Origin: an uncultured Actinomycetes bacterium
Lineage (GTDB): Bacteria; Actinomycetota; Thermoleophilia; Gaiellales; Gaiellaceae
Assembly: GCA_963839755.1 (NCBI GenBank)
Contig: CAWIVU010000008.1
Coordinates: forward strand, 228,263 to 292,262
Length of the DNA: 64,000 nucleotides
Reading direction: 5' to 3'
In this document: positions 1-64,000 of the stretch, in pieces
Position numbering within the stretch: the stretch's first letter is position 1
Layout of the letters: each line of letters starts with the position of its first letter
Program-made: the position numbers and the translations under genes
The notes under the pieces: model-generated
The model's input: only the letters and a program-made list of their open reading frames with translations
Database searches by the model: none
What the model was told of the DNA's origin: nothing

Positions 1-608
1 AGAAACCCGGGCCGCTGACGGCGGATGAGTGGGAGCAGGTGCGCCTGCACCCTTACCACACCGAGCGCGTCCTCTCGCGCTCGTCGTTTCTCTCCGAACT
101 ATCGCGTATCGCGGAGGCGCATCACGAGCGCCTCGACGGATCCGGCTATCACCGGCGGGCGACCGGCGCGGAGCTCGGCGTTCCTGCGCGGCTGCTCGCC
201 GCCGCTGACGCGTACCACGCGATGACCGAGCCACGACCCCATCGTGAGCCGCTTCCGCCCGAGCGGGCGGCGCAGATCCTCGCCGGGGAGGCACGAGCCG
301 GACGACTCGACCCCGATGCCGTCGCCGCGGTGCTCGAGGCCGCGGGCCAGCGAGCGCCGCGCATCGAGCGTCCGGCGGGTCTGACGGAGCGCGAGGTCGA
401 GGTGGTCGCGATGCTCGCCCGCGGACTGCAGACCAAGGAGGTCGCACGGGCGCTCGGAATCTCGGTCAAGACCGCCGACCGCCATATCCAGAACGCCTAC
501 CGCAAGATCGGCGTCTCCTCCCGGGCCGCAGCAACGCTGTTCGCGATGGAGCACGGGCTCGTGGCATGGGGAGAACTCCCGATTGTCCGGTCTGCAGCGC
601 ACTCCTAG
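1..608 (+). CDS. HD-GYP domain / LuxR-type HTH transcriptional regulator (5' partial)
   Basis: Frame is open from the window start (KPGPLTADEWEQVRLHPY). Contains HHERLDGSGY and a C-terminal LTEREVEV...IS.KT...HIQNAYRKIGVSSR LuxR HTH. Paralog of 13595-15187. Confidence 0.9.
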   Translation, partial: KPGPLTADEWEQVRLHPYHTERVLSRSSFLSELSRIAEAHHERLDGSGYHRRATGAELGVPARLLAAADAYHAMTEPRPHREPLPPERAAQILAGEARAGRLDPDAVAAVLEAAGQRAPRIERPAGLTEREVEVVAMLARGLQTKEVARALGISVKTADRHIQNAYRKIGVSSRAAATLFAMEHGLVAWGELPIVRSAAHS

Positions 609-611
609 CGT
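566..611 (+). promoter_or_regulatory. Putative operator (ATGGGGAGAACTCCCGAT) plus -10 (TAGCGT) within the regulator 3' end
   Basis: Palindromic core GGGAG-AA-CTCCC at 566-583, then a 22-nt gap, then TAGCGT at 606-611. Same spacing at 15145-15190 and, inverted, at 13364-13409. Confidence 0.6.
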
Positions 612-658
612 CGATTGCGGCTCGACGGCCGTCGAGCGCGGACACGAAGGAGGACGCC

Positions 659-1531
659 ATGAGCACGCATGCCCTCAATCCGGAACGCGAGGCGGTGCTC
701 GCGATCGCCGAGGCGATCGCTCCCACCTGGGAGCGTCGCCGGGCCGACATCGAGGAGGTCGCGACGCCGGTTCGCGAATGGATGCTGCGCGAGCTCCGCC
801 CCAAGGAGGGAGACACGGTGCTTGAGCTCGCCGCCGGGATCGGTGACACCGGGTTCGAGGCCGCCCGGATCATCGGCGACAGCGGCCGCCTGATCACGAG
901 CGACTTCTCGCCCGCGATGCTCGACGCCGCTCGCCGGCGTGGCTCCGAGCTCGGTCTGACGAACGTCGACTACCGGCTGATCGACGCCGAGCGGATCGAA
1001 CTCGCCGATCATTCGGTCGACGGGGTCCTCTGCCGGTTCGGCTACATGCTGTTGGCCGATCCTTCGGCCGCGTTCGCGGAGACCCGCCGGGTCCTGCGCT
1101 CGGGTGGTCGGCTCGCGCTCGCCGTCTGGGGCAGCCTGGAGCAAAACCCGTTCTTCGCGATTATCGGAATCAGCCTCGTACAGCGCGGCCACATTCCGCC
1201 GCCCGAGCCCCCGCCTGCTCCGGGCCCGTTCAGCCTGGCGAACGCCGAGCGCCTCGAGGGGTTGTCGCGAGACGCGGGCTTCACCCAGGTGCGCACCGAG
1301 GAGGTGCGCGGGCGGTTCATGATCCCGGACGTGGACGAGTACCTGAGCGTGATCGCCGACACCGCCGGTCCGATCGCGCTCGTCCTGCAGGGACTGGCCG
1401 AGGCCGAGCGTGCTGAGGTCAGGGCAGATGTCGAGGACTCGCTCAGGCGATACGCAGCCGAGAGCGGCTACGAGTTGCCTTGCGTCGCGCTCTGCGCCGT
1501 GGCGAGGTCAGGGCTGCCGATGAGGGTCTGA
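659..1531 (+). CDS. Class I SAM-dependent methyltransferase
   Basis: VLELAAGIGDTG motif I, SDFSPAML and VLRSGGRL motifs. GAAGGAGG RBS before ATG 659. Confidence 0.88.
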   Translation: MSTHALNPEREAVLAIAEAIAPTWERRRADIEEVATPVREWMLRELRPKEGDTVLELAAGIGDTGFEAARIIGDSGRLITSDFSPAMLDAARRRGSELGLTNVDYRLIDAERIELADHSVDGVLCRFGYMLLADPSAAFAETRRVLRSGGRLALAVWGSLEQNPFFAIIGISLVQRGHIPPPEPPPAPGPFSLANAERLEGLSRDAGFTQVRTEEVRGRFMIPDVDEYLSVIADTAGPIALVLQGLAEAERAEVRADVEDSLRRYAAESGYELPCVALCAVARSGLPMRV

Positions 1532-1774
1532 TGAGCAGGGACGGCGATAACTGACCGGAGGTCATAGGTTGCCTGCACAGACGCCGTAACTCGACGCTAA
1601 GGCTCCTTGTAGTCCTTCGTCAAAAATCAGCCAGCAGGAATTGTCGATTTGCAGGGCTTTCGAGCGATGAGCTCATCTCCGAGGTTGGTTGAGTGCTGCC
1701 CGTCTGCTGCCCGAGATCAGGCAACTCGCGCCTTTTGAGGCAACGAAGCTTGCCGATTTGCAGGGGCTTCAAGA

Positions 1775-1818
1775 GACGGGAGCGACGGGACTCGAACCCG
1801 CGACCTCCGGCGTGACAG
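1775..1818 (-). repeat. 3'-half fragment of tRNA-Asp(GTC), att-like
   Basis: Reverse complement CTGTCACGCCGGAGGTCGCGGGTTCGAGTCCCGTCGCTCCCGTC gives the GTC anticodon, T arm and acceptor 3' strand. The 5' half is absent. Confidence 0.8.
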
Positions 1819-2022
1819 TTCTGTCCGACGGTGGTGAACGTCGGTGGCCGGTGGTCAGAAGCTAGGAAACAAGCGCTCCGAGCGAAACTCTCCGGTCGGC
1901 ATTGGTCAGCGATTGTCGGTGTGATCTGACACGAATCTGACCCACCGCTTGCAGTGAGGCCCCCGGCTGGGCGACATATCTTTGTCACCACTGTGCGCCT
2001 CACGGAGCCAAAGGAGCCCGAC

Positions 2023-2661
2023 GTGGAGAAGATCGGTGATTGCGTGTACCACTTGCCGGACATCGTCGGAGGGCCGAGCATGTTGCTTGGCCAGAGGGTC
2101 GTTCTCGTCGACACCGGAGTGCCCGACAGCGAGGAAGCGATCCTTGCCGCGGTCGAGGAGATCGGGCGCAGTGCCGCGGATGTCACGGACATCGTGATCA
2201 CGCATGCCGACGGCGACCATGTGGGATCGCTCTCAGCGCTAGTCGCCCGGACCGGAGCAACGGTATGGGCCGGCGACCACGAGGCAGACGTGATTGAAGG
2301 CAAGGCGCCGGCTCGCGGCGGCGACACGAGTCGAACCGCGACAGTCGACCGTCGCTTCGTGCCCGGAGAGACGCTTCCGCTGCAGGGCGGCCTCGAGACG
2401 GTCGACACGCACGGCCATACCGCCGGCCACGTGTCCCTCTTCCTACCGGCGGAGCGGATTCTGATCGCAGGCGACGCAATCAACAACGTGGAAGGGCTAG
2501 GCGGATCTCGTGAGCAGTTCACGGCCAACGCAGCAGATGCACGCACGGCAGTCTCGACGCTCGCCGCGTTGCGCCCCGACTCCATCGTCTTCGGCCACGG
2601 CCCGTCGATCATTGGCGGTGCCGCCGAACAGCTCGAAGAGCTGGATCGCAGCCTCATGTGA
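2023..2661 (+). CDS. MBL-fold metallo-hydrolase
   Basis: THADGDHVG, GHTAGH, IAGDA and FGHG motifs. AAGGAG RBS before GTG 2023. Confidence 0.88.
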   Translation: MEKIGDCVYHLPDIVGGPSMLLGQRVVLVDTGVPDSEEAILAAVEEIGRSAADVTDIVITHADGDHVGSLSALVARTGATVWAGDHEADVIEGKAPARGGDTSRTATVDRRFVPGETLPLQGGLETVDTHGHTAGHVSLFLPAERILIAGDAINNVEGLGGSREQFTANAADARTAVSTLAALRPDSIVFGHGPSIIGGAAEQLEELDRSLM

Positions 2662-2769
2662 GCAGGCACCGCGGCGTGCCCGAACTCGCCGATTCTCGCG
2701 TGACCTGAGGCGCGGGATCGCCCACGGATGGAGCCAGCGCCGTACGAGGCAACTAGTCGAAAGCGGCGG

Positions 2770-2810
2770 GCGACAGCACTCGAACCCGCGACCTCCGGCG
2801 TGACAGGCCG
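2770..2810 (-). repeat. Second, degenerate 3'-half tRNA-Asp(GTC) fragment
   Basis: ACTCGAACCCGCGACCTCCGGCGTGACAG is identical to 1790-1818, but the T-stem flank is mutated. Confidence 0.75.
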
Positions 2811-3060
2811 CGAGAGGTGTGAACGGTCGCGGACGGGCAGCGACGAACGCCGGATCGTGCATGAATACCAGGCTCACGGTCGACGGGCCGCATCGCCACG
2901 CGGGTGCATGCACACCTTGAGCCGGGCGTTCTGGCGTTTTTCTGGCGTCAGATCCAGGTGTGGCAGGCTGCCGCGGTTCGAGTCCTGCACTCGAGTTGTG
3001 TTCGCGGGCTCCATGGAGCGCGACCGTCGCCTCGCGCGCGAATTTTCCATACTTCAGGTC

Positions 3061-3888
3061 GTGACCGAGTACGACCCCGACGCATTCGATGCGTTCGAGG
3101 AAGCCGGCTGGACGACGAAGGAGGCCACCGCCTACCACGGGCTCTTGGGGCGCGTGACATCGCAGGTCGCAGAGCCGCTCCTCGATGCGGTGGGCGCCCG
3201 CCGGGGGACACGGCTCCTCGATGTCGCGACAGGCCCCGGCTATGTCGCTGCAAGAGCGGCCGAGCGCGGCGCGGAGCCGATTGGCATCGACTTCTCCGAC
3301 ACGATGCTCGCCTATGCACGCGCCCACGTAGCGGGCGTCGAGTTCGTGCACGGAGACGCGACCGCGCTGCCGTTCGGGGACGAGTCGTTCGACGCGGTCG
3401 TCGCGGCTTTCGTGCTTCTGCATCTTGGAACTCCTGAGCGAGCGGTCGACGAGGCCGCTCGGGTGCTGCGATCCGGCGGCCGCGCTGCGTTCAGCGTGTG
3501 GGACGAGCCGGCGCGAGGTCGCTGGATCGGGATTTTCTTCGAGGCGTTCGTGGCTGCGGGAGCGCGTCCCCCTGCCGATGTTCCCGCGGGACCGAACTTC
3601 TTCACGTTCGCAGACGACGCGCAGTTCGCGTCGCTGTTGGAGGGCGCCGGGCTCACCGACGTGACGGTCGATACCGTCGAGTTCGGTCTCGACCTGGCTG
3701 ATGGCGACGAGCTCTGGGACGGACTTCTCGAGGGGGCCGTGCGGGTTCGCCCGATGATCCTCGGTCAGACGGAGGAGCTGCGGCGTGAGATTCACTCGCG
3801 CTTCACCGAGCTTCTCGAGGCATACCGCACGCAGGATGGCTTCGACATCCCCGTTGCGGTCAAGCTCGCCTCGGGAACGAAAACGTGA
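3061..3888 (+). CDS. Class I SAM-dependent methyltransferase
   Basis: LLDVATGPG, IDFSDTML, GDATALPF and VLRSGGR motifs. Start inferred at GTG 3061. Confidence 0.88.
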   Translation: MTEYDPDAFDAFEEAGWTTKEATAYHGLLGRVTSQVAEPLLDAVGARRGTRLLDVATGPGYVAARAAERGAEPIGIDFSDTMLAYARAHVAGVEFVHGDATALPFGDESFDAVVAAFVLLHLGTPERAVDEAARVLRSGGRAAFSVWDEPARGRWIGIFFEAFVAAGARPPADVPAGPNFFTFADDAQFASLLEGAGLTDVTVDTVEFGLDLADGDELWDGLLEGAVRVRPMILGQTEELRREIHSRFTELLEAYRTQDGFDIPVAVKLASGTKT

Positions 3889-4185
3889 CGATCTCGCATC
3901 GATCGAGGAGTGCCTCGCGCTCAGCGAGGTGCTTGTTGATCAGCGCTTCTACCTTGCTCACCATCGGCGTCCGTTCGTCTCCCGACACCCAGTTGACGAA
4001 GTTGTTCTGTCGAGCACGTCCGTCCGTCCGTAGGTGTCGTAGACCGCACCTACGATGGCGCTCGCCAGCTCCCGGTCGCACTCCATGGCCCGCAGAGCGC
4101 CCGCGAGCACTTGCTGCCAGTGATAGACCTTGAAGTCGTCTTCGAGCCCCTCACGTCCGGTGACGAGAGTTTCTAGGCTGTCGCC

Positions 4186-4767
4186 ATGGCGGACGACTTC
4201 GCGGTCAGGGCGCTCACGCCGGAGACGTGGGACGCGTTCGCGGCGCTGGTGGAGAAGCACAACGGCATCTTCGGGGGCTGCTGGTGTATCTGGTTCCATC
4301 CGGACGGACCCGAACGCGGGCAGGGATACGAGGGCAACCGAAGGCTCAAGCGCACGTACGTCGAGCAGGGCCGTGCCCATGCAGCGCTGGTCTTCGACGG
4401 CGACCAGGCGGTGGCCTGGTGCCAGTACGGCACGCCGGAGGAGCTGCCGAACATGAAACACCGCAAGGACTACGAGTCCGCCGGCGACCCGCCACCCGAC
4501 TACCGGCTGACGTGCATCTTCATCGACCGCGACTACCGCAGGAAGGGTTTGACCTCGATCGCCCTCCACGGCGCCCTCGACCTCATCGCGCAGGCCGGCG
4601 GCGGGGTGGTCGAGGGCTACCCCCAGGACCTCTTCGACGGCCGCCGGGTCGGCAACTCGTTCCTCTACAACAGCACCCGCGCCCTCTACGAACGTGCCGG
4701 CTTCAGCTACGTCCGACCGAAGGGCAAGAACCACACCGTGATGCGTCGGACAGTCGACGCGGGTTGA
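4186..4767 (+). CDS. GNAT family N-acetyltransferase
   Basis: CWC N-terminal motif, CIFIDRDYRRKG acetyl-CoA motif A, VEGYP, LYERAGF. Confidence 0.85.
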   Translation: MADDFAVRALTPETWDAFAALVEKHNGIFGGCWCIWFHPDGPERGQGYEGNRRLKRTYVEQGRAHAALVFDGDQAVAWCQYGTPEELPNMKHRKDYESAGDPPPDYRLTCIFIDRDYRRKGLTSIALHGALDLIAQAGGGVVEGYPQDLFDGRRVGNSFLYNSTRALYERAGFSYVRPKGKNHTVMRRTVDAG

Positions 4768-5139
4768 GGTGGACCCGGCGTCGTAGCCGTGGCGGGCCGA
4801 CGCCTTCCCGCGGACGTGTGACCCGATCGTCTACCGTCCGTAGTGGCGGGTCCCACGTCCTTAACGGGAGCCGCGCCATCCCCTCAGCGCGTCGCGGCGG
4901 ACCCGCCTACGAAAGGCGTGAAGCTAGTGCGGGCGGCATCGGCTGGAACGGCAGTATTCCCAGCCGTCCCCCCGCGCCGCCCGCTGTCCGAATCCTGTCG
5001 GTGCCGCCGACCTCGTGGGCTAGACGCTGGGCCAGGGATTCGGGTCAGTAGGGCTAGTCCGGATCGTCCCGCCGCGTGGACGCGTCGTCCAGGCCCGGCT
5101 ACGATCAGTCCGTGGGACGCGGGCTGCTGACGGACGCTG

Positions 5140-5592
5140 TCACTCGCCTCGCGCTAGTGCGCCCAGCCGCTCGTGGTCGATGGCATGCACCAGCGCGTCT
5201 GCGTGACGATGCACGACCTCCCAATCCGATTCTGCGGTGCGCCGGCAGACCCACGTCACGCGAAGCGACCAGTCCTGCTCCGGGAGATCCCCGATCGTCC
5301 CGCGCTGTCGTTCGATGACGACGAGGACCGCCAGGTCGCCGGACGTGTAGCTCTCCACGACCTCGACCTGCGCCTCGCCGCCGCGAAAGAACTGTGCTAG
5401 AGCATCCAACGCCTCGTCTGAGTCGTCGAATCCTCGCACGGGGTCGCCACCGTACGGCGACATGAGTGTGTAGTCGTGCGCATGCTTGATCCGAGCGGCA
5501 TAGCCCTCGATATCGCCTGAAATCAGGGCTTGCGCCGCCTCAGCTATCCGTTGAACAAGTGCGGCCAGCTCTTCGTCGGTCACTGTAGACAA
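5140..5592 (-). CDS. NTF2-like / SnoaL-like (DUF4440) protein
   Basis: GDLAVLVVIER...LRVTWVCRR...WEVVHRHAD pattern is typical of this fold. Confidence 0.8.
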   Translation of the reverse strand: MSTVTDEELAALVQRIAEAAQALISGDIEGYAARIKHAHDYTLMSPYGGDPVRGFDDSDEALDALAQFFRGGEAQVEVVESYTSGDLAVLVVIERQRGTIGDLPEQDWSLRVTWVCRRTAESDWEVVHRHADALVHAIDHERLGALARGE

Positions 5593-6020
5593 GAGCCCAC
5601 ACCTCCCTGGCGTCGGATGCTGCGCATGCTACGGCCACTCGGAGCTCATGACTTCTGCCCGGCCTGCGCCGCAAGGGAGTTCGGATTTCGGCCCGATGTC
5701 GCGGCGACGTGGGAGCCGCTCCGCCGTCAGACGACCGAGCTGTCATAGCTCGCCTGCTCGAGGACTGTCCCAAGAGGAGATGCTGGAGCTGCGGGCGACG
5801 TTGCTGCAGGAGCACGTCTGGCGGCAGCGCGAAGGACTCGTTGGGTAGATGCCTTTGAGAGACGAACTTGCGATCTCGTTTGATGACCTTTCAGGCCAGC
5901 GACTTGGTCATGTGCTGAGCCGTGGCACACCTAGATCAGGGGTCGGGACGGAGAAATCAGGGTGCGGGATCAGGGTGGCGCACCGATGTCTCCGCGGCGC
6001 GTCTGCGACAGGCTCAACCC

Positions 6021-6225
6021 ATGTTCGCTCCGCTGCTCAACCGCCTCCCCGCACCGCGCGAAAGCCGCGTCGTGTTTGGCTCGAGCAGGCGCCACCTGGT
6101 CTGGGCGGGGCTCGCGGTTCTCTCCGCGGCCGTGCTGTTCGTCGGGCTCGACACGACGATCCTGAACGTGTTGCCGCTCCCCGATCAGCTCGGCGCCGAG
6201 GGCTCGGCCCTTCGCTGGATCGAGC
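6021..6225 (+). pseudogene. Remnant of an MFS (DHA2-type) transporter N-terminus
   Basis: LAVLSAAVLFVGLDTTILNVLP...LGAEGSALRWI resembles DHA2 TM1, then similarity stops abruptly. Confidence 0.5.
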
Positions 6226-6698
6226 GTGCCGAGGCGATCGCGAGCTGGTCGTGGACAGCGACGGTGGAGATCGGTCTCGTCGGGAGCGACCTGCTCATGA
6301 TGATCCCGCTGAGCATCCCGTCCTTCTCCTCAACATCCGCGTCGGCCGCGCTCTCGATCCTCCGGTCTTGGTAGTCCGAGTCGGTCATGTGGCCGACGCC
6401 GGTGCGGCTGGGGCTTTCGGCAACTAGCCGGGACTCGAATGTTCGTGCGCGAACCGGCGAGCACCAGATGTGCGCCACCGACCAAGCCAGACGTCATCGC
6501 AGGCCGTTGACCTGTCCCCAAGATCTGTCCCCAGATCGTCGATGTCCCTGCTCTGGGAGCAGAAAGCTCCCACGGGGCCCTCTTCAAGCCGTTTTCCGCG
6601 CACTCTCTGGGCGTCCGCAATCATCGAGGCCCTCCGTGTTAAAGAGGTGCTCGGTTGTACCAACCCGGGCAACAAAAACCTCCGTTTTGCGGGGATTT

Positions 6699-6748
6699 TA
6701 GAGCCCTCTGACGGACTCGAACCGTCGACCCCCTCCTTACCATGGAGG
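6699..6748 (-). repeat. 50-bp direct repeat of the tRNA-Thr(GGT) 3' end (att site)
   Basis: TAGAGCCCTCTGACGGACTCGAACCGTCGACCCCCTCCTTACCATGGAGG is identical at 6699-6748 and 18726-18775. Confidence 0.92.
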
Positions 6749-6983
6749 ATTAACGGTGTGGAGGAGGGCGGAGGAAAAGCGCTTGCTACCTCGTTTTCCC
6801 CGCAGCTAAGCCGTTTCGGCTGTCTGGTGCACCCTTCCTCGAAGGGCCCTGAGTCTCCCTGGCGAGCCTCGAACCTGTCCCCAAAATCTGTCCCCAAGAT
6901 CAGTCGCGGCCTGCAGTCGAGGCCCGGCGTTGAGCCAATCTGAGTTCGCTGCACTGTCTGCATTCGAGGCCCGCGGTGGGCGG

Positions 6984-8438
6984 TCAATCGTCGAGGCTCG
7001 TCCATAGCTGAAGGGCGGCGTATGCACGCCAGGGCCGCCACCGTTGCTGCAGGGCGGCGAGCGAGTGGGGGTCGTCGGGGCGACCCAGAGCCTTGAGTGC
7101 GCGGCGAAGGGGGGCGTCGCCTTGCGGGAACGCATCGGGATCGTGGAATCCTCGCATCGCGACGTACGCGGCCGTCCAGAGTCCGATCCCAGGAATAGCG
7201 CGTAGCCGGGTGAGCGCCTCCGTCGGGTCTGAGCCGCCGTCGACGCGGACTTCACCGCTCGCGAGGCGGGCGGCGAGTGTCTGCAACGTTTCACGGCGTG
7301 GGCCAAGCCCGGCAAGCCCCTCGAGGTCGGCTTCGGCGAGGACAGCCGCGGCCGGGAAACGATGTGTCACCGTTCCGAGCGGCTGGTCCAGCGGCGTACC
7401 GAACGTCTCGACGAGACGGGCCGTTCGTGCCCGTGCTGCCTTCGGCGACACGTGCTGGCCGAGCACCGCGCGCAGGGCGAGCTCGTCGCCGTCGACGCAG
7501 CCGGGCACTCGCATCCCCGGCCGCGCCCGGACAAGGCCGCCGATCACCTCGTCGCGGCCGAGCGCCTCGGCGATGGCCAGCGGGTCGGCGTCGAGGTCGA
7601 GCAAGCGCCGACAGCGTGCAACTGCCGTTCCGAGGTCGCGAAGATCGTCGAGGCGGAGGACGCAGCGGACGGCACGCGCGTCCGGGGTCAGCTCGACGAC
7701 CCCGGCGCCGTGAGTGAGCGTGAGCGCTCGCCGATAGGTGTCGCCGCTGACCTCTTCGAGACCGGGGACGGCTCGCACTTCGAGGAACCGCAGCAGGGCG
7801 TCTCCGTCGAATGGTTCCCGGCAGCTCAGGCGAAGGTCGACGACTCCCAGGGGCCGGGGGCGCGACCCCTTCGATCGGCGCCGCATCTCGCTCGGGGTCG
7901 AGGCGAAGACGTCTCTGATCGTGTCGTTGAATTGGCGGACGCTATGGAATCCTGCCGCAAAGGCGGCATCGGCAAAGGGCATGGCGGTCGACTCGATCAG
8001 ATGCCGGGCGGTGTTGGCGCGCTGGGCGCGCGCGAGTGCGACCGGGGTGGCGCCAACCTGCTCGGCGAGGAGTCGCCGAAGATGGCGTTCGCTGAAGCCC
8101 AATCGCCTGGCGAGCCCGGGGACGCCTTCGCGGTCGACGGTGCCGTCCGCAATCAAGCGCATGGCGCGCGCCACCCGGTCGGCGCGCCAGTTCCAATCGG
8201 GGGAGCCGGGGGCCGCGTCGGGGCGGCAGCGCTTGCACGCGCGGAAGCCGGCCGACTGCGCGGCCGCCGCCGTCGGGTAGAAGCGGACGTTCGCGCGCTT
8301 CGGTTGCCGCGCGGGGCAGCTCGGCCGGCAGTAGAGCCTCGTCGACGTGGCGGCGATGAAGAAGATGCCGTCGTAGCGCGGGTCACGGCTCTCGCTCAGC
8401 CGGTAGCAACTCTCGAAGTCCTCGACGATGCTGCTCAT
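6984..8438 (-). CDS. alkA: Ada-AlkA bifunctional regulator / DNA-3-methyladenine glycosylase II
   Basis: Ada Zn motif CRPSC...RACKRC, AraC HTH, AlkA N-domain, HhH IPGIGLWTA, WRPWRAYA. Confidence 0.9.
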   Translation of the reverse strand: MSSIVEDFESCYRLSESRDPRYDGIFFIAATSTRLYCRPSCPARQPKRANVRFYPTAAAAQSAGFRACKRCRPDAAPGSPDWNWRADRVARAMRLIADGTVDREGVPGLARRLGFSERHLRRLLAEQVGATPVALARAQRANTARHLIESTAMPFADAAFAAGFHSVRQFNDTIRDVFASTPSEMRRRSKGSRPRPLGVVDLRLSCREPFDGDALLRFLEVRAVPGLEEVSGDTYRRALTLTHGAGVVELTPDARAVRCVLRLDDLRDLGTAVARCRRLLDLDADPLAIAEALGRDEVIGGLVRARPGMRVPGCVDGDELALRAVLGQHVSPKAARARTARLVETFGTPLDQPLGTVTHRFPAAAVLAEADLEGLAGLGPRRETLQTLAARLASGEVRVDGGSDPTEALTRLRAIPGIGLWTAAYVAMRGFHDPDAFPQGDAPLRRALKALGRPDDPHSLAALQQRWRPWRAYAALQLWTSLDD

Positions 8439-8569
8439 CGTCGCATCCGGCGTCGAGCGTACCAGCGGTTTTCGGCCAGCTCGGTGAGTGGCCACTCAGT
8501 TGGCCGAATCCCGCCAGTCGCGTCTCGGTAAACGGCGTAGCGTAGAGCTGGATGGCGGAAGGACAGCGC

Positions 8570-10026
8570 ATGAAGGCCAGCACCATCGACGTCGCCGGAC
8601 TCGACGGCGGCCTCGTCAGGCTGACGTCGGAGCAGCTCGACGAGCTGGATTCGCGAGTCAAGTGTCCCGTGCTTCGCTCGGTGGACGCGGGCTGGGACGA
8701 GGCTGTGCTGGTCTGGAACGGCATGGTCGCGAAGGTTCCCGCGCTGGTCCTCCAGCCGACTTCGGCCACCGACGTCGCTGCGGCGGTCGGATTCGCGCGT
8801 GACCACGGCTTGTTGCTGAGCATCAAGGGTGGAGGCCACAACATGGCCGGAACCTCGATCGCGGAGCGCGGTTTGACGCTCGACATGTCGCGCCTGCGCG
8901 ACGTCAGCGTCGACCCGGACGCGAGGCTCGCGCAAGGTCGGCGCTGGCTGTCTGCTCCAGGGCGTCGACCAGGCGACACAGGCGTACGGACTGGCAACGC
9001 CGTTGGGCTCCTTCTCCTCCGAGGTCGGGGTCGCCGGTCTGACACTCGGCGGAGGGTTGGGTTACCTGACGCGTCGCTTCGGCTGGACGGCGGACAACCT
9101 CGAGGCGGTCGAGATCGTCACCGCGGACGGCCGAGATCCGGACGGCCAGCCGTGACGAGAACCCCGATCTGTTCTGGGCGCTCCGCGGCGGTGGGGGCAA
9201 CTTCGGCGTCGTCACTCGGTTCACGTTTCGCCTCCACGAGGTCGGACCGATGGTCACCGGCGGCCTCGTCGTCTGGAGCGCCGACCGGGTCGACGACGTG
9301 CTCGCCGCCTATCGCGACTTGACCGAAGCCGCACCGCGCGAGTTGACCGCGGCCGTGACCGTGCGCCTCGCACCGCCGGCCCCGTTTCTCCCCGAGGAGT
9401 GGCACGGCAGACCCATCATCGGGCTGCTCGTCTGCCACAGCGGCGCGGACGCCCAGGCCGACCTCGTGCCCGTTCGCGCCCTCGGCGAGCCGATCGCCGA
9501 CCTCGTCACCGAGAAGCCCTACGCCGAGCAGCAGGCGATGCTCGACGGCATGGAACCCAAGGGGAACCACTATTACTGGAAGACCGAGTACCTGGCCGGG
9601 CTGTCGAATGGGTTCCTCGACACGTTCCGCGACTGTGCGTTGAAGGTGACGTCCCCGCTGTCGGAGTCGATCGTCATCCACCTGGCGGGCGCGCTGAACG
9701 AACGGGCCGACGACGACGGCGCGGTCGGCAACCGGGACGCCCGCTACATGACCGCGTTCGCCGGTCAGTGGCCCGCCGGCGTCCCCGATGACGAGCACGT
9801 CGCCTGGGTGCGAGGCGCCTGGAAGAGCGTCCGGCCCTTCTCGACGGGCGGCAACTACCTCAACTTCCAGACCACCGACGAAGACCTGGAGCGCCTCCGC
9901 GCGACCTACGGCGCGAACTTCGACCGCCTCGTCGAGGTCAAAGAGAAATACGACCCCGAGAACGTGTTCCGCTCGAACCGGAACATTCGTCCTCGAGCCC
10001 GAGTCGTGAAGGTAGGGCCGACATAA
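8570..10026 (+). CDS. FAD-binding oxidoreductase (BBE/VAO family), two apparent frameshifts
   Basis: IKGGGHN FAD motif, VGVAGLTLGGG, LRGGGGNFGVVT and YLNF...KEKYDPENVF. Frame changes near 8933 and 9132. Confidence 0.85.
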
Positions 10027-10037
10027 CCGCGCTACGG

Positions 10038-11123
10038 GTGTTGATCGTGGGCGGCGGAATTGCCGGTCTCGCGCTGGCCCGCGCCCTGCTTCAGCGCGGC
10101 ATCACGGCCGAGGTCGTCGAGCGGGTGAACGAGTGGGAGCCCTCGGGTGCCGGCTTGTATCTGCCGGGCAACGCTGTACGGGCATTGCACGAGCTCGGTG
10201 TCGGAGCCGCCGTCGCCGCCCGCGCCAACCCGATCGGGCGACAGCGCCTCCTCGACCATCGCGGCCGGCTACTCGCCGAAATCGACGTCGACCGGTTGTG
10301 GGACGGGGTCGGCGGCTGCGTGGCGATCCATCGCGGCGGGCTGCATGAGGTGCTGCTCGACGCGACTGCGGCCGTGGAAGTCCGGCTCGGTGTGTCGGTG
10401 ACCGGCCTGGAGGACGGCGGCGCGCCGCGGGTGACCTTCTCGGACGGCTCGACCGGCACCTACGACCTGGTGGTCGGTGCGGACGGCGTCCATTCGACGG
10501 TCCGCAGCCTTGCGCTTGGCGGCCCCGCGCCCGGCTTCGTGGGACAGGCGTCCTGGCGGTTCGTCGTCGACGGCGTCCCCGACATCCGCGACTGGACCGT
10601 CATGCTGGGCCGAGGCCGATCGTTCCTCACCGTCTCGTTGGGCAGTGGAGTCGTGTACGTCTACGCAGACGTCAGCACGAACGATTCCGATGGCGTCGCA
10701 CGCGAGGACTGGCGCGCGTGGTTCGCGGACTTCGCTGAGCCAGTGCCCAGCCTCCTCGCTCGCGCTGCCGAGGCGTACTTCGCGCCGATCGAGGAGGTCG
10801 CTCCGCCCGCCTGGACTGCAGGCCGCGTCGTGCTGGTCGGCGATGCCGCCCACGCCAGCTCGCCGAACATGGCACAGGGTGCCGCCATGGCGCTCGAGGA
10901 TGCACTCGTACTCGCCGAGACGCTCACCGCCGACCGAGTCGCCGATCAGGCGCTCGCCGGCTACGTACAGCGCCGCATGAGTCGGGTGACGTGGGTGCAG
11001 GAGCAGACTCATCGCCGCGACCGCACGAGGAACCTGCCCCCGATTGTTCGAAACCTCACTCTGCGCCTCGCCGCCGAGCGCATCTTCAGATCCAACTACG
11101 GGCCCCTCCGAGACTTACCGTAG
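10038..11123 (+). CDS. FAD-dependent monooxygenase
   Basis: GGGIAG, VGADGVHS and LVGDAAHASSPNMAQG fingerprints. Confidence 0.9.
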   Translation: MLIVGGGIAGLALARALLQRGITAEVVERVNEWEPSGAGLYLPGNAVRALHELGVGAAVAARANPIGRQRLLDHRGRLLAEIDVDRLWDGVGGCVAIHRGGLHEVLLDATAAVEVRLGVSVTGLEDGGAPRVTFSDGSTGTYDLVVGADGVHSTVRSLALGGPAPGFVGQASWRFVVDGVPDIRDWTVMLGRGRSFLTVSLGSGVVYVYADVSTNDSDGVAREDWRAWFADFAEPVPSLLARAAEAYFAPIEEVAPPAWTAGRVVLVGDAAHASSPNMAQGAAMALEDALVLAETLTADRVADQALAGYVQRRMSRVTWVQEQTHRRDRTRNLPPIVRNLTLRLAAERIFRSNYGPLRDLP

Positions 11124-11173
11124 ACGGCCGCGCACGCACCAAGCACAGCCGGCAGAGCGAGGGCACTCGCGTC

Positions 11174-12213
11174 GTGCGGATTGACGACCTGCGGCGTTGC
11201 CTAGTTGTTGCCTTCGAACGTCTCGAGCTGACGCCAGAGGATGCTGAGGGACTCGCGGGCTCCTCGTCGACTCCGAGCTTCGCGGGCACCCCGACCACGG
11301 CGTCGCCGCCCTTGGGGTGCTGACCACCTTCTACCGCGAACGCAAGCTCAACCCCCGCCCGCGCGTCCACGTGCTCCGCGAGACGGATAGCGCGCTGCTC
11401 CTCGACGGAGACCGCGGTTGTGGACCCGGCGCGCCGACTCGCGCGATGAGGTGGTGTATCGAGCGCGCCCGCGAGCGCCCGGGCATGGCTGTCGCCGCCG
11501 TCCGCGACTGGCAACTCCTGATCGCCGCGCCCTACGCGCGGCTGGCGGCCGAGGCCGGTCTGATCGGCTTCGCTTGCACGAACTTCATCCCGCTCGTCGC
11601 CCCACCCGGCGGCCGGACGCCGGTCCTCGGCACCAACCCCATCGCGTACGGCCTCCCCGCTCGACGCCACCACCCCGTCGTCCTCGACATCGCCACGACC
11701 GTCAGCTCGATGCAGAAGGTCCGCCTCGCAGCCCAGCTGGGCATGGCGATGCCGGACGAAGTGATCTTCGATTCAGCCGGGCGCGCGACAACCGATCCGG
11801 ACGCACTTCTCGCCGGTGGGTTGCTGGCGCCGTTGGGTCACCCGCACGCGCCGCACAAGGGCTTCGGCCTGGCGTTGTTCATCGACGCCCTGAGCGGTGT
11901 GCTGAGCGGAAGCGGATTCGCCCAAAGCGTTGGCAACGGGGCGGCGGGAAACTTCCTCTGGGCCCTCGACGTCGAAGCGTTCCTACCGCAGCAAGAGTTC
12001 CTGGCGCGGATGGACGCACAGCTCGATCAGATCAAGCAGGGGGAGCGGCTTCCAGGAGTTGACGAACTCGTGCTACCCGGCGAGCGCGGCCAGCGACGGT
12101 GGCTGGACCTCACCGCCCGCGGCGTGGTACCCCTGGAGCGAGCGGGTTGGCAGATGATTGAGCAGGCCTGCGAGTCGCTGGGCACTCCACTGCCCACCGT
12201 GCTTGCGAACTGA
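11174..12213 (+). CDS. Ldh_2 family (malate/L-lactate/sulfolactate-type) oxidoreductase, apparent frameshift
   Basis: DSELRGHPDHG after a frame change near 11260, then GTNPIAYG, LDIATT, HKGFGLAL and LPGE. Confidence 0.85.
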
Positions 12214-12476
12214 GGCCGTTACCCGGAGCGAGCATCGGTAGTCGTGAGTCCTGCCGCTTCCCTCCAGCGTCGCCGACTTCGGCCGTCGACCTCTCCCTTA
12301 CGACCGGCAGTAGTAGTCACAGGCGGCAACAGCTTCGGCTCCTTCCGGCTGGGTCGACTTTCTTACGCCCTTCGTTTCAGCCGTCCGTTGGCATGCGGGC
12401 CGCGGATGTGGGCGCTCTGTGCTCGGCGACGAGGACGCGGGCCGAGGGAAGGGTCGGCCTTCCCCCGGCTCAGGAT

Positions 12477-13007
12477 CTACGAACAGCTGACGTCCGGATT
12501 CCAGGGCGTGAGCAGTCCACTCGGGTTCGGTTTCCAGATCCACGCGTGGAGCGAATAGAACGGGGGCAGCCCGTACCGGTTCGGCTCGTCGGTGAAGTCG
12601 AACTCCCGGCCAAAGAGCGAGGGCTTGGCCATGTTGCCCGCCGCCTCCCAGTCCGCCTCGAAAACGATGTACTCGAGCGCGACGAGCTTGTAGGTGCCGT
12701 TGTTTCGCTGCTCGTAGACGACCGCCTCCGGCGCAGTGGCGTCGATGACGCCCTGGTCGAGGAGCAGGTCGGGATTGACGAAGTGATCGCCCATCGCGCC
12801 CTCGGCGCCGTGGGCGATGCAGGTCGCGCCGCTGAGCTCAGCGACGTGAACGACGTAGCCGGCGTCCTGTGCCTTCTCGAGGTCGTGGAACGCTGCCGTC
12901 GCAGACGCTGCCTCGGCCGCCGCAGAACGGTCACTTGACGCTGCCGCGTAACCGGCGATCCCTAGGAGTGGCACAACGCTCAGAACGATGATGATCAGTC
13001 GCTTCAT
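12477..13007 (-). CDS. Secreted hypothetical protein (GAMGxHFVN / LHAW motifs)
   Basis: N-terminal signal peptide MKRLIIIVLSVVPLLG. GAAGGGAG RBS. Lies directly after the DUF4242 gene. Confidence 0.8.
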   Translation of the reverse strand: MKRLIIIVLSVVPLLGIAGYAAASSDRSAAAEAASATAAFHDLEKAQDAGYVVHVAELSGATCIAHGAEGAMGDHFVNPDLLLDQGVIDATAPEAVVYEQRNNGTYKLVALEYIVFEADWEAAGNMAKPSLFGREFDFTDEPNRYGLPPFYSLHAWIWKPNPSGLLTPWNPDVSCS

Positions 13008-13024
13008 GACATCCGCTCCCTTCA

Positions 13025-13321
13025 TCAGACGACTGCCGGCTCGGGGTCCGGACGAACGATGACGGTGTCGGCGACGGGAACGATTTCGTCGACCGGCAGG
13101 TCGGCGATCTTCGCGTGACGCCGAATCGCTTCCACATCGGTGGCCTGGTAGATGCAGACGGTTCCCACTGTTCCATCCTCCTCAGCCAGCGCGTAGCTGC
13201 GGATCCAGCGGACGGCGTCGGGCGTCTGCTCGTCGCCGACCTGCCTCGAGCGCATCGCCGCCGCCTCGAGTTCCTCCGGCGTCCTCCAGCCGCGGCGGCG
13301 CAGGATCGCGTAGGTCTGCAT
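13025..13321 (-). CDS. DUF4242 domain protein
   Basis: VRWIRSY...TVCIYQA...AIRRHA...LPVDEI pattern. GAGGAGG RBS. Confidence 0.85.
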   Translation of the reverse strand: MQTYAILRRRGWRTPEELEAAAMRSRQVGDEQTPDAVRWIRSYALAEEDGTVGTVCIYQATDVEAIRRHAKIADLPVDEIVPVADTVIVRPDPEPAVV

Positions 13322-13363
13322 TCGACTACCTCCTCGGTCGGGGGTGTTGCCGAGCGAGGGTGG

Positions 13364-13510
13364 ACCCTAGGAGCGGGCCGCTGGCCGGGCTATCGGGAGT
13401 TCTCCCCATGCCACCAGCCCGTGCTCCATCGCGAACAGGGTCGCCGCCGCGCGGGTCGACACGCCGACCTTGCGGTAGCCGTTCTGGATGTGGTGGTCGA
13501 CAGTCTTGAC
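13364..13510 (-). repeat. Inverted copy of the 3' end of the HD-GYP/LuxR regulator gene, containing operator and -10
   Basis: Reverse complement is near-identical to about 15045-15190. Operator at 13392-13409 and TAGGGT at 13364-13369 point into the DUF4242 gene. Confidence 0.85.
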
Positions 13511-13594
13511 CCGCGCGCGACACACCACATATTTCATGGCAAGGCCATAGCGCGGCGAAGGTCGCCCACGAGGCGGCGGGAGTACGCTCGCGTC

Positions 13595-15187
13595 GTGTCG
13601 ACTGGAGCGTCACAGGGTGGACAGGTCCGAAGCGCGGAGCTGGTCGCGGCGCTGTGTCTGGCGTCGGATCTCGGCATGGGGTTCCCGTTCGAGCACGGCC
13701 TGCACAGCACTCTGATCGCGATGCGGCTCGCCGAGCGGCTCGGCGTCGACGGCGAGGACGTCTCGCAGACTTACTACGCCTGCCTCCTCTCTCATTCAGG
13801 TTGCACCACGGACGCGCACGTCACCCCGGAGATTTTCGGCGGTTCCCTGACGACTACCTTCCATCCCGTCATGTACGGGTCGGGACGCGAAGTCCTGACC
13901 GGGCTCATCCGCACGCTTCCAGACCCGGAGAGCCGGGGGTTGGTGCGTGCTGGCCAGGTCGCCCGTCGGCTGCCGAGGATGGCTCGGGAGATGCGTCCGC
14001 ACCTCACTGCCACGTGCGAGGTGGCTGGGATGCTTGCGGCTGGGTTGGGTCTTTCAGGGTCGGTGCGAGGCCTGTTCGCGCATCGGTTCGAGCGCTGGGA
14101 CGGTCACGGACCGCTGGGCCGCGCGAAGGGCGACGAGATCGCGCTGCCGATGCGGATAGTCCATCTCGCGGTGGACGCCGCCTTCCAATACCTGCTCGGG
14201 GGCGAGGAACGCGTCGTGCGGCTGGCTCGCGACCGTGCGGGGCACGCCTTCGACCCGGAGGTCGCCGCCTGCCTCGCCGACCATGCCAGGGAGATCCTCG
14301 CTTGGGACGAGCACGCCTCGGTCTGGGAAGAGACGCTCTCCTGCGAGCCAGGCCCGCCGCTTTCTCTCGAGAGAGAGGCGCTCGATCGCGCGCTCGCGGC
14401 GATGGGCAACTTCGCCGATCTGATCTCGCCGTATCTGGCGGGTCACTCGGCGGCCGTGGCGGAGCTCGCCGCAGCGGCTGCCCAGCGCTGCCGGATGGAC
14501 GAAGCCGGCGTCGCTGTCCTTCGACATGCCGCTCTCGTCCACGACCTCGGTCGGGTCGCAGTCCCCTCGCGGATCTGGCAGAAGCCCGGACCGCTGAACG
14601 CGGACGAGTGGGAGCAGGTCAGGCTGCATCCCTATTACACCGAGCGAGTCCTCGCGCGCTCGGAATTCCTGGCGTCGCTCGCACGCGTTGCCGGAGCCCA
14701 CCACGAGCGCCTCGACGGCTCCGGCTATCACCGCGGAGTCGCTGGTGCGGAGCTCACGCGGCCGGCCCGCGTGCTGGCTGCCGCTGACGCCTATTGCGCG
14801 ATGACGGCGTCGCGGCCCTACCGCGAGCCACTGCCGCCCGAGCAGGCGGCGGACGAACTCGCGCGGGAGGCGAGCGCCGGACGGCTCGACGCCGACGCGG
14901 TGACCGCGGTCTTGGATGCGGCTGGGCAGGACGTGCCGCGACTCGAGAGACCGGCGGGGCTTACGGAGCGCGAGGCCAGGGTCGTCGGCATGCTCGGTCG
15001 CGGCCTGCAGACCAAGGAGATCGCAGCCGCGCTCGGGATCTCGTCCAAGACCGCCGACCGCCACATCCAGAACGCCTACCGCAAGATCGGCGTGTCGACC
15101 CGCGCGGCGGCGACCCTGTTCGCGATGGAGCACGGGCTGGTGGCATGGGGAGAACTCCCGATTGCCCGGCCAGCGGCCCGCTCATAG
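13595..15187 (+). CDS. HD-GYP domain / LuxR-type HTH transcriptional regulator
   Basis: Degenerate first HD-like domain (ERWDG.GP), HDLGR and HHERLDGSGY, C-terminal LuxR HTH. Start inferred at GTG 13595. Confidence 0.9.
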   Translation: MSTGASQGGQVRSAELVAALCLASDLGMGFPFEHGLHSTLIAMRLAERLGVDGEDVSQTYYACLLSHSGCTTDAHVTPEIFGGSLTTTFHPVMYGSGREVLTGLIRTLPDPESRGLVRAGQVARRLPRMAREMRPHLTATCEVAGMLAAGLGLSGSVRGLFAHRFERWDGHGPLGRAKGDEIALPMRIVHLAVDAAFQYLLGGEERVVRLARDRAGHAFDPEVAACLADHAREILAWDEHASVWEETLSCEPGPPLSLEREALDRALAAMGNFADLISPYLAGHSAAVAELAAAAAQRCRMDEAGVAVLRHAALVHDLGRVAVPSRIWQKPGPLNADEWEQVRLHPYYTERVLARSEFLASLARVAGAHHERLDGSGYHRGVAGAELTRPARVLAAADAYCAMTASRPYREPLPPEQAADELAREASAGRLDADAVTAVLDAAGQDVPRLERPAGLTEREARVVGMLGRGLQTKEIAAALGISSKTADRHIQNAYRKIGVSTRAAATLFAMEHGLVAWGELPIARPAARS

Positions 15188-15226
15188 CGTCCTTCTCAGC
15201 CGCTTCAGCGAACCAAAGGAGCAGCT

Positions 15227-16156
15227 ATGCGAGGCGATACAGCGCATACCGTCGGAGACGCGGCGGTGAGCTCGTTCGCGGGGGTCCGGACCGCCGATGT
15301 CAACGGGGCCGCGCTCGCGTACCGCGAGCAGGGCGGGGGCGAGCCTGTTGTCTTCGTGCACGGCAGTGCCGACGATCTCCGCTCGTGGGATCAGCAGCTC
15401 CCGGCGATCGGCGCCTCCTACCGCGCGATCGCCTACAGCCGCCGCTACGCGCGGCCGAATGAGGATATCGAGCCGGACGCGGACAACCAGACGCTCCCGC
15501 ACGTGGACGACCTGGTCACCTTCCTGCGGGTGATGGACGCCACGCCCGCCCACCTCGTCGGCCATTCGTGGGGCGCGCTCATCTGTCTGCTGACCGCGAT
15601 TCGGCACCCGCAGGTCGTACGCAGCCTCGTGCTCCAGGAGCCGCCCGTGCTGTCGCTCTTCATGAGCACGCGGCCCCGCCCAACGGAGCTGCTCCGGCTC
15701 TTCGTTCGGCGGCCGAGGACCGCGCGGGTGATCCTCAGCTTTGGCGTGAAGACGGCTTTGCCCGCCGAGAGGGCCTTCCGGCAGGGCGACGACGAGGCGG
15801 CGCTGCAGGCATATGCCCTTGGTCTGCTCGGCAAGGACACCTGGCAGCGGATTCCGAAGGAGCGCAAGCAGCAGGCGTTTGAGAACGTGCCCTCGCTGCG
15901 GGCGCAGGTGCTCGGTGCAGGCTTCCCGCCGCTGAGCGACGACGACGTGCGACGTGTCCAGGCCCCGACCTTGCTCATGACCGGAGCGCGGAGTCCCGCC
16001 TATCTGCCACGGCTGACCGACCGCCTGCAGCAGCTGCTGCCGAACGCGGAACGGGTCGAGATCGCGGCAGCGTCGCACCTCATGAACGAGGAGAACCCCG
16101 CAGCGGCCAACGAGGCGATCCTCGACTTCCTGTCGCGGGCGGGTCGGCGGAGATAA
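15227..16156 (+). CDS. Alpha/beta hydrolase
   Basis: VFVHG oxyanion motif, GHSWG nucleophile elbow, C-terminal ASH. Confidence 0.88.
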   Translation: MRGDTAHTVGDAAVSSFAGVRTADVNGAALAYREQGGGEPVVFVHGSADDLRSWDQQLPAIGASYRAIAYSRRYARPNEDIEPDADNQTLPHVDDLVTFLRVMDATPAHLVGHSWGALICLLTAIRHPQVVRSLVLQEPPVLSLFMSTRPRPTELLRLFVRRPRTARVILSFGVKTALPAERAFRQGDDEAALQAYALGLLGKDTWQRIPKERKQQAFENVPSLRAQVLGAGFPPLSDDDVRRVQAPTLLMTGARSPAYLPRLTDRLQQLLPNAERVEIAAASHLMNEENPAAANEAILDFLSRAGRRR

Positions 16157-16161
16157 CCGAG

Positions 16162-17265
16162 ATGCGAATCCTCATCGTCGGAGGTGGCATCGCAGGGCTC
16201 GCTGTGGCGCGAACGCTCGCCCGTGCGAGCTTCGCGGCCGAAGTGGTCGAAAGGGAGCCCACGTGGGACGGGGGCGGGCTCGGTATCTACCTGCCCGGGA
16301 ATGCCTCCCGTGCGCTGCGAGGGCTCGGCCTCCAGCAGGCGGTCTTGGAGCGAGGAATCGTGATCGCGCGGCAGCGTGTCAGCGACCACCGCGGCCGGTT
16401 GCTCGTCGAGGTCGATCTGGCGGAGCTGTGGGACAGCGTCGGCCTCTGCTTGGCACTCCATCGCGCAGATCTCCATGATGTCCTGCTCGAAGGGGCTCGC
16501 GAGGTGCCAATCCGGATGGGAGTCGAGGTTCGTCGGCTTCGCGAGCAAGACGGAGCCGTCACGGCCGAGTTCGGCGATGGGACCGCCGGCGAGTATGACC
16601 TCGTGATTGGCGCGGACGGAATTCGCAGCGCCGTTCGCCGGCTCGCCTTCGGTGACGACGCGGCCGCTGAGCCCGTGGGACAGGTGGGATGGCGCTTCAT
16701 CACCGCCTGCCCGCCTGCGATCACGACCTGGTCGGTGATGCTGGGCCACCGCACGGCCTTTCTCATGATCCCGATCGGGAACGGCAGGGTGTACTGCTAC
16801 TGCGACGTCGTGTCGTCGTCCAGCACCGAACAGCACGACGAGTTGGGCCAGCTCTTCTCGGGTTTCGCGGCGCCCGTGTCTGAGATCGTCGACTCGGTGG
16901 CGGGGCGGGAGGTTGTGCACTGCGCGGCGATCGAGGAGGTCGCGCTCGGCTCGTGGGTGCGCGGGCGAGTGCTGCTGATCGGGGACGCGGCGCATGCGAC
17001 CTCACCCAACATGGCTGAGGGCGCCGCGATGGCTCTCGAAGACGCGCTCGTGCTTGCCGAGTGCTTGCAGCGATCCGACGTGGTTCCAACCGCCCTGTCG
17101 GCGTTCGAGGCCCGTCGCCGGCCGCGAACGGACTGGGTTCGTGCGCAGACGCATCGCCGCGACCGAACTCGCTACCTACCAACGGCGATCCGAAACGCGG
17201 TCCTACGCGCCGTCGGCCAAAGGATCTTCCGATCGAACTACCGACCGCTGTTCGACGAGGCCTAA
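16162..17265 (+). CDS. FAD-dependent monooxygenase (paralog of 10038-11123)
   Basis: GGGIAG, IGADGIRS and IGDAAHATSPNMAEG. Shares the C-terminal QTHRRDRTR...RIFRSNY.PL. Confidence 0.9.
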   Translation: MRILIVGGGIAGLAVARTLARASFAAEVVEREPTWDGGGLGIYLPGNASRALRGLGLQQAVLERGIVIARQRVSDHRGRLLVEVDLAELWDSVGLCLALHRADLHDVLLEGAREVPIRMGVEVRRLREQDGAVTAEFGDGTAGEYDLVIGADGIRSAVRRLAFGDDAAAEPVGQVGWRFITACPPAITTWSVMLGHRTAFLMIPIGNGRVYCYCDVVSSSSTEQHDELGQLFSGFAAPVSEIVDSVAGREVVHCAAIEEVALGSWVRGRVLLIGDAAHATSPNMAEGAAMALEDALVLAECLQRSDVVPTALSAFEARRRPRTDWVRAQTHRRDRTRYLPTAIRNAVLRAVGQRIFRSNYRPLFDEA

Positions 17266-17274
17266 GGAGGCGAC

Positions 17275-18075
17275 GTGGACGAGCATCAGATCCATGTGGC
17301 GTTTTCGAACGACGGCACGAAGATCGCGGGACGGGTTCAGGGACAAGGGGCACCGATCGTCCTCGTTCACGGCGGGTTGGGCGATGGCGAGGTCTCGTGG
17401 TTCTTCATGCTCCCGTTCCTAGTCGAGCACTTCACGTGCTTCCTGATGAGCACGAGAGGTCGTGGTTTGAGCGGTGATAACGCCGACCATTCGCGTGAAC
17501 GCCAGTTCGAGGACGTCGCCGCGTTCGTGGAGAGCATCGGCGAACCGGTAGGCGTGTTCGGCCATTCGAGCGGGGCCGTCTGGGCGCTTGGCGGTGCCGC
17601 TATCTCCCCGGCTCATGTGCGCGCTCTTGCGCTCTACGAGCCACCGTTCCCAGCGCTCGAGCCGCCTATGAGTGACGAGCAGTATGAGCGGGTCAGGGCG
17701 GCAATCACTGAGGGCAGGCTGGCAGATGCCGTGCAAATCACCACGGGCGAGATCGTCGGGCTCAGTGCCGAGGAGCAGGCGCTCTTCTCGGCGCCGGACG
17801 TAGCGGAACGCGCCCAGGCGGCCCTTCCCGTGGTCGTCCAGGAACTCCCGGAGGTGAACCGGCCGTTCGAGGACGCTTTGCTCCAGAAGCTCTCGATGCG
17901 GGTGCTCGTTCTCCTCGGGGAGCGTTCGCGCGTCGAGTTCAAGCATGCTGCGCGCGACCTCGGCGAGCGGCTCGCCGACGCCCGCTTCGCCGAGATCACC
18001 GGCGCTGGCCACGTTGGCCCGCTGACTGCCCCCGAACCCGTCGCCCACGAGCTGGTCGGGTTCTTCAGCAGCTGA
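17275..18075 (+). CDS. Alpha/beta hydrolase
   Basis: VLVHGG, GHSSG, ALYEPP and GAGH. TAAGGAGG RBS. Confidence 0.88.
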   Translation: MDEHQIHVAFSNDGTKIAGRVQGQGAPIVLVHGGLGDGEVSWFFMLPFLVEHFTCFLMSTRGRGLSGDNADHSRERQFEDVAAFVESIGEPVGVFGHSSGAVWALGGAAISPAHVRALALYEPPFPALEPPMSDEQYERVRAAITEGRLADAVQITTGEIVGLSAEEQALFSAPDVAERAQAALPVVVQELPEVNRPFEDALLQKLSMRVLVLLGERSRVEFKHAARDLGERLADARFAEITGAGHVGPLTAPEPVAHELVGFFSS

Positions 18076-18097
18076 GCACGTCGACGCTCGAGGTCGA

Positions 18098-18160
18098 GTG
18101 GAGCGGATCGATGTCGCAGGGCTGACCATCGCTTTCGAGCGGACGGGTCAGGAAACTCAG
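18098..18160 (+). pseudogene. Truncated N-terminus of a third alpha/beta hydrolase
   Basis: GTG-ERIDVAGLTIAFERTGQ resembles hydrolase N-termini and then breaks off. Confidence 0.35.
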
Positions 18161-18728
18161 GCCGGCGATCGCGCGTTCTATTGCGTGACCCGAAATACGG
18201 TCACGGTTTCGGACGAAAGCGTGACCGGGATCGAACTGTCTTCCGCGCCATAAGGCGGCCCACGATGCACAACTGAGCCTCGGTTCACCTAGCCGGGACT
18301 CGATGCGAGGTGCCTGCACACAGGCAGGCGAGCGCCCGTCGTGCGCCACTCGGCCGACGCCGCGCGAAGCGTCGCTAATGGGAACGCGAAGCCTTCCGGC
18401 CGTTGACAGGACTGACACTCCACAGCCTTGCTGCGGCGAGTGGGGCGTCCCCAAAGCCTATCCCCACGAAGCCCTACTCGCACCTCGCGCGCTAGTCCGC
18501 GTCACATGACCCTTGTCCAAGCCGTTCTCGGGGCGCGGCGGGCTACTCGACTGGGACCCCCTCCTTCTTACGGAGGTGCTCCGAGGTACCGGGCAGCAGG
18601 TCGATTTGCAGGGGCTTTGCAGCCGCGCAGCGAGCTTAATAGCCCTCCCGACGGTAATGCGGAGGTGCTCTGTGGTGCTGTGTTAGACAACAAAAATCCC
18701 CGATTTCCGGGGATTTTCCTCTCACTAG

Positions 18729-18801
18729 AGCCCTCTGACGGACTCGAACCGTCGACCCCCTCCTTACCATGGAGGTGCTCTACCAACTGAGCTAAGAGGG
18801 C
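18729..18801 (-). tRNA. tRNA-Thr(GGT)
   Basis: GCCCTCTTAGCTCAGTTGGTAGAGCACCTCCATGGTAAGGAGGGGGTCGACGGTTCGAGTCCGTCAGAGGGCT forms a full cloverleaf with anticodon GGT. CCA is not encoded. Confidence 0.97.
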
Positions 18802-18838
18802 GAGGCTCGTAGGGTAGCCGGTTCGCGTGCCGCGATCG

Positions 18839-18868
18839 GGCTCGGCTCGGCGGATGCCGAGCCGAGCC
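18839..18868. terminator. Strong hairpin after the SMP-30-like gene
   Basis: GGCTCGGCTCGGC-GGAT-GCCGAGCCGAGCC, a 13-bp perfect stem. Confidence 0.6.
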
Positions 18869-18885
18869 TCGTACGCCTTCAGTAC

Positions 18886-19866
18886 CTAGGGCTTCGGGAT
18901 CGCGACTGCGTTGTACGTCGCCGTCTCGGGATTGGCTATCCCGAAGCGGGCGTTCGGCAAGTAGAGCCTGTTGCCGAAGGCCGCCACCGTGGTAGGCACG
19001 TCGAAGCGCGGGTCCGTCAGTTCGTCGGTGAGGTGGCCCGTCGTGCCCGCGGAATCGAGTTGCACGACGGCGACCTTGTTGTCTCGGTTCTGTACGACGA
19101 ACAGGGTACGGCCCGAGAGGAGCAACCCGTCGCCGTTCGTGAGCAACGTGGTTCCGAGGTCGACCCGCTTCGCGACACCGGTATCCGGATCGACCCGGAA
19201 GAGGAAACCGGTGGGAGACTGGATGGCGAGCAGAGCCTTGCCGTCCGGGGTTCGGGCGATACCGTTGAGGTTGAATCCCGGCTGGTGCCGGTAGTCACCG
19301 CCGAGGGGAACCTGAACGACGTCGTTCTGGTCTGGCAGGCTCCCGAACCGGCTCAAGGGAAGCTTGTACAGGAACGGTTGCTGGGAGTCCGTAAACCACG
19401 CTGCCTCGGGCGTGAGCACGACGTCGTTGACGAACGTCGGTGAATTGCCGAACGAGTAGCTGGCGAGGATCGTGCCAGTGATCGCATTGACGACGCGCGC
19501 GTCGCCACCGCCCCCACCGGCGACGAAGAGCCGGCCGCGGAGGTCGAGCTTCAGGCCGACCGACGGCGTCCCAGGCCCCTGGCTGAACACGGAGCCATCG
19601 CCGGTGATGAGGTTCACGCGGTAGATGTCGCCGTCGGCGCGAGAGCCGAAGAAGGCGAACGGGAAGTGATTGATGGCGATGCCCTCGGGAAGCCACCCGT
19701 CGGGCAGGGCGATCTCCGTGGGGAAGAGATCGAGGGATTTCGTTGCGCCGGCGGCCTGGCTCGAGCTTGCCGACGGCGCAGCCGCGGCCGGCATGGCGAC
19801 GACGATCGCCGTTGCAGCAACCACGGCGACGGCTACCGCGATCGTGGATCGGAGACGTCGGGTCAT
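18886..19866 (-). CDS. Secreted beta-propeller protein, SMP-30/gluconolactonase-like
   Basis: Signal peptide. PEGIA, FVNDV, FNLNGI, NGDGL and VPTT blade motifs. Confidence 0.8.
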   Translation of the reverse strand: MTRRLRSTIAVAVAVVAATAIVVAMPAAAAPSASSSQAAGATKSLDLFPTEIALPDGWLPEGIAINHFPFAFFGSRADGDIYRVNLITGDGSVFSQGPGTPSVGLKLDLRGRLFVAGGGGGDARVVNAITGTILASYSFGNSPTFVNDVVLTPEAAWFTDSQQPFLYKLPLSRFGSLPDQNDVVQVPLGGDYRHQPGFNLNGIARTPDGKALLAIQSPTGFLFRVDPDTGVAKRVDLGTTLLTNGDGLLLSGRTLFVVQNRDNKVAVVQLDSAGTTGHLTDELTDPRFDVPTTVAAFGNRLYLPNARFGIANPETATYNAVAIPKP

Positions 19867-20005
19867 CGTGAATGCGCTCCCTTCTCTCGACTGTCCGATC
19901 GGTGCTTCTGGGTACGCCGCTACCCCTTCGGACTACGGACGAACCGCAAGAACGGATGAGTCGTCGGCGTCGAGAAGTGGAGAAACCCGCAGTAAGCCTG
20001 GGCGG

Positions 20006-20260
20006 CTAGGTCTTCGGGTCTTCGTAGACGTCGCGCGCGATCTGCTCGACGAGCCGTCGCGCAGCCGCTTCCTCGGGCGTCTCGCCCGGGATTTCCTCTG
20101 CCTCGATGTCCTCCGGCTCGCTCTCGGGCGCAACGGCGACACGACGCACCGAGGCAATGAGCAGCCGCCCGGCCTCCTCGGCGTCGATCACGCCCCGCTC
20201 GAAGCGATCGACGATCTCGCGCTCCTCCGGCGAGAGCCGGTCCGTGCGGCCGAGCTTCAT
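20006..20260 (-). CDS. Small hypothetical protein
   Basis: 84-aa acidic helical ORF with a G.IDAEEA.RLL motif and plausible codon usage. Confidence 0.55.
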   Translation of the reverse strand: MKLGRTDRLSPEEREIVDRFERGVIDAEEAGRLLIASVRRVAVAPESEPEDIEAEEIPGETPEEAAARRLVEQIARDVYEDPKT

Positions 20261-20359
20261 GCACCGAGCCTAATCACCGGGGCGGCATCCGCCAACGCGC
20301 ACCCGTCAGTGCGCGACGACAAGAGCGGGTGTCGTTCTGAGACCGACACACGAGGGCCG

Positions 20360-20381
20360 GCGGGAACCATGTGGTTCCCGC
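20360..20381. terminator. Hairpin immediately downstream of tRNA-Tyr
   Basis: GCGGGAACCA-TG-TGGTTCCCGC inverted repeat. Confidence 0.5.
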
Positions 20382-20386
20382 GCCTA

Positions 20387-20468
20387 TGCAGGGGAGAGGA
20401 TTCGAACCTCTGAAGGCTGAGCCAGCGGGTTTACAGCCCGCCCCCTTTGGCCACTCGGGAACCCCTGC
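20387..20468 (-). tRNA. tRNA-Tyr(GTA)
   Basis: GCAGGGGTTCCCGAGTGGCCAAAGGGGGCGGGCTGTAAACCCGCTGGCTCAGCCTTCAGAGGTTCGAATCCTCTCCCCTGCA, with anticodon GTA and a long variable arm. Confidence 0.97.
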
Positions 20469-20511
20469 GGGGACAGCGGATTGTAGCCGGGCGGTCCCTA
20501 GACTCATCGGC

Positions 20512-21630
20512 GTGCAGACGTACGACGCCCTCGTCGTCGGCGCAGGGCCGGCCGGGTCATCGACGGCGATCCACCTGGCGCGCGCCGGGGCGCGCGTGCT
20601 TCTGGTCGACAAGGCGCGCTTCCCGCGCGACAAGCCGTGCGGGGGCGGGTTGACAGGTCGCGCGCTGAAGCAGATCCCGGTCGACCCGTCGCCGGTCGTT
20701 GAGCGCGACGTCGACCGGTTCGAGCTGCGGCTCCGCTACGGGCCACGGTTCGCACGCAGGCACGACGAGCCGCTGATCCGGATGACCCAGCGCCGCCGGC
20801 TCGACCTGTTTCTCGCCGAGCGCGCCGCTCGCGACGGGGCCGAGCTGCGAGACGGTACGGGCGTCGAGGCAATCGAGCCCGAGGGGACGGGCGTCACCGC
20901 GCGCGTGGGAGATGAGAGGGTCAGAGCAGACGTGCTCGTCGGGGCGGATGGTGCGAATGGAGTCGTCGCGCGGTCGGTCGGGCTCGGCGACGCGATCGTC
21001 CGCGGCGTCGCCCTGGAGGGCAATGTGCCGCTCGACGCGCTCGCACTCGACCTCGAGCGGACAGCGGTGATCGAGCTCGCGGCGCTGCCGGGCGGGTACG
21101 GCTGGATCTTCCCGAAGGGCGACCACGCGAACCTCGGGGTCGGCGGGTGGGGGACGGAGGGGCCACGCCTTCGCGGGCACCTGGCGCGCCTCGCGCGTGA
21201 GCATGGGCTCGGGGCGGACGCCCTGACGGACGTCCGAGGCCACCGACTGCCCATGCGGCGACTCGGAACGCCGGCGGCGCGTGGTCGGGTGCTCCTCGTC
21301 GGCGACGCGGCGGGGCTGGTCGACCCGCTTTCCGGGGACGGGATCTACGAGGCGTTCGTCTCCGCGAGGCTCGCATCCGACGCGATCGTGTCGGGCGACC
21401 TGGACGGCTACACAGCGGCGCTGTCGCGTGCCCTCGATCGCCACGCCGCAGCGTCGTGGGCAGCGAAACGGGCCTTCGACCGGCACCCGCGGGCCGTGTT
21501 CGCCGCGGCGCGCGCGCCGGGCGTGTTCAAGGTCGTAGCTGGGCTCCTGTGCGGTGACGTGGCCCACCCGGCGGACGCGCACGGTGTCGCGCGGGGGCCT
21601 CTGAAGCTGATCGCTCGGCTCGCCGGTTAA
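20512..21630 (+). CDS. Geranylgeranyl reductase family NAD(P)/FAD oxidoreductase
   Basis: VVGAGPAGS, FPRDKPCGGG, GYGWIFPK and GDAAGLVDPLSGDGI. TAGACT -10 lies 7 nt before the GTG, suggesting a leaderless start. Confidence 0.9.
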   Translation: MQTYDALVVGAGPAGSSTAIHLARAGARVLLVDKARFPRDKPCGGGLTGRALKQIPVDPSPVVERDVDRFELRLRYGPRFARRHDEPLIRMTQRRRLDLFLAERAARDGAELRDGTGVEAIEPEGTGVTARVGDERVRADVLVGADGANGVVARSVGLGDAIVRGVALEGNVPLDALALDLERTAVIELAALPGGYGWIFPKGDHANLGVGGWGTEGPRLRGHLARLAREHGLGADALTDVRGHRLPMRRLGTPAARGRVLLVGDAAGLVDPLSGDGIYEAFVSARLASDAIVSGDLDGYTAALSRALDRHAAASWAAKRAFDRHPRAVFAAARAPGVFKVVAGLLCGDVAHPADAHGVARGPLKLIARLAG

Positions 21631-21636
21631 CGGCGA

Positions 21637-21660
21637 GGTGCCTGGCTCGAGCCAGGCACC
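21637..21660. terminator. Perfect 24-bp palindrome between convergent genes (bidirectional terminator or REP-like)
   Basis: GGTGCCTGGCTCGAGCCAGGCACC. Confidence 0.55.
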
Positions 21661-21664
21661 GTCA

Positions 21665-22060
21665 CTACTCCTCGGCCAACGCCTCGGCCAGCAAAGCCGT
21701 CGCGTACGCCTGCCAGGCGAGGTCCGGGTCCCCCAGCAGCAACGAGAGCGATTCGCGCGCGCCGCGCAGGCCGGCGACTTCGTCCACGAGCCCAAGCAGG
21801 GCGTTGTGGAGCGCTGCTCGCCGCTCCGGTGCGTCGAGGTCGTCGGCGAGCGCGGTCGCGGCCCTTCCGAAGGGGTCGAGCTCCCGCCTCGGGTCGCCGC
21901 CCGCGGCGAGGAGCAGCTCGGCGCGGCGCACGGCGGCGTTCAGCTCCTCCTCGTCGACGGGCACCTCGCGACCCGCGAAGAAAGAGAGCATCGTCCATTG
22001 CTCGGCCGGCGCCGCGCGCTCGAGCGTCCTGACCCAGTCGCGGATCGTCTGCCGCGCCAT
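21665..22060 (-). CDS. Hypothetical protein
   Basis: 131-aa ORF with good codon usage, 9 nt downstream of the TlpA-like gene. Contains AAVRRAELLLAAGGDPRRELD. Confidence 0.75.
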   Translation of the reverse strand: MARQTIRDWVRTLERAAPAEQWTMLSFFAGREVPVDEEELNAAVRRAELLLAAGGDPRRELDPFGRAATALADDLDAPERRAALHNALLGLVDEVAGLRGARESLSLLLGDPDLAWQAYATALLAEALAEE

Positions 22061-22069
22061 GCGCGCGTT

Positions 22070-22555
22070 CTAGCGCAGTTTCGCGATCAACGCGTTCCAG
22101 CGAGCGGGCGTCCCGGCGGACTGGAACCCGGCGACGAACCGGCCCTTGGCGTCGATCAGGATGAACGCGGGCTGGTAGGTCGCGCCGAAGCGCTTCGCGA
22201 GGGCGCGCTGCGGGTCGCGAATCGACGGCCACCTCCAGCCGTACCGCCGCACGAACGCACGGGCGCCGTCGGGCGTGTCAGCCGCGTTCAGGCCGAAGAA
22301 GTGGAAACGCTTCCCCTGCTTCGAGACCCAACGTGCGTAGGCGACCGCCTCGCTGTTGCAGACGCTTCACCACGACGACCAGACGTTGATCACCACCGGC
22401 TTGCCGCGCAGGTCTGCGAGTGCGAGCCGCTTGCCGTCGAGGGTGACACCCGCGATCGGCGGCGCCTTCCTCGGGGGCGTCGCCGCGCTCGCCCAGGGCG
22501 AGACGACGGCACCGAGCACGAGTGCCGAGACGAGCAGCGCGAGACCCCTTCGCAC
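22070..22555 (-). CDS. TlpA/ResA-like thioredoxin-fold protein, candidate selenoprotein (UxxC)
   Basis: Signal anchor, then LADLRGKPVVINVWSSW-TGA-SVCNSEA continuing in frame through YQPAFILIDAKGR. The TGA at 22367-22369 sits at the first Cys of the WCxxC motif. Confidence 0.85.
22329..22358 (-). promoter_or_regulatory. Candidate bacterial SECIS hairpin
   Basis: CAAC-A-GCG-AGGC-GGTC-GCCT-A-CGC-AC-GTTG starts 8 nt after the TGA. The apical loop GGUC is 20 nt from the UGA. Confidence 0.65.
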
Positions 22556-22674
22556 GCATGCACCGTAACCGCCGACGCCGCGGCGCGTCCTCGCCCGGCA
22601 CACGTGTTCGGATTTCGTTCACATCTCGGCGCTCCCGATCAAGGGAGCGCGCTACGCGTCCGATACGAGAACAG

Positions 22675-23745
22675 ATGTCTCGTTCGGCTCTGCATCGGCT
22701 CTGCGTCGCCGCCGCCCTCGTCCTGGGCGTGCCAGCGACGGGGCTGGCCGCCGGTCCGAGCGAGGACCTGCCGCTGGCTGCGCCGTCGGCCAAGAGCTGG
22801 GCCGCGCCGCAGATCGCGTCGGTCGTGCTCGCGGGCGTGATGGGGCCGGACGTCGCATCCTTCCGGCCCGACGACGCCCTCACCCGCGCCGAGCTCCACG
22901 AGGCGCTCCTCGCCCTCGGCAAGTCGCACGCGACGCCCACCGACCCCAACCGCACCGTGACGATGCGCGAGCTCGACGCCCAGCTCGTCGCCGCAGCGGG
23001 TCTCATCTCCTCGGCCCGCGTCATCCGGCTCGGGACGCGGGACGCGGGCCTCGAGCCGACCGACATGATCGGCACCGAGACGATCGCGCGGCTGCTCGGC
23101 CTGCGTGTGAACCATCCGGTCGGAAGCGAATCGCTCGAGCGAGCGCCGAAAGAGCCCGCCTCGCGGGCGGAGGCCGCGTACTCGCTCGCGAAGCTCAGGC
23201 TCCTCGATCCTGCCCGTGTGACGGCGATCCGCGACCTGGTCTCGACGTTCGCCGTGCCAGAGCTCCAGACCTGGCAGCGGCTCGTGCTCACGCGGGCGCT
23301 CCGCTTCGTGGGCTTCCCGTACGTCTTCGCTGGGATGTCGGAGAAGACGCAGTCTCTGTGGACCGCGACCGGCAACACGATCACCGCGCCGGGCGGCTTC
23401 GACTGCTCGGGTCTGGTGTGGCGTGTCTTCAAGCAGCCCTTCGACGGCGCGACCGCCGTCGGCGACGTCCTCAAGGGCCGTACGACCTACGCCATGAGCG
23501 GTGAGGTCGGCAAGGCGCTTCGCTTCGCGCCGACGGCAGCGCAGCCCGGCGACATCCTGTTCTTCGGCTCGCGGGGCCCTCGCTCGAAGCCGTCCGAGGT
23601 CGGCCACTCCGGCATCTACGTCGGTAACGGCTGGTTCGTCCACTCGTCGAGCGCCGGCGTGACGCTTCAGCCACTCCAGGGCTGGTATGCAACGACGCTC
23701 GCGTGGGCTCGTCGCCCGCTTGCCGAGGCGGGTCTGGCGTCCTAG
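22675..23745 (+). CDS. NlpC/P60 (C40) cell-wall peptidase with signal peptide and SLH-like N-terminal region
   Basis: FRPDDALTRAE (SLH-like), GFPYVFAG, GFDCSGLVW, PGDILFF and HSGIYVGNGWFVHSS. Confidence 0.88.
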   Translation: MSRSALHRLCVAAALVLGVPATGLAAGPSEDLPLAAPSAKSWAAPQIASVVLAGVMGPDVASFRPDDALTRAELHEALLALGKSHATPTDPNRTVTMRELDAQLVAAAGLISSARVIRLGTRDAGLEPTDMIGTETIARLLGLRVNHPVGSESLERAPKEPASRAEAAYSLAKLRLLDPARVTAIRDLVSTFAVPELQTWQRLVLTRALRFVGFPYVFAGMSEKTQSLWTATGNTITAPGGFDCSGLVWRVFKQPFDGATAVGDVLKGRTTYAMSGEVGKALRFAPTAAQPGDILFFGSRGPRSKPSEVGHSGIYVGNGWFVHSSSAGVTLQPLQGWYATTLAWARRPLAEAGLAS

Positions 23746-23788
23746 CGCGACGTGTTCGAGGTCCCTGCGAGCGGGGTAGGCTCGGACC

Positions 23789-24658
23789 GTGCGCTGGAAG
23801 CGGGTTCAGGGACGGGGCGACATGGAGGACCGCCGCGGTCAGGGCGGCGGGCTCGGTGGAGGCGGCTTCCCGATCCCGATGGGGAAGGGGGCCGGCGGCC
23901 TCGGGGTGATCATCGCGATCGTCGCCTTCCTGCTGTTCGGCGGCAACGTGATCGGCGGCGGCGGTGCGGACAGCGGCTTCTCGCCCGGCGACCTCGCTCC
24001 GGCCGAGCCGGCGCAGCAGGGGGATGCGCCCCAGGGTGAGGACACGGTCTTCGAGTTCACGAAGTTCGTGAGCAAGGACACGCAGGATCTCTGGGCAGGC
24101 ATCTTCACCAAGGCGAACCGCCAGTACCCGCGTGCCCCGGTCGTCACGTTCACGGGCGGAACCCAGAGCGGCTGCGGGCCGGCGTCGGCCGCGACAGGCC
24201 CGTTCTACTGCCCGGCGGACAACAAGGTCTACCTCGATCTCGCGTTCTTCCGGGAGCTCGACCAGCGCTTCGGCGCGCCGGGCGATTTCGCCCAGGCCTA
24301 CGTGATCTCGCACGAGATCGGCCATCACATCCAGACGGTGCTCGGGATCGAGGGCCAGGTTCGCCGCGACCAGCAGAATGACCCGAGCAACGCGAACCTT
24401 TACCTCGTGCGGTTGGAGCTCCAGGCCGACTGCTTCGCGGGCGTCTGGGCCCACTCGGCCTATCAGCGAGGCGCGCTCGAGGAGGGCGACATCGAGGAAG
24501 GGCTCGGCGCCGCCGCTGCGGTCGGCGACGACCGCCTTGGCGCGCGCAGCCGCGAGCAGTGGACGCACGGCTCGTCGGCGCTCCGCGCGGAGTGGTTCCG
24601 CAAGGGCTTCGAGTCCGGCAACCCGAGCGACTGCGACACCGGCGGGGTCGACATCTAG
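23789..24658 (+). CDS. Neutral zinc metallopeptidase (YpfJ-like)
   Basis: GPFYCPAD, AYVISHEIGHHIQ, ELQADCFAG and THGSS. Confidence 0.9.
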   Translation: MRWKRVQGRGDMEDRRGQGGGLGGGGFPIPMGKGAGGLGVIIAIVAFLLFGGNVIGGGGADSGFSPGDLAPAEPAQQGDAPQGEDTVFEFTKFVSKDTQDLWAGIFTKANRQYPRAPVVTFTGGTQSGCGPASAATGPFYCPADNKVYLDLAFFRELDQRFGAPGDFAQAYVISHEIGHHIQTVLGIEGQVRRDQQNDPSNANLYLVRLELQADCFAGVWAHSAYQRGALEEGDIEEGLGAAAAVGDDRLGARSREQWTHGSSALRAEWFRKGFESGNPSDCDTGGVDI

Positions 24659-24865
24659 CGCGTCTGGACAGCGGCCGAGGCCCTGGCCCGTGGTGAGCGG
24701 TGTCAGGCATGGGTCGCTGTCAAGTGGCCGTTCGGGACAGGGCTCGGCGTGCCCGCCCGCGGCCGACCTCTGGCTGTCCCTCCGGTCGGCAACTCACCGC
24801 CGCGGCCCGCCGAAACCCGCACCGCGATACCCTCCAGGGACACGGATTTCGAGGAGGACGGAGCG

Positions 24866-26399
24866 ATGACGGAGCTTGCCGAGGCCCCCGCAGTCGAGCG
24901 CGACGGGGAAATCACGCGGATCCCCCACTGGATCGGCGGCGCCCGGGTCGAGGGGACGTCGGGTCGCAGCGGCCCGGTCTACAACCCGGCGGCCGGCGTG
25001 CAGAGCGGGGCGGTCGACCTCGCGTCGGTCGAGGAGGTCGACGCCGCGGTCAGGAGCGCGACGCAAGGCCTTCGAGACATGGCGCTCGACCTCGCTCGCC
25101 AAGCGGGCCGAGCTGTTCTTCCGGATCCGCGAGATCTTCCACACGAACCGCGAGGAGATCGCAAAGATCCTCACGCGCGAGCACGGCAAGGTGCTCTCCG
25201 ACGCCCTCGGCGAGGTGGCCCGCGGGCTCGAGGTGATCGAGTTCGCGTGCGGGATCCCGACGTTGCAGAAGGGCGAGTTCTCCGAGCAGGCCTCGACCGG
25301 GATCGACGTCTACTCGATTCGACAGCCGGTCGGTGTCGTGGCGGGCATCACGCCGTTCAACTTTCCCGCCATGGTGCCCATGTGGATGTGGGCACCCGCC
25401 CTCGCGTGCGGCAACTGCTTCATCCTCAAGCCCTCCGAGAAGGACCCGTCCGCCTCGCTCCTCACCGCCGAGCTGCTCAAGGAAGCGGGTTTGCCCGACG
25501 GCGTCTTCAACGTCGTCCACGGCGACAAGGTTGCGGTGGACGCGATCCTCGAGCACCCCGGGATCAGCGCGGTTTCCTTCGTGGGGTCGACTCCGATCGC
25601 TCGCTACATCTACGAGACCGGCACGAAGCACGGCAAGCGCGTACAGGCGCTCGGCGGCGCCAAGAACCACATGATCGTGCTTCCCGATGCGGACATCGAG
25701 ATGGCGGCCGACGCGGCCGTCTCCGCGGGGTACGGCTCCGCGGGCGAGCGCTGCATGGCCGTCTCGGTGCTCGTCGCCGTGGGCGACGTCGCAGACCCGC
25801 TCGTCGCCGCGATCAAGCAGCGGCTACCGAACGTGAAGGTCGGCGACGGGATGGCGCCCGAGAACGAGATGGGCCCGCTGATCACCAGCGCGCACCGCGA
25901 CAAGGTCGCGTCGTACCTCGATTCCGGCGTCGAGCAGGGAGCGACGGTCGTCGCCGACGGACGCGAGACCGCCCCCGAGGGCGACGGCTTCTTCCTCGGT
26001 GTGTCGCTACTCGACAACGTGACGACCGAGATGGACGCCTATCGCGACGAGATCTTCGGCCCGGTGCTGTCCGTCGTTCGGGCGAAGACGTACGACGAAG
26101 CCGTCGGCCTCGTCAACGACAACCCGTACGGCAACGGCGTCGCGCTCTTCACGCGGGACGGCGGAGCCGCCCGGCAGTTCCAGTTCGACGTCAGCGCAGG
26201 AATGGTCGGGATCAACGTGCCGATCCCCGTGCCGGTCGCGTACTACTCGTTCGGCGGCTGGAAGGCGTCGCTCTTCGGCGATTCGCACGCGTACGGGCCC
26301 GAGTCGATCCACTTCTACACCCGTGGGAAGGTCGTGACATCGCGCTGGCCGGATCCGTCGACGAGCAAGGTCGATCTCGGGTTCCCGCAGACGCGCTGA
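24866..26399 (+). CDS. mmsA: CoA-acylating methylmalonate-semialdehyde dehydrogenase, apparent frameshift near 25062
   Basis: ITPFNFPAMVP, KPSEKDP, ALGGAKNH, AGERCMA, EIFGPV and GINVPIPVP. The N-terminus (MTELAE...IPHWIGG) is in another frame, behind a GAGGAGG RBS. Confidence 0.9.
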
Positions 26400-26512
26400 A
26401 TTCCCAGAGCAAAGAGCAACCGTTTTTCCGATCACCGTTGACCGGTGGTCGGTGCCAGTGCACAATCCTTCGGAGTCGGTCGGGGCGGGACTGCGGCGCC
26501 GCCCCGGCCGTC

Positions 26513-27908
26513 TTGCCATTCGGGTCTGAAGTGACGCTCCTCGTCGAGGGGTTCGACGGGGACGCGATCGCCCTTGCTGGGCTGCTCGCAGCGGAAGGCC
26601 ATCCGACGACGCTGGCCGCGCCGGGCGCCGCACCGCCGGACGCTCTCGCGCTGCGCTCGTCGGGCGTGGAGGTGCGCGAGCATGTCGACCTCGACGTCGA
26701 CCTCGACGCCGGCGAGCACGACGAGGCATTCCTCGACGTCTGGACGCCCGAGGTCGCGCCTCGGGTCGCGCGACTCCGCGCGTCGGGTTGCCGCGTCCGG
26801 TGCCTCGCCGACCTCGTCCTGGAACGAACGAGCGTCCCGACGATCGGCATCACCGGCACGGCCGGCAAGACGACGACAGCCGCGTTCCTCGTGGAGCTTC
26901 TGCGCAAGACCGGCCGTCGGGTCGCCGCGTCTACGACCGCCCGCGCCGGGAACCTCTGGCCGACCGCCGAGCTCCTGGACGTGCCAGACGCAGACGTCGT
27001 CGTGCTGGAGCTGACGAGCTCGCACCTCTGCTTCACGACACACAGCCCGACGGTCGCCGTCGTCACGTCATTCTGGCCCGACCACCTCGAGCTCCACGGG
27101 TCGCTCGAGCGCTATCGCGCCGCAAAGGAGGCGATCGTCCGCGGTCAGTCGGCGACGGACGCGGCCGTGGTGAACGCTGACGACGAGGACGCCGTCGCGA
27201 TCGGCTCGCTCTCACCCGGTCGACGGCTCGAGTTCTCTCAGTCGCGCGAGGTCGAGGAGGGCGCCTTCCTCCGCGGCACGGCGCTCGTGCTCCGGACGCC
27301 GGACGGGGAGCGCGAGCTCCCGTTACCACCCGGGCTCGACCACCCGCGCCGTCGGGGCGCTGCTCGGCGCGCTCGCGGCTTCGGTCGCCGTCCGCTCGTC
27401 GCCCGAGGCGATCGGGCAGCTCCCGCAGCCGCCGTTCCGCATGGCCATGGTCGGCCGGCTCGGCGATACCGAGCTCGTCGACGACGGGATGTCGGCGACG
27501 CCGACGAAGACCGTCGCCGCGCTTCGCCCGCGCAGGGCCGGATCGGTCGTGCTCGTCGCAGGGGGTGAGCTCGAGAGCGCCGGCCTGCCGGTCCACGCGT
27601 CGCCGCCGGAGCAACGACTGCTCGAGGACGCGTGCGCGGAGGCTCGTCGTACCGCTCGCCTCGTCGTGGTCTTCGGCCCCGCGGCGGAGCGGCTCGCGCC
27701 GCTGCTCGGCCCCGACCGGACACTCGTGGCGACGGATCTGCAGGACGCGATCGCCCGGGCGGGCGCACACGTCGGCGGCGCCGAGGCCCTCCTCGTCTCG
27801 CCGATGTTCCCGTTGCCGCTCGCGGCGCGCGCGTCGATCGCGGGCCTCCTCCGGGCACTCGCGGAAAGACCGGGAATAGGCAGGACACGATCGTCGTTAC
27901 TTGCTTAG
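26513..27908 (+). CDS. Mur ligase family protein (MurD-like), apparent frameshift near 27355
   Basis: GITGTAGKTTT P-loop, VLELTSSHL, PDHLELHGSLERYRAAK, VVNADD, then LVDDGMSATP and LLVSPM. Both ends are uncertain. Confidence 0.75.
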
Positions 27909-27928
27909 ACAAATATTGTTTGAGCAAG
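27900..27928 (+). promoter_or_regulatory. AT-rich inverted repeat, probable MarR-type operator
   Basis: CTTGCTTAGACAA-ATA-TTGTTTGAGCAAG directly upstream of the yceI RBS. Confidence 0.55.
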
Positions 27929-27945
27929 AATAGGAGGACGATCTG

Positions 27946-28482
27946 ATGAGCACAACGATCGAGACCCCAGTCGTGACGGGGACCTGGGCGTCGGACCCGA
28001 CGCATTCGACGGTCGGTTTCACGGTTCTCTACATGGGTGTCGCTCCGTTCCAGGGCGCGTTCCGCGAGTTCCAGGCGTCGTTCGACGAGCAGGGCATCCG
28101 GGGAGTCGCAAGGGTTGCGAGCATCGACGTCGACAACGACGACCTGGCGGCGCACCTCGCGTCGCCCGACTTCTTCGACGCGGCGAACCACCCCGAGTTG
28201 TCGTTCGAGGCCGGATCTCTGGAACGCGACGGCGACAGCGTGACGGTCGACGGAATCCTCGAGATCAAGGGGAACCGGGCGCCGATCACGTTGACCGGCA
28301 CGATGACCGAGCCCGTCTCCGATCCGTGGGGTGGCCGGAAGCTCGGTCTCTCGCTGGCCGGGCGGGTCGACAAGAACGCCGTCGGCCTCACCTGGAACGC
28401 CCCGCTTCCCGAAGGCGGCTCGATGCTCGCGAACGAGGTCGAGCTGACCGCGTCCCTCGTGTTCGTCCCGGCCGAGGCGTAG
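27946..28482 (+). CDS. YceI family protein
   Basis: W..DPTHSTVGF, HLASPDFFDAANHP and DPWG..KLG motifs. Confidence 0.92.
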   Translation: MSTTIETPVVTGTWASDPTHSTVGFTVLYMGVAPFQGAFREFQASFDEQGIRGVARVASIDVDNDDLAAHLASPDFFDAANHPELSFEAGSLERDGDSVTVDGILEIKGNRAPITLTGTMTEPVSDPWGGRKLGLSLAGRVDKNAVGLTWNAPLPEGGSMLANEVELTASLVFVPAEA

Positions 28483-28485
28483 TCG

Positions 28486-29061
28486 ATGCGCATCCTCGGC
28501 ATCGCGGGCAGCCTGCGCGCCGCGTCGCTCAACCAGCAGCTTCTCCGCCTCGTCGCGGAGGAGCTGCCGGCGGACGTGGAGCTCGACATCTACGACGGCC
28601 TCGCCGAGATCCCGCCGTACGACCAGGATCTCGACGACCTCCAATCGGACGAGGTCTTGCGCTTGAAGGACGCCATCGCCGCCGCCGACGCAATCCTCGT
28701 CGCGACGCCGGAGTTCAACGGCTCGATCCCCGGCCAGCTGAAGAACGCCTTCGACTGGGTCTCCCGCCCCCGCGCCGAGAATCCGATCCGCTCGAAGCCC
28801 GTCGCCGTGATCGGCGCGAGCACGAGCGCGTTCGGCGGCATCTGGGCCCAACGCGAGCTCAAGAAGGTGCTGGGGATCATGGGCGCGAGCGTGCTCGACC
28901 TCGAGCTGCCGGTCGCTACGGCCGACCGTCGCCTCGGGGAGCCGGATCCAGAGCTCCGCGCCGAGCTCGGCGTCGTCGTCCGTGAGCTCGTCGATTCAGC
29001 GGAGCCGGCGGCGGTCGCGGCGTCGACCGAGGTCGATCCCCGCGCGCTGGCCCACGTCTAG
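28486..29061 (+). CDS. NADPH-dependent FMN reductase
   Basis: GSLRAASLN, TPEFNGSIPGQLKNAFDW and KPVAVIGAS. Confidence 0.92.
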   Translation: MRILGIAGSLRAASLNQQLLRLVAEELPADVELDIYDGLAEIPPYDQDLDDLQSDEVLRLKDAIAAADAILVATPEFNGSIPGQLKNAFDWVSRPRAENPIRSKPVAVIGASTSAFGGIWAQRELKKVLGIMGASVLDLELPVATADRRLGEPDPELRAELGVVVRELVDSAEPAAVAASTEVDPRALAHV

Positions 29062-29070
29062 ACTCGCGCC

Positions 29071-29511
29071 GTGCGCGTGACGATGATGCTGGCCGACTTC
29101 GCCCAGGTATCGGACGGCAAGCTCACGGTCGTCGGCGGAGGCTGGTCGCTGACGGGCCCCGAAGCAGTGCCGTTCGGCATCGCGATCCTGATCCGGGTCC
29201 CGTGGGACCAGGCGAATCAGCGGCATGTGATGCGGCTCGAGCTCCTCGACGCCGACGGGCAGGCGGTCGACATGGACACCGACGACGGCCTGCAACCGGT
29301 CGTCTTCTTCGACGACGTGCCGTTCGAGGTCGGGCGTCCGGCGGGGCTCAAGCCGGGCACGCCGCTCGACTTTCCGGTCGCCGTCAACTCGGGCCCCATG
29401 CCGCTCGAGCCGGGGAGGTACGAATGGCGGCTGACGATCGACGGCAAGGCCGACGAGGACTGGCGACTACCGTTCTCGGTCCGAGTCGAAGCCGAGGATC
29501 CGATCACCTGA
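29071..29511 (+). CDS. Conserved hypothetical protein (DUF6941-like)
   Basis: MLADFAQVSDGKLTVVGGGW...PGRYEWRLTIDG pattern. Confidence 0.75.
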   Translation: MRVTMMLADFAQVSDGKLTVVGGGWSLTGPEAVPFGIAILIRVPWDQANQRHVMRLELLDADGQAVDMDTDDGLQPVVFFDDVPFEVGRPAGLKPGTPLDFPVAVNSGPMPLEPGRYEWRLTIDGKADEDWRLPFSVRVEAEDPIT

Positions 29512-29514
29512 TCT

Positions 29515-29766
29515 TCAGTGGGCAGGGCGCGGGCTCCGACCCCGCGCAAGCTGCGTCAGACCCCACGCCGAGACGATCGCCCAGACCAGCTCGAGCAGGA
29601 AGAACCCCCACTGCGCCTCACGCCACGCATCGACGGTGAGGATCGCGGAGCCGAGCAGGTTCACGACGAGGTACCAGAGCGACTGCGGATCGAGCACGCG
29701 GAACTGGGCGAGCACGAAGCCGCTGAGGATCAGGAGCGCGCCTGCGATCTGGATGAGCTGGTGCAC
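29515..29766 (-). CDS. CBU_0592-like small membrane protein
   Basis: Three TM segments, with YLVVNLLGS and QWGFFLLELVW. Confidence 0.8.
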   Translation of the reverse strand: MHQLIQIAGALLILSGFVLAQFRVLDPQSLWYLVVNLLGSAILTVDAWREAQWGFFLLELVWAIVSAWGLTQLARGRSPRPAH

Positions 29767-30069
29767 GGACGACCTCCGGAGTGGAGTGTGAACGGTCGCG
29801 CCGTCGTCGTGACCGGGTACGGCGCACCTCGTCCGGGGCCTTCAGCCGCCATTCAGGATAGCCCGTGGGGCTACGACCGGAAGAAGCGTCGCCAGAGCGG
29901 CTGCTTCACCGGCTGTGGCGCGACCGCGATCCCCGGCTCGATGCCGCGGGCGACGAAGGAGTCATGGACGTCCTGGAATGTGCGCGCCGCGATCGCGTCG
30001 CCTCCGCCGATGAACGGCTCCTCCGCCTGAGGGTCGAAGGCGACGAGGCCGGTCGTCTAGATTCGGGCG

Positions 30070-30915
30070 GTGCAGCGCGCGAAGGAGATGGCGGTGAGCG
30101 CGACGCTCTACGGGCGCAGCGCCCTCCGGATCGCGCGACGCCGCCGACGGCTCGGAACGGAGGAGCGGCTGGTGTTCGTCGTGGGCTCGCCGCGGTCGGG
30201 GACGACGTTCACCGGAAGCGCGCTCGGCTCGCTTCCGGGCTTCGTCGACCTCGACGAGGTACAGCCGTGGAAGGCGGCCATCCCAGAGCTGATCGACCGC
30301 CCGGACGACGACGTGTCTCAGCGACTGCGGGGGATCCTCGAGCGGGTGCGCCGGCTCGGCCTCGCCACGGGCCTCCGCGGCGTCGAGCAGACCCCGGAGA
30401 CGAGCTTCGTGCTGCGCGCCGCGCTCCAGGCGTACCCCGAGGCGGTGGCCGTCCACGTGATCCGCGACGGCCGCGACGTTGCCACCTCGCTCCTCGAGCG
30501 AGGCTGGCTCAGCGCGGAGCGGCAAGGAGCGGACGATGCTCGTATCGCGTTCGGGCCCTACGCACGCTTCTGGGTGGAGCCCGGCCGCGAGGCCGAGTTC
30601 TCGCAGGCCACTGACGCGACGCGCGCCGCCTGGGCGTGGCGCCGCTACGTGACGGCGGCCGGGTCCGCCCCGGAACGGACCGTCGAAGTGCGCTACGAGC
30701 ACCTCGTCGCCGACCCGGCGGGCGCCGCCGCGCCGGTTGCCGCAGAGCTCGGGGTCGAGAGCAGCCTGGTCGCCAAGGCGTTCGGGAAAATCCATGACCG
30801 CTCCGCAGGGCGATGGCGCCGCGACCTGTCGCCCGACCAGCTCGCCGACGTCGAGCGCGAGGCCGGCGCGCAGCTCGTCGCGCTGGGTTACGAGCTCAGC
30901 TCGACGCCGGTGTAG
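30070..30915 (+). CDS. PAPS-dependent sulfotransferase
   Basis: 5'-PSB motif FVVGSPRSGTT, 3'-PB motif IRDGRDVATS, VRYEHLVADP and GRWRRDL. Confidence 0.88.
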   Translation: MQRAKEMAVSATLYGRSALRIARRRRRLGTEERLVFVVGSPRSGTTFTGSALGSLPGFVDLDEVQPWKAAIPELIDRPDDDVSQRLRGILERVRRLGLATGLRGVEQTPETSFVLRAALQAYPEAVAVHVIRDGRDVATSLLERGWLSAERQGADDARIAFGPYARFWVEPGREAEFSQATDATRAAWAWRRYVTAAGSAPERTVEVRYEHLVADPAGAAAPVAAELGVESSLVAKAFGKIHDRSAGRWRRDLSPDQLADVEREAGAQLVALGYELSSTPV

Positions 30916-31465
30916 CCGCGGGGACGACCCCGATCCGCTCGAGCTCGGCGATCACGAGGGCCACCGACTCCTCGGGGGTCAGGGCAATCGTGTCCGCGAC
31001 CACCTCGGCGTCGTCCGGCTCCTCGTACGGGTCGTCGACGCCGGTGAACTGCGTGATCTCGCCCGCGAACGCCTTCGCGTAGAGGCCCTTCACGTCGCGG
31101 CGTGCACACTCTTCGACCGACGCCTTGACCCAGACCTCGACGAACGGCCCCTGCTCCTCGATGAGCGCCCGGACGCGCTTGCGAGTGCCGTCGTACGGGG
31201 AGATTGCAGCGACGACGACCGCTGCGCCGTGCCGCGTCAACCGCGAGGCGACCCAGCCGATCCGCTCGATGTTCGTGTCCCGGTCCTCGTGTGAGAACCC
31301 GAGCCCTTTCGACAGGTGCGTCCGCACGACGTCGCCGTCCAGGACCTCCACGTGCAGCCCCCGACGCTCCAGCTCGGACGCCACCGCGTGCCCGATCGTC
31401 GTTTTCCCGGCCCCCGAGAGCCCCGTCAGCCAGACGGTGAAGCCGTTGTCATCGGGCACGGGCAC
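30896..31465 (-). CDS. cysC: Adenylyl-sulfate kinase
   Basis: WLTGLSGAGKTT, LDGDVVR, ISPY, RDVKGLY and FTGVDDPYEEP. Confidence 0.95.
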   Translation of the reverse strand: MPVPDDNGFTVWLTGLSGAGKTTIGHAVASELERRGLHVEVLDGDVVRTHLSKGLGFSHEDRDTNIERIGWVASRLTRHGAAVVVAAISPYDGTRKRVRALIEEQGPFVEVWVKASVEECARRDVKGLYAKAFAGEITQFTGVDDPYEEPDDAEVVADTIALTPEESVALVIAELERIGVVPAATPASS

Positions 31466-31504
31466 GGAGCGGAGTGGTAGCAGACGGAGACGAAGGCGAG
31501 TGGG

Positions 31505-32128
31505 TCAGCTCGTCGCGGACGGATGGATGAGAGGAACCGCAGAGGTCCAACCCGTGCGAAGGAGCTCGACGAGGGACGGCGGGGTGACGAGCGTGGCAGT
31601 CCCACCGCGCGGGCACGCGATCCTGGGCCCGTATCCCTCGGGCCGCCACCGCAGAAGCTCGGCGCCGATGACGAGGTGCGGCGCGCCGTCATGGAGGACG
31701 AAGGCGCCGTCGGGAAGCTCGGCGTGCCGGGCTTCGTGGAGTCGGTGTCCGCGGGTCGCGGGCTCGACCCGCTCCGCGTGGAGCCGCTCGTCGACCGCAT
31801 CCGCCCCGACGTCGCCGTGGAGCTCGCGCCAGAACGCGGCGAAGCGCGTGTAGTCCCCACGGCGGCAGAGAGCGCAGGGCCGATGGCCCGCGGCGAGCGA
31901 AGTCGCCTCGTCCAGGAAGAACAGCTCGGTGAACTTGCCGGGCTGCAGCAGCGCGGCCCGGTGCCAGCCACGGAACTGCAGGCGACACGCAATCCAGCGC
32001 TTCACGGCGAAGCGGCGGCGGATGCGACCCGACGCATCGTGGAGGCAGCCGCGGTTCCCGTACACGAGCCCGCGGGCCGGGTGGGCGACGAGCTCTCCCA
32101 GCGGCGTCACGCGATTCTGGAGGGCCAT
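31505..32128 (-). CDS. Conserved hypothetical protein
   Basis: LQNRVTP...GNRGCLH...TELFFLDEATSLAAGHRPCALCRR, a Cys/His-containing pattern. Confidence 0.8.
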   Translation of the reverse strand: MALQNRVTPLGELVAHPARGLVYGNRGCLHDASGRIRRRFAVKRWIACRLQFRGWHRAALLQPGKFTELFFLDEATSLAAGHRPCALCRRGDYTRFAAFWRELHGDVGADAVDERLHAERVEPATRGHRLHEARHAELPDGAFVLHDGAPHLVIGAELLRWRPEGYGPRIACPRGGTATLVTPPSLVELLRTGWTSAVPLIHPSATS

Positions 32129-32215
32129 TCTCGGGCCGTTCTAGCAGGCCCCGGATGGTGCGTTCACTTGTGCTCGATCCGTTACCCTCACGTAACGGGT
32201 GATACGAGGAGGTGT

Positions 32216-32338
32216 ATGGCATTGACGGCTTTCGTGGTCCTTGCGTTCATCGTCTTGATCGGGCCGCTCGCCGTGCTCTACGGCGTGGACTCTCGCGTCG
32301 ACGAGCGGCGTGACGGTTGGCCGGCCACTCATCGCTGA
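32216..32338 (+). CDS. 40-aa single-TM small protein
   Basis: GAGGAGG RBS, then MALTAFVVLAFIVLIGPLAVLYGVDSR. Confidence 0.7.
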   Translation: MALTAFVVLAFIVLIGPLAVLYGVDSRVDERRDGWPATHR

Positions 32339-32361
32339 CCGTTGAGGTGTCCAGCTCAGAC

Positions 32362-33402
32362 ATGAACGACGACATCGAGTCGCGGTTCACGCGGACGGCT
32401 GCCCTGCAGCTTGCAGCCGCCGGCGCCGCCGGGCTTGCGCTCGGCGCACGCCCGGCTCGCGCTGCCCCGGACGCCTCGACGGTCGAGGGCGCCGCCCGCG
32501 CGCTCCTCGCGTCGCTGTCACCGGCCGAGCGTGACCGGGCGTCTTTCCCCTTCGCAGGCGCCGAGCGCACGCGCTGGCACTGGACCGTGCCGTCCTCTGT
32601 CCCGCGGAACGGTCTTCCGCTCGGAGAGATGTCGGCTGAGCAGCGGAGGCTCGCGCTCGCCTTGTTGCGGTCGAGCAGCTCCGCGTCCGGCTACCGGAAG
32701 GCACTCGACATCATGGCCCTGCAGGGCGTGCTGAGACGCATGGGCACCGGCATCGGCGACACCTTCGACCCGAACCGGTACTACGTCTCGGTCTTCGGTC
32801 GGCCCGGCGCCGGCGCGTGGGGCTGGCGGCTCGAAGGGCACCATCTCTCCAGGCACTTCACCCTCGCCAAGGGCGCTCTCGTCGCCGAGCCGTTCTTCCT
32901 CGGCGCCTGGCCGACCCGTGCGGGGAGCGCGTACCGCTCGGTGGCGCAGGGGTACCGGACGATGCCGCGCGAGGAGGACGCCGCCCGGGAGATCGTCCTC
33001 TCGCTCGACGGAGGGCTTCGGCGGCAGGTGGTGTTCTCGTCGGAGTCGCTGACCGACCACGTCACCCAGAACGCCGCACGCGTGAGGCCGATCGACCAGG
33101 TGGGCGTTGTTACCGGCGATCTCCCGTCCGGGGCGCAGAGACGCGTGCTCGAGATCCTGCAGACGTACCTCGCGAACCACCCACGCGCGATGGCGCGCGA
33201 TGCTTTCACGCGAATCGAACGGGCAGGGCTCGCGCGCGTCCGCTTCGGGTGGGCGGGCAGCACGCGCCCCGGCGTGCCGCACTACTACCGGCTGCAGGGC
33301 CCGACCTTCCTCCTCGAGTTCGACAACTCCCGGGACAGCGGCACCCACATCCACAGCGTCTGGCGCGACTTCGAGCGCGACTTCGGACGTCACCTGCTCT
33401 AG
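32362..33402 (+). CDS. DUF3500 domain protein
   Basis: WGWRLEGHHLS, YYRLQGPTFLLEFDN and HIHSVWRD motifs. Tat-like N-terminus. Confidence 0.85.
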   Translation: MNDDIESRFTRTAALQLAAAGAAGLALGARPARAAPDASTVEGAARALLASLSPAERDRASFPFAGAERTRWHWTVPSSVPRNGLPLGEMSAEQRRLALALLRSSSSASGYRKALDIMALQGVLRRMGTGIGDTFDPNRYYVSVFGRPGAGAWGWRLEGHHLSRHFTLAKGALVAEPFFLGAWPTRAGSAYRSVAQGYRTMPREEDAAREIVLSLDGGLRRQVVFSSESLTDHVTQNAARVRPIDQVGVVTGDLPSGAQRRVLEILQTYLANHPRAMARDAFTRIERAGLARVRFGWAGSTRPGVPHYYRLQGPTFLLEFDNSRDSGTHIHSVWRDFERDFGRHLL

Positions 33403-33417
33403 AGAGGGAGGCGAGCC

Positions 33418-34332
33418 GTGACCGAGTTGCAGCGGTACCTGGCGGAGGAGGTCGCAGAGGACCACGCGGACGGGCTCGTGTCCCGGCGCGAGGCTCTGCG
33501 TCGACTCGGGCTTCTCGGGCTGGGCGGAGCCGCAGCCGCGTCGCTGCTCGCAGCAGCGGTGACCGGTGATGCGCGTGCGGTGACGGGCGCCGCGAAAGCG
33601 TCCGGCGCCGCAGCCGTCGAGGCGGCGGCCGTCCCGACCAGGGAGATCACCTTTCGCGGGCCGCGGGGACGGACGCTGATGGGGGCGTGGGCACCCGCCG
33701 GCCAGGCTCGCGGCGGCGTGCTCGTGATCCACGAGAACCGAGGGCTCAACGACTCGATTCGATCGATCGCGGGACGCCTGGCCGCGAGCGGCTACTCGTC
33801 TCTGGCGATCGACCTGCTCTCCGAGGAGGGCGGCACCGGTGCGTTTGCGGACGAGTTCGAGGCGATGGCTGCGCTCGGAGCGGTCTCGCCCTCACGCTTC
33901 GTCGCCGACATGAAGGCGGGCATCACGGAGCTTCGCCGTCGGCTCCCGGGCAAGAAGGTCGCCGCGACCGGCTTCTGCTTCGGCGGTGGTATGACGTGGC
34001 TCCTGCTCGCGTCGAAGGAGCCCCGCCTGGCCGCCGCCGTCCCCTTCTACGGTCCTTTCCCGGAGGGCGGCAGCCTCACCGGCACGAAGGCGGCGGTACT
34101 CGGCGTGTACGCGGAGCTCGACGCGAGGGTCAATGCGTCACGCGCCTCGGCGCGTGGAGCGCTACGCAAGGCCGGCCTGAAGCACCGGATCGTCACCTTC
34201 CCCGGGGTCGACCACGCGTTCTTCAACCCGACCAGCGCACGCTACAACGCCGCCGCCGCCTCATCGGCGTATCGCCAGATGCTGAGCTGGTTCCAGACAC
34301 ACGTCGCTGACGGGGTAGAGCGAGACGAATAG
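33418..34332 (+). CDS. Dienelactone hydrolase family protein (Tat signal)
   Basis: SRREAL twin arginine, VIHENRGLN, GFCFGG nucleophile and HAFFN. Confidence 0.9.
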   Translation: MTELQRYLAEEVAEDHADGLVSRREALRRLGLLGLGGAAAASLLAAAVTGDARAVTGAAKASGAAAVEAAAVPTREITFRGPRGRTLMGAWAPAGQARGGVLVIHENRGLNDSIRSIAGRLAASGYSSLAIDLLSEEGGTGAFADEFEAMAALGAVSPSRFVADMKAGITELRRRLPGKKVAATGFCFGGGMTWLLLASKEPRLAAAVPFYGPFPEGGSLTGTKAAVLGVYAELDARVNASRASARGALRKAGLKHRIVTFPGVDHAFFNPTSARYNAAAASSAYRQMLSWFQTHVADGVERDE

Positions 34333-34353
34333 GCTGTCCCACCGGATGCCGGG

Positions 34354-35634
34354 ATGACCGCGGGGACAGACCAGGCGGAGCTCTTCGACCCTCGCGCTCA
34401 CGAGGCGCTCACGGAGACAGCGTGGGACACGGATCGCGCGGGCGCGGCGATCCGGGAGATCGTGGCCGAGGCAGAGAGAGCGTTCGAGCACGACTCGCTG
34501 TGGCCGCCGCATCCGCTCGACGAGGACGACGACGAGCCGCCGCTCGGGCAGGTGGCGTGCCTGTACCTCGGGGCGGCCGGGGTCATCTGGGCGTTGCACG
34601 CGCTCGAGCGGGGCGGCGCCGTGGAGCTCGTGCGCGAGTGGGCCGCGGTCGCAGCGAGCCTGCCGGAGCGTTATCGCGCGGCGCCCGACTTCCCGGACGA
34701 CGGAGTCATTCCATCGTTGTGGTTCGGCGAGGCGGGGATCCTGCTCGTGGCACACGTGCTGGCGCCGAGTCGGTGGCTGGAGGATGAGCTGCTGGAGGCG
34801 ATTCGCGCGAACGCTGCGAATCCGGCACTCGAGCTGGCGTGGGGATCGCCGGGCACGATGCTGGCCGCGCAGGTGATGCACGAGCGAACGGGCGCACCGG
34901 TATGGGCAGAAGCGTGGAACGCGTCCGCCGATTTTCTGTGGGCTGCGTGGGATGGCGAGCTGTGGCGCCAGGATCTCCGTGGTCGGCCTGCTCATGTGCT
35001 CGGGCCGGCACACGGGTTCGTCGGCAACGTGCTCGTCCTCGCCCGCGGCGAGCTCCTCGACCGGGAACGCCGGGGCGAGCTCGAGCGACGCACGATCGCT
35101 GCGGTCGCGGCGCACGCGCGCCGCGCGGGCGGGTTGGCGCAATGGCCGCCCGCCGTCGAGCCACCACGGCCTGGGGGTCGACCGCAGATGACGAGGACGC
35201 AGTGGTGTCACGGCGCACCGGGGATCGTCGCCTCGCTCGCGTCGTTGGCGCCGGACGACGACCAGCTCACCGAGCTGCTCGTGGCAGGCGGCGAGCTCAC
35301 CTGGCGTGCCGGCCCGTTGAAGAAGGGTGCGAGCCTCTGCCACGGCACGGCCGGGAACGGCTACGCGTTCCTGAAGCTGTTCGAGCGCACAGAGGACGAA
35401 CGGTGGCTCGACCGGGCGCGCGCGTTCGCGATGCACGCGATCGAGCAGGTGGAGCGCACGAGCGCGCACTATGGTCGCGGACGCCAGTCACTCTGGTCCG
35501 GCGATCTGGGCACGGCTCTCTACCTCGACGGCTGTATCACACGCGACCGCGGACTTTCCGACCCTCGACACGTTCTGACCGTTCCGTTCGGCACGCGCCG
35601 CAAGGGGTTGGGGTCTGCTACGACTTCCGTATGA
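34354..35634 (+). CDS. LanC-like (lanthionine synthetase C family) protein
   Basis: GPAHG, QWCHGAPG and SLCHGTAGNGYAFL zinc-ligand motifs. A probable frameshift near 35548 would give a true end of FPTLDTF* near 35578. Confidence 0.85.
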   Translation: MTAGTDQAELFDPRAHEALTETAWDTDRAGAAIREIVAEAERAFEHDSLWPPHPLDEDDDEPPLGQVACLYLGAAGVIWALHALERGGAVELVREWAAVAASLPERYRAAPDFPDDGVIPSLWFGEAGILLVAHVLAPSRWLEDELLEAIRANAANPALELAWGSPGTMLAAQVMHERTGAPVWAEAWNASADFLWAAWDGELWRQDLRGRPAHVLGPAHGFVGNVLVLARGELLDRERRGELERRTIAAVAAHARRAGGLAQWPPAVEPPRPGGRPQMTRTQWCHGAPGIVASLASLAPDDDQLTELLVAGGELTWRAGPLKKGASLCHGTAGNGYAFLKLFERTEDERWLDRARAFAMHAIEQVERTSAHYGRGRQSLWSGDLGTALYLDGCITRDRGLSDPRHVLTVPFGTRRKGLGSATTSV

Positions 35635-36102
35635 CCCGGCTGCGCGGAGCGATCGCCGCAGTCCTCGTCGACGGTGTGCGCGCTCGCCGCCGCCGCGACT
35701 GCACCCGCCGCGCCCGGGTGTCCCGCGACGACAACGGACGGCTTCGGCCCCTTCGGCCGCGGCTCGCCACCGGTCCGTGCGAGCATCGGTAAGGGGCATG
35801 TGCTCAGCGGGGTGATCCTGTCTGCGCTCAACTGCAAGCCGATCCGTGGCGCGCGTGTCGAGCTGTGGCAGGCGAACGCGAGCGGCCGCTACACGCGCGC
35901 GTCGAGCGCCACGGTCCTCTCCGACGGGAGCGGCCGCTTCCGGTTCGAGGGCCCCTATCCCGCCGCGTATGGAGGTGGCTCGCCGCACATTCACATGCGC
36001 GTGGTCGCGCGCGCGCACGAGGTCCTGCTCACGAGGTACGAGCCCGCCCGCGGTGCGCGTCGAGGATCGGTTCGACTCGTGCTGCTGCCGCAGGCGGTGT
36101 AG
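35631..36102 (+). CDS. Secreted intradiol dioxygenase-like protein, apparent frameshift near 35670
   Basis: ARVELWQANASGRY and YPAAY...PHIHMRV. The signal-peptide start (ATG 35631) is in another frame. Confidence 0.75.
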
Positions 36103-36131
36103 CTGCCCGGCGTCGGCGCGCGCAGGAGCGC

Positions 36132-37049
36132 TCAGGACAGCGGGCTGATTGCCTTGACGAGCGCGGTGACGACCTCGTTGACCGGCGCCGTGAGCCCGAG
36201 CTCGCGCGCGGCGGGCGGTATCGCGCCGTTGATCACGTCGATCTCGCAGCGGCGCCCGGCCAGGACGTCGAGCAGCATCGACGGCCGGGCGTCGGGGATC
36301 TTCTCGCCGAACGCGCGGACGTAGGCGACGGGGTCGTCGAACTCGAGCGTGATCCCGCGTGCGCGGGCGACCTCGTACGCCTCTCGGGCGCAGCTCGACG
36401 CGACATGCCAGGCGTGCGGATCGTCGAGTACCTCGCGGATCGTGCGACCGAGGATCGCGCACGTGGCGCTGAAGCAGACGTTGCAGATCAGCTTCTCCCA
36501 GACGAGCTGGTCGACGTCGTCGTAGGCCTGGACCCGGAAGCCCGCGTCCGCCCACACCTTCGCGATCCGGTGGATCCGCTCCGTCGCAGGGCCCTGGCGC
36601 TCTCCCAGGCGCACGAGCTCCCACCCGTTGTGGTGCACGTGGCCGGGCCCGATGACGGACGCACCGAAGCCGCCGACGACGCCGATCACGACCTTCTCCT
36701 CTCCGAGCACGGATGCAACCCGGTCGGCGCTGCCGAGCCCGTTCTGGATCGGCAGCACGACGGTCTCCGGCCCGACGATCGGCTTCGCGGCATGCGCCGC
36801 GGGCTCCACGTCCTGTGCTTTCGTCGCGATCACGACCAGGTCGCAGACGCCGACCTCGGCCGGATCCGACGTCGCGTCGAGCCGAACGGTGCGATGCCCG
36901 CTCGCCCCTTCGACGGTCAGCCCGGTCGTTCGGATCGCCTCGACGTGCTCGGCCCATACGTCGACCGCCCACACCTCATTGCCCGCATCGCCGAGGATCC
37001 CCGCGTACACCGATCCCATGGCGCCGGCCCCGACGATCGCGATCTTCAT
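36132..37049 (-). CDS. panE: 2-dehydropantoate 2-reductase family protein
   Basis: IAIVGAGAMG, IATKA, IQNGLG, WEKLICN and SMLLD...EIDVING. Confidence 0.88.
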   Translation of the reverse strand: MKIAIVGAGAMGSVYAGILGDAGNEVWAVDVWAEHVEAIRTTGLTVEGASGHRTVRLDATSDPAEVGVCDLVVIATKAQDVEPAAHAAKPIVGPETVVLPIQNGLGSADRVASVLGEEKVVIGVVGGFGASVIGPGHVHHNGWELVRLGERQGPATERIHRIAKVWADAGFRVQAYDDVDQLVWEKLICNVCFSATCAILGRTIREVLDDPHAWHVASSCAREAYEVARARGITLEFDDPVAYVRAFGEKIPDARPSMLLDVLAGRRCEIDVINGAIPPAARELGLTAPVNEVVTALVKAISPLS

Positions 37050-37218
37050 CGACGACAAACCTAGCCACGTCGTCAGGTCGGCTCCGCCAGTGGCCAGCGA
37101 TCGTCGACAGCTGGTCATTGTCTCCCGGGGCGACCGGTGGCGGAGCCTGCGGATGAGACGCCTTGTCGCGTTCGCAGCCGGGGCGTAGGGTCACGCTAAG
37201 CCGCCGGAGGAGGAAGTC

Positions 37219-38946
37219 ATGCGCCGCAAGAGCCTGCAGTTGTGCGTCGTGCTCGCGACGACAGTCGCACTCGCATTCGGGGTCTCTGCCGCTGCGGACG
37301 TGGGAAGCGGCTCGGGGCCGCCGACTTCGGTCGGCACCGGCGGCGCGGCCGCGTCGGTGGAGAGGCTCGCGACGCAGGCGGGAATCGACATCTTGCGTCG
37401 TGGCGGCAATGCGGTCGACGCTGCCGTGGCGGCGGCGGCCGTGCTTGGCGTGACCGAGCCGTTCTCGTGCGGAATCGGCGGGGGCGGATTCATGGTCCTC
37501 CGTACCGCCGACGGCGCCGTGACGACGATCGACGGTCGCGAGACCGCACCGGCGGCCATGCATCCGATGTCGTTCTGGGAGAACGGCGTCGCCCTGCCGT
37601 TCAACGACGCGCGGTACAGCGGGCTCTCCGTCGGAGTTCCCGGCACGGTCGAGACATGGGTCGACGCACTCGAGAAGTTCGGGACGATGTCGCTGGCCGA
37701 GGTCTTCGCGCCGGCGATTCACGTCGCGCGTCACGGCTACGTCATCGACCAGGTGTGGTTCGACCAGGCGAATGCGAACCGCGACTGGTTCGACGATATT
37801 CCTGCCAGCGCCGCACTCTTCCTCGACGCAGACGGAACGCCGCGCGACGTCGGCACGGTGTTCACGAACCCCGCGCTCGCCGAGACGTACGAGCGGATCG
37901 CTCATCTGGGCGCCAAGGGGTTCTACCGCGGAGCGGTCGCGGACGCGCTCGTGGAGGCCGTCCGGAATCCGCCCGTCGGCCCGACTGCGAATCACGTCTG
38001 GCGGCCCGGCGTGATGAAGATGCGCGACCTGCATGTCTACGCCGCGCCGGAGCGGGCGCCGACCCACGTGAACTATCGAGGGCTGGACGTGTATTCGATG
38101 GGCCCGCCGTCGAGCGGCGGCTCAACAGTCGGTGAAGCCCTGAACATCCTCGAGGGCTTCGAGCTCTCGTCGATGAGCCGCGAAGCAGCCCTGCACCTCT
38201 ACCTCGAAGCGTCGCGGTACTCGTTCGCAGACCGCAACGCCTATCTCGCGGATCCGGCCTACTTCGACGTTCCGCTGAGCGGTCTGCTCTCCGAAGAGTA
38301 CGCCGCAACGCGCCGTGCGCTGATCACCGACACGGCAGCGCCGGGCGCGGTTCCACCCGGCGACCCGCACCCCTACGAAGGTGCGGAGACAACGACGCAC
38401 CTGACGACCTCGGACAGGTCCGGGAACGTGGTCTCGTACACGTTCACGATCGAGTCGACGGGCGGCTCGGGCCTCGTGGTGCCCGGCTTCGGGTTCCTCC
38501 TCAACAACGAGCTGACGGACTTCAACTTCGACTCGGCGACCCATCCCAACCGCGTCGAGGGAGGCAAGCGGCCACGCAGCTCGATGGCACCCACCATCGT
38601 CACGAGGGAAGGCAAGCCGTTCCTCGCGCTCGGCTCACCGGGCGGCGCGACGATCATCACCACCGTGCTGCAGATCTTGCTCGATCGCATCGACCTCGGC
38701 ATGACCCTTCCGCAGGCGATCGCCGATCCGCGAGCAAGCCAGCGCAACGCCGTGAACACCGGCGTGGAGCCGGCATTTCTCGCGACTCCGGAGCGGACGG
38801 CGCTCGAGGCTCGAGGCCACCACTTCGCCAACGCGGGTGAGATCGGCGCGGCGGCCGGGATCGAGTTCCTTGCCGGGGGCGGCGTGCTCGCCGCCGCGGA
38901 ACCGGTGCGCCGGGGCGGCGGGAGCGCGATGACAGAGCTCCCCTAG
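37219..38946 (+). CDS. ggt: Gamma-glutamyltransferase
   Basis: GGNAVDAAVA, IDGRETAP, PPSSGG, TTTH nucleophile, LNNELTDF, KRPRSSMAPT and GSPGG. Confidence 0.95.
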   Translation: MRRKSLQLCVVLATTVALAFGVSAAADVGSGSGPPTSVGTGGAAASVERLATQAGIDILRRGGNAVDAAVAAAAVLGVTEPFSCGIGGGGFMVLRTADGAVTTIDGRETAPAAMHPMSFWENGVALPFNDARYSGLSVGVPGTVETWVDALEKFGTMSLAEVFAPAIHVARHGYVIDQVWFDQANANRDWFDDIPASAALFLDADGTPRDVGTVFTNPALAETYERIAHLGAKGFYRGAVADALVEAVRNPPVGPTANHVWRPGVMKMRDLHVYAAPERAPTHVNYRGLDVYSMGPPSSGGSTVGEALNILEGFELSSMSREAALHLYLEASRYSFADRNAYLADPAYFDVPLSGLLSEEYAATRRALITDTAAPGAVPPGDPHPYEGAETTTHLTTSDRSGNVVSYTFTIESTGGSGLVVPGFGFLLNNELTDFNFDSATHPNRVEGGKRPRSSMAPTIVTREGKPFLALGSPGGATIITTVLQILLDRIDLGMTLPQAIADPRASQRNAVNTGVEPAFLATPERTALEARGHHFANAGEIGAAAGIEFLAGGGVLAAAEPVRRGGGSAMTELP

Positions 38947-39018
38947 CTACGGCCGGTTCGGGCTTCATCCCCATCGGACGATGCTCCACTGCCGTGGGCG
39001 TGACAGTGTCTGCCATGC

Positions 39019-40655
39019 GTGAGCACGCCTAGCGGAGCGGAGAGTGCGACGGCGCCGGGGCGTGCCGGGCTCGTCCTGATCTCGTTGATTCTGGTCGCCG
39101 CGGTCGCCAACCTGAACCTGGCGGTGGCCAACGTCGCGCTGCCGTCGATCGCCAAGGCGTTCGATTCGGGTCAGACGGCGCTCAACCTGATTGCGGTCGG
39201 GTACTCCCTCGGGCTCGCTGCGTCGGTCCTCTACTTCGGCGCCCTCGGCGACCGTTACGGGCGCAAGCTGATGCTCATCCTGGGCATGGCTCTCTCGATT
39301 CCGGCCTGCCTGCTCGCTGCCTGGGCACCCTCGGACGAGGTGCTCTTCGGGGCGCGTGTGCTCGGCGGGCTTTCCGCCGGCATGGCGTTTCCGACGACGC
39401 TCGCCTTGATCACGGCCCTCTGGGCCGGGCCGGGGCGGACGAAGTCGATCGCCCTCTGGTCGGGCATCGGCGGCGCGATCTCCTCTCTCGGCCCCGTGCT
39501 CGCGGGCGCGCTGCTCGAGGACTTCTGGTGGGGCTCCGTCTTCCTGGTCACGCTGCCGCTGGCCGTGGTCGCGCTGGTCATGGCGTTCCTCTTCGTGCCG
39601 AGCCACGTCAACGAGGGGACGGATCCCGTCGACAATCTGGGTGGGGTCCTGTCCGTCGTGCTGGTCGCGGCGCTCGTCCTTGGCGATCAACTTCGCCGCC
39701 CTTCCGAGCAGAGGCGCCCTGACGCTGGGCCTGGCGGCGATCACTGTCGCGGCGCTGATCGCCTTCCTGATCAGACAGCGTCGCGCCGCGAACCCGCTCT
39801 ACGACCTCGATGTCGCCGGACGGCGCATCTTCTGGGTCGCGGCGTGTGCCGGCGTCATCGTGTTCGGGACGCTGATGGGCGCCATGTACGTGGGCCAGCA
39901 GTTCCTGCAGAACGTGCTCGGCTACTCGACCTTCGAAGCCGGCCTGTCGATCCTTCCGGCTGCCGCGCTCATGGTCCTGATCGCGCCGCGGTCGGCCAAG
40001 CTCGTCGAAGCGCGGGGCGCCCGGGTCACGCTGCTCACCGGCTACGTCTTCTGCCTGCTCGGCTTCCTGGCGATGCTCCTGCTCTGGAACGAGGGGATCG
40101 CGTACTGGAAGGTTGGCCTCGCGTACGCGCTCGTCGGGGCCGGTGTCGGGTTCGCCGGCACGCCCGCCTCGCACTCGCTCACCGGTTCCGTGCCCGTGAC
40201 GCGCGCGGGCATGGCCTCGGGAACGGCGGACCTCCAGCGTGACCTGGGTGGAGCGATCATGCAGTCGATCCTCGGCGCGCTCCTCGTCGCGGGCTATGCG
40301 TCCGCGGTCGGAGCCGCGATCGCCTCCGCGCCGAACGCGACAGCAGATCAGCGAGAGCGTCGAGAGCCAGCTGACCAAGTCCTTCGCGGGCGCGGAGGAG
40401 ATCGCCGGCCAGTATCCGCAGTACGCGAGCGAGATCACGGCCGGGGCCAAGGCGTCATTCCTCGACGGCGCGGACTGGGCGTACACGGCGGGCATCGTGG
40501 CGATCCTGCTCGGTGCCGCGGTCGTCTTCTTCCTCTTCCCGAAGCAGGAGGACGAGGAGCGGTTGCTCGCCCGGTACCACGCCGAGGACACCGGTGCCGC
40601 ACAGGACATGACGGAGACGCCGCGACCGGGTCCGCTGCAGCCGGCCCGCGAGTAA
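39019..40655 (+). CDS. MFS transporter (14-TM DHA2-like), two apparent frameshifts
   Basis: NVALPSI and [10 protein letters not shown] motifs. The reading frame is split near 39683 and 40340. Confidence 0.85.
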
Positions 40656-40683
40656 GACGGTTCGAGGCTGAGCTGGAGCGGCC

Positions 40684-41568
40684 TTACGCCGTCGCGGCGT
40701 CGGTGGCCGCCGAGACGGGCCGTTCGGGCTCCTTGCCCGCTTCGCGGACGAGAGAGATGACAACGGCGCCAACGAGCGCCAGGGCCAGGCCGATACAGGC
40801 GACGAAGACGTGCCAGGCCGGTCTGCTCAGCCGCTCCTCGAGCAGGACGATGCCGAGCAGGATGCCGACGACGGGGTTCGCAACCGAGACGGTGGCGACG
40901 GACGGCGCCAGGCGCCCGGTGCCGAGCGAGACCTGCTGCAGGACGAAGCCGAGCACGCCCGCGATGGCCAGCACGTACGGCTCCCAGTGGGAAAGCAGTT
41001 GGTCGATCCCGGCGTGCAGGTACTCCAGGGTGGGCTTCGTCAGCGCCGCCGAGAGACCGAAGAGGATGCCGGCGACGGTGCCGTATGCGGCGGCCTTCAT
41101 CACCAGGCTTCCCCGTCCGCCGAACATCAGCAGGACCGTGCAGAGGACGGCCAGGATGGCGATGGCGATCGCCCACTCGGTCCCCGGCGCGTTCTCGCGC
41201 CCGCCCGCCGGATCGCCGAAGAGCACGAAGAGCGCCAGACCGAGCACGATCACCGCGGCGCCGATCACCTCGCGGCGCCCGACGTGCTGGCGCGTCAGGA
41301 AGTAGCCGAGCGGCAGCGCGAAGACGACTGTGGTGACGAGGAGCGGCTGGATGATCACGAGTCGTCCTCGATCGAGCGCTGCCGCCTGGAACACGTAGCC
41401 GGCGAGCAGTGCCAGGGTGCCGACGAGCCACATCGTCTGACCCGCCAGGCGCGCCAGCGACGCGGGGCTGCGAAGCGAGATCTCCGGAAGGTTCAGGGCG
41501 CCCTTCTGCTGCAGCGCCGCCGCGAGGGCGAAGAGGAATGCGGCCAGCAGGGCGAGAGCGGACGCCAC
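40684..41568 (-). CDS. DMT family transporter
   Basis: Multi-TM protein with [25 protein letters not shown] and [10 protein letters not shown]. Confidence 0.85.
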
Positions 41569-41577
41569 GTGCGCAGC

Positions 41578-41769
41578 CTACGGCGTCGCCGATCGTGCCT
41601 GCAACGTGCGGCAGACGCATCGTCCGGCGTCGAGGGTCACGACCTCGTCCATCTGGTCGATCCCCTCCGGGCGGTGAGTGATGAGCAGGACGGTGCACTC
41701 TCCGGCCGCTTCCAGCACGTCCTCCATCATCGACTGAGCTGTCCCCGGATCGAGGTGCGCGGTCGGCTC
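41578..41769 (-). pseudogene. C-terminal remnant of a CydC-like ABC ATPase
   Basis: EPTAHLD (D-loop)...TVLLITHRPEGIDQMDEVVTLDAGR (H-loop). No Walker A motif or TM domain upstream. Confidence 0.7.
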
Positions 41770-41955
41770 ACCTGAGGCGCGATCATGTCGTTCTCACGCC
41801 TCCGCAGCGTTCGCGTGCTTGCGCGCCGAAGCGCTCGAGGAGGTGGCCTCATCGCGGCCCGGATCGACGTCATCCACACGATTCCCGGCAGGGGACACGA
41901 TGACCGATCTTGGCGTCGTCGGGGGCAGTGAGCGTTTCCAACGGGAATCTCGAAA

Positions 41956-42627
41956 TCACGGCCAGGTCGTGGCCTCGGCTGCACCTGCTTCGCCTTCGCG
42001 GCCCCTCTCTCGTCCGTCGAGCCGTTCCGCGCGCTCCTTGATGCCGCGCAGCATCTTCCGCTCCATGACGAGCGAACCCGGCTCCATCGGCAACATTCCG
42101 ATCCTGGCGGTCAGTGAAGGAAGCCGGAAGCGGTTGCGGCTGATCAAGCGCGTCGTTCCCTCGTGCTCCTCGAGCACGAAGCTCCAGACCCAGTTGCCGT
42201 CCTCGGAGCGCCAGGCGAGCACGCGCTCAGGCTCGACGCGCTCGACTCGCATCCGGTTCGGGCCGTATCCGATCGTGTCCCCGATCTGTGGATGCTGGTA
42301 GTCGGGCAGCACGTGGTCGGTGCTGTGCATGTTCAGGCCGAGCAGGTTCTCGATCCAGTCGTAGGTGTATGCGCCGCCGCGCGGCGACGGGCCCATCTGC
42401 GCGATCCAGGGCCACACGGCGCTAGGGGGTCCGTCGATCGTGATGGCACGAGTCGCGACGCCGTCCGCTTCTTCGAGCAGCTCGTCACCCGGGAGCCGCG
42501 CGTTCGCTTCGGCGTCGGTCGCTCCCCAGCTCAGGATGGGGCGGCGCAGCAGCTTCCAGTAGAGGAGCGCGGCACCGATCGAACCAAGCGCTGCGCCGCC
42601 GAGTCTCAGCGAAACTTGCGTCGTCAC
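41956..42627 (-). CDS. Conserved hypothetical protein (SRPBCC-like)
   Basis: WGAT..E...LPGDEL, TRAITID.PP..VWPWIAQMG and MERKMLRGIKERAE. Confidence 0.8.
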   Translation of the reverse strand: MTTQVSLRLGGAALGSIGAALLYWKLLRRPILSWGATDAEANARLPGDELLEEADGVATRAITIDGPPSAVWPWIAQMGPSPRGGAYTYDWIENLLGLNMHSTDHVLPDYQHPQIGDTIGYGPNRMRVERVEPERVLAWRSEDGNWVWSFVLEEHEGTTRLISRNRFRLPSLTARIGMLPMEPGSLVMERKMLRGIKERAERLDGRERGREGEAGAAEATTWP

Positions 42628-42628
42628 C

Positions 42629-43237
42629 TCACGTCACTCCTTCCTTCGCCAGGCTCGGCGCGTCCTGGCGGCGTGCGACCACGATGCCGGCGCGCCAGCC
42701 AGGAGCTCTTCCACGAGTCGGCAGCGGGATCGACTCGGCGTCGAGCCCGCTGCGGGCGAGCAGCCACGAGATTGTCGAGTTCGAGTTCCACATCTCGCCG
42801 GTGTGCAGCTCGTCGCGTCCCCAGACGCGCATCGGCACCTGTGGCACGAGCTCGACCAGCCGGCGCGCGCACCCGGGATCGTTGCTGAGGCGGTGCGGAC
42901 TCTCGACGGCCTCGGCGACATCGGGGATGACGCCGTCGCGCCAGCGGCGTAGTTCGTAACGGAAGAGCCGAAAACGTCCCAACGCTCGTGCGCCGACTGG
43001 GCCTTCGGCGACGACGCCGCGCTCCGCGCTCTCGCTCCACGCCGGTGCCTGCTCGATCACGAACCGTCCCTCTGGTACGTGGACCTCGAGCGCCGAGTGG
43101 TAGAGGTCGCAGCGATCTCGACGGCCCAGCGATGCAGTGATCGCCTCGAAGACCCTCCCGTTCAGGCGTACCGACCGACCGCCGGCACCGAGCGGGAGCC
43201 AGTACAGGTCGATTCCCGTGACCGCGGGTGACGGCAT
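42629..43237 (-). CDS. Conserved hypothetical protein
   Basis: DLYWLPLGAGG, LYHSALEV and WGRDEL..GEMWNSNS. Spacing suggests an operon. Confidence 0.75.
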   Translation of the reverse strand: MPSPAVTGIDLYWLPLGAGGRSVRLNGRVFEAITASLGRRDRCDLYHSALEVHVPEGRFVIEQAPAWSESAERGVVAEGPVGARALGRFRLFRYELRRWRDGVIPDVAEAVESPHRLSNDPGCARRLVELVPQVPMRVWGRDELHTGEMWNSNSTISWLLARSGLDAESIPLPTRGRAPGWRAGIVVARRQDAPSLAKEGVT

Positions 43238-43285
43238 CAGTCCTGTCGCCTCGGTCCGAGCAGCGCTCGGTCGAAGAAGCGCCTC

Positions 43286-43564
43286 CTATCGATCGCTGTT
43301 CGACCTTTGAGGGCCGAGGCCGTACTTCGCGACAGCCCATGTGCCGATCGAAGCGAACAGCGCGACGGCGATTCCCGATGGGATGGTCGTGCTGTTCGTT
43401 CCTCCACCGGTCGTGGAGACGAAGTCCGGCCCCCAGGCCGCGCTGCAGGCGACGGCGATCCACATCGCTGCGATCGCCAGCGACGCCCACATCTCGCGGA
43501 CATGGAGTAGCTCGAACCACCTGTGCTCAGGTGTCGAATGAGCAGGGTTTGAGACGCTCGACAT
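43286..43564 (-). CDS. Small two-TM membrane protein
   Basis: AAAGGAGG RBS and two hydrophobic segments. Confidence 0.7.
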   Translation of the reverse strand: MSSVSNPAHSTPEHRWFELLHVREMWASLAIAAMWIAVACSAAWGPDFVSTTGGGTNSTTIPSGIAVALFASIGTWAVAKYGLGPQRSNSDR

Positions 43565-43819
43565 GGCACACCTCCTTTCTGAATCGAGGCTGGCAGGTCC
43601 GCGACCGGGCGGCATCCGCGAGTAACCGGTAGGAGCTGCCTGAAACTACGTAGCGCGGCGATACCCGACGATACGACGCGGGCGGTCAGCCGATGGCGAA
43701 CGGCGAAGGTCGCTCGGTGCGTGCTGCGGATTTCCCCGTATCAGAGCGAGCGGCTGACGAGCCGGCGCCTCCTGGCCGAGGGACCGCGCGTGATCGGAGA
43801 GCACCTAGACTCGGCACTG

Positions 43820-46480
43820 GTGTCGGTAGCCGCTGACCGAGTCGACGTCATCCTCCGGGACGGTCGCACGCTCAGGCTGCGACCGCCTGGGCGGGACGAC
43901 GCGGACTCGCTCCTCGAGTTCTTCGGCTCACTCTCCGAGCGGAGCCGATATCTCCGCTTCCACGGCTTCCCGGCGCTCGGGCCCCAGCTGGTGGAGTCCT
44001 TGCTCGAGCCGGACTGGATCGAGCGGGGCGCTCTGCTCGGTGCCTTGAGCACGGACGCCGGCGAGGAGATCGTCGCCGTCGCAAACTACGTTCGGCTTCG
44101 CGACCCGGCCATCGCAGAAGCCGCGTTCACCGTCGCCGACGCCCACCAACGGCGTGGAATCGGGACGCGCCTTCTCGAGCGGTTGGCCGACCGTGCGTCG
44201 GAGGCCGGTATCGAGCGTCTTGTCGCAGAGGTGATGGCGGAGAACCGAGAAATGCTCGGCGTCTTCGAGGCAGTGGGCTTCGAGCTGACACGGGAGCTGG
44301 AGGGCGGCGAGGTCGAGGTGCAGTTCCCGATCGCTCCGACCGAGCGGTATCGAGAGCGTGTCGAGGAGCGCGACCACGCCGCCGTGACCGCGTCCCTCCG
44401 ACCGTTCTTCGAGCCACGGAGCGTGGCGGTGATCGGCGCCTCGCGGCGACGGGGCTCGATCGGCGGCGAGTTGTTCCGGAACATCCTCGTCGGGGACTTT
44501 GCGGGCGCTGCCTACCCCGTGAACCGAGACGGAGAGCCGGTGGCGGGTGTGCGGGCATATCGCTCGGTTGCCGAGATTCCCGACGAGGTCGACGTCGCGG
44601 TTGTATCTCTGCCGGCGAGCGCCGTTCTCGAAGCGGTCGAGGAGGCCCTCGAGGCAGGCGTCGAGGCGCTCGTGGTCATCTCGGCCGGGTTCGCCGAGGT
44701 CGGCGCCGAAGGTGCCGCGCTGCAGGGCCGCCTTCTCGAGCTGGTGCGGTCTCACGGTGGTCGGCTGATCGGGCCGAACTGCCTCGGGATCGCCGTTGCA
44801 GGCGTGTCGCTCAACGCGACGTTCGCCGCTCGCACCCCGGCAAGCGGGAACATCGGGTTCTCGTCGCAGAGCGGCGCCCTCGGCGTTGCCTTTCTCGAAG
44901 CGGCGGAGGCGCGTGGGCTGGGTCTCTCGGCGTTCGTCTCGATCGGGAACAAGGCGGACGTGTCGTCGAACGACCTGCTCGAGTGGTGGGAGGACGATCC
45001 TCACACAGACGTCGTGCTGCTCTACCTCGAGTCCTTCGGCAACCCTCGTCGGTTCGGGCGGTTGGCCAGGCGGGTCGCGCGTCGGAAGCCGATCCTGTCT
45101 CTGAAGAGCGGGACGACCCTGTCAGGGCAGCGCGCCGCGAGCTCGCACACGGCGGCGCTGGCCGGCTCAGACGCGGCCGTCGATGCACTCTTCCACCAGG
45201 CGGGTGTGATTCGCGCGACGTCGCTCGAGGAGCTGATCGATGTCGGAGCATTGCTTTCGAGTCAGCCTGAGACAAAGGGCCGGCGCGTCGGCCTCCTCAC
45301 GAACGCCGGGGGACTGGGGATCCTGTGCGCGGACGTGTGCGACGCTGTCGGGCTCGAGCTGCCCGAGCCGGCCGACGAGACGCGCGCGCAGCTCGCCGTG
45401 CTCCTCTCGGCTGAGGCGAGCCTCGCGAATCCCGTCGACATGCTGGGCGGCGCCACGGCCGACACATATGGCAAGGCGCTGGCAGCAATGCTCGGCGATC
45501 CGCACCTCGACGCGCTCATCGTGCTGTTCGTGCCAACCGTGACCGCTACCGCCGACGACGTCGCCGTGGCGATTGACCGTGTCGTGGCGGAGTCCGCCGC
45601 GGGGAAGCCCGTCCTGGCCGTCGTCATGACTGCGTCGGGGATCCCGGAGCCGCTCCGTCTGGGTCGCGGGCGAGTCGCTGCGTTCGCGTATCCGGAGTCC
45701 GCCGCACGAGCGCTCGGGCGAGCGGCGCAACGTGCCGAGTGGCTTCGTCGTCCGCACGGCACCGTTCCGACGATCGCCGGCATCGATCGCCGGGCGGCGG
45801 AGGTCATCGTCGAGTCTGCGCTCTCGCGCGGCGACGACGTCTGGCTCGAGGCGGCGGAGGCACGAGCGCTGCTTCTTGCGTACGGGCTTCCGCTCGTCCC
45901 GGAGCAAATCGCAGGCAGCGCCGCGGAGGCCGCGGGGGCCGCTCGCGAGCTCGGTTTCCCCGTCGTCGTCAAGACCACACTTGCCGGGGCACACAAGACG
46001 GACGTCGGCGGGCTCGCACTCGACCTGGGAGACGAGGACGCCGTCCACGCAGCCGTCGAACGCATCGGTGCGCCCGTTCTCGTCCAGCCGATGGTCAAGG
46101 GAAGCGCGGAGCTCCTGGCGGGGATCGTCCAGGACCCGGTCTTCGGTCCGCTCGTCGCCTGCGGCCCCGGTGGGGTGCTCGCGGAGCTCATTGGGGAGGC
46201 CGGGTTCCGGATCGCGCCGCTGACCGACCATGACGCCGAGGAGCTCGTGCTCGGCGGGAAGACCGGCCGCCTCGTTGGCGGCTTTCGTGGGGCGCCCGCA
46301 GCCGACAGTCGCGCCCTCGTCGACGTCGTGCATCGACTCGCGCGGCTCGGCGAAGACCTGGACGCGGTCACGGAGCTCGACCTCAACCCTGTGATCGCGC
46401 AGGTCGACGGTTGCGTCGTCGTCGATTCGCGGGTGCGCGTGCAGCGGCACGAGCGCCTCGCGCGATTGAAGAGCTGGTAG
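43820..46480 (+). CDS. GNAT-acyl-CoA ligase (NDP-forming) fusion, Pat-like
   Basis: N-terminal GNAT (RYLRF, QRRGIG), CoA-binding VAVIGAS, IGPNCLG, SQSG, ASSHT, C-terminal ATP-grasp ELDLNP. Start uncertain (43790 or 43820). Confidence 0.9.
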   Translation: MSVAADRVDVILRDGRTLRLRPPGRDDADSLLEFFGSLSERSRYLRFHGFPALGPQLVESLLEPDWIERGALLGALSTDAGEEIVAVANYVRLRDPAIAEAAFTVADAHQRRGIGTRLLERLADRASEAGIERLVAEVMAENREMLGVFEAVGFELTRELEGGEVEVQFPIAPTERYRERVEERDHAAVTASLRPFFEPRSVAVIGASRRRGSIGGELFRNILVGDFAGAAYPVNRDGEPVAGVRAYRSVAEIPDEVDVAVVSLPASAVLEAVEEALEAGVEALVVISAGFAEVGAEGAALQGRLLELVRSHGGRLIGPNCLGIAVAGVSLNATFAARTPASGNIGFSSQSGALGVAFLEAAEARGLGLSAFVSIGNKADVSSNDLLEWWEDDPHTDVVLLYLESFGNPRRFGRLARRVARRKPILSLKSGTTLSGQRAASSHTAALAGSDAAVDALFHQAGVIRATSLEELIDVGALLSSQPETKGRRVGLLTNAGGLGILCADVCDAVGLELPEPADETRAQLAVLLSAEASLANPVDMLGGATADTYGKALAAMLGDPHLDALIVLFVPTVTATADDVAVAIDRVVAESAAGKPVLAVVMTASGIPEPLRLGRGRVAAFAYPESAARALGRAAQRAEWLRRPHGTVPTIAGIDRRAAEVIVESALSRGDDVWLEAAEARALLLAYGLPLVPEQIAGSAAEAAGAARELGFPVVVKTTLAGAHKTDVGGLALDLGDEDAVHAAVERIGAPVLVQPMVKGSAELLAGIVQDPVFGPLVACGPGGVLAELIGEAGFRIAPLTDHDAEELVLGGKTGRLVGGFRGAPAADSRALVDVVHRLARLGEDLDAVTELDLNPVIAQVDGCVVVDSRVRVQRHERLARLKSW

Positions 46481-46586
46481 CGGGTCCTCATCCGTAGTTC
46501 TCCGCGTCGGATCGGTGGCGACACCGATGCCCCTGCCCGTCTGCGCCGTGAGTCTTGGACAGGAACTTCGACGAGAGGAGGCTCCG

Positions 46587-47648
46587 ATGGCAACCGTCGA
46601 GCAGGAGCGATCGACCGAGGCGGGGCGGACACGGACGATGAGAGCGGCGGTCGTCGAGGACTTCACGAGGCCGCTCGTCCTCAAGGACGTGCCCCGCCCG
46701 TCGGCGGGCGCAGGCGAGATCGTGGTTCGGGTCGAGACTTCCGGCCTCTGCCACACCGATATCCACGCAGCCCACGGTGACTGGCCCGTCAAGCCGACGC
46801 CGCCGTTCATCCCTGGGCACGAGGGCGTCGGAATCGTCGAGGAGGTGGGGGCCGGCGTCACAGAGGTCGCTGTCGGCGACCGAGTCGCAATGCCCTGGCT
46901 CGGCTACGCCTGCGGGACGTGCGACTACTGCGTCTCGGGCTGGGAGACACTGTGCCTCGAGCAGCAGAACACGGGCTACTCGATCGACGGCGGCTTCGCC
47001 GAGTACGTGAAGGCGAACGGCCGGTACGTCGTGAAGGTGCCGGCGGGAGTCGATCCCGTCGACGCGGCGCCGCTCACCTGCGCGGGAGTGACGACCTACA
47101 AGGCGGTCAAGGTCGCCGGGACGCGTCCATCCGACCTCGTCGCGATCTTCGGCGTCGGCGGCCTGGGTCACCTCGCCCTTCAATACGCACGGATCGCGGG
47201 CGGCAGCGTCGTGGCCGTCGACCTCCACGAGGAGAAGCTCGAGCTCGCCAGAGAGCTCGGCGCGACGTTCACGGTGAACGCCGCCGAGGAGGACCCCGCG
47301 GCCGCGATCCAGCGGCTCGGAGGGGCCGACCAGGCGATCGCGCTGGCCGTGTCGCCGACGGCCTTCGAGCAGGCATACGGCTCGCTTCGGCGTGGCGGGA
47401 CACTCGTGTTCGTCGGTCTGCCCGCCGAGAACACCATCCAGCTGCCGATCTTCGAGACGGTCCTGAACGGGATCACCGTCGTCGGCTCGATCGTCGGCAC
47501 GCGCCTCGACCTGCGTGAAGTGTTCGAGCTGCACGCTGCCGGGCTGACGAAGGTCGTGACCGAGGTGCGGCCGCTCAGCAGCGTGAACGACGCGATCGAG
47601 GACGTCGACGCGGGCCGCGTTCCTGCCCGCATCGTCTTCGTCCCCTGA
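46587..47648 (+). CDS. adhP: Zinc-dependent alcohol dehydrogenase
   Basis: CHTDIHAAHGDWP, GHEGVG, CGTCDYC, CAGVTTYKA and GVGGLG. Confidence 0.93.
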   Translation: MATVEQERSTEAGRTRTMRAAVVEDFTRPLVLKDVPRPSAGAGEIVVRVETSGLCHTDIHAAHGDWPVKPTPPFIPGHEGVGIVEEVGAGVTEVAVGDRVAMPWLGYACGTCDYCVSGWETLCLEQQNTGYSIDGGFAEYVKANGRYVVKVPAGVDPVDAAPLTCAGVTTYKAVKVAGTRPSDLVAIFGVGGLGHLALQYARIAGGSVVAVDLHEEKLELARELGATFTVNAAEEDPAAAIQRLGGADQAIALAVSPTAFEQAYGSLRRGGTLVFVGLPAENTIQLPIFETVLNGITVVGSIVGTRLDLREVFELHAAGLTKVVTEVRPLSSVNDAIEDVDAGRVPARIVFVP

Positions 47649-47656
47649 CGCTCCAG

Positions 47657-47686
47657 CGCGAGGCGCGGCTCCGGCCGCGCCTCGCG
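47657..47686. terminator. Hairpin downstream of adhP
   Basis: CGCGAGGCGCGGC-TCCG-GCCGCGCCTCGCG, a 13-bp stem. Confidence 0.6.
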
Positions 47687-47776
47687 ATCATGGCGTTCGA
47701 ACGGCCGCTTTCTCGCTTCCGCCACGGACGCAAGCAGAGCCGACCGGTCGGCCGATGCGGCATTGCGGCCGCGGAA

Positions 47777-48175
47777 CTAGCTTCGCGCTGAGGACGTGTT
47801 CAGGGTCACGGCGGCGCGAACGAGAGCCTTCAGCGCCTCCTCGTCGATCTTCTCGCCCTCGCGGAAGTCGATAGCGCGCCTCGTGTTGCCCTCGAGACTG
47901 GAGTTGAAGAGGCCCGCCGGATCCATCAGAGCCGCCCCCTTGGCGAAGGTCATCTTCACGACGCTCTTGTACGTCTCGCCGGTGCAGATCATTCCGTCGT
48001 GCGACCACACCGGAACCCCTCTCCATTTCCACTCCTCGACGACCTCGGGATCAGCCTCCTTGACCAGGGCACGGAGCCTGCTGAGCATCTCGCCCCGCCA
48101 GTCGTCCAGCTCCTCGATCCTCGCGTCGATCAGCTGAGAAGGAGACGTGCTTTCCTGCGACCCGCTGTTCGTCAT
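47777..48175 (-). CDS. DUF1801 domain protein
   Basis: DWRGEML, EEWKWRGVPVW and FNSSLEGNTRRAID. Confidence 0.9.
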   Translation of the reverse strand: MTNSGSQESTSPSQLIDARIEELDDWRGEMLSRLRALVKEADPEVVEEWKWRGVPVWSHDGMICTGETYKSVVKMTFAKGAALMDPAGLFNSSLEGNTRRAIDFREGEKIDEEALKALVRAAVTLNTSSARS

Positions 48176-48308
48176 GCCCGTTTCTCTTCGGTGGCTCCGA
48201 GGCTTGAGAGATCATGGCAGGTGAGGCGCGGGCGGGGCGCTGAACCCAAGTCGTCGCGAGCCAACTCGGGCTCGTCATCCTCGCTCATTCCAGCCTCCTC
48301 CAGCCGAG

Positions 48309-49392
48309 CTAGGGATACGGGCTCCAGCGGATCGAGGCTGCGACGGCTGCGGCGGCGAGGAGCGCGCCGAGCGCTGCGAGCATCCAGGTGATCTCGGTGG
48401 GCTGTCGCTGCGTTGCGACCTCTCTCGGAAGCTCGGCGAACACCTCGCGCAGCTGATCCGCGTCCTCGGCCGCGTGGTAGGCGCCGCCGGTTTCCTCGGC
48501 AACGGCCATCAGCGTGTCGGTGTCTGCGACGAGGAACCCGCCGAATCCGCCGCCGCCGCCCACACCGAATCCGCGGCCTCCGAAGATCCTGCCGCCGAGC
48601 TGTTCGCGTGTGCAGGAGAGCTCTGACGGCTCGGTTGTCCCGAAGCCGATCGTGTAGACACGCACCCGTCGCTCGACAGCGTGGGGCGCAGCGTCGAGCG
48701 GCTCGATCCCTCGCGTGTTCCGGCCGTCGGTCAGGAGCACGATGATGTCCGGCACGTAGTCGTCCGACGGGGGCGCCGACGCGGCGGGTGGAGGGGCTGC
48801 CGTCGGGGACCTCGCCGAGCGCGTACACGTCGCCGACCGGCTGGACGGCGGGGTTCACCTCGGCGATCGCGTCGAGCCCTTTCAGCATTGCTCCGCCGAT
48901 CGCGGTGCCGCGGCCGGTCGTGACCGAGTCGATCGTCGCGATGAGCTCCGCGCGTTCGGTTGTCGGCGGAACCGCCAGCTCGGCGAACCCCGAGAAGATG
49001 ACGAGACCCATGCGCACGTCGTCCGGCTGGTCCTCGACGAACGCGCGGGTTGCCTGCTGGGCGACGACGAGCCGGTTCGGCTTGACGTCGGTCGAGCACA
49101 TCGAGCCCGAGACATCGAGCGCGAGGATGATCGAGGTCCGCGCGTACGGGACGTCACGCTCCACGTGCGGTCGGCCGGCGGCAAGGCCGAGCGCGACGAG
49201 GCTTGCAAGCACGAGGGCGATCGGGAGGTGCCTTTGCCAGCGCTTGCGTCTCGGCAGCACCGAGCGCAGCAGCGCGACGCTCGAGTAGCGGACTGCCTGT
49301 CTGCGTCGCCGTCGCATGAGCCACCAGTAGACGGCGAGGAGCAGCGGGACGGCGAGGAGGGAGACGAGCGCGAGAGGCCACGCGAACGACAA
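48309..49392 (-). CDS. VWA domain membrane protein (BatA-like), apparent frameshift near 48770
   Basis: MSFAWP N-terminal TM, DVSGSM MIDAS, TAIG, then IVLLTDG in the next frame. Confidence 0.87.
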
Positions 49393-49393
49393 C

Positions 49394-50386
49394 TCAGATC
49401 ACCCGCCCGAACCACGCGATCGAGAGGAGCGACCCGAGGGCGAGCACGAGGCCCCCGGCAGCCGCGAACAGTGCCGTCACTTCGTGCTGGCGCTCGACGC
49501 GGGCGAGCGAGAGGTCGACGGACTCGTAGATCCGTTCGAGCGTGGCGGCGTCGCCTGCACGGTTGTAGGTGCCGTCGGTCACGTCGGCGATCGCGGTCAG
49601 CTGCTCCTCGTCGAGCGCGGTCGCGACGTTGAACCCGTCGATCTCCACGACCGTCCCCTCCGGCGTCCCGATCCCGATCGCATGGACGCGAACGCCTGCC
49701 GAGGACGCGACCTCGGCGAGCTGCATGGGGTCGGGGCGCGACGTGTTCTCGCCGTCCGAGAGCAGCACGATGGCGGACGAGCCGAAGAACCCGATGTCGA
49801 TGTCGCCGCCTTCGCTCTCCAGTGCGGACTCGTCGATCTGCAGAGGCTTGCCGGCGATCGTACTGAGCGAGGTGAAGAGGCCCTGGCCGAGCGACGTGCC
49901 GCCGCTCGCCGAGAGTCGGCGGATCGCCGCGACGACCTGCTCCTTCACGTCGGTCGGCCGCAGCACCGTAAGGGCGCTGTCGCCGAACGCCACGATTCCG
50001 ATGCGGATCGTGCTCGGCTGTCGCTCGGCGAACGCCGTGGCCGCGGCCTTTGCCGCTCCGATGCGAGTGGGCTCGAGATCGTCCGCCCGCATGCTGTTGG
50101 ACACGTCGAAGGCGAGGATCACCGTCCCCTCTCGTTGCGGCAGTGCCAGGCTCATCGTCGGCCGGGCAAGCGCGACGCAGACGAGTGCGAGCGCCGACGC
50201 GAACAGCGCGAACGGGACGTGCCGTCGCCACCGCAGCCCACGCCGGGACGCCGTGGTCGGCACGAGCCCCTCGGTTGCGAGGCGGTCGGCGCGTCGAGAT
50301 CGTCGTCGCACGAGCCTCACGTACGCGAGCACCAGGACGGGGACGAGCGCGAGGCTGAGCAGCATCCAGGGCGAGCCGAGCGACAT
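49394..50386 (-). CDS. VWA domain membrane protein
   Basis: DVSNSM MIDAS, GTSLG and VLLSDGEN. ATG at 50386 overlaps the DUF58 stop. Confidence 0.9.
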   Translation of the reverse strand: MSLGSPWMLLSLALVPVLVLAYVRLVRRRSRRADRLATEGLVPTTASRRGLRWRRHVPFALFASALALVCVALARPTMSLALPQREGTVILAFDVSNSMRADDLEPTRIGAAKAAATAFAERQPSTIRIGIVAFGDSALTVLRPTDVKEQVVAAIRRLSASGGTSLGQGLFTSLSTIAGKPLQIDESALESEGGDIDIGFFGSSAIVLLSDGENTSRPDPMQLAEVASSAGVRVHAIGIGTPEGTVVEIDGFNVATALDEEQLTAIADVTDGTYNRAGDAATLERIYESVDLSLARVERQHEVTALFAAAGGLVLALGSLLSIAWFGRVI

Positions 50387-51300
50387 CAGCCGCGGCGCCG
50401 CTTCCGTGACTCGACGATCCCGACGAAGGCGGTGACGAGGTCGTCGGCGGTCGAGACCTCGCAGATGTCGACGCCTGCACGGAGGGTCGCGGCGCGCAGC
50501 TCCGCCTCGCGGTGCTCCCCGGCCTCCCTCAGCCGAGATCGGAAGTCGTCGTCGCTGGAGTCGACGACGAGCTGCTCGCCGGTCTCGGCGTCCTCGACCA
50601 CGACCAGCCCCGCGTCCGGGAGCTCGTACTCGCGGGGGTCGACGAGCCGGATCGCGACGACCTCGTGCCGCTCGCTCAGCCGCAACAAGGGCCGCTCCCA
50701 CCCGGGCGCTGTGATGAAATCGGAGACGAGGACGACGAGGGAACGCCGCCGGATTGTTCGGTGTGCCGTCTCGAGCAGCCTTGTCAGGTCGGTCACCGCT
50801 CCGTCCGCCTCGGGTGGCGGCCGCAGGAGGCTTCTCGTGAGCGCGAGCACCTGGTTGCGGCTGCTGCGCGGCGGCAGTGTCTCCTCGAGCTCGTTGTCGA
50901 AGAGGATTGCCCCGACCCGGTTGCCGCTCCTCGTGAGAAGCCGCGCGAACGTCGTGGCGAGCTCGCACAGGACGAGCTCCTTCGGCCTGTCGATCGGGCC
51001 GAACCCCATCGAGCGCGACCGGTCGAGCAGCAGCCATGCGGTCAGCTCGCGGTCCTCCGCGTACTGGCGGACGAACGGCGTGTCCATGCGTGCCGTCACG
51101 TTCCAGTCGATGTGCCGGACGTCGTCCCCGGCCTCGTACTCGCGGAGGTCGAGGAAGTCCATGCCCGCGCCGCGAAAGACCGTGCGGTAGTCCCCCTGCA
51201 GGATGCCGTCGAGGCGCCGGATCACCTGCCACTCGAGCCGGTGGAGAAGCTGCTCCGGCGTCGGCGTGCCTACGGGGCCGATGGCGTCCGCGGGTCGCAT
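50386..51300 (-). CDS. DUF58 domain protein
   Basis: G.DF.DLREYE.GDDVRHIDWNVTAR and VLVSDF. Confidence 0.92.
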   Translation of the reverse strand: MRPADAIGPVGTPTPEQLLHRLEWQVIRRLDGILQGDYRTVFRGAGMDFLDLREYEAGDDVRHIDWNVTARMDTPFVRQYAEDRELTAWLLLDRSRSMGFGPIDRPKELVLCELATTFARLLTRSGNRVGAILFDNELEETLPPRSSRNQVLALTRSLLRPPPEADGAVTDLTRLLETAHRTIRRRSLVVLVSDFITAPGWERPLLRLSERHEVVAIRLVDPREYELPDAGLVVVEDAETGEQLVVDSSDDDFRSRLREAGEHREAELRAATLRAGVDICEVSTADDLVTAFVGIVESRKRRRG

Positions 51301-51305
51301 GGCGC

Positions 51306-52307
51306 TCAGGAGCGTCCGCCGGCCATCCGCTCGCGTAGTGCGAGCTCGGGAACCGCGACGGCCGTGAGGACGCGGTCGATCACGGAGTCGGCGCTGATCC
51401 CGTCGCCGAGTGCCTGGTACGAGAGCACGAGGCGGTGGCGGAGCACGTCATGCGCTATCTCCTGGAGGTCCTGCGCCAGCGCGTACTCCCTCCCACGGAC
51501 GAGCGCCAGCGCACGGCCGGCGAGGATCATGTTGATCGACGCGCGCGGGCTCGCCCCGTACGTGACGTAGGAAGCCAGCTCGTCGAGACCAACCGAGGTG
51601 AGGTCGCGCGTGGCGTTGGAGAGCTTGACGGCGTACTCGACGAGCGCCGGGTCGACGAAGACTGCGTCAGCGGCCCGCTGAAGCGCGACGAGCTGTTCCC
51701 CGTCCAGGGCGAGCCCCGCCGGCTCGTAGGCGGCAGTCATGCGCTCGACGATCACGAACTCCTCCGTCGGGCTCGGATAGTCGATCAGCACCTTGAGCAT
51801 GAAGCGGTCGACCTGCGCCTCCGGCAGCGGGTACGTGCCCTCCGACTCGATCGGGTTCTGTGTCGCCATCACGAGGAACGGATCGGGCAGCCGATGCGTC
51901 TCCCGCCCGATGGTGACCTGCCGCTCCTGCATCGCCTCGAGCAGCGCGCTCTGCACCTTCGCGGGAGCACGGTTGATCTCGTCGGCGAGAACGAGGTTCG
52001 CGAACACGGGTCCGAGCGAGACCTGGAACTCGCCGAGCTTCTGGTTGAAGACCCGTGTGCCGACGATGTCCGCGGGGACGAGGTCGGGGGTGAACTGGAC
52101 GCGCTGGAACTCGCCGCCGATGGCCTGCGCGAGCGTCTTCACCGCCATCGTCTTCGCGAGCCCGGGGACGCCCTCGACGAGGAGGTGCCCCCGCGCGAGG
52201 AGGGCGACGACCATCCGCTCCAGTAGCGCGTCCTGGCCGACGATCACGCGCTTGACCTCGTAGAGGATCTGTTCGAGGGACGCATCGAGTGTGGGCTGTG
52301 GGCTCAT
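51306..52307 (-). CDS. moxR: MoxR family AAA+ ATPase
   Basis: GVPGLAKT, QFTPDLVPAD, LADEINRA and ATQNPIESEGTYPLPEAQVDRF. Confidence 0.95.
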   Translation of the reverse strand: MSPQPTLDASLEQILYEVKRVIVGQDALLERMVVALLARGHLLVEGVPGLAKTMAVKTLAQAIGGEFQRVQFTPDLVPADIVGTRVFNQKLGEFQVSLGPVFANLVLADEINRAPAKVQSALLEAMQERQVTIGRETHRLPDPFLVMATQNPIESEGTYPLPEAQVDRFMLKVLIDYPSPTEEFVIVERMTAAYEPAGLALDGEQLVALQRAADAVFVDPALVEYAVKLSNATRDLTSVGLDELASYVTYGASPRASINMILAGRALALVRGREYALAQDLQEIAHDVLRHRLVLSYQALGDGISADSVIDRVLTAVAVPELALRERMAGGRS

Positions 52308-52319
52308 GGGCTCCTCTCG

Positions 52320-53180
52320 TCACTTTGGTGGGGCGTCTGCGGCGCCTCCGGCGGCGCCGATGGGAACCGCGAAGCCGATGCCGGCGAAGTAGCCGTCACG
52401 TGAGGGGCCGGCCAGCCCGGTGACGATCCCGATCACCTGGCCCCCACGGTTGAGCAGCGGCCCACCGGAGTTCCCAGGGTTCACTGCCGCGTCGAACTGA
52501 ATGAGCCCGCGGAGCATCGTCCCGTTCGGCGCCTCAACGGTGCGATCGAGCCCCGAGATGACGCCGGATGACAGCGAGCCCACGAAGCCGAGGGGATGCC
52601 CCACCGCGTACGTCTCGTCGCCGATCTGGCCGGCCCCGCCGAGCACCGCGGGGACGATCGGCTGCGGAGGGCGCTCGGGGACGAGCACCGCGATGTCGTT
52701 GTCGGGGTCGGCGGAGACGATCTGGCCGCTCGACCGCGTGCCGTCGACGAAGGAGAGCCGGATCGTCGTCGCGCCGTCGACCACGTGCAGCGCCGTGAGG
52801 ATTGCCCCGCTCGCGTTCACGATCACTCCGGTGCCGAGCCCGCCTTGCGCCCTCGACGACGGCCGCGTCGCCTGGATCTGGACGAGCGACGGCAGGATCT
52901 GTTGGTACACGACCGCCGAGGTCGCCGGAGCTGCACGCAGGTCCTCGATCGCCTTCTTGACGACCCCCGACGCGATCGTCCCGACGTCAGCCCGCTCGAG
53001 CGCGGGCTCCGACTCTCCCAGCGTGGTGAGGGCGACGACGCCGAGCGCGACGGCCGTCACGAGAGTCGCGGCGATCGCGATCCGCGCGCGACGGCCGACG
53101 CGGCCCCGTCGGCCGGGCGGCTCATCGGATGCGGCGGGCGTCGCCTCGCCGGTCTGAGCGCTCGCCGGCACCCTGGTCAT
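52320..53180 (-). CDS. Membrane-anchored trypsin-like serine protease (S1C, no PDZ)
   Basis: LTALHVV, DIAVL and VNPGNSGGPL catalytic triad. Confidence 0.9.
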   Translation of the reverse strand: MTRVPASAQTGEATPAASDEPPGRRGRVGRRARIAIAATLVTAVALGVVALTTLGESEPALERADVGTIASGVVKKAIEDLRAAPATSAVVYQQILPSLVQIQATRPSSRAQGGLGTGVIVNASGAILTALHVVDGATTIRLSFVDGTRSSGQIVSADPDNDIAVLVPERPPQPIVPAVLGGAGQIGDETYAVGHPLGFVGSLSSGVISGLDRTVEAPNGTMLRGLIQFDAAVNPGNSGGPLLNRGGQVIGIVTGLAGPSRDGYFAGIGFAVPIGAAGGAADAPPK

Positions 53181-53252
53181 GCTAGTGAGCCACGTCGGCG
53201 CCGAATCCCAGCAATCCCGAACTTAATCCGGGCTGAACGTCGCCCGGCCGTG

Positions 53253-53861
53253 CTAGCCGGCGGAGCAGGTAGAGGCGATCGCGCGCCAGAGCCCCTCGTA
53301 CTCGCGAACGAGCCCTTGCCGGTCGACGGTCAGCTCGGCCTCGAACTCGTCCTGGGTGTAGCGGTACCGGTCCTCCGCGAGCCTGCTGTAGCGCTGCAGT
53401 ACCCGCTGGACGGTTAGCTCGGGCCAGACCAGCCAGGCGACGTGGATCTCGGCCTCCTCGCCGATCTCGAGAGCGAGGCGTCGGATCGGGAGCGTGTTCG
53501 TCGCCGGCGTGAAGCTGAGATCGACGTCGACGCAGTCGCTGTATTCGGGCGGGCGTTCCGTCCCGGCCCACACTCGGCCGAGCTCCGCTAGCTCTCGCTG
53601 ATGGCCGCCGGCCGTGGCAACCAGCACCTCGACGTCGGTTGTTGCCCACGCCGAGTCGACCGTCACCACATAGCGGAGCTCGATCGGCTGCTTGCGCTCG
53701 TGTGTCAGCACCGTCCCGCGCAGGCGCCAGCCGCTGCCCGCGCCTTCGAGGACGCACACCTCGCTGCCTCCGTCGGAAGCCTGCCAGAGGACGGCGGTCA
53801 CCGGAACCAACAATAGTTCGGGCTTTCGCGGAGCCCCCGCGAACAGGCCCAACGTCACCAT
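53253..53861 (-). CDS. Putative glycolipid-binding domain protein
   Basis: CVDVDLSFTPATNTLPIRRL and FEAELTVD.QGLV.EY. Confidence 0.8.
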   Translation of the reverse strand: MVTLGLFAGAPRKPELLLVPVTAVLWQASDGGSEVCVLEGAGSGWRLRGTVLTHERKQPIELRYVVTVDSAWATTDVEVLVATAGGHQRELAELGRVWAGTERPPEYSDCVDVDLSFTPATNTLPIRRLALEIGEEAEIHVAWLVWPELTVQRVLQRYSRLAEDRYRYTQDEFEAELTVDRQGLVREYEGLWRAIASTCSAG

Positions 53862-54022
53862 GCACGGGAAGGGGGTGGTCGGGTACCTCTCACATGGAGT
53901 GTCCGTACATATGTTCGTGTCCGCGACAAGAGCTGCTGTTTCGGATCAAGGATCCAGCAGCTTCTCGACGAAATCGCGTCCTAACCGGATGCGACTGCCG
54001 CATCTACCAACGGGAGGCAGCG

Positions 54023-54427
54023 ATGAATTCACGGAGCATGGCCGGATGGATCGGGTTCGCCGGGATCTTGATGGTGCTCCTCGGTGGGCTCAGCTTCTTC
54101 CAGGGGCTGATCGCGCTCTTGGAGGACAACTACTACGTCCCTACAGAGGCCGGCTACCTGGTCTTCGACATCACCGCCTGGGGCTGGATCATGCTGATCT
54201 GGGGCGTCGTCTTGGCGCTCGTCGGTTTCGCTCTGCTCAACGGCGCGAGCTGGGCGCGGTGGGTGTCAATCCTGCTCGTGAGCATCAACGTGTTCAGCCA
54301 GCTGGGCTTTCTCGGCAACACCAACGACCAGGTGTGGCTGCTGATCACGCTGACGCTCAACATCATCATTCTCTACGCGTTGATCGTCCGATGGCACGAG
54401 AGCGAGCGGGAGCTACAGACTCGCTGA
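54023..54427 (+). CDS. Four-TM membrane protein (DUF7144-like)
   Basis: GWIGFAG, FDITAWGWI and GASWAR. GGGAGG RBS. Confidence 0.82.
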   Translation: MNSRSMAGWIGFAGILMVLLGGLSFFQGLIALLEDNYYVPTEAGYLVFDITAWGWIMLIWGVVLALVGFALLNGASWARWVSILLVSINVFSQLGFLGNTNDQVWLLITLTLNIIILYALIVRWHESERELQTR

Positions 54428-54756
54428 GAACACCAAGTGCCCCTCCTGTGCGAGGGCAGCCACCAGAGCCGCCCTCGCACGGGAACCGAGAGATCGAGGC
54501 CATTCTCGTGTCTCCGGTTGCGTCCCAGGCTGACTCGGTGGACCTGGCCGAGGTCCGCGGCCGCGCTGGCCCTGCTCGAGAGCGCAGGGCCAGCACACCG
54601 CTTCGCTCGTGTGGGGTACGTCTTCACGACGGCGTGCCGGCGTGACAGGCCGCGCAGACGCCGACGGCTGACGAGACAAGGCGGCGAATCCAGCATGGAC
54701 TACAGTCGACGATCGTCGACGTCGACTCCCTGCACGATGTTCCTCGACCACGACAC

Positions 54757-55644
54757 TCAGCCTTCGCAGGCCTGCTCCTCGTAGGCCGTGGTACGAGAGG
54801 AGTGCTCGACGACATCGGGATGGGTGCGGTTGAACACGGCTAGATCGTCGGGCGTGCCGTTGAGATAGATGCCCCGAAGGTCGTAGCTGTGCCGCGCCAG
54901 GACGTCGCTCCAGCGGGTGCGGAACCATCCGGTATCGGCCTCTACATCGGCGGCGATCGCGACGGGAGCTGCGGCGTCGAGGCCGTCGAGCACCTCGGTG
55001 AAGCGGTCGCCGGTGACGAGCTCACGCATGACGTCCGGGTCGAACCGCGAGGCGGCGACCTTGTCGAACTCGCTGATGAGCAGGTTCAGCGCATCGCAGA
55101 AGGCCGTGGACCCCGCGCCCACTGCGAAGACGACGTCTGCGGCAGGTGGCGATGGAGCGGTCCCGCAGGTTCTGTCGTCGTAGGCGTATTGGGCCTCCTG
55201 GGCACGCTGCGTCTCGACCGGCGGCGCCTGGAAGAGGGCCGCCTGCTCGGCGGCAGTTCCCTCACGCCGCACCCGCTTCAAGTCGAAGTCGTACCGCTCC
55301 AGTAGCGGGGTCAGAACGGTGCGGATGTGACCCACCTTGATCGCGACCTCGTCGCGGATCACCCTAGGCGCTTGCTGGAGCATGGTCTCCTCGGTGATGA
55401 GGTATGCGTTCCAGAACCTGCGAAGAGCGACCGGGTTGGGCTGGTCGAAGCCCTCGCCACCATCGAGCTCATGCACCTTCCAGGCTCGGTAGGTGTGGCA
55501 GTAGGCGCTGTCCGAGCCGGCGATCGGTGTGAGCGCGGGCTCGTTGGCTTCGCCCCTGCTACAGCCGGCCAGCACGGCCAGCCCCAGGATCAGCGGCGCA
55601 AGCATCCTGTTCCGACGTCCGTGTCTCATCTCGTCTCGTGTCAT
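54757..55644 (-). CDS. Hypothetical lipoprotein with a tandem internal duplication
   Basis: Lipobox LAGC and two similar Cys-bracketed helical halves. Confidence 0.75.
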   Translation of the reverse strand: MTRDEMRHGRRNRMLAPLILGLAVLAGCSRGEANEPALTPIAGSDSAYCHTYRAWKVHELDGGEGFDQPNPVALRRFWNAYLITEETMLQQAPRVIRDEVAIKVGHIRTVLTPLLERYDFDLKRVRREGTAAEQAALFQAPPVETQRAQEAQYAYDDRTCGTAPSPPAADVVFAVGAGSTAFCDALNLLISEFDKVAASRFDPDVMRELVTGDRFTEVLDGLDAAAPVAIAADVEADTGWFRTRWSDVLARHSYDLRGIYLNGTPDDLAVFNRTHPDVVEHSSRTTAYEEQACEG

Positions 55645-55650
55645 GACGAG

Positions 55651-56052
55651 CTAGCGCACCTGCGTGAACCGGTGCCCGAGAACCACCGCACGCGCCTGAC
55701 AGGACGCGGACTCTCGCTTCTTGGTGAAGGACACGGTCTTCCCCGACCTCTTCCAGGCGTACGTCCCCGCTCCGGTGCACCCGCTTCCCTGCTCGCGATA
55801 GAGGGTGATCGTCTTTGCGGTCGACGTGTACTTGCCGCGCGCAATGGCCTGCCCGTTCACCGCGACCGTGTATGAACCGCCCGGGGCGTATGTCAGCACC
55901 CATCTCCCCTTGAGCTGAGCCGGGCTCTTGATCGTCGTCGCATACGTCGCGGAAAACCCGCCGGCCGCGAGTGCGGCCGACGACACCGCGATCGCCGCGG
56001 CCACGGCGGCCACGACGACAACGAGTGACCGCCGGCGTTCCAGGTGCAACAT
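55651..56052 (-). CDS. Small secreted protein
   Basis: AAAGGAGG RBS, signal peptide, beta-rich mature part with two Cys. Confidence 0.78.
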   Translation of the reverse strand: MLHLERRRSLVVVVAAVAAAIAVSSAALAAGGFSATYATTIKSPAQLKGRWVLTYAPGGSYTVAVNGQAIARGKYTSTAKTITLYREQGSGCTGAGTYAWKRSGKTVSFTKKRESASCQARAVVLGHRFTQVR

Positions 56053-56155
56053 CGATTCCTCCTTTGGTTGACCTCTCGCCGAGGCTAGGAGGCGCGTGCC
56101 CGGAGCACATCGGCGCCAGCACCAGACGCGACTCGGTGCTGGTACCGAGATCGAG

Positions 56156-56803
56156 CTATCCGACAGACGCGCGGAGGTACGTCACGACTGCGAGGACACG
56201 GCGGTGCGTGTCGCCGTCCTGCGGCAGGTCGAGCTTTCCCAGAATCGAGCGCACGTGCGTCTCGACCGTCTTCTCCGTCAGCCACAGCTCCTTCGCGATG
56301 CCCGCGTTCGTCCGGCCCTCGGCCACGAGCCCGAGGACCTCACGCTCGCGAGGCGTGAGCCCGGCGAGAGCATCGTCCCTCCGGGGCGAGAGCAGCTGCT
56401 TCACGACCTCGGGATCGAGCGCCGAGCCTCCGTTCGCCACCCGCTCGGCCGCTTCGAGGAACTCGCCCACGTCGAGCACCCGGTCCTTCAAGAGGTAGCC
56501 GAAGGCTCCGTCGGAGCTGACGAGCTCGAGCGCGAAGCGGCTCTCGACGTGCTGCGAGAGGACGAGCACCCCGGTGCCGGGATGCGACTTGCGAATCTCG
56601 ACAGCTGCGCGCATGCCTTCGTCCTCGTAGGTCGGCGGCATGCGGACGTCGACGATCGCAAGGTCGGGATCGTGCTCGGCGACGACCGCGAGAAGCGAAT
56701 CGGCGTCGCCGACGCGGGCGACGACAGTGTGCCCGGCATCCTCGAGCAGGCCGGCGAGGCCCTCACGGAGAAGGACTGCGTCCTCCGCGATCACGATCCG
56801 CAT
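56156..56803 (-). CDS. NarL/LuxR-type response regulator
   Basis: IAEDAVL, DVRMPP, GYLLKD and [12 protein letters not shown]. Confidence 0.95.
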
Positions 56804-58779
56804 GGGATCGCCACCTCGACGCGCGTCCCGTTCCCGCCCGGGCTCACGATCTCCAGCGTCCCCCCATGCGCGGCGACGCGGTCTCGTAGGCCTGCCAGTC
56901 CCGATCCGCGGCGTACGACCGCACCGCCGACGCCGTCGTCCGCGACCGTGACGTGCAGCGTGCCGTTGTCCTGGACCGCGCGAACCGTCACCCTCGACGG
57001 CGCACCGTGCTTGACGGCGTTCGTGATGGCCTCGCAGGCCACGAAGTACGCAGCCGCTTCGATGCTCGCCGGCGCACGCTCGCCGCTCGCTTCGACGTCG
57101 ACAGGGATCGGCGAGGTCCTCGCGAGGTCGCGCAGGGCGGCGGCGAGCCCCTCGTCGAGCCGGGCCGGCCGAACGCCTGCTGCGATCTGACGGAGGTCGG
57201 CGATCGCCGCCCCCACCTCGGCGACGATCTGGTCGAGGGCGGGTGAGAGGATCTTCGCGTCGCGCGGCAGGCTCAGCTGGAGTCGTCTGACCTGCACTCC
57301 GAGCGAGACGAGGCGCTGCTGGGCCCCGTCGTGCAGGTCACGCTCGAGGCGCCTGCGTTCCTCGTAGCCCGCTTCGACGATGCGCGCGCGCGAGGCCTGA
57401 ACCTCCGCGAGCTGCAAGCGGACCTCGACGCGCAGCCGAGCGATCTCGATCGAGAGGGCGGCGGCGGCGAGGATGCCGTCGACGAGGTCCCGTCGCTCGA
57501 GCAGCGTCGGATCGTGGAGCAATACGGCCGTCGGCGTGTCGTCGCGTTGGATCTCACGGCGAGTTCGCTCGTCCTGCGGAAGCTCGTCCAGCGGCTTTCC
57601 GGTCGTATCGGCATACGTGCCCGTCTCGGTCACCCAGAAGAAGAGCTCCGCGAGCGGATCCTGCAAGGCGTCCGCGAGTACGACGCCGATTTCCTCAGGT
57701 GCCCGCATGCCGTCGCGAACCTCGTCCTCGAAGGCCCGAACCCGACGAACACCGTCGTACCGAGCCCGGCGGTACCGGCGGTCCACGAGATCCTGGATTC
57801 GTGCGCGAAGGGGACGGAACGCCAGTGCGACGACGAGCGTCGCCAGCGCGACGACCCACGCGGAATCGCCACCGACCACGACGCCCAGCCCGATCGTGAT
57901 GGCCGCGTAGACGGCGAGGAGCAGGAGCGTCAACGTCACGTAGACGAGCGTGCGATTGACAAGGCGCTCGATCGCATACAGCCGGTAGCGCACGATCGCG
58001 ATCCCGACCGCCGCGACGAACGCGAACTGGGCGACGAGGAGAAGTGCGAACGTCTTGGCACCCCCGCCGCCGAACCAGGTGCTCAGCACGAGGTCGAGCG
58101 GGAGGACCAGGGGGATGAGTGAAGCACCCCACACGAGCCACTTCATCTGCAGACGCTCGACGCCGACCGATCGGCGGAAGCGGAGGATGACTGCGAGGGC
58201 GCCGGCGAAGATGCTCGCAAGCACGCCGACGGCGAACGGGATCCAGATGCCGGCGTCGATGATGAGCTCTCCGACCGCGTTGCCGAGGAGAGGGTTCGTG
58301 ACGTCCTCGTTCGGCGGCGGATACGGCTCCGGATCGAACAGCTTCAGTCCGATCGTGAACGCGAAGCTCACGATCGCCATGCCGGCGACCCAGCGCCAGC
58401 GGCGCGACAGGAGCCGGCCGTTCGGGAAGACGAACGCGACGGCGAGCGGCCAGGCGAAGAGGATGGGCGGCACGGTTGCCGCCTCGGTTTGGTACGCCCA
58501 CGCCGCACCGACGAGCTGCTCCGAGGCGATCTGGAGGGCAGGCAGGAGCGCTCCGAGCATGAGGATCCACGCGATGCGGTTACGCGGGAGCTGGAGGGCG
58601 ATCAGGAGGCCGACGACGGCAGGCGACAGGATCGCGAGCGCGAGGAACGGATAGATCGCGAGTGGAATCCAGTCTTCTTGCTCGGAGGGAACGACCTCCA
58701 AGACCTGCAGCAGGCCTATCGTCAACCCGGCGAGCGTCGCGAGTGCGACGCCGCAGGCGAGGATGCGAAGACCGCGCAT
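56791..58779 (-). CDS. Membrane sensor histidine kinase (HisKA_3)
   Basis: Multi-TM N-terminus, [13 protein letters not shown]-box, [14 protein letters not shown] and GSGL. Confidence 0.93.
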
Positions 58780-58956
58780 CCGGACATCATTCGCCTCAAC
58801 GTCCCCGGCCGCAATCCGTGCCAGCACCGAGATCGAGCTGAGCACTGACGCCTAGTCGAGTCCCACGCTGGCGCCGATGTGCTTCGGCCGCACGCGTCCT
58901 AGCGTCCTCGCCATGTTCGAGACCTCCCTCATGCGGCAACCCGAAAGGAGAACGCG

Positions 58957-59334
58957 ATGTTCGGCAGGACTTCATTCGCAATCGTGGCGGCACTCGGTGC
59001 GCTGCTCGTCGCAGCGCCGGCTTCCGCGGACAACTGGGGCGCAGATCGGTACGACGACGGTGGAGTGACCGCCATGCTCGACGCGCGAGAGCGCGCGTTC
59101 AAGGTGAAGCAGGTCGAGCGATTCGCAGCGGCGCACTCGCCGCGAGAGCCGGTCGTCGACGACCGCTTCGGCATCGACCCGACGAGCAGCCCGTCGCCCG
59201 TCGCCGTCGTCCCCAGCGCCCGGGAGCTCGAGTGGCCGCAGATCGGCGTCGGCCTCGCGCTCGGTGTTCTGCTCGGGCTCGGACTGGTGCTTGCCGTACG
59301 CATCGTGGACGTCCGCCCGCCGGCAGCGCGCTGA
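58957..59334 (+). CDS. Small exported protein with a C-terminal TM anchor
   Basis: AAAGGAG RBS, signal peptide (APASA) and C-terminal hydrophobic helix. Confidence 0.75.
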   Translation: MFGRTSFAIVAALGALLVAAPASADNWGADRYDDGGVTAMLDARERAFKVKQVERFAAAHSPREPVVDDRFGIDPTSSPSPVAVVPSARELEWPQIGVGLALGVLLGLGLVLAVRIVDVRPPAAR

Positions 59335-59369
59335 CACAACGCCGATCGCGTGGGTGAGTCAAGCAGGCG

Positions 59370-59576
59370 GTGCCGGTGTCGGCCGGTGCACGCGATCACC
59401 GTCAAGAAGACACCGCCTACCGCGCGCAAACCAACGGCAAGGCCGAGCGCTTCATCCGCACGCTGCTGGAGCGCTGGGCGTACGCCTACTCCTACCAACA
59501 CGAGGCAGAGCGTCTGGGCGCCCTCCGACCGGCACTCGACGTCTCACACCGACAACCTCGTGGGACATACAACTAG
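59370..59576 (+). mobile_element. IS481-family transposase remnant with right end
   Basis: YRAQTNGKAERFIRTLLERWAY integrase-core motif, ending in AACCTCGTGGGACATACA, an IS481-like terminus. Confidence 0.75.
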
Positions 59577-60040
59577 CCGCCGGTCAACGCTCTGCACGCC
59601 TTCGCGAGCTGTTCCTCGCTGCGGTCGCGCGGCTCGAGAATGACCTCCTCGGTTTCGGGGTTGATCTTGAGTACTCCCGCAAACTCGAACGGCACCTGAC
59701 CGGTGATCAAGAGAACGAGCGTTCCGTCCGTCTGGATCTGGACGACGTCCGCACCGACGTCGCGGAAGCGAAACGTACGATCACCGGCGGTCGCGGTGAG
59801 CCCGACGTTGACGGTATTCACCTGGGGTACCCCGGCTCCCTCACCCGAGAAGACCCGGAGGATGACATGCCCCTGGGCGGTCGTGGTGACCGGAACCCCG
59901 CACTCTTCCGTCAAGAACTCGTCGGCGAATGTTTCGTCGACGTTTATCCGCTCGATCGTCGGCGGGGCACCGACGGCGACCCCAGCCCAGACAAGACCAG
60001 CCAGAACGAGGACGCTCGATAGCAATGGAACTCGCCTCAT
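59573..60040 (-). CDS. Secreted hypothetical protein
   Basis: Signal peptide, Cys pair (ECG...AC.AL) and purine-rich RBS. Confidence 0.75.
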   Translation of the reverse strand: MRRVPLLSSVLVLAGLVWAGVAVGAPPTIERINVDETFADEFLTEECGVPVTTTAQGHVILRVFSGEGAGVPQVNTVNVGLTATAGDRTFRFRDVGADVVQIQTDGTLVLLITGQVPFEFAGVLKINPETEEVILEPRDRSEEQLAKACRALTGG

Positions 60041-60508
60041 GTCTCTCTCCCTTTCTCTTGGTGGAGACGGTGCGGCGTGTCGGCCGCCGCGCTAGATAAG
60101 CCCGTGGTTGCGCGCCGTGTAAACGGCCCACGAGGACGTTTCGCGGTACGGCTTCGGGGTGTCGCGGGTCGCCGTTCGCTGTGGAGCGCGACGTTTCGAC
60201 CGGGGCACGCTGCGAGTGCGTCGATCCGCGGCTTTGCGATCGTGGCGCCTGAGCGCAGGCATGTCTGGGATGTGCCCGTTTTCGCGGCTGCCAAACCTGC
60301 GCGCCCCGGAACCAGGCTCCACCGTTATGACCATCGTGAGAACAGGGACGGCGCGCGCTTCTGAGACTCGTGCGCGGCGTCGCTCGGCGAGGTAGCACCG
60401 CTTCGCGAAGCCAGGAAGACAGTCACCGTCTTGAAGCTCACGCGTATGGCGCCCGGGCTCAGCAGGCTTCGAAGCAGCTAGGTTCCGTCCGCAGAAAGGA
60501 GGCGCTGT

Positions 60509-62053
60509 GTGGCCAGCTCGGCGCGGCGAGAGAGCGAGGTGACAGAGCGGGCGTCGCCGCCCGACGGCGTGCTCAGGTCGGGCTACGACACCGCCGGCTT
60601 CTACGACGAGGCATTCGAGCGGGATGCCGGCGGTGCGGTCGTTCCGCGTCCGCACTACTCCGAGTTGATCGCCCAGATCTCGGCCATGGCGGGCTCAGAG
60701 CTTCGGCGCGCCGCGGAGCTCGCCAACCGGTCGTTCCTGCACCGCGGCGTGACGTTCACCGTCTACTCGGACGGTGAGAACGACGCCGCCGAGCGCATCC
60801 TGCCGTTCGATCCGATTCCGCGGATCCTGCCTGCGGGCGAATGGGCGATCGTCGAGGCGGGTCTGCGACAGCGCATCAAGGCGCTGAACAGCTTCGTCCA
60901 CGACGTGTACCACGGGCAGGAGATCCTGCGTGACGGGATCGTGCCGCGCAGGCTCGTCGTCCTCGCTCGGCACTTCCGTCGAGAGGTCGTAGGGATCGAC
61001 GTTCCCCACGACCAGTACGTCCATGTCGTCGGGAGCGATCTGATTCGCGGCGACGATGGTCGCTGGCTCGTGCTCGAGGACAATCTGCGGACGCCGAGCG
61101 GGGTCTCGTACGTGCTCGCCAACCGCCAGATCATGACCCGGACGCTGCCCGACTGGTTCGCCGACCTGGGAGTGCGCTCGGTCGACTCGTACGCGGAGCA
61201 GCTGCTCGACAACCTCGTCGGGCTGTCCCCCCGACGGGCCCTTCCCGGCGCGCCCGGCGGGCCCGCGGTGGTCGTGTTGACGCCTGGGATCTACAACTCG
61301 GCGTACTTCGAGCACGCCTTCCTCGCCCAGCAGATGGGTGTCGAGCTCGTCGAGGGCCGCGATCTGTTCGTGCTCGAGAACCGGGTCTACATGCGCACGA
61401 CCACCGGGCGGCGGCAGGTCGACGTCATCTACCGCCGCGTCGACGACGAGTTCCTCGATCCGCTGGCGTTCCGCTCGGAGTCGATGCTCGGCGTCGCGGG
61501 GCTGCTCGGAGCCGTCCGGACGGGCAACGTCACGCTCGCCAACGCGATCGGCACAGGCGTCGCCGACGACAAGGTCATCTACCGCTACGTCCCGGAGATC
61601 ATCCGCTACTACACGGGCGAGGAGCCGATCCTCGACAACGTTCCCACCTACCTGCCAAGCGAGCCGGACGAGCTCGACCACGTTCTCCGCAACCTCGACT
61701 CGCTCGTGGTGAAGGCGGCCAACGAGAGCGGCGGCTACGGGATGCTGATCGGCCCGGACGCCGACGAGGCCGAGCTCGCCGACTTCCGCGAGCGGATCGC
61801 CGCGCGGCCGAGGGACTACATCGCGCAGCCGGTGATCCGGCTCTCCCGTCACCCCACCTTCGTGGCCGACGAGCAGGGCGAGTCCGGCACTCTCGAGGGG
61901 CGCCACGTCGACCTACGGCCGTACGTCCTGAGCGGGGCCGACGGGATCACCGTGCTCCCCGGCGGGCTCAGCCGCGTCGCCCTCGTGAAGGGCTCGCTGG
62001 TCGTCAACTCGAGCCAGGGCGGCGGGAGCAAGGACACCTGGGTGCTCCAGTGA
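60509..62053 (+). CDS. Circularly permuted type 2 ATP-grasp protein
   Basis: PFDPIPR, VLEDNLRTPSGVSY, NSAYFEH, VDVIYRRVDD and VVNSSQGGGSKDTWV. Confidence 0.93.
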   Translation: MASSARRESEVTERASPPDGVLRSGYDTAGFYDEAFERDAGGAVVPRPHYSELIAQISAMAGSELRRAAELANRSFLHRGVTFTVYSDGENDAAERILPFDPIPRILPAGEWAIVEAGLRQRIKALNSFVHDVYHGQEILRDGIVPRRLVVLARHFRREVVGIDVPHDQYVHVVGSDLIRGDDGRWLVLEDNLRTPSGVSYVLANRQIMTRTLPDWFADLGVRSVDSYAEQLLDNLVGLSPRRALPGAPGGPAVVVLTPGIYNSAYFEHAFLAQQMGVELVEGRDLFVLENRVYMRTTTGRRQVDVIYRRVDDEFLDPLAFRSESMLGVAGLLGAVRTGNVTLANAIGTGVADDKVIYRYVPEIIRYYTGEEPILDNVPTYLPSEPDELDHVLRNLDSLVVKAANESGGYGMLIGPDADEAELADFRERIAARPRDYIAQPVIRLSRHPTFVADEQGESGTLEGRHVDLRPYVLSGADGITVLPGGLSRVALVKGSLVVNSSQGGGSKDTWVLQ

Positions 62054-62066
62054 GGCTCGCGCAACC

Positions 62067-63116
62067 ATGCTGAGCCGCATGGCGGAGTCGCTGTACTGGA
62101 TCGGGCGCTACGTCGAGCGGGCGGAGCAGACCGCCCGCCTCACCGAGGTGACGTTCCGGCACACGCTCGTGATGGGGTCGACACGCGAGGCCGAGACGCG
62201 GCGCCATCGCCACTGGGCGGCACTGCTCGACATCGTCGGCGAGCGTCCGGCATTCGCACCCGACGATCCGCCCGACGAGCAGAACGTGCCCGGGCATCTG
62301 ATCTTCTCGTCGGACAACAGAAACTCGATCGTGGAATGCATAGCTCGGGCGCGCGACAACGCTCACACGATGCGCCATCAGATGGCGACCGAGATGTGGG
62401 AGGCCCTCAATCGCTTCCATCTCGACATCCAGCGACCGGGTCGGCGTCGCAGCGCGGCCGCGAACGCCGAGCGCACGAGCCGCTTCTGCCGCTCCATCGC
62501 CGACTTCAGCCACCTTCTGCAGGGGATCACGGACTCGACGATGCCCCGCGAGGAGGGGTGGTACTTCCTGCAGGCGGGCAAGTTCCTCGAGCGGGCGGAG
62601 TGGACCGCGCGCACGGTCGACGTGAACTACAGGCTGCTCGTCGACGGCGACGTCGAGGGCGGCGACCGCCTCGCGCTCGTCGCAGCGGCACGCGACCCCG
62701 AGCCCTGGGGCACGCTGCTGCGCTCGCTCTCGGCGTACGAGTCGTACCACCGCATCGAGAGCAGAGGCGTTCGGCCGAGCGCGGTGATCGAGCTGCTGAT
62801 CCTCTCGGCGGTCCTGCCGCGCTCCGTCCGGTTCTCGATCGGAAAGGTCGACGCGGCGCTCGCCCATATCAGCGAGGAGGCTCCCGGGTACAACGGCTCC
62901 GAGCCGATCCCCGGGTCGCCGAGCGGCAGCGAAGCGCGCCGGGAGGCTGGTCGCCTCCATGCGGAGTTCACCTATCAAAGACTCGACGACCTGCTCGAGC
63001 GCGGCTTGCATGCGTCGCTCCTGGACATCCAGCGGCGCTGCTACCGGATCGGCGATCGGGTCGAGGACGAGTTCTTCACCCACCGAACGTTGAGGGCACA
63101 GGATGCGCTGACGTGA
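62067..63116 (+). CDS. Alpha-E domain protein (DUF403)
   Basis: MLSRMAESLYWIGRYVERAE, ARDNA, GKFLERAE and PRSV. Confidence 0.93.
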   Translation: MLSRMAESLYWIGRYVERAEQTARLTEVTFRHTLVMGSTREAETRRHRHWAALLDIVGERPAFAPDDPPDEQNVPGHLIFSSDNRNSIVECIARARDNAHTMRHQMATEMWEALNRFHLDIQRPGRRRSAAANAERTSRFCRSIADFSHLLQGITDSTMPREEGWYFLQAGKFLERAEWTARTVDVNYRLLVDGDVEGGDRLALVAAARDPEPWGTLLRSLSAYESYHRIESRGVRPSAVIELLILSAVLPRSVRFSIGKVDAALAHISEEAPGYNGSEPIPGSPSGSEARREAGRLHAEFTYQRLDDLLERGLHASLLDIQRRCYRIGDRVEDEFFTHRTLRAQDALT

Positions 63117-64000
63117 GGTACCGGATCCGGCATCGCACGACCTACCGCTACGAGACCCCGGTCTTCGAGAGCTTCAACGAGGTGCGGCTGCAACCCTTCG
63201 CCGGTGCGACGCAGACCCTGCTCGACTTCGATCTGCTGATCGAGCCGCCCGCCACCGTCATCTCGTTTCGCGACTACTACGGGAATGCGGTGCACGACTT
63301 CGGAATCCCGTACCTGCACGATCGCCTCGTGATCGAAGCGACGAGCGATGTGGTCACACATGTCGGCGCCGAGGAGCCGCTCAGCGGCCCTGCCGAGGGC
63401 GAGCAGGACGAATCGATCGGCCTGCGGGAGCTGGCGGCCGACGAGGCGCTGGTGGACGAGCTCTCCGAGTTCCTCGGAGCGAGCCCCTACGTTCCGCTCG
63501 ACGACGGAACGGCGGAGCTGGCCGAGGCTGTCGTCGCCGAGGACCCGCAAACGAGCGCGCTCGCGTTCTTCACCCGTGCCGCCGGCCACGTGCGGTCACG
63601 GCTCGAGTATCGCATCGGCACGACGACCGTGGAGAGCTCCGTTGCCGAGGTCCTCGCCGGGGGCGTGGGCGTGTGTCAGGACTTCGCACACGTCCTGATC
63701 TCGCTCTGCCGCCACGCCGGGCTCCCCGCCCGGTACGTCAGCGGCTATCTCGGCAGCGTCGCGACGGCGGCCGCGTCGCACGCCTGGGTCGAGGCCTACA
63801 CGCCGCCGTACGGTTGGGTCGGTCTCGACGCGACGCTCGGCGAGCGCTGCACGGGGCGGCACGTCAAGCTCGGGAGCGGGCGTGACTACGCCGACGTCAC
63901 GGTGCTGCGAGGGACATACCAGGGAGGCGGCGAGGCGGCGCTCGAAGTGGAGGTGACCTGCGAGTCGCTCGGCGAGCTCGGGCCCTCCGCCCAGCCGCAG
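63113..64000 (+). CDS. Transglutaminase-like protein (3' partial, missing from the ORF track)
   Basis: GTG overlaps the alpha-E stop. RYRIRHRTTYRY, GVCQDFAH, ARYVSGYL, SHAWVE and GRDYADV. Frame is open to the window end. Confidence 0.92.
   Translation, partial: MRYRIRHRTTYRYETPVFESFNEVRLQPFAGATQTLLDFDLLIEPPATVISFRDYYGNAVHDFGIPYLHDRLVIEATSDVVTHVGAEEPLSGPAEGEQDESIGLRELAADEALVDELSEFLGASPYVPLDDGTAELAEAVVAEDPQTSALAFFTRAAGHVRSRLEYRIGTTTVESSVAEVLAGGVGVCQDFAHVLISLCRHAGLPARYVSGYLGSVATAAASHAWVEAYTPPYGWVGLDATLGERCTGRHVKLGSGRDYADVTVLRGTYQGGGEAALEVEVTCESLGELGPSAQPQ

What the first reader, a model, noticed from the sequence alone, without database searches (positions are those of the whole stretch)
22070..22555. 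Hidden selenoprotein: exported TlpA-like oxidoreductase with UxxC and a SECIS-like hairpin
Seen: the ORF track splits this gene, but the minus-strand frame reads GKPVVINVWSSW-TGA-SVCNSEA and continues 98 sense codons past the TGA to the TAG at 22070, including the cis-Pro loop (YQPAFILID.KG). The TGA sits exactly at the nucleophilic Cys of the TlpA/ResA WCxxC motif. Directly downstream is the hairpin CAAC-A-GCG-AGGC-[GGUC]-GCCU-A-CGC-AC-GUUG, whose loop resembles the GGUC of the E. coli fdhF SECIS and lies 20 nt from the UGA. Known: Sec is encoded by UGA plus a 3' SECIS, and thioredoxin-fold UxxC selenoproteins exist. Inference: this organism decodes Sec and exports a 161-aa selenoenzyme that standard gene callers would miss. 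I cannot judge whether this subfamily is already described.
Basis: partly seen in the sequence, partly recalled or inferred. Interest (0 to 1): 0.8.

Follow-up and report, generated by a model that had tools for sequence, protein, structure and literature searches.

The report
Exported selenium thioredoxin of Gaiella-like actinobacteria
A gene that looks broken by a stop codon keeps that TGA at its active site across a whole family of Gaiella-like bacteria and very likely encodes an exported, selenium-containing thioredoxin-like enzyme that likely reduces oxidised proteins outside the cell membrane; selenoproteins of this kind are already catalogued, but this family-specific branch was not found in print.

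Summary
Confirmed. The minus-strand frame 22555-22070 gives a 161-residue TlpA/ResA-fold protein with TGA at the first Cys of WCxxC. The genome has selA, selB, selD and tRNA-Sec above curated cut-offs, plus four other selenoprotein candidates. TGA sits at the same codon in 16 of 16 same-genus orthologues, 58 of 58 close metagenome hits and 41 further family-level matches. A 7-pair stem with a G[G/U] loop 20 nt downstream meets the published bacterial SECIS model and is the gene's synonymous-change minimum. A 4-pair core plus loop occurs in 94 of 96 Sec sequences and 0 of 42 Cys sequences. A tree gives one Sec clade (100/100), found in one family only, with two nested Cys rows. Members are either acidic lipoproteins (24 of 24) or basic, non-lipidated proteins (8 of 8). 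The likely role is a CcdA-fed, accessory envelope disulfide reductase; this is inferred and the substrate is unknown. UxxC selenoproteins of the TlpA and redoxin families are already catalogued, so this is a new lineage-specific member, not a new kind.

The parts
22070..22555 (-). Coding sequence, 161 aa with Sec at 63; TlpA/ResA-type thioredoxin fold
   Evidence: Pfam AhpC-TSA 4.8e-18 and Redoxin 2.7e-17; model pLDDT 86.4, top Foldseek hit ResA 1su9 E 1.2e-13
22484..22555 (-). Predicted signal peptide, residues 1-24 (basic start, hydrophobic core, A-x-A); start codon GTG inferred from orthologue starts 57-63 codons before the TGA
   Evidence: hand heuristic only; an RR pair in the first six residues in only 10 of 18 rows, so Tat export is unlikely
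22367..22369 (-). In-frame TGA, predicted selenocysteine 63 (nucleophile of U-S-V-C)
22358..22360 (-). Resolving Cys66
   Evidence: invariant in 18 of 18 rows
22349..22351 (-). Glu69, six residues after the nucleophile, as in CcmG/ResA/StoA; also part of the hairpin stem
   Evidence: 58 of 58 Sec rows; PMC3961690 passage
22335..22353 (-). Conserved SECIS-like core: 3 pairs, one 3' bulge, 4 pairs, 4-nt loop (22346-22343) with G in position 2; -9.1 kcal/mol
22329..22358 (-).
22169..22171 (-). Pro129 of the Y-Q-P loop, aligned with the ResA cis-Pro loop (cis geometry inferred)
21665..22060 (-). 131-aa ORF of no known family, 9 nt after the stop; positional neighbour that persists where the selenoprotein gene is absent
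22675..23745 (+). Divergent SLH-like plus NlpC/P60 peptidase with one Cys in the mature part; frequent but not obligatory neighbour

Best explanation
The gene keeps an in-frame TGA at the first Cys of a TlpA/ResA-type active site and very likely encodes an exported selenocysteine enzyme (U-S-V-C) that likely works as an accessory disulfide reductase in the cell envelope, likely fed with electrons by the membrane protein CcdA. Shown: the TGA, its conservation, the downstream stem-loop, the complete sel gene set and the fold. Inferred at about 0.97: SelB binds the stem-loop and tRNA-Sec reads the UGA. Inferred at about 0.85: the chain is exported and its signal peptide is cleaved; the very basic mature protein (pI about 11) would stay on the anionic wall or membrane, where most relatives use a lipid anchor. 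Inferred at about 0.55: Sec63 attacks disulfides or oxidised Cys of envelope proteins, Cys66 resolves the mixed bond, and CcdA re-reduces the selenosulfide. It would back up, not replace, the Cys-type TlpA encoded near this genome's only ccdA. Single-Cys wall enzymes such as the neighbouring NlpC/P60 peptidase are candidate substrates only.
For: Decoding: selA 526.7 bits, selB 341.6, selD 341.5, tRNA-Sec 68.2, all over cut-off. Four other TGA-at-Cys genes in the genome: formate dehydrogenase alpha, PDO, UGSC-like, SelW/Rdx. TGA in 16 of 16 same-genus orthologues from 36 genomes, 6 of 6 close genome hits, 58 of 58 metagenome hits at 57% identity or more against 0 of 22 distant ones, and 42 matches in 38 of 301 genomes of the family sample, window included. 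SECIS: all four criteria of the model in PMC13188914 Fig. 2 are met. Codons 68-74 have the lowest synonymous divergence of 101 seven-codon windows (0.237, median 0.509). Residue 71 is only Val or Gly, which gives loop G[U/G], in 96 of 96 distinct Sec sequences; it is Ala in three close Cys relatives (L221, P0005, P0022). Three compensatory cells among 52 genomic rows, 0-1 of 500 shuffles. Reductase: best sequence and fold matches are ResA; Glu at +6 in 58 of 58 and no acid at -6, as described for the reductant providers CcmG, ResA and StoA; ccdA lies beside 5 of 41 Sec loci and 4 of 8 related Cys loci from the family search. Export.
Against: No experiment shows Sec incorporation, export or activity. 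ccdA is not near this gene (about 168 kb away on the same contig), and 36 of 41 family Sec loci show no ccdA within short flanks of 0.7-1.5 kb. The same fold includes mycobacterial DsbF and MPT53, recalled as oxidases, and the genome has a VKOR beside a DsbA-like gene (DsbA label by eye). The S-T dipeptide is not the Pro-containing type of ResA. The compensatory changes come from two sequences only, and slid controls give as many cells. The 58 metagenome hits were found with a pattern that fixes E-A-[VG]-A-Y, so their conservation is partly circular. selA is also in 17 of 20 same-genus genomes without the gene, and 2 of 16 carriers (54% and 80% complete) gave no selA or tRNA-Sec hit. The genome's one MsrA shows no signal peptide by eye.
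Confidence: 0.55

Rival explanations
1. Real exported selenoprotein, but an oxidase or isomerase of envelope proteins, working with the VKOR/DsbA side rather than CcdA.
For: DsbF and MPT53 rank close behind ResA in sequence and fold; VKOR and a DsbA-like neighbour are present; active-site dipeptide and the residue before the cis-Pro (Q or H) differ from ResA.
Against: ccdA, not VKOR, appears among neighbours of clade members (VKOR was not a query, and no VKOR family appeared among 60 neighbour ORFs scanned); ResA-type Glu pattern.
Confidence: 0.17
2. A second ResA/CcmG that reduces apocytochrome c for haem attachment.
For: ResA is the top match; the genome has three Cytochrom_C_asm hits; some members lie beside ccdA.
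Against: Score far below the ResA, DsbE and TlpA cut-offs (52.6 of 170, 39.1 of 123, 45.1 of 230 bits); no haem-assembly gene among 60 neighbour ORFs; not found in 20 of 36 same-genus genomes, which keep other TlpA-type genes.
Confidence: 0.12
3. An exported selenium peroxidase or small-molecule reductase (peroxide, polysulfide, low-mass disulfide) rather than a protein disulfide reductase.
For: Pfam AhpC-TSA and Redoxin match; Prx-like UxxC selenoproteins are catalogued; stand-alone gene with variable neighbours.
Against: No TxxU/TxxC peroxiredoxin motif; peroxiredoxins rank far below ResA (Bcp 3.3e-5 against 2.4e-19).
Confidence: 0.13
4. The TGA is a true stop (pseudogene or sequencing error) or is read as Trp.
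For: Two database proteins carry W here (P0002, P0003); the gene is often lost outright; one orthologue in a 54% complete genome has a frameshift downstream.
Against: Same codon conserved across dozens of genomes with purifying selection downstream. TGA ends 589 of 926 long coding-like frames in this genome, so it is the main stop codon. The W is probably a gene-caller code choice (inference; DNA not seen).
Confidence: 0.03

Closest known systems
Thiol-disulfide isomerase-like selenoprotein (cd02966, UxxC; Sargasso Sea) and Redoxin family selenoprotein (PF08534, UxxC), PMC13188914 Table 1
   Same: TlpA-like/redoxin fold with Sec at the first Cys of CxxC; predicted, not experimentally verified.
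   Different: This clade was found in one actinobacterial family only and nests among that family's Cys TlpAs; all inspected members have a signal peptide or lipobox. The representatives (MGB1650493.1, HEU0032618.1) could not be fetched, so overlap with those entries is not excluded.
ResA-like WAxxUGC protein (NF041054) / UGC-containing TlpA family
   Same: TlpA/ResA fold selenoprotein; matches at E 1.1e-9.
   Different: Motif is U-x-x-C, not U-G-C; 38 bits against a cut-off of 300; 161 aa against a 354-position model.
Bacillus ResA, StoA, CcmG/DsbE (Cys-type extracytoplasmic reductases)
   Same: Fold (TM 0.73-0.74, rmsd about 2.2 A), W before the motif, Glu at +6, Pro loop; exported; ccdA linkage in some members.
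   Different: Sec instead of Cys; 22-27% identity; below all NCBIfam cut-offs; cleaved basic form or lipoprotein; not in a haem-assembly operon.
Pneumococcal Etrx1/Etrx2 surface thioredoxin lipoproteins (PMC3914529)
   Same: TlpA-type lipoproteins on CcdA-fed pathways for extracellular oxidative defence; structural match E 9.5e-12; most clade members are lipoproteins.
   Different: Etrx are Cys enzymes serving a surface MsrAB; no exported Msr was seen here.
Exported bacterial selenoproteins SaoB, SaoX/SaoC variants, MccSep
   Same: Signal peptide plus Sec, so export of selenoproteins is already known.
   Different: Unrelated folds, described from anaerobes.

Membership tests
Bacterial selenoprotein | In-frame TGA aligned with a catalytic Cys of homologues | tested here: met
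Bacterial selenoprotein | selA, selB, selC, selD in the genome | tested here: met
Bacterial selenoprotein | bSECIS: 3-9 nt loop, 4-16 bp stem, G in first two loop positions, 16-37 nt spacing, MFE at or below -7.5 | tested here: met
   4-nt loop, 4+3 pairs, GG, 20 nt, -9.1 kcal/mol; bSECISearch itself not run
Bacterial selenoprotein | Selenium incorporated in vivo | not testable with these tools
   needs 75Se labelling or mass spectrometry
TlpA-like family (TlpA/ResA/DsbE) | Thioredoxin fold with N-terminal strands and extra helix-strand insertion, (C/U)xxC, Pro loop | tested here: met
   the CDD model cd02966 itself was not available
ResA / DsbE / TlpA / StoA curated NCBIfam families | Score over curated cut-off | tested here: not met
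   52.6/170, 39.1/123, 45.1/230, 31.9/210 bits
WAxxUGC ResA-like selenoprotein (NF041054) | U-G-C motif and score over 300 bits | tested here: not met
   U-S-V-C, 38 bits
Catalogued cd02966 / PF08534 UxxC selenoprotein entries | Same clade as the listed representatives | not testable with these tools
Exported protein | Signal peptide or lipobox | tested here: met
   hand heuristic: basic start and hydrophobic core in 18 of 18 rows; lipobox pattern in 24 of 32 family loci
CcdA-dependent reductase | Genetic or physical link to CcdA | tested here: inconclusive
   adjacent in 5 of 41 Sec loci, not in this genome
Peroxiredoxin | T/S-x-x-(C/U) peroxidatic motif | tested here: not met
   sequence shows U-x-x-C

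The most novel reading that the evidence does not exclude
An undescribed selenoprotein family born by a single Cys-to-Sec switch inside one family of soil Gaiella-like actinobacteria, working outside the membrane as a CcdA-fed reductase, with rare Sec-to-Cys reversions that also erase the SECIS, and with two interchangeable ways of staying at the surface: a lipid anchor on an acidic protein or no anchor on a strongly basic one. It would be a natural set of Sec/Cys twins for testing what selenium buys in an oxidising extracytoplasmic compartment.
Probability: 0.35. Interest if true: 0.58.

Novelty: new member of a known kind. Interest (0 to 1): 0.38.

Why it matters
It corrects annotation: databases hold this family largely as 88-100 aa fragments or with Trp at the active site. 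It shows that a group of soil and sediment actinobacteria uses selenium beyond formate dehydrogenase, with at least five candidates in this genome. A 2026 review states that aerobes rarely retain selenoproteins and that Sec-to-Cys reversions are documented mainly for FdhA and SelD (PMC13188914 section 10); this clade offers candidate counter-examples, although a 2016 survey already found Sec use common in aerobes (PMC5029168). The oxygen preference of these genomes was not tested; Gaiella as an aerobe is recalled.

Tried and rejected
Rfam scan: no SECIS family match, only a tRNA. Folding energy against shuffles: not significant at 50, 70 or 100 nt. Covariation within the genus: none, since the core never varies. 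Lower stem as part of the element: rejected. Tat export: RR not conserved. Obligatory partnership with NlpC/P60: rejected. It neighbours 61 of 80 close loci but only 8 of 29 family-level loci, one orthologue sits elsewhere, and in 15 of 17 loci from same-genus genomes lacking the gene there, NlpC/P60 and the 131-aa ORF lie together with no TlpA hit. Promoter scan: nothing. A hairpin-plus-motif genome scan alone was too noisy (270 candidates); a coding-bias filter gave 59, of which I picked five besides this gene by eye; four matched selenoprotein families and one (C13:101006) matched nothing. Sequencing runs were contigs only, so raw-read support and expression are untested; one RNA-library contig covers 22080-22355, which is not proof of transcription. 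Earlier scan notes: none by place or sequence. Literature searches for selenoprotein+TlpA, selenocysteine+Gaiella, Gaiellaceae/Gaiellales and Actinobacteria selenoproteome listed no paper on this clade; the library lacks most subscription papers. A direct pairwise comparison with the genome's own Cys TlpA was not obtained beyond the 32% identity. No complex prediction was run.

Full report
Observation. The minus strand from 22555 to 22070 gives 161 residues with one stop, TGA at codon 63, then 98 sense codons to TAG. Read with TGA as Sec it matches Pfam AhpC-TSA (4.8e-18) and Redoxin (2.7e-17) over residues 29-145. It matches ResA, TlpA, DsbE, StoA and the WAxxUGC selenoprotein model, all far below their cut-offs. 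A model from an 18-row alignment has mean pLDDT 86.4 and its best structural match is ResA (E 1.2e-13, TM 0.73). A profile search of solved structures also puts ResA first and aligns codon 63 with its first Cys.

Machinery. The genome (87.9% complete, 69.8% GC) has selA and selB side by side on contig C7, tRNA-Sec with anticodon TCA about 2.8 kb after the end of the selB frame, and a Cys-type selD on C5, all over curated cut-offs. TGA is the commonest stop (589 of 926 long coding-like frames), so a Trp code is unlikely. A coding-bias scan gave 59 read-through candidates. Five besides this gene were picked by eye, and four match selenoprotein families with TGA at the Cys position: formate dehydrogenase alpha, PDO, UGSC-like and SelW/Rdx. 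Only the SelW/Rdx protein passed an NCBIfam cut-off; the other three passed Pfam cut-offs.

Conservation. Among 60 relatives, 16 of 36 same-genus genomes hold an orthologue and each has one TGA, at codon 63; none of 24 genomes of other families of the order does. One orthologue has a downstream frameshift and was left out of the rate estimates. A genome-collection scan gave 6 of 6 close hits with TGA, one titled Gaiella sp. and the others Actinomycetes or Actinomycetota, and 13 distant hits with Cys. I take the group to be Gaiella-like on that basis. In metagenomes 58 of 80 kept loci were at 57% identity or more and all had TGA; the other 22 had Cys. That scan also used a pattern ending in Cys, so close Cys forms could have appeared, but its other pattern fixed the residues over the hairpin. 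In an even draw of 300 genomes of the family, all 34 matches at E below 1e-40 had one TGA (window included), and 8 weaker ones did too; all were checked to lie at the motif. In a class-wide draw of 300, TGA matches came only from this family; 25 genomes of other families matched without stops. pN/pS is 0.27 before and 0.41 after the TGA (uncorrected, 16 sequences). One independent DNA contig spans the codon without a listed change.

SECIS. The hairpin is not unusually stable (z 0.41) and has no Rfam match. Its upper 7 pairs are invariant in 17 of 17 same-genus sequences, while the lower four are not. It meets the four criteria of the published bacterial model: loop 4 nt, stem 4+3 pairs, G in loop position 2, spacing 20 nt, -9.1 kcal/mol. 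Codons 68-74 are the window of lowest synonymous divergence (0.237 against a median of 0.509 over 101 windows). Across 167 of 179 loci in which the motif could be placed (12 Cys-type loci with other spacing were skipped), 94 of 96 distinct Sec sequences but 0 of 42 Cys sequences have three core pairs plus a G[G/U] loop. Residue 71 swaps between Val (67) and Gly (29) and is never Ala, which would break the loop rule; the three close Cys relatives have Ala there. On 52 genomic rows 94.8% of cells pair and three cells show double changes, beating 499-500 of 500 shuffles, but these come from two sequences and slid controls reach similar counts, so covariation is weak support.

Evolution. A tree of 86 rows and 137 columns (U written as C) puts all 58 Sec rows in one branch with support 100/100, together with two Cys rows; three changes are needed, which fits one gain and two reversions. 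Direction depends on the root; the surrounding rows are all Cys. L221 has TGT, has lost the hairpin, sits on a long branch, and its genome still has selA and tRNA-Sec. The codon of P0005 was not seen. No catalogued Sec redoxin was in the tree, so independence from them is untested. A profile search of 1.84 billion representatives gave only 10 hits under 1e-30, the best a Cys protein (P0022), consistent with the Sec forms being split by gene callers.

Export. All 18 aligned proteins begin with basic residues and a hydrophobic stretch; the window's has A-x-A at 22-24. This is a hand heuristic. Among 32 family-level loci, 24 show a lipobox pattern and all 24 have acidic cores (pI 4.1-6.1); the 8 without have basic cores (9.7-11.6), as do the 16 same-genus proteins (10.4-11.5). 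Six of those 8 fall in the starred branch that holds the window's genus and two fall elsewhere, so the number of independent switches is small. I infer that basic forms are held on the anionic envelope.

Function. The motif pattern (Glu at +6 in 58 of 58, Asn not acid at -6) fits what PMC3961690 describes for the reductant providers CcmG, ResA and StoA. ccdA lies beside 5 of 41 family Sec loci and 4 of 8 related Cys loci; one Sec member lies beside selB. In this genome the single ccdA lies near a Cys TlpA (32% identity) and an L,D-transpeptidase-like gene (label by eye), about 168 kb from this gene. The selenoprotein is therefore likely an accessory paralogue, and it is lost cleanly in many relatives. 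I favour a CcdA-fed envelope repair reductase (0.55) over an oxidase or isomerase (0.17), a peroxidase-like role (0.13) or a cytochrome c role (0.12). No substrate is shown.

What is known. PMC13188914 (seen: abstract, Table 1 passages, sections 5 and 10 whole) lists UxxC selenoproteins under cd02966 and PF08534 and a UGC-type TlpA. PMC1088965 (passages) reports four thiol-disulfide isomerase-like UXXC sequences. Exported selenoproteins are known: bioRxiv 10.1101/2022.07.06.499078 and 10.1101/2025.11.18.688581 (passages; their supplements were not seen). PMC3914529 (abstract and section headings) describes CcdA-Etrx pathways. PMC13326102, BSepDB (abstract, section 11, term search, part 1 and a search of the cut Table S1), examined Gaiella genomes, so members may already be filed there under a generic family; I could not see its entries. 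PMC12013277 and PMC5029168 were seen as term searches and passages. Searches named under Tried and rejected found no paper on this clade.

Verdict. A real and very likely selenoprotein gene, correctly spotted. It is a new, family-restricted member of a catalogued kind, with some features of interest (export, candidate reversions, anchor and charge switch). Interest 0.38.

Noticed in passing
G000:C16:19746 (L152:1459-3117 +): 553-aa selenoprotein candidate with G-T-U-P-G-C in a UGSC-family domain (Pfam 7.7e-17; NCBIfam 45 of 125 bits) fused to about 400 residues with no family match; a G-G-U-C-loop hairpin lies about 18 nt after the TGA. The motif differs from UGSC.
   Followed up: partly
G000:C15:148136 (L151:900-2837 +): Sec-type formate dehydrogenase alpha whose recognisable frame seems to begin at model position 51; the N-terminal Fe-S part may be a separate gene or frameshifted.
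   Followed up: partly
G000:C10:9553 and C16:360665 (-): PDO-type (U-P-H-C) and SelW/Rdx-type (C-P-V-U) selenoprotein candidates.
   Followed up: partly
L225, L230-L235 (genomes G069, G147, G149, G197, G229): Divergent branch of the same Sec clade with H instead of W before Sec, long Pro/Glu-rich linkers, and a shifted hairpin with a 3-nt loop; up to three copies in one genome.
   Followed up: partly
L215:1997-3451 (G267): A Sec-clade member lies next to selB.
   Followed up: no
window 21665-22060 (-): Conserved 131-aa protein with no Pfam or NCBIfam match, next to the NlpC/P60 gene across the genus whether or not the selenoprotein gene is present.
   Followed up: partly
window 20387-20468 (-): tRNA with anticodon GUA (Tyr), directly upstream of and divergent from a geranylgeranyl-reductase-family gene; a second tRNA-like stretch near 18700-18790 was not checked.
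   Followed up: no
G000:C8:79400-83000 (L180, L186): Cluster of an L,D-transpeptidase-like gene (by eye), the Cys-type TlpA and the only ccdA; both TlpA paralogues of this genome sit beside a cell-wall enzyme with a catalytic Cys.
   Followed up: partly
G054:C1:4225566, G011:C27:94951, G025:C60:4749, G041:C4:32324: Weak thioredoxin-fold matches with one TGA inside; may be other selenoproteins of the order.
   Followed up: no
family f4: All 6 sampled genomes of one family of the order gave no selA or selD hit, while the other sampled families nearly all did.
   Followed up: no
P0005: Cys member of the clade fused behind an N-terminal calcium-binding-type repeat region (PF00353).
   Followed up: no
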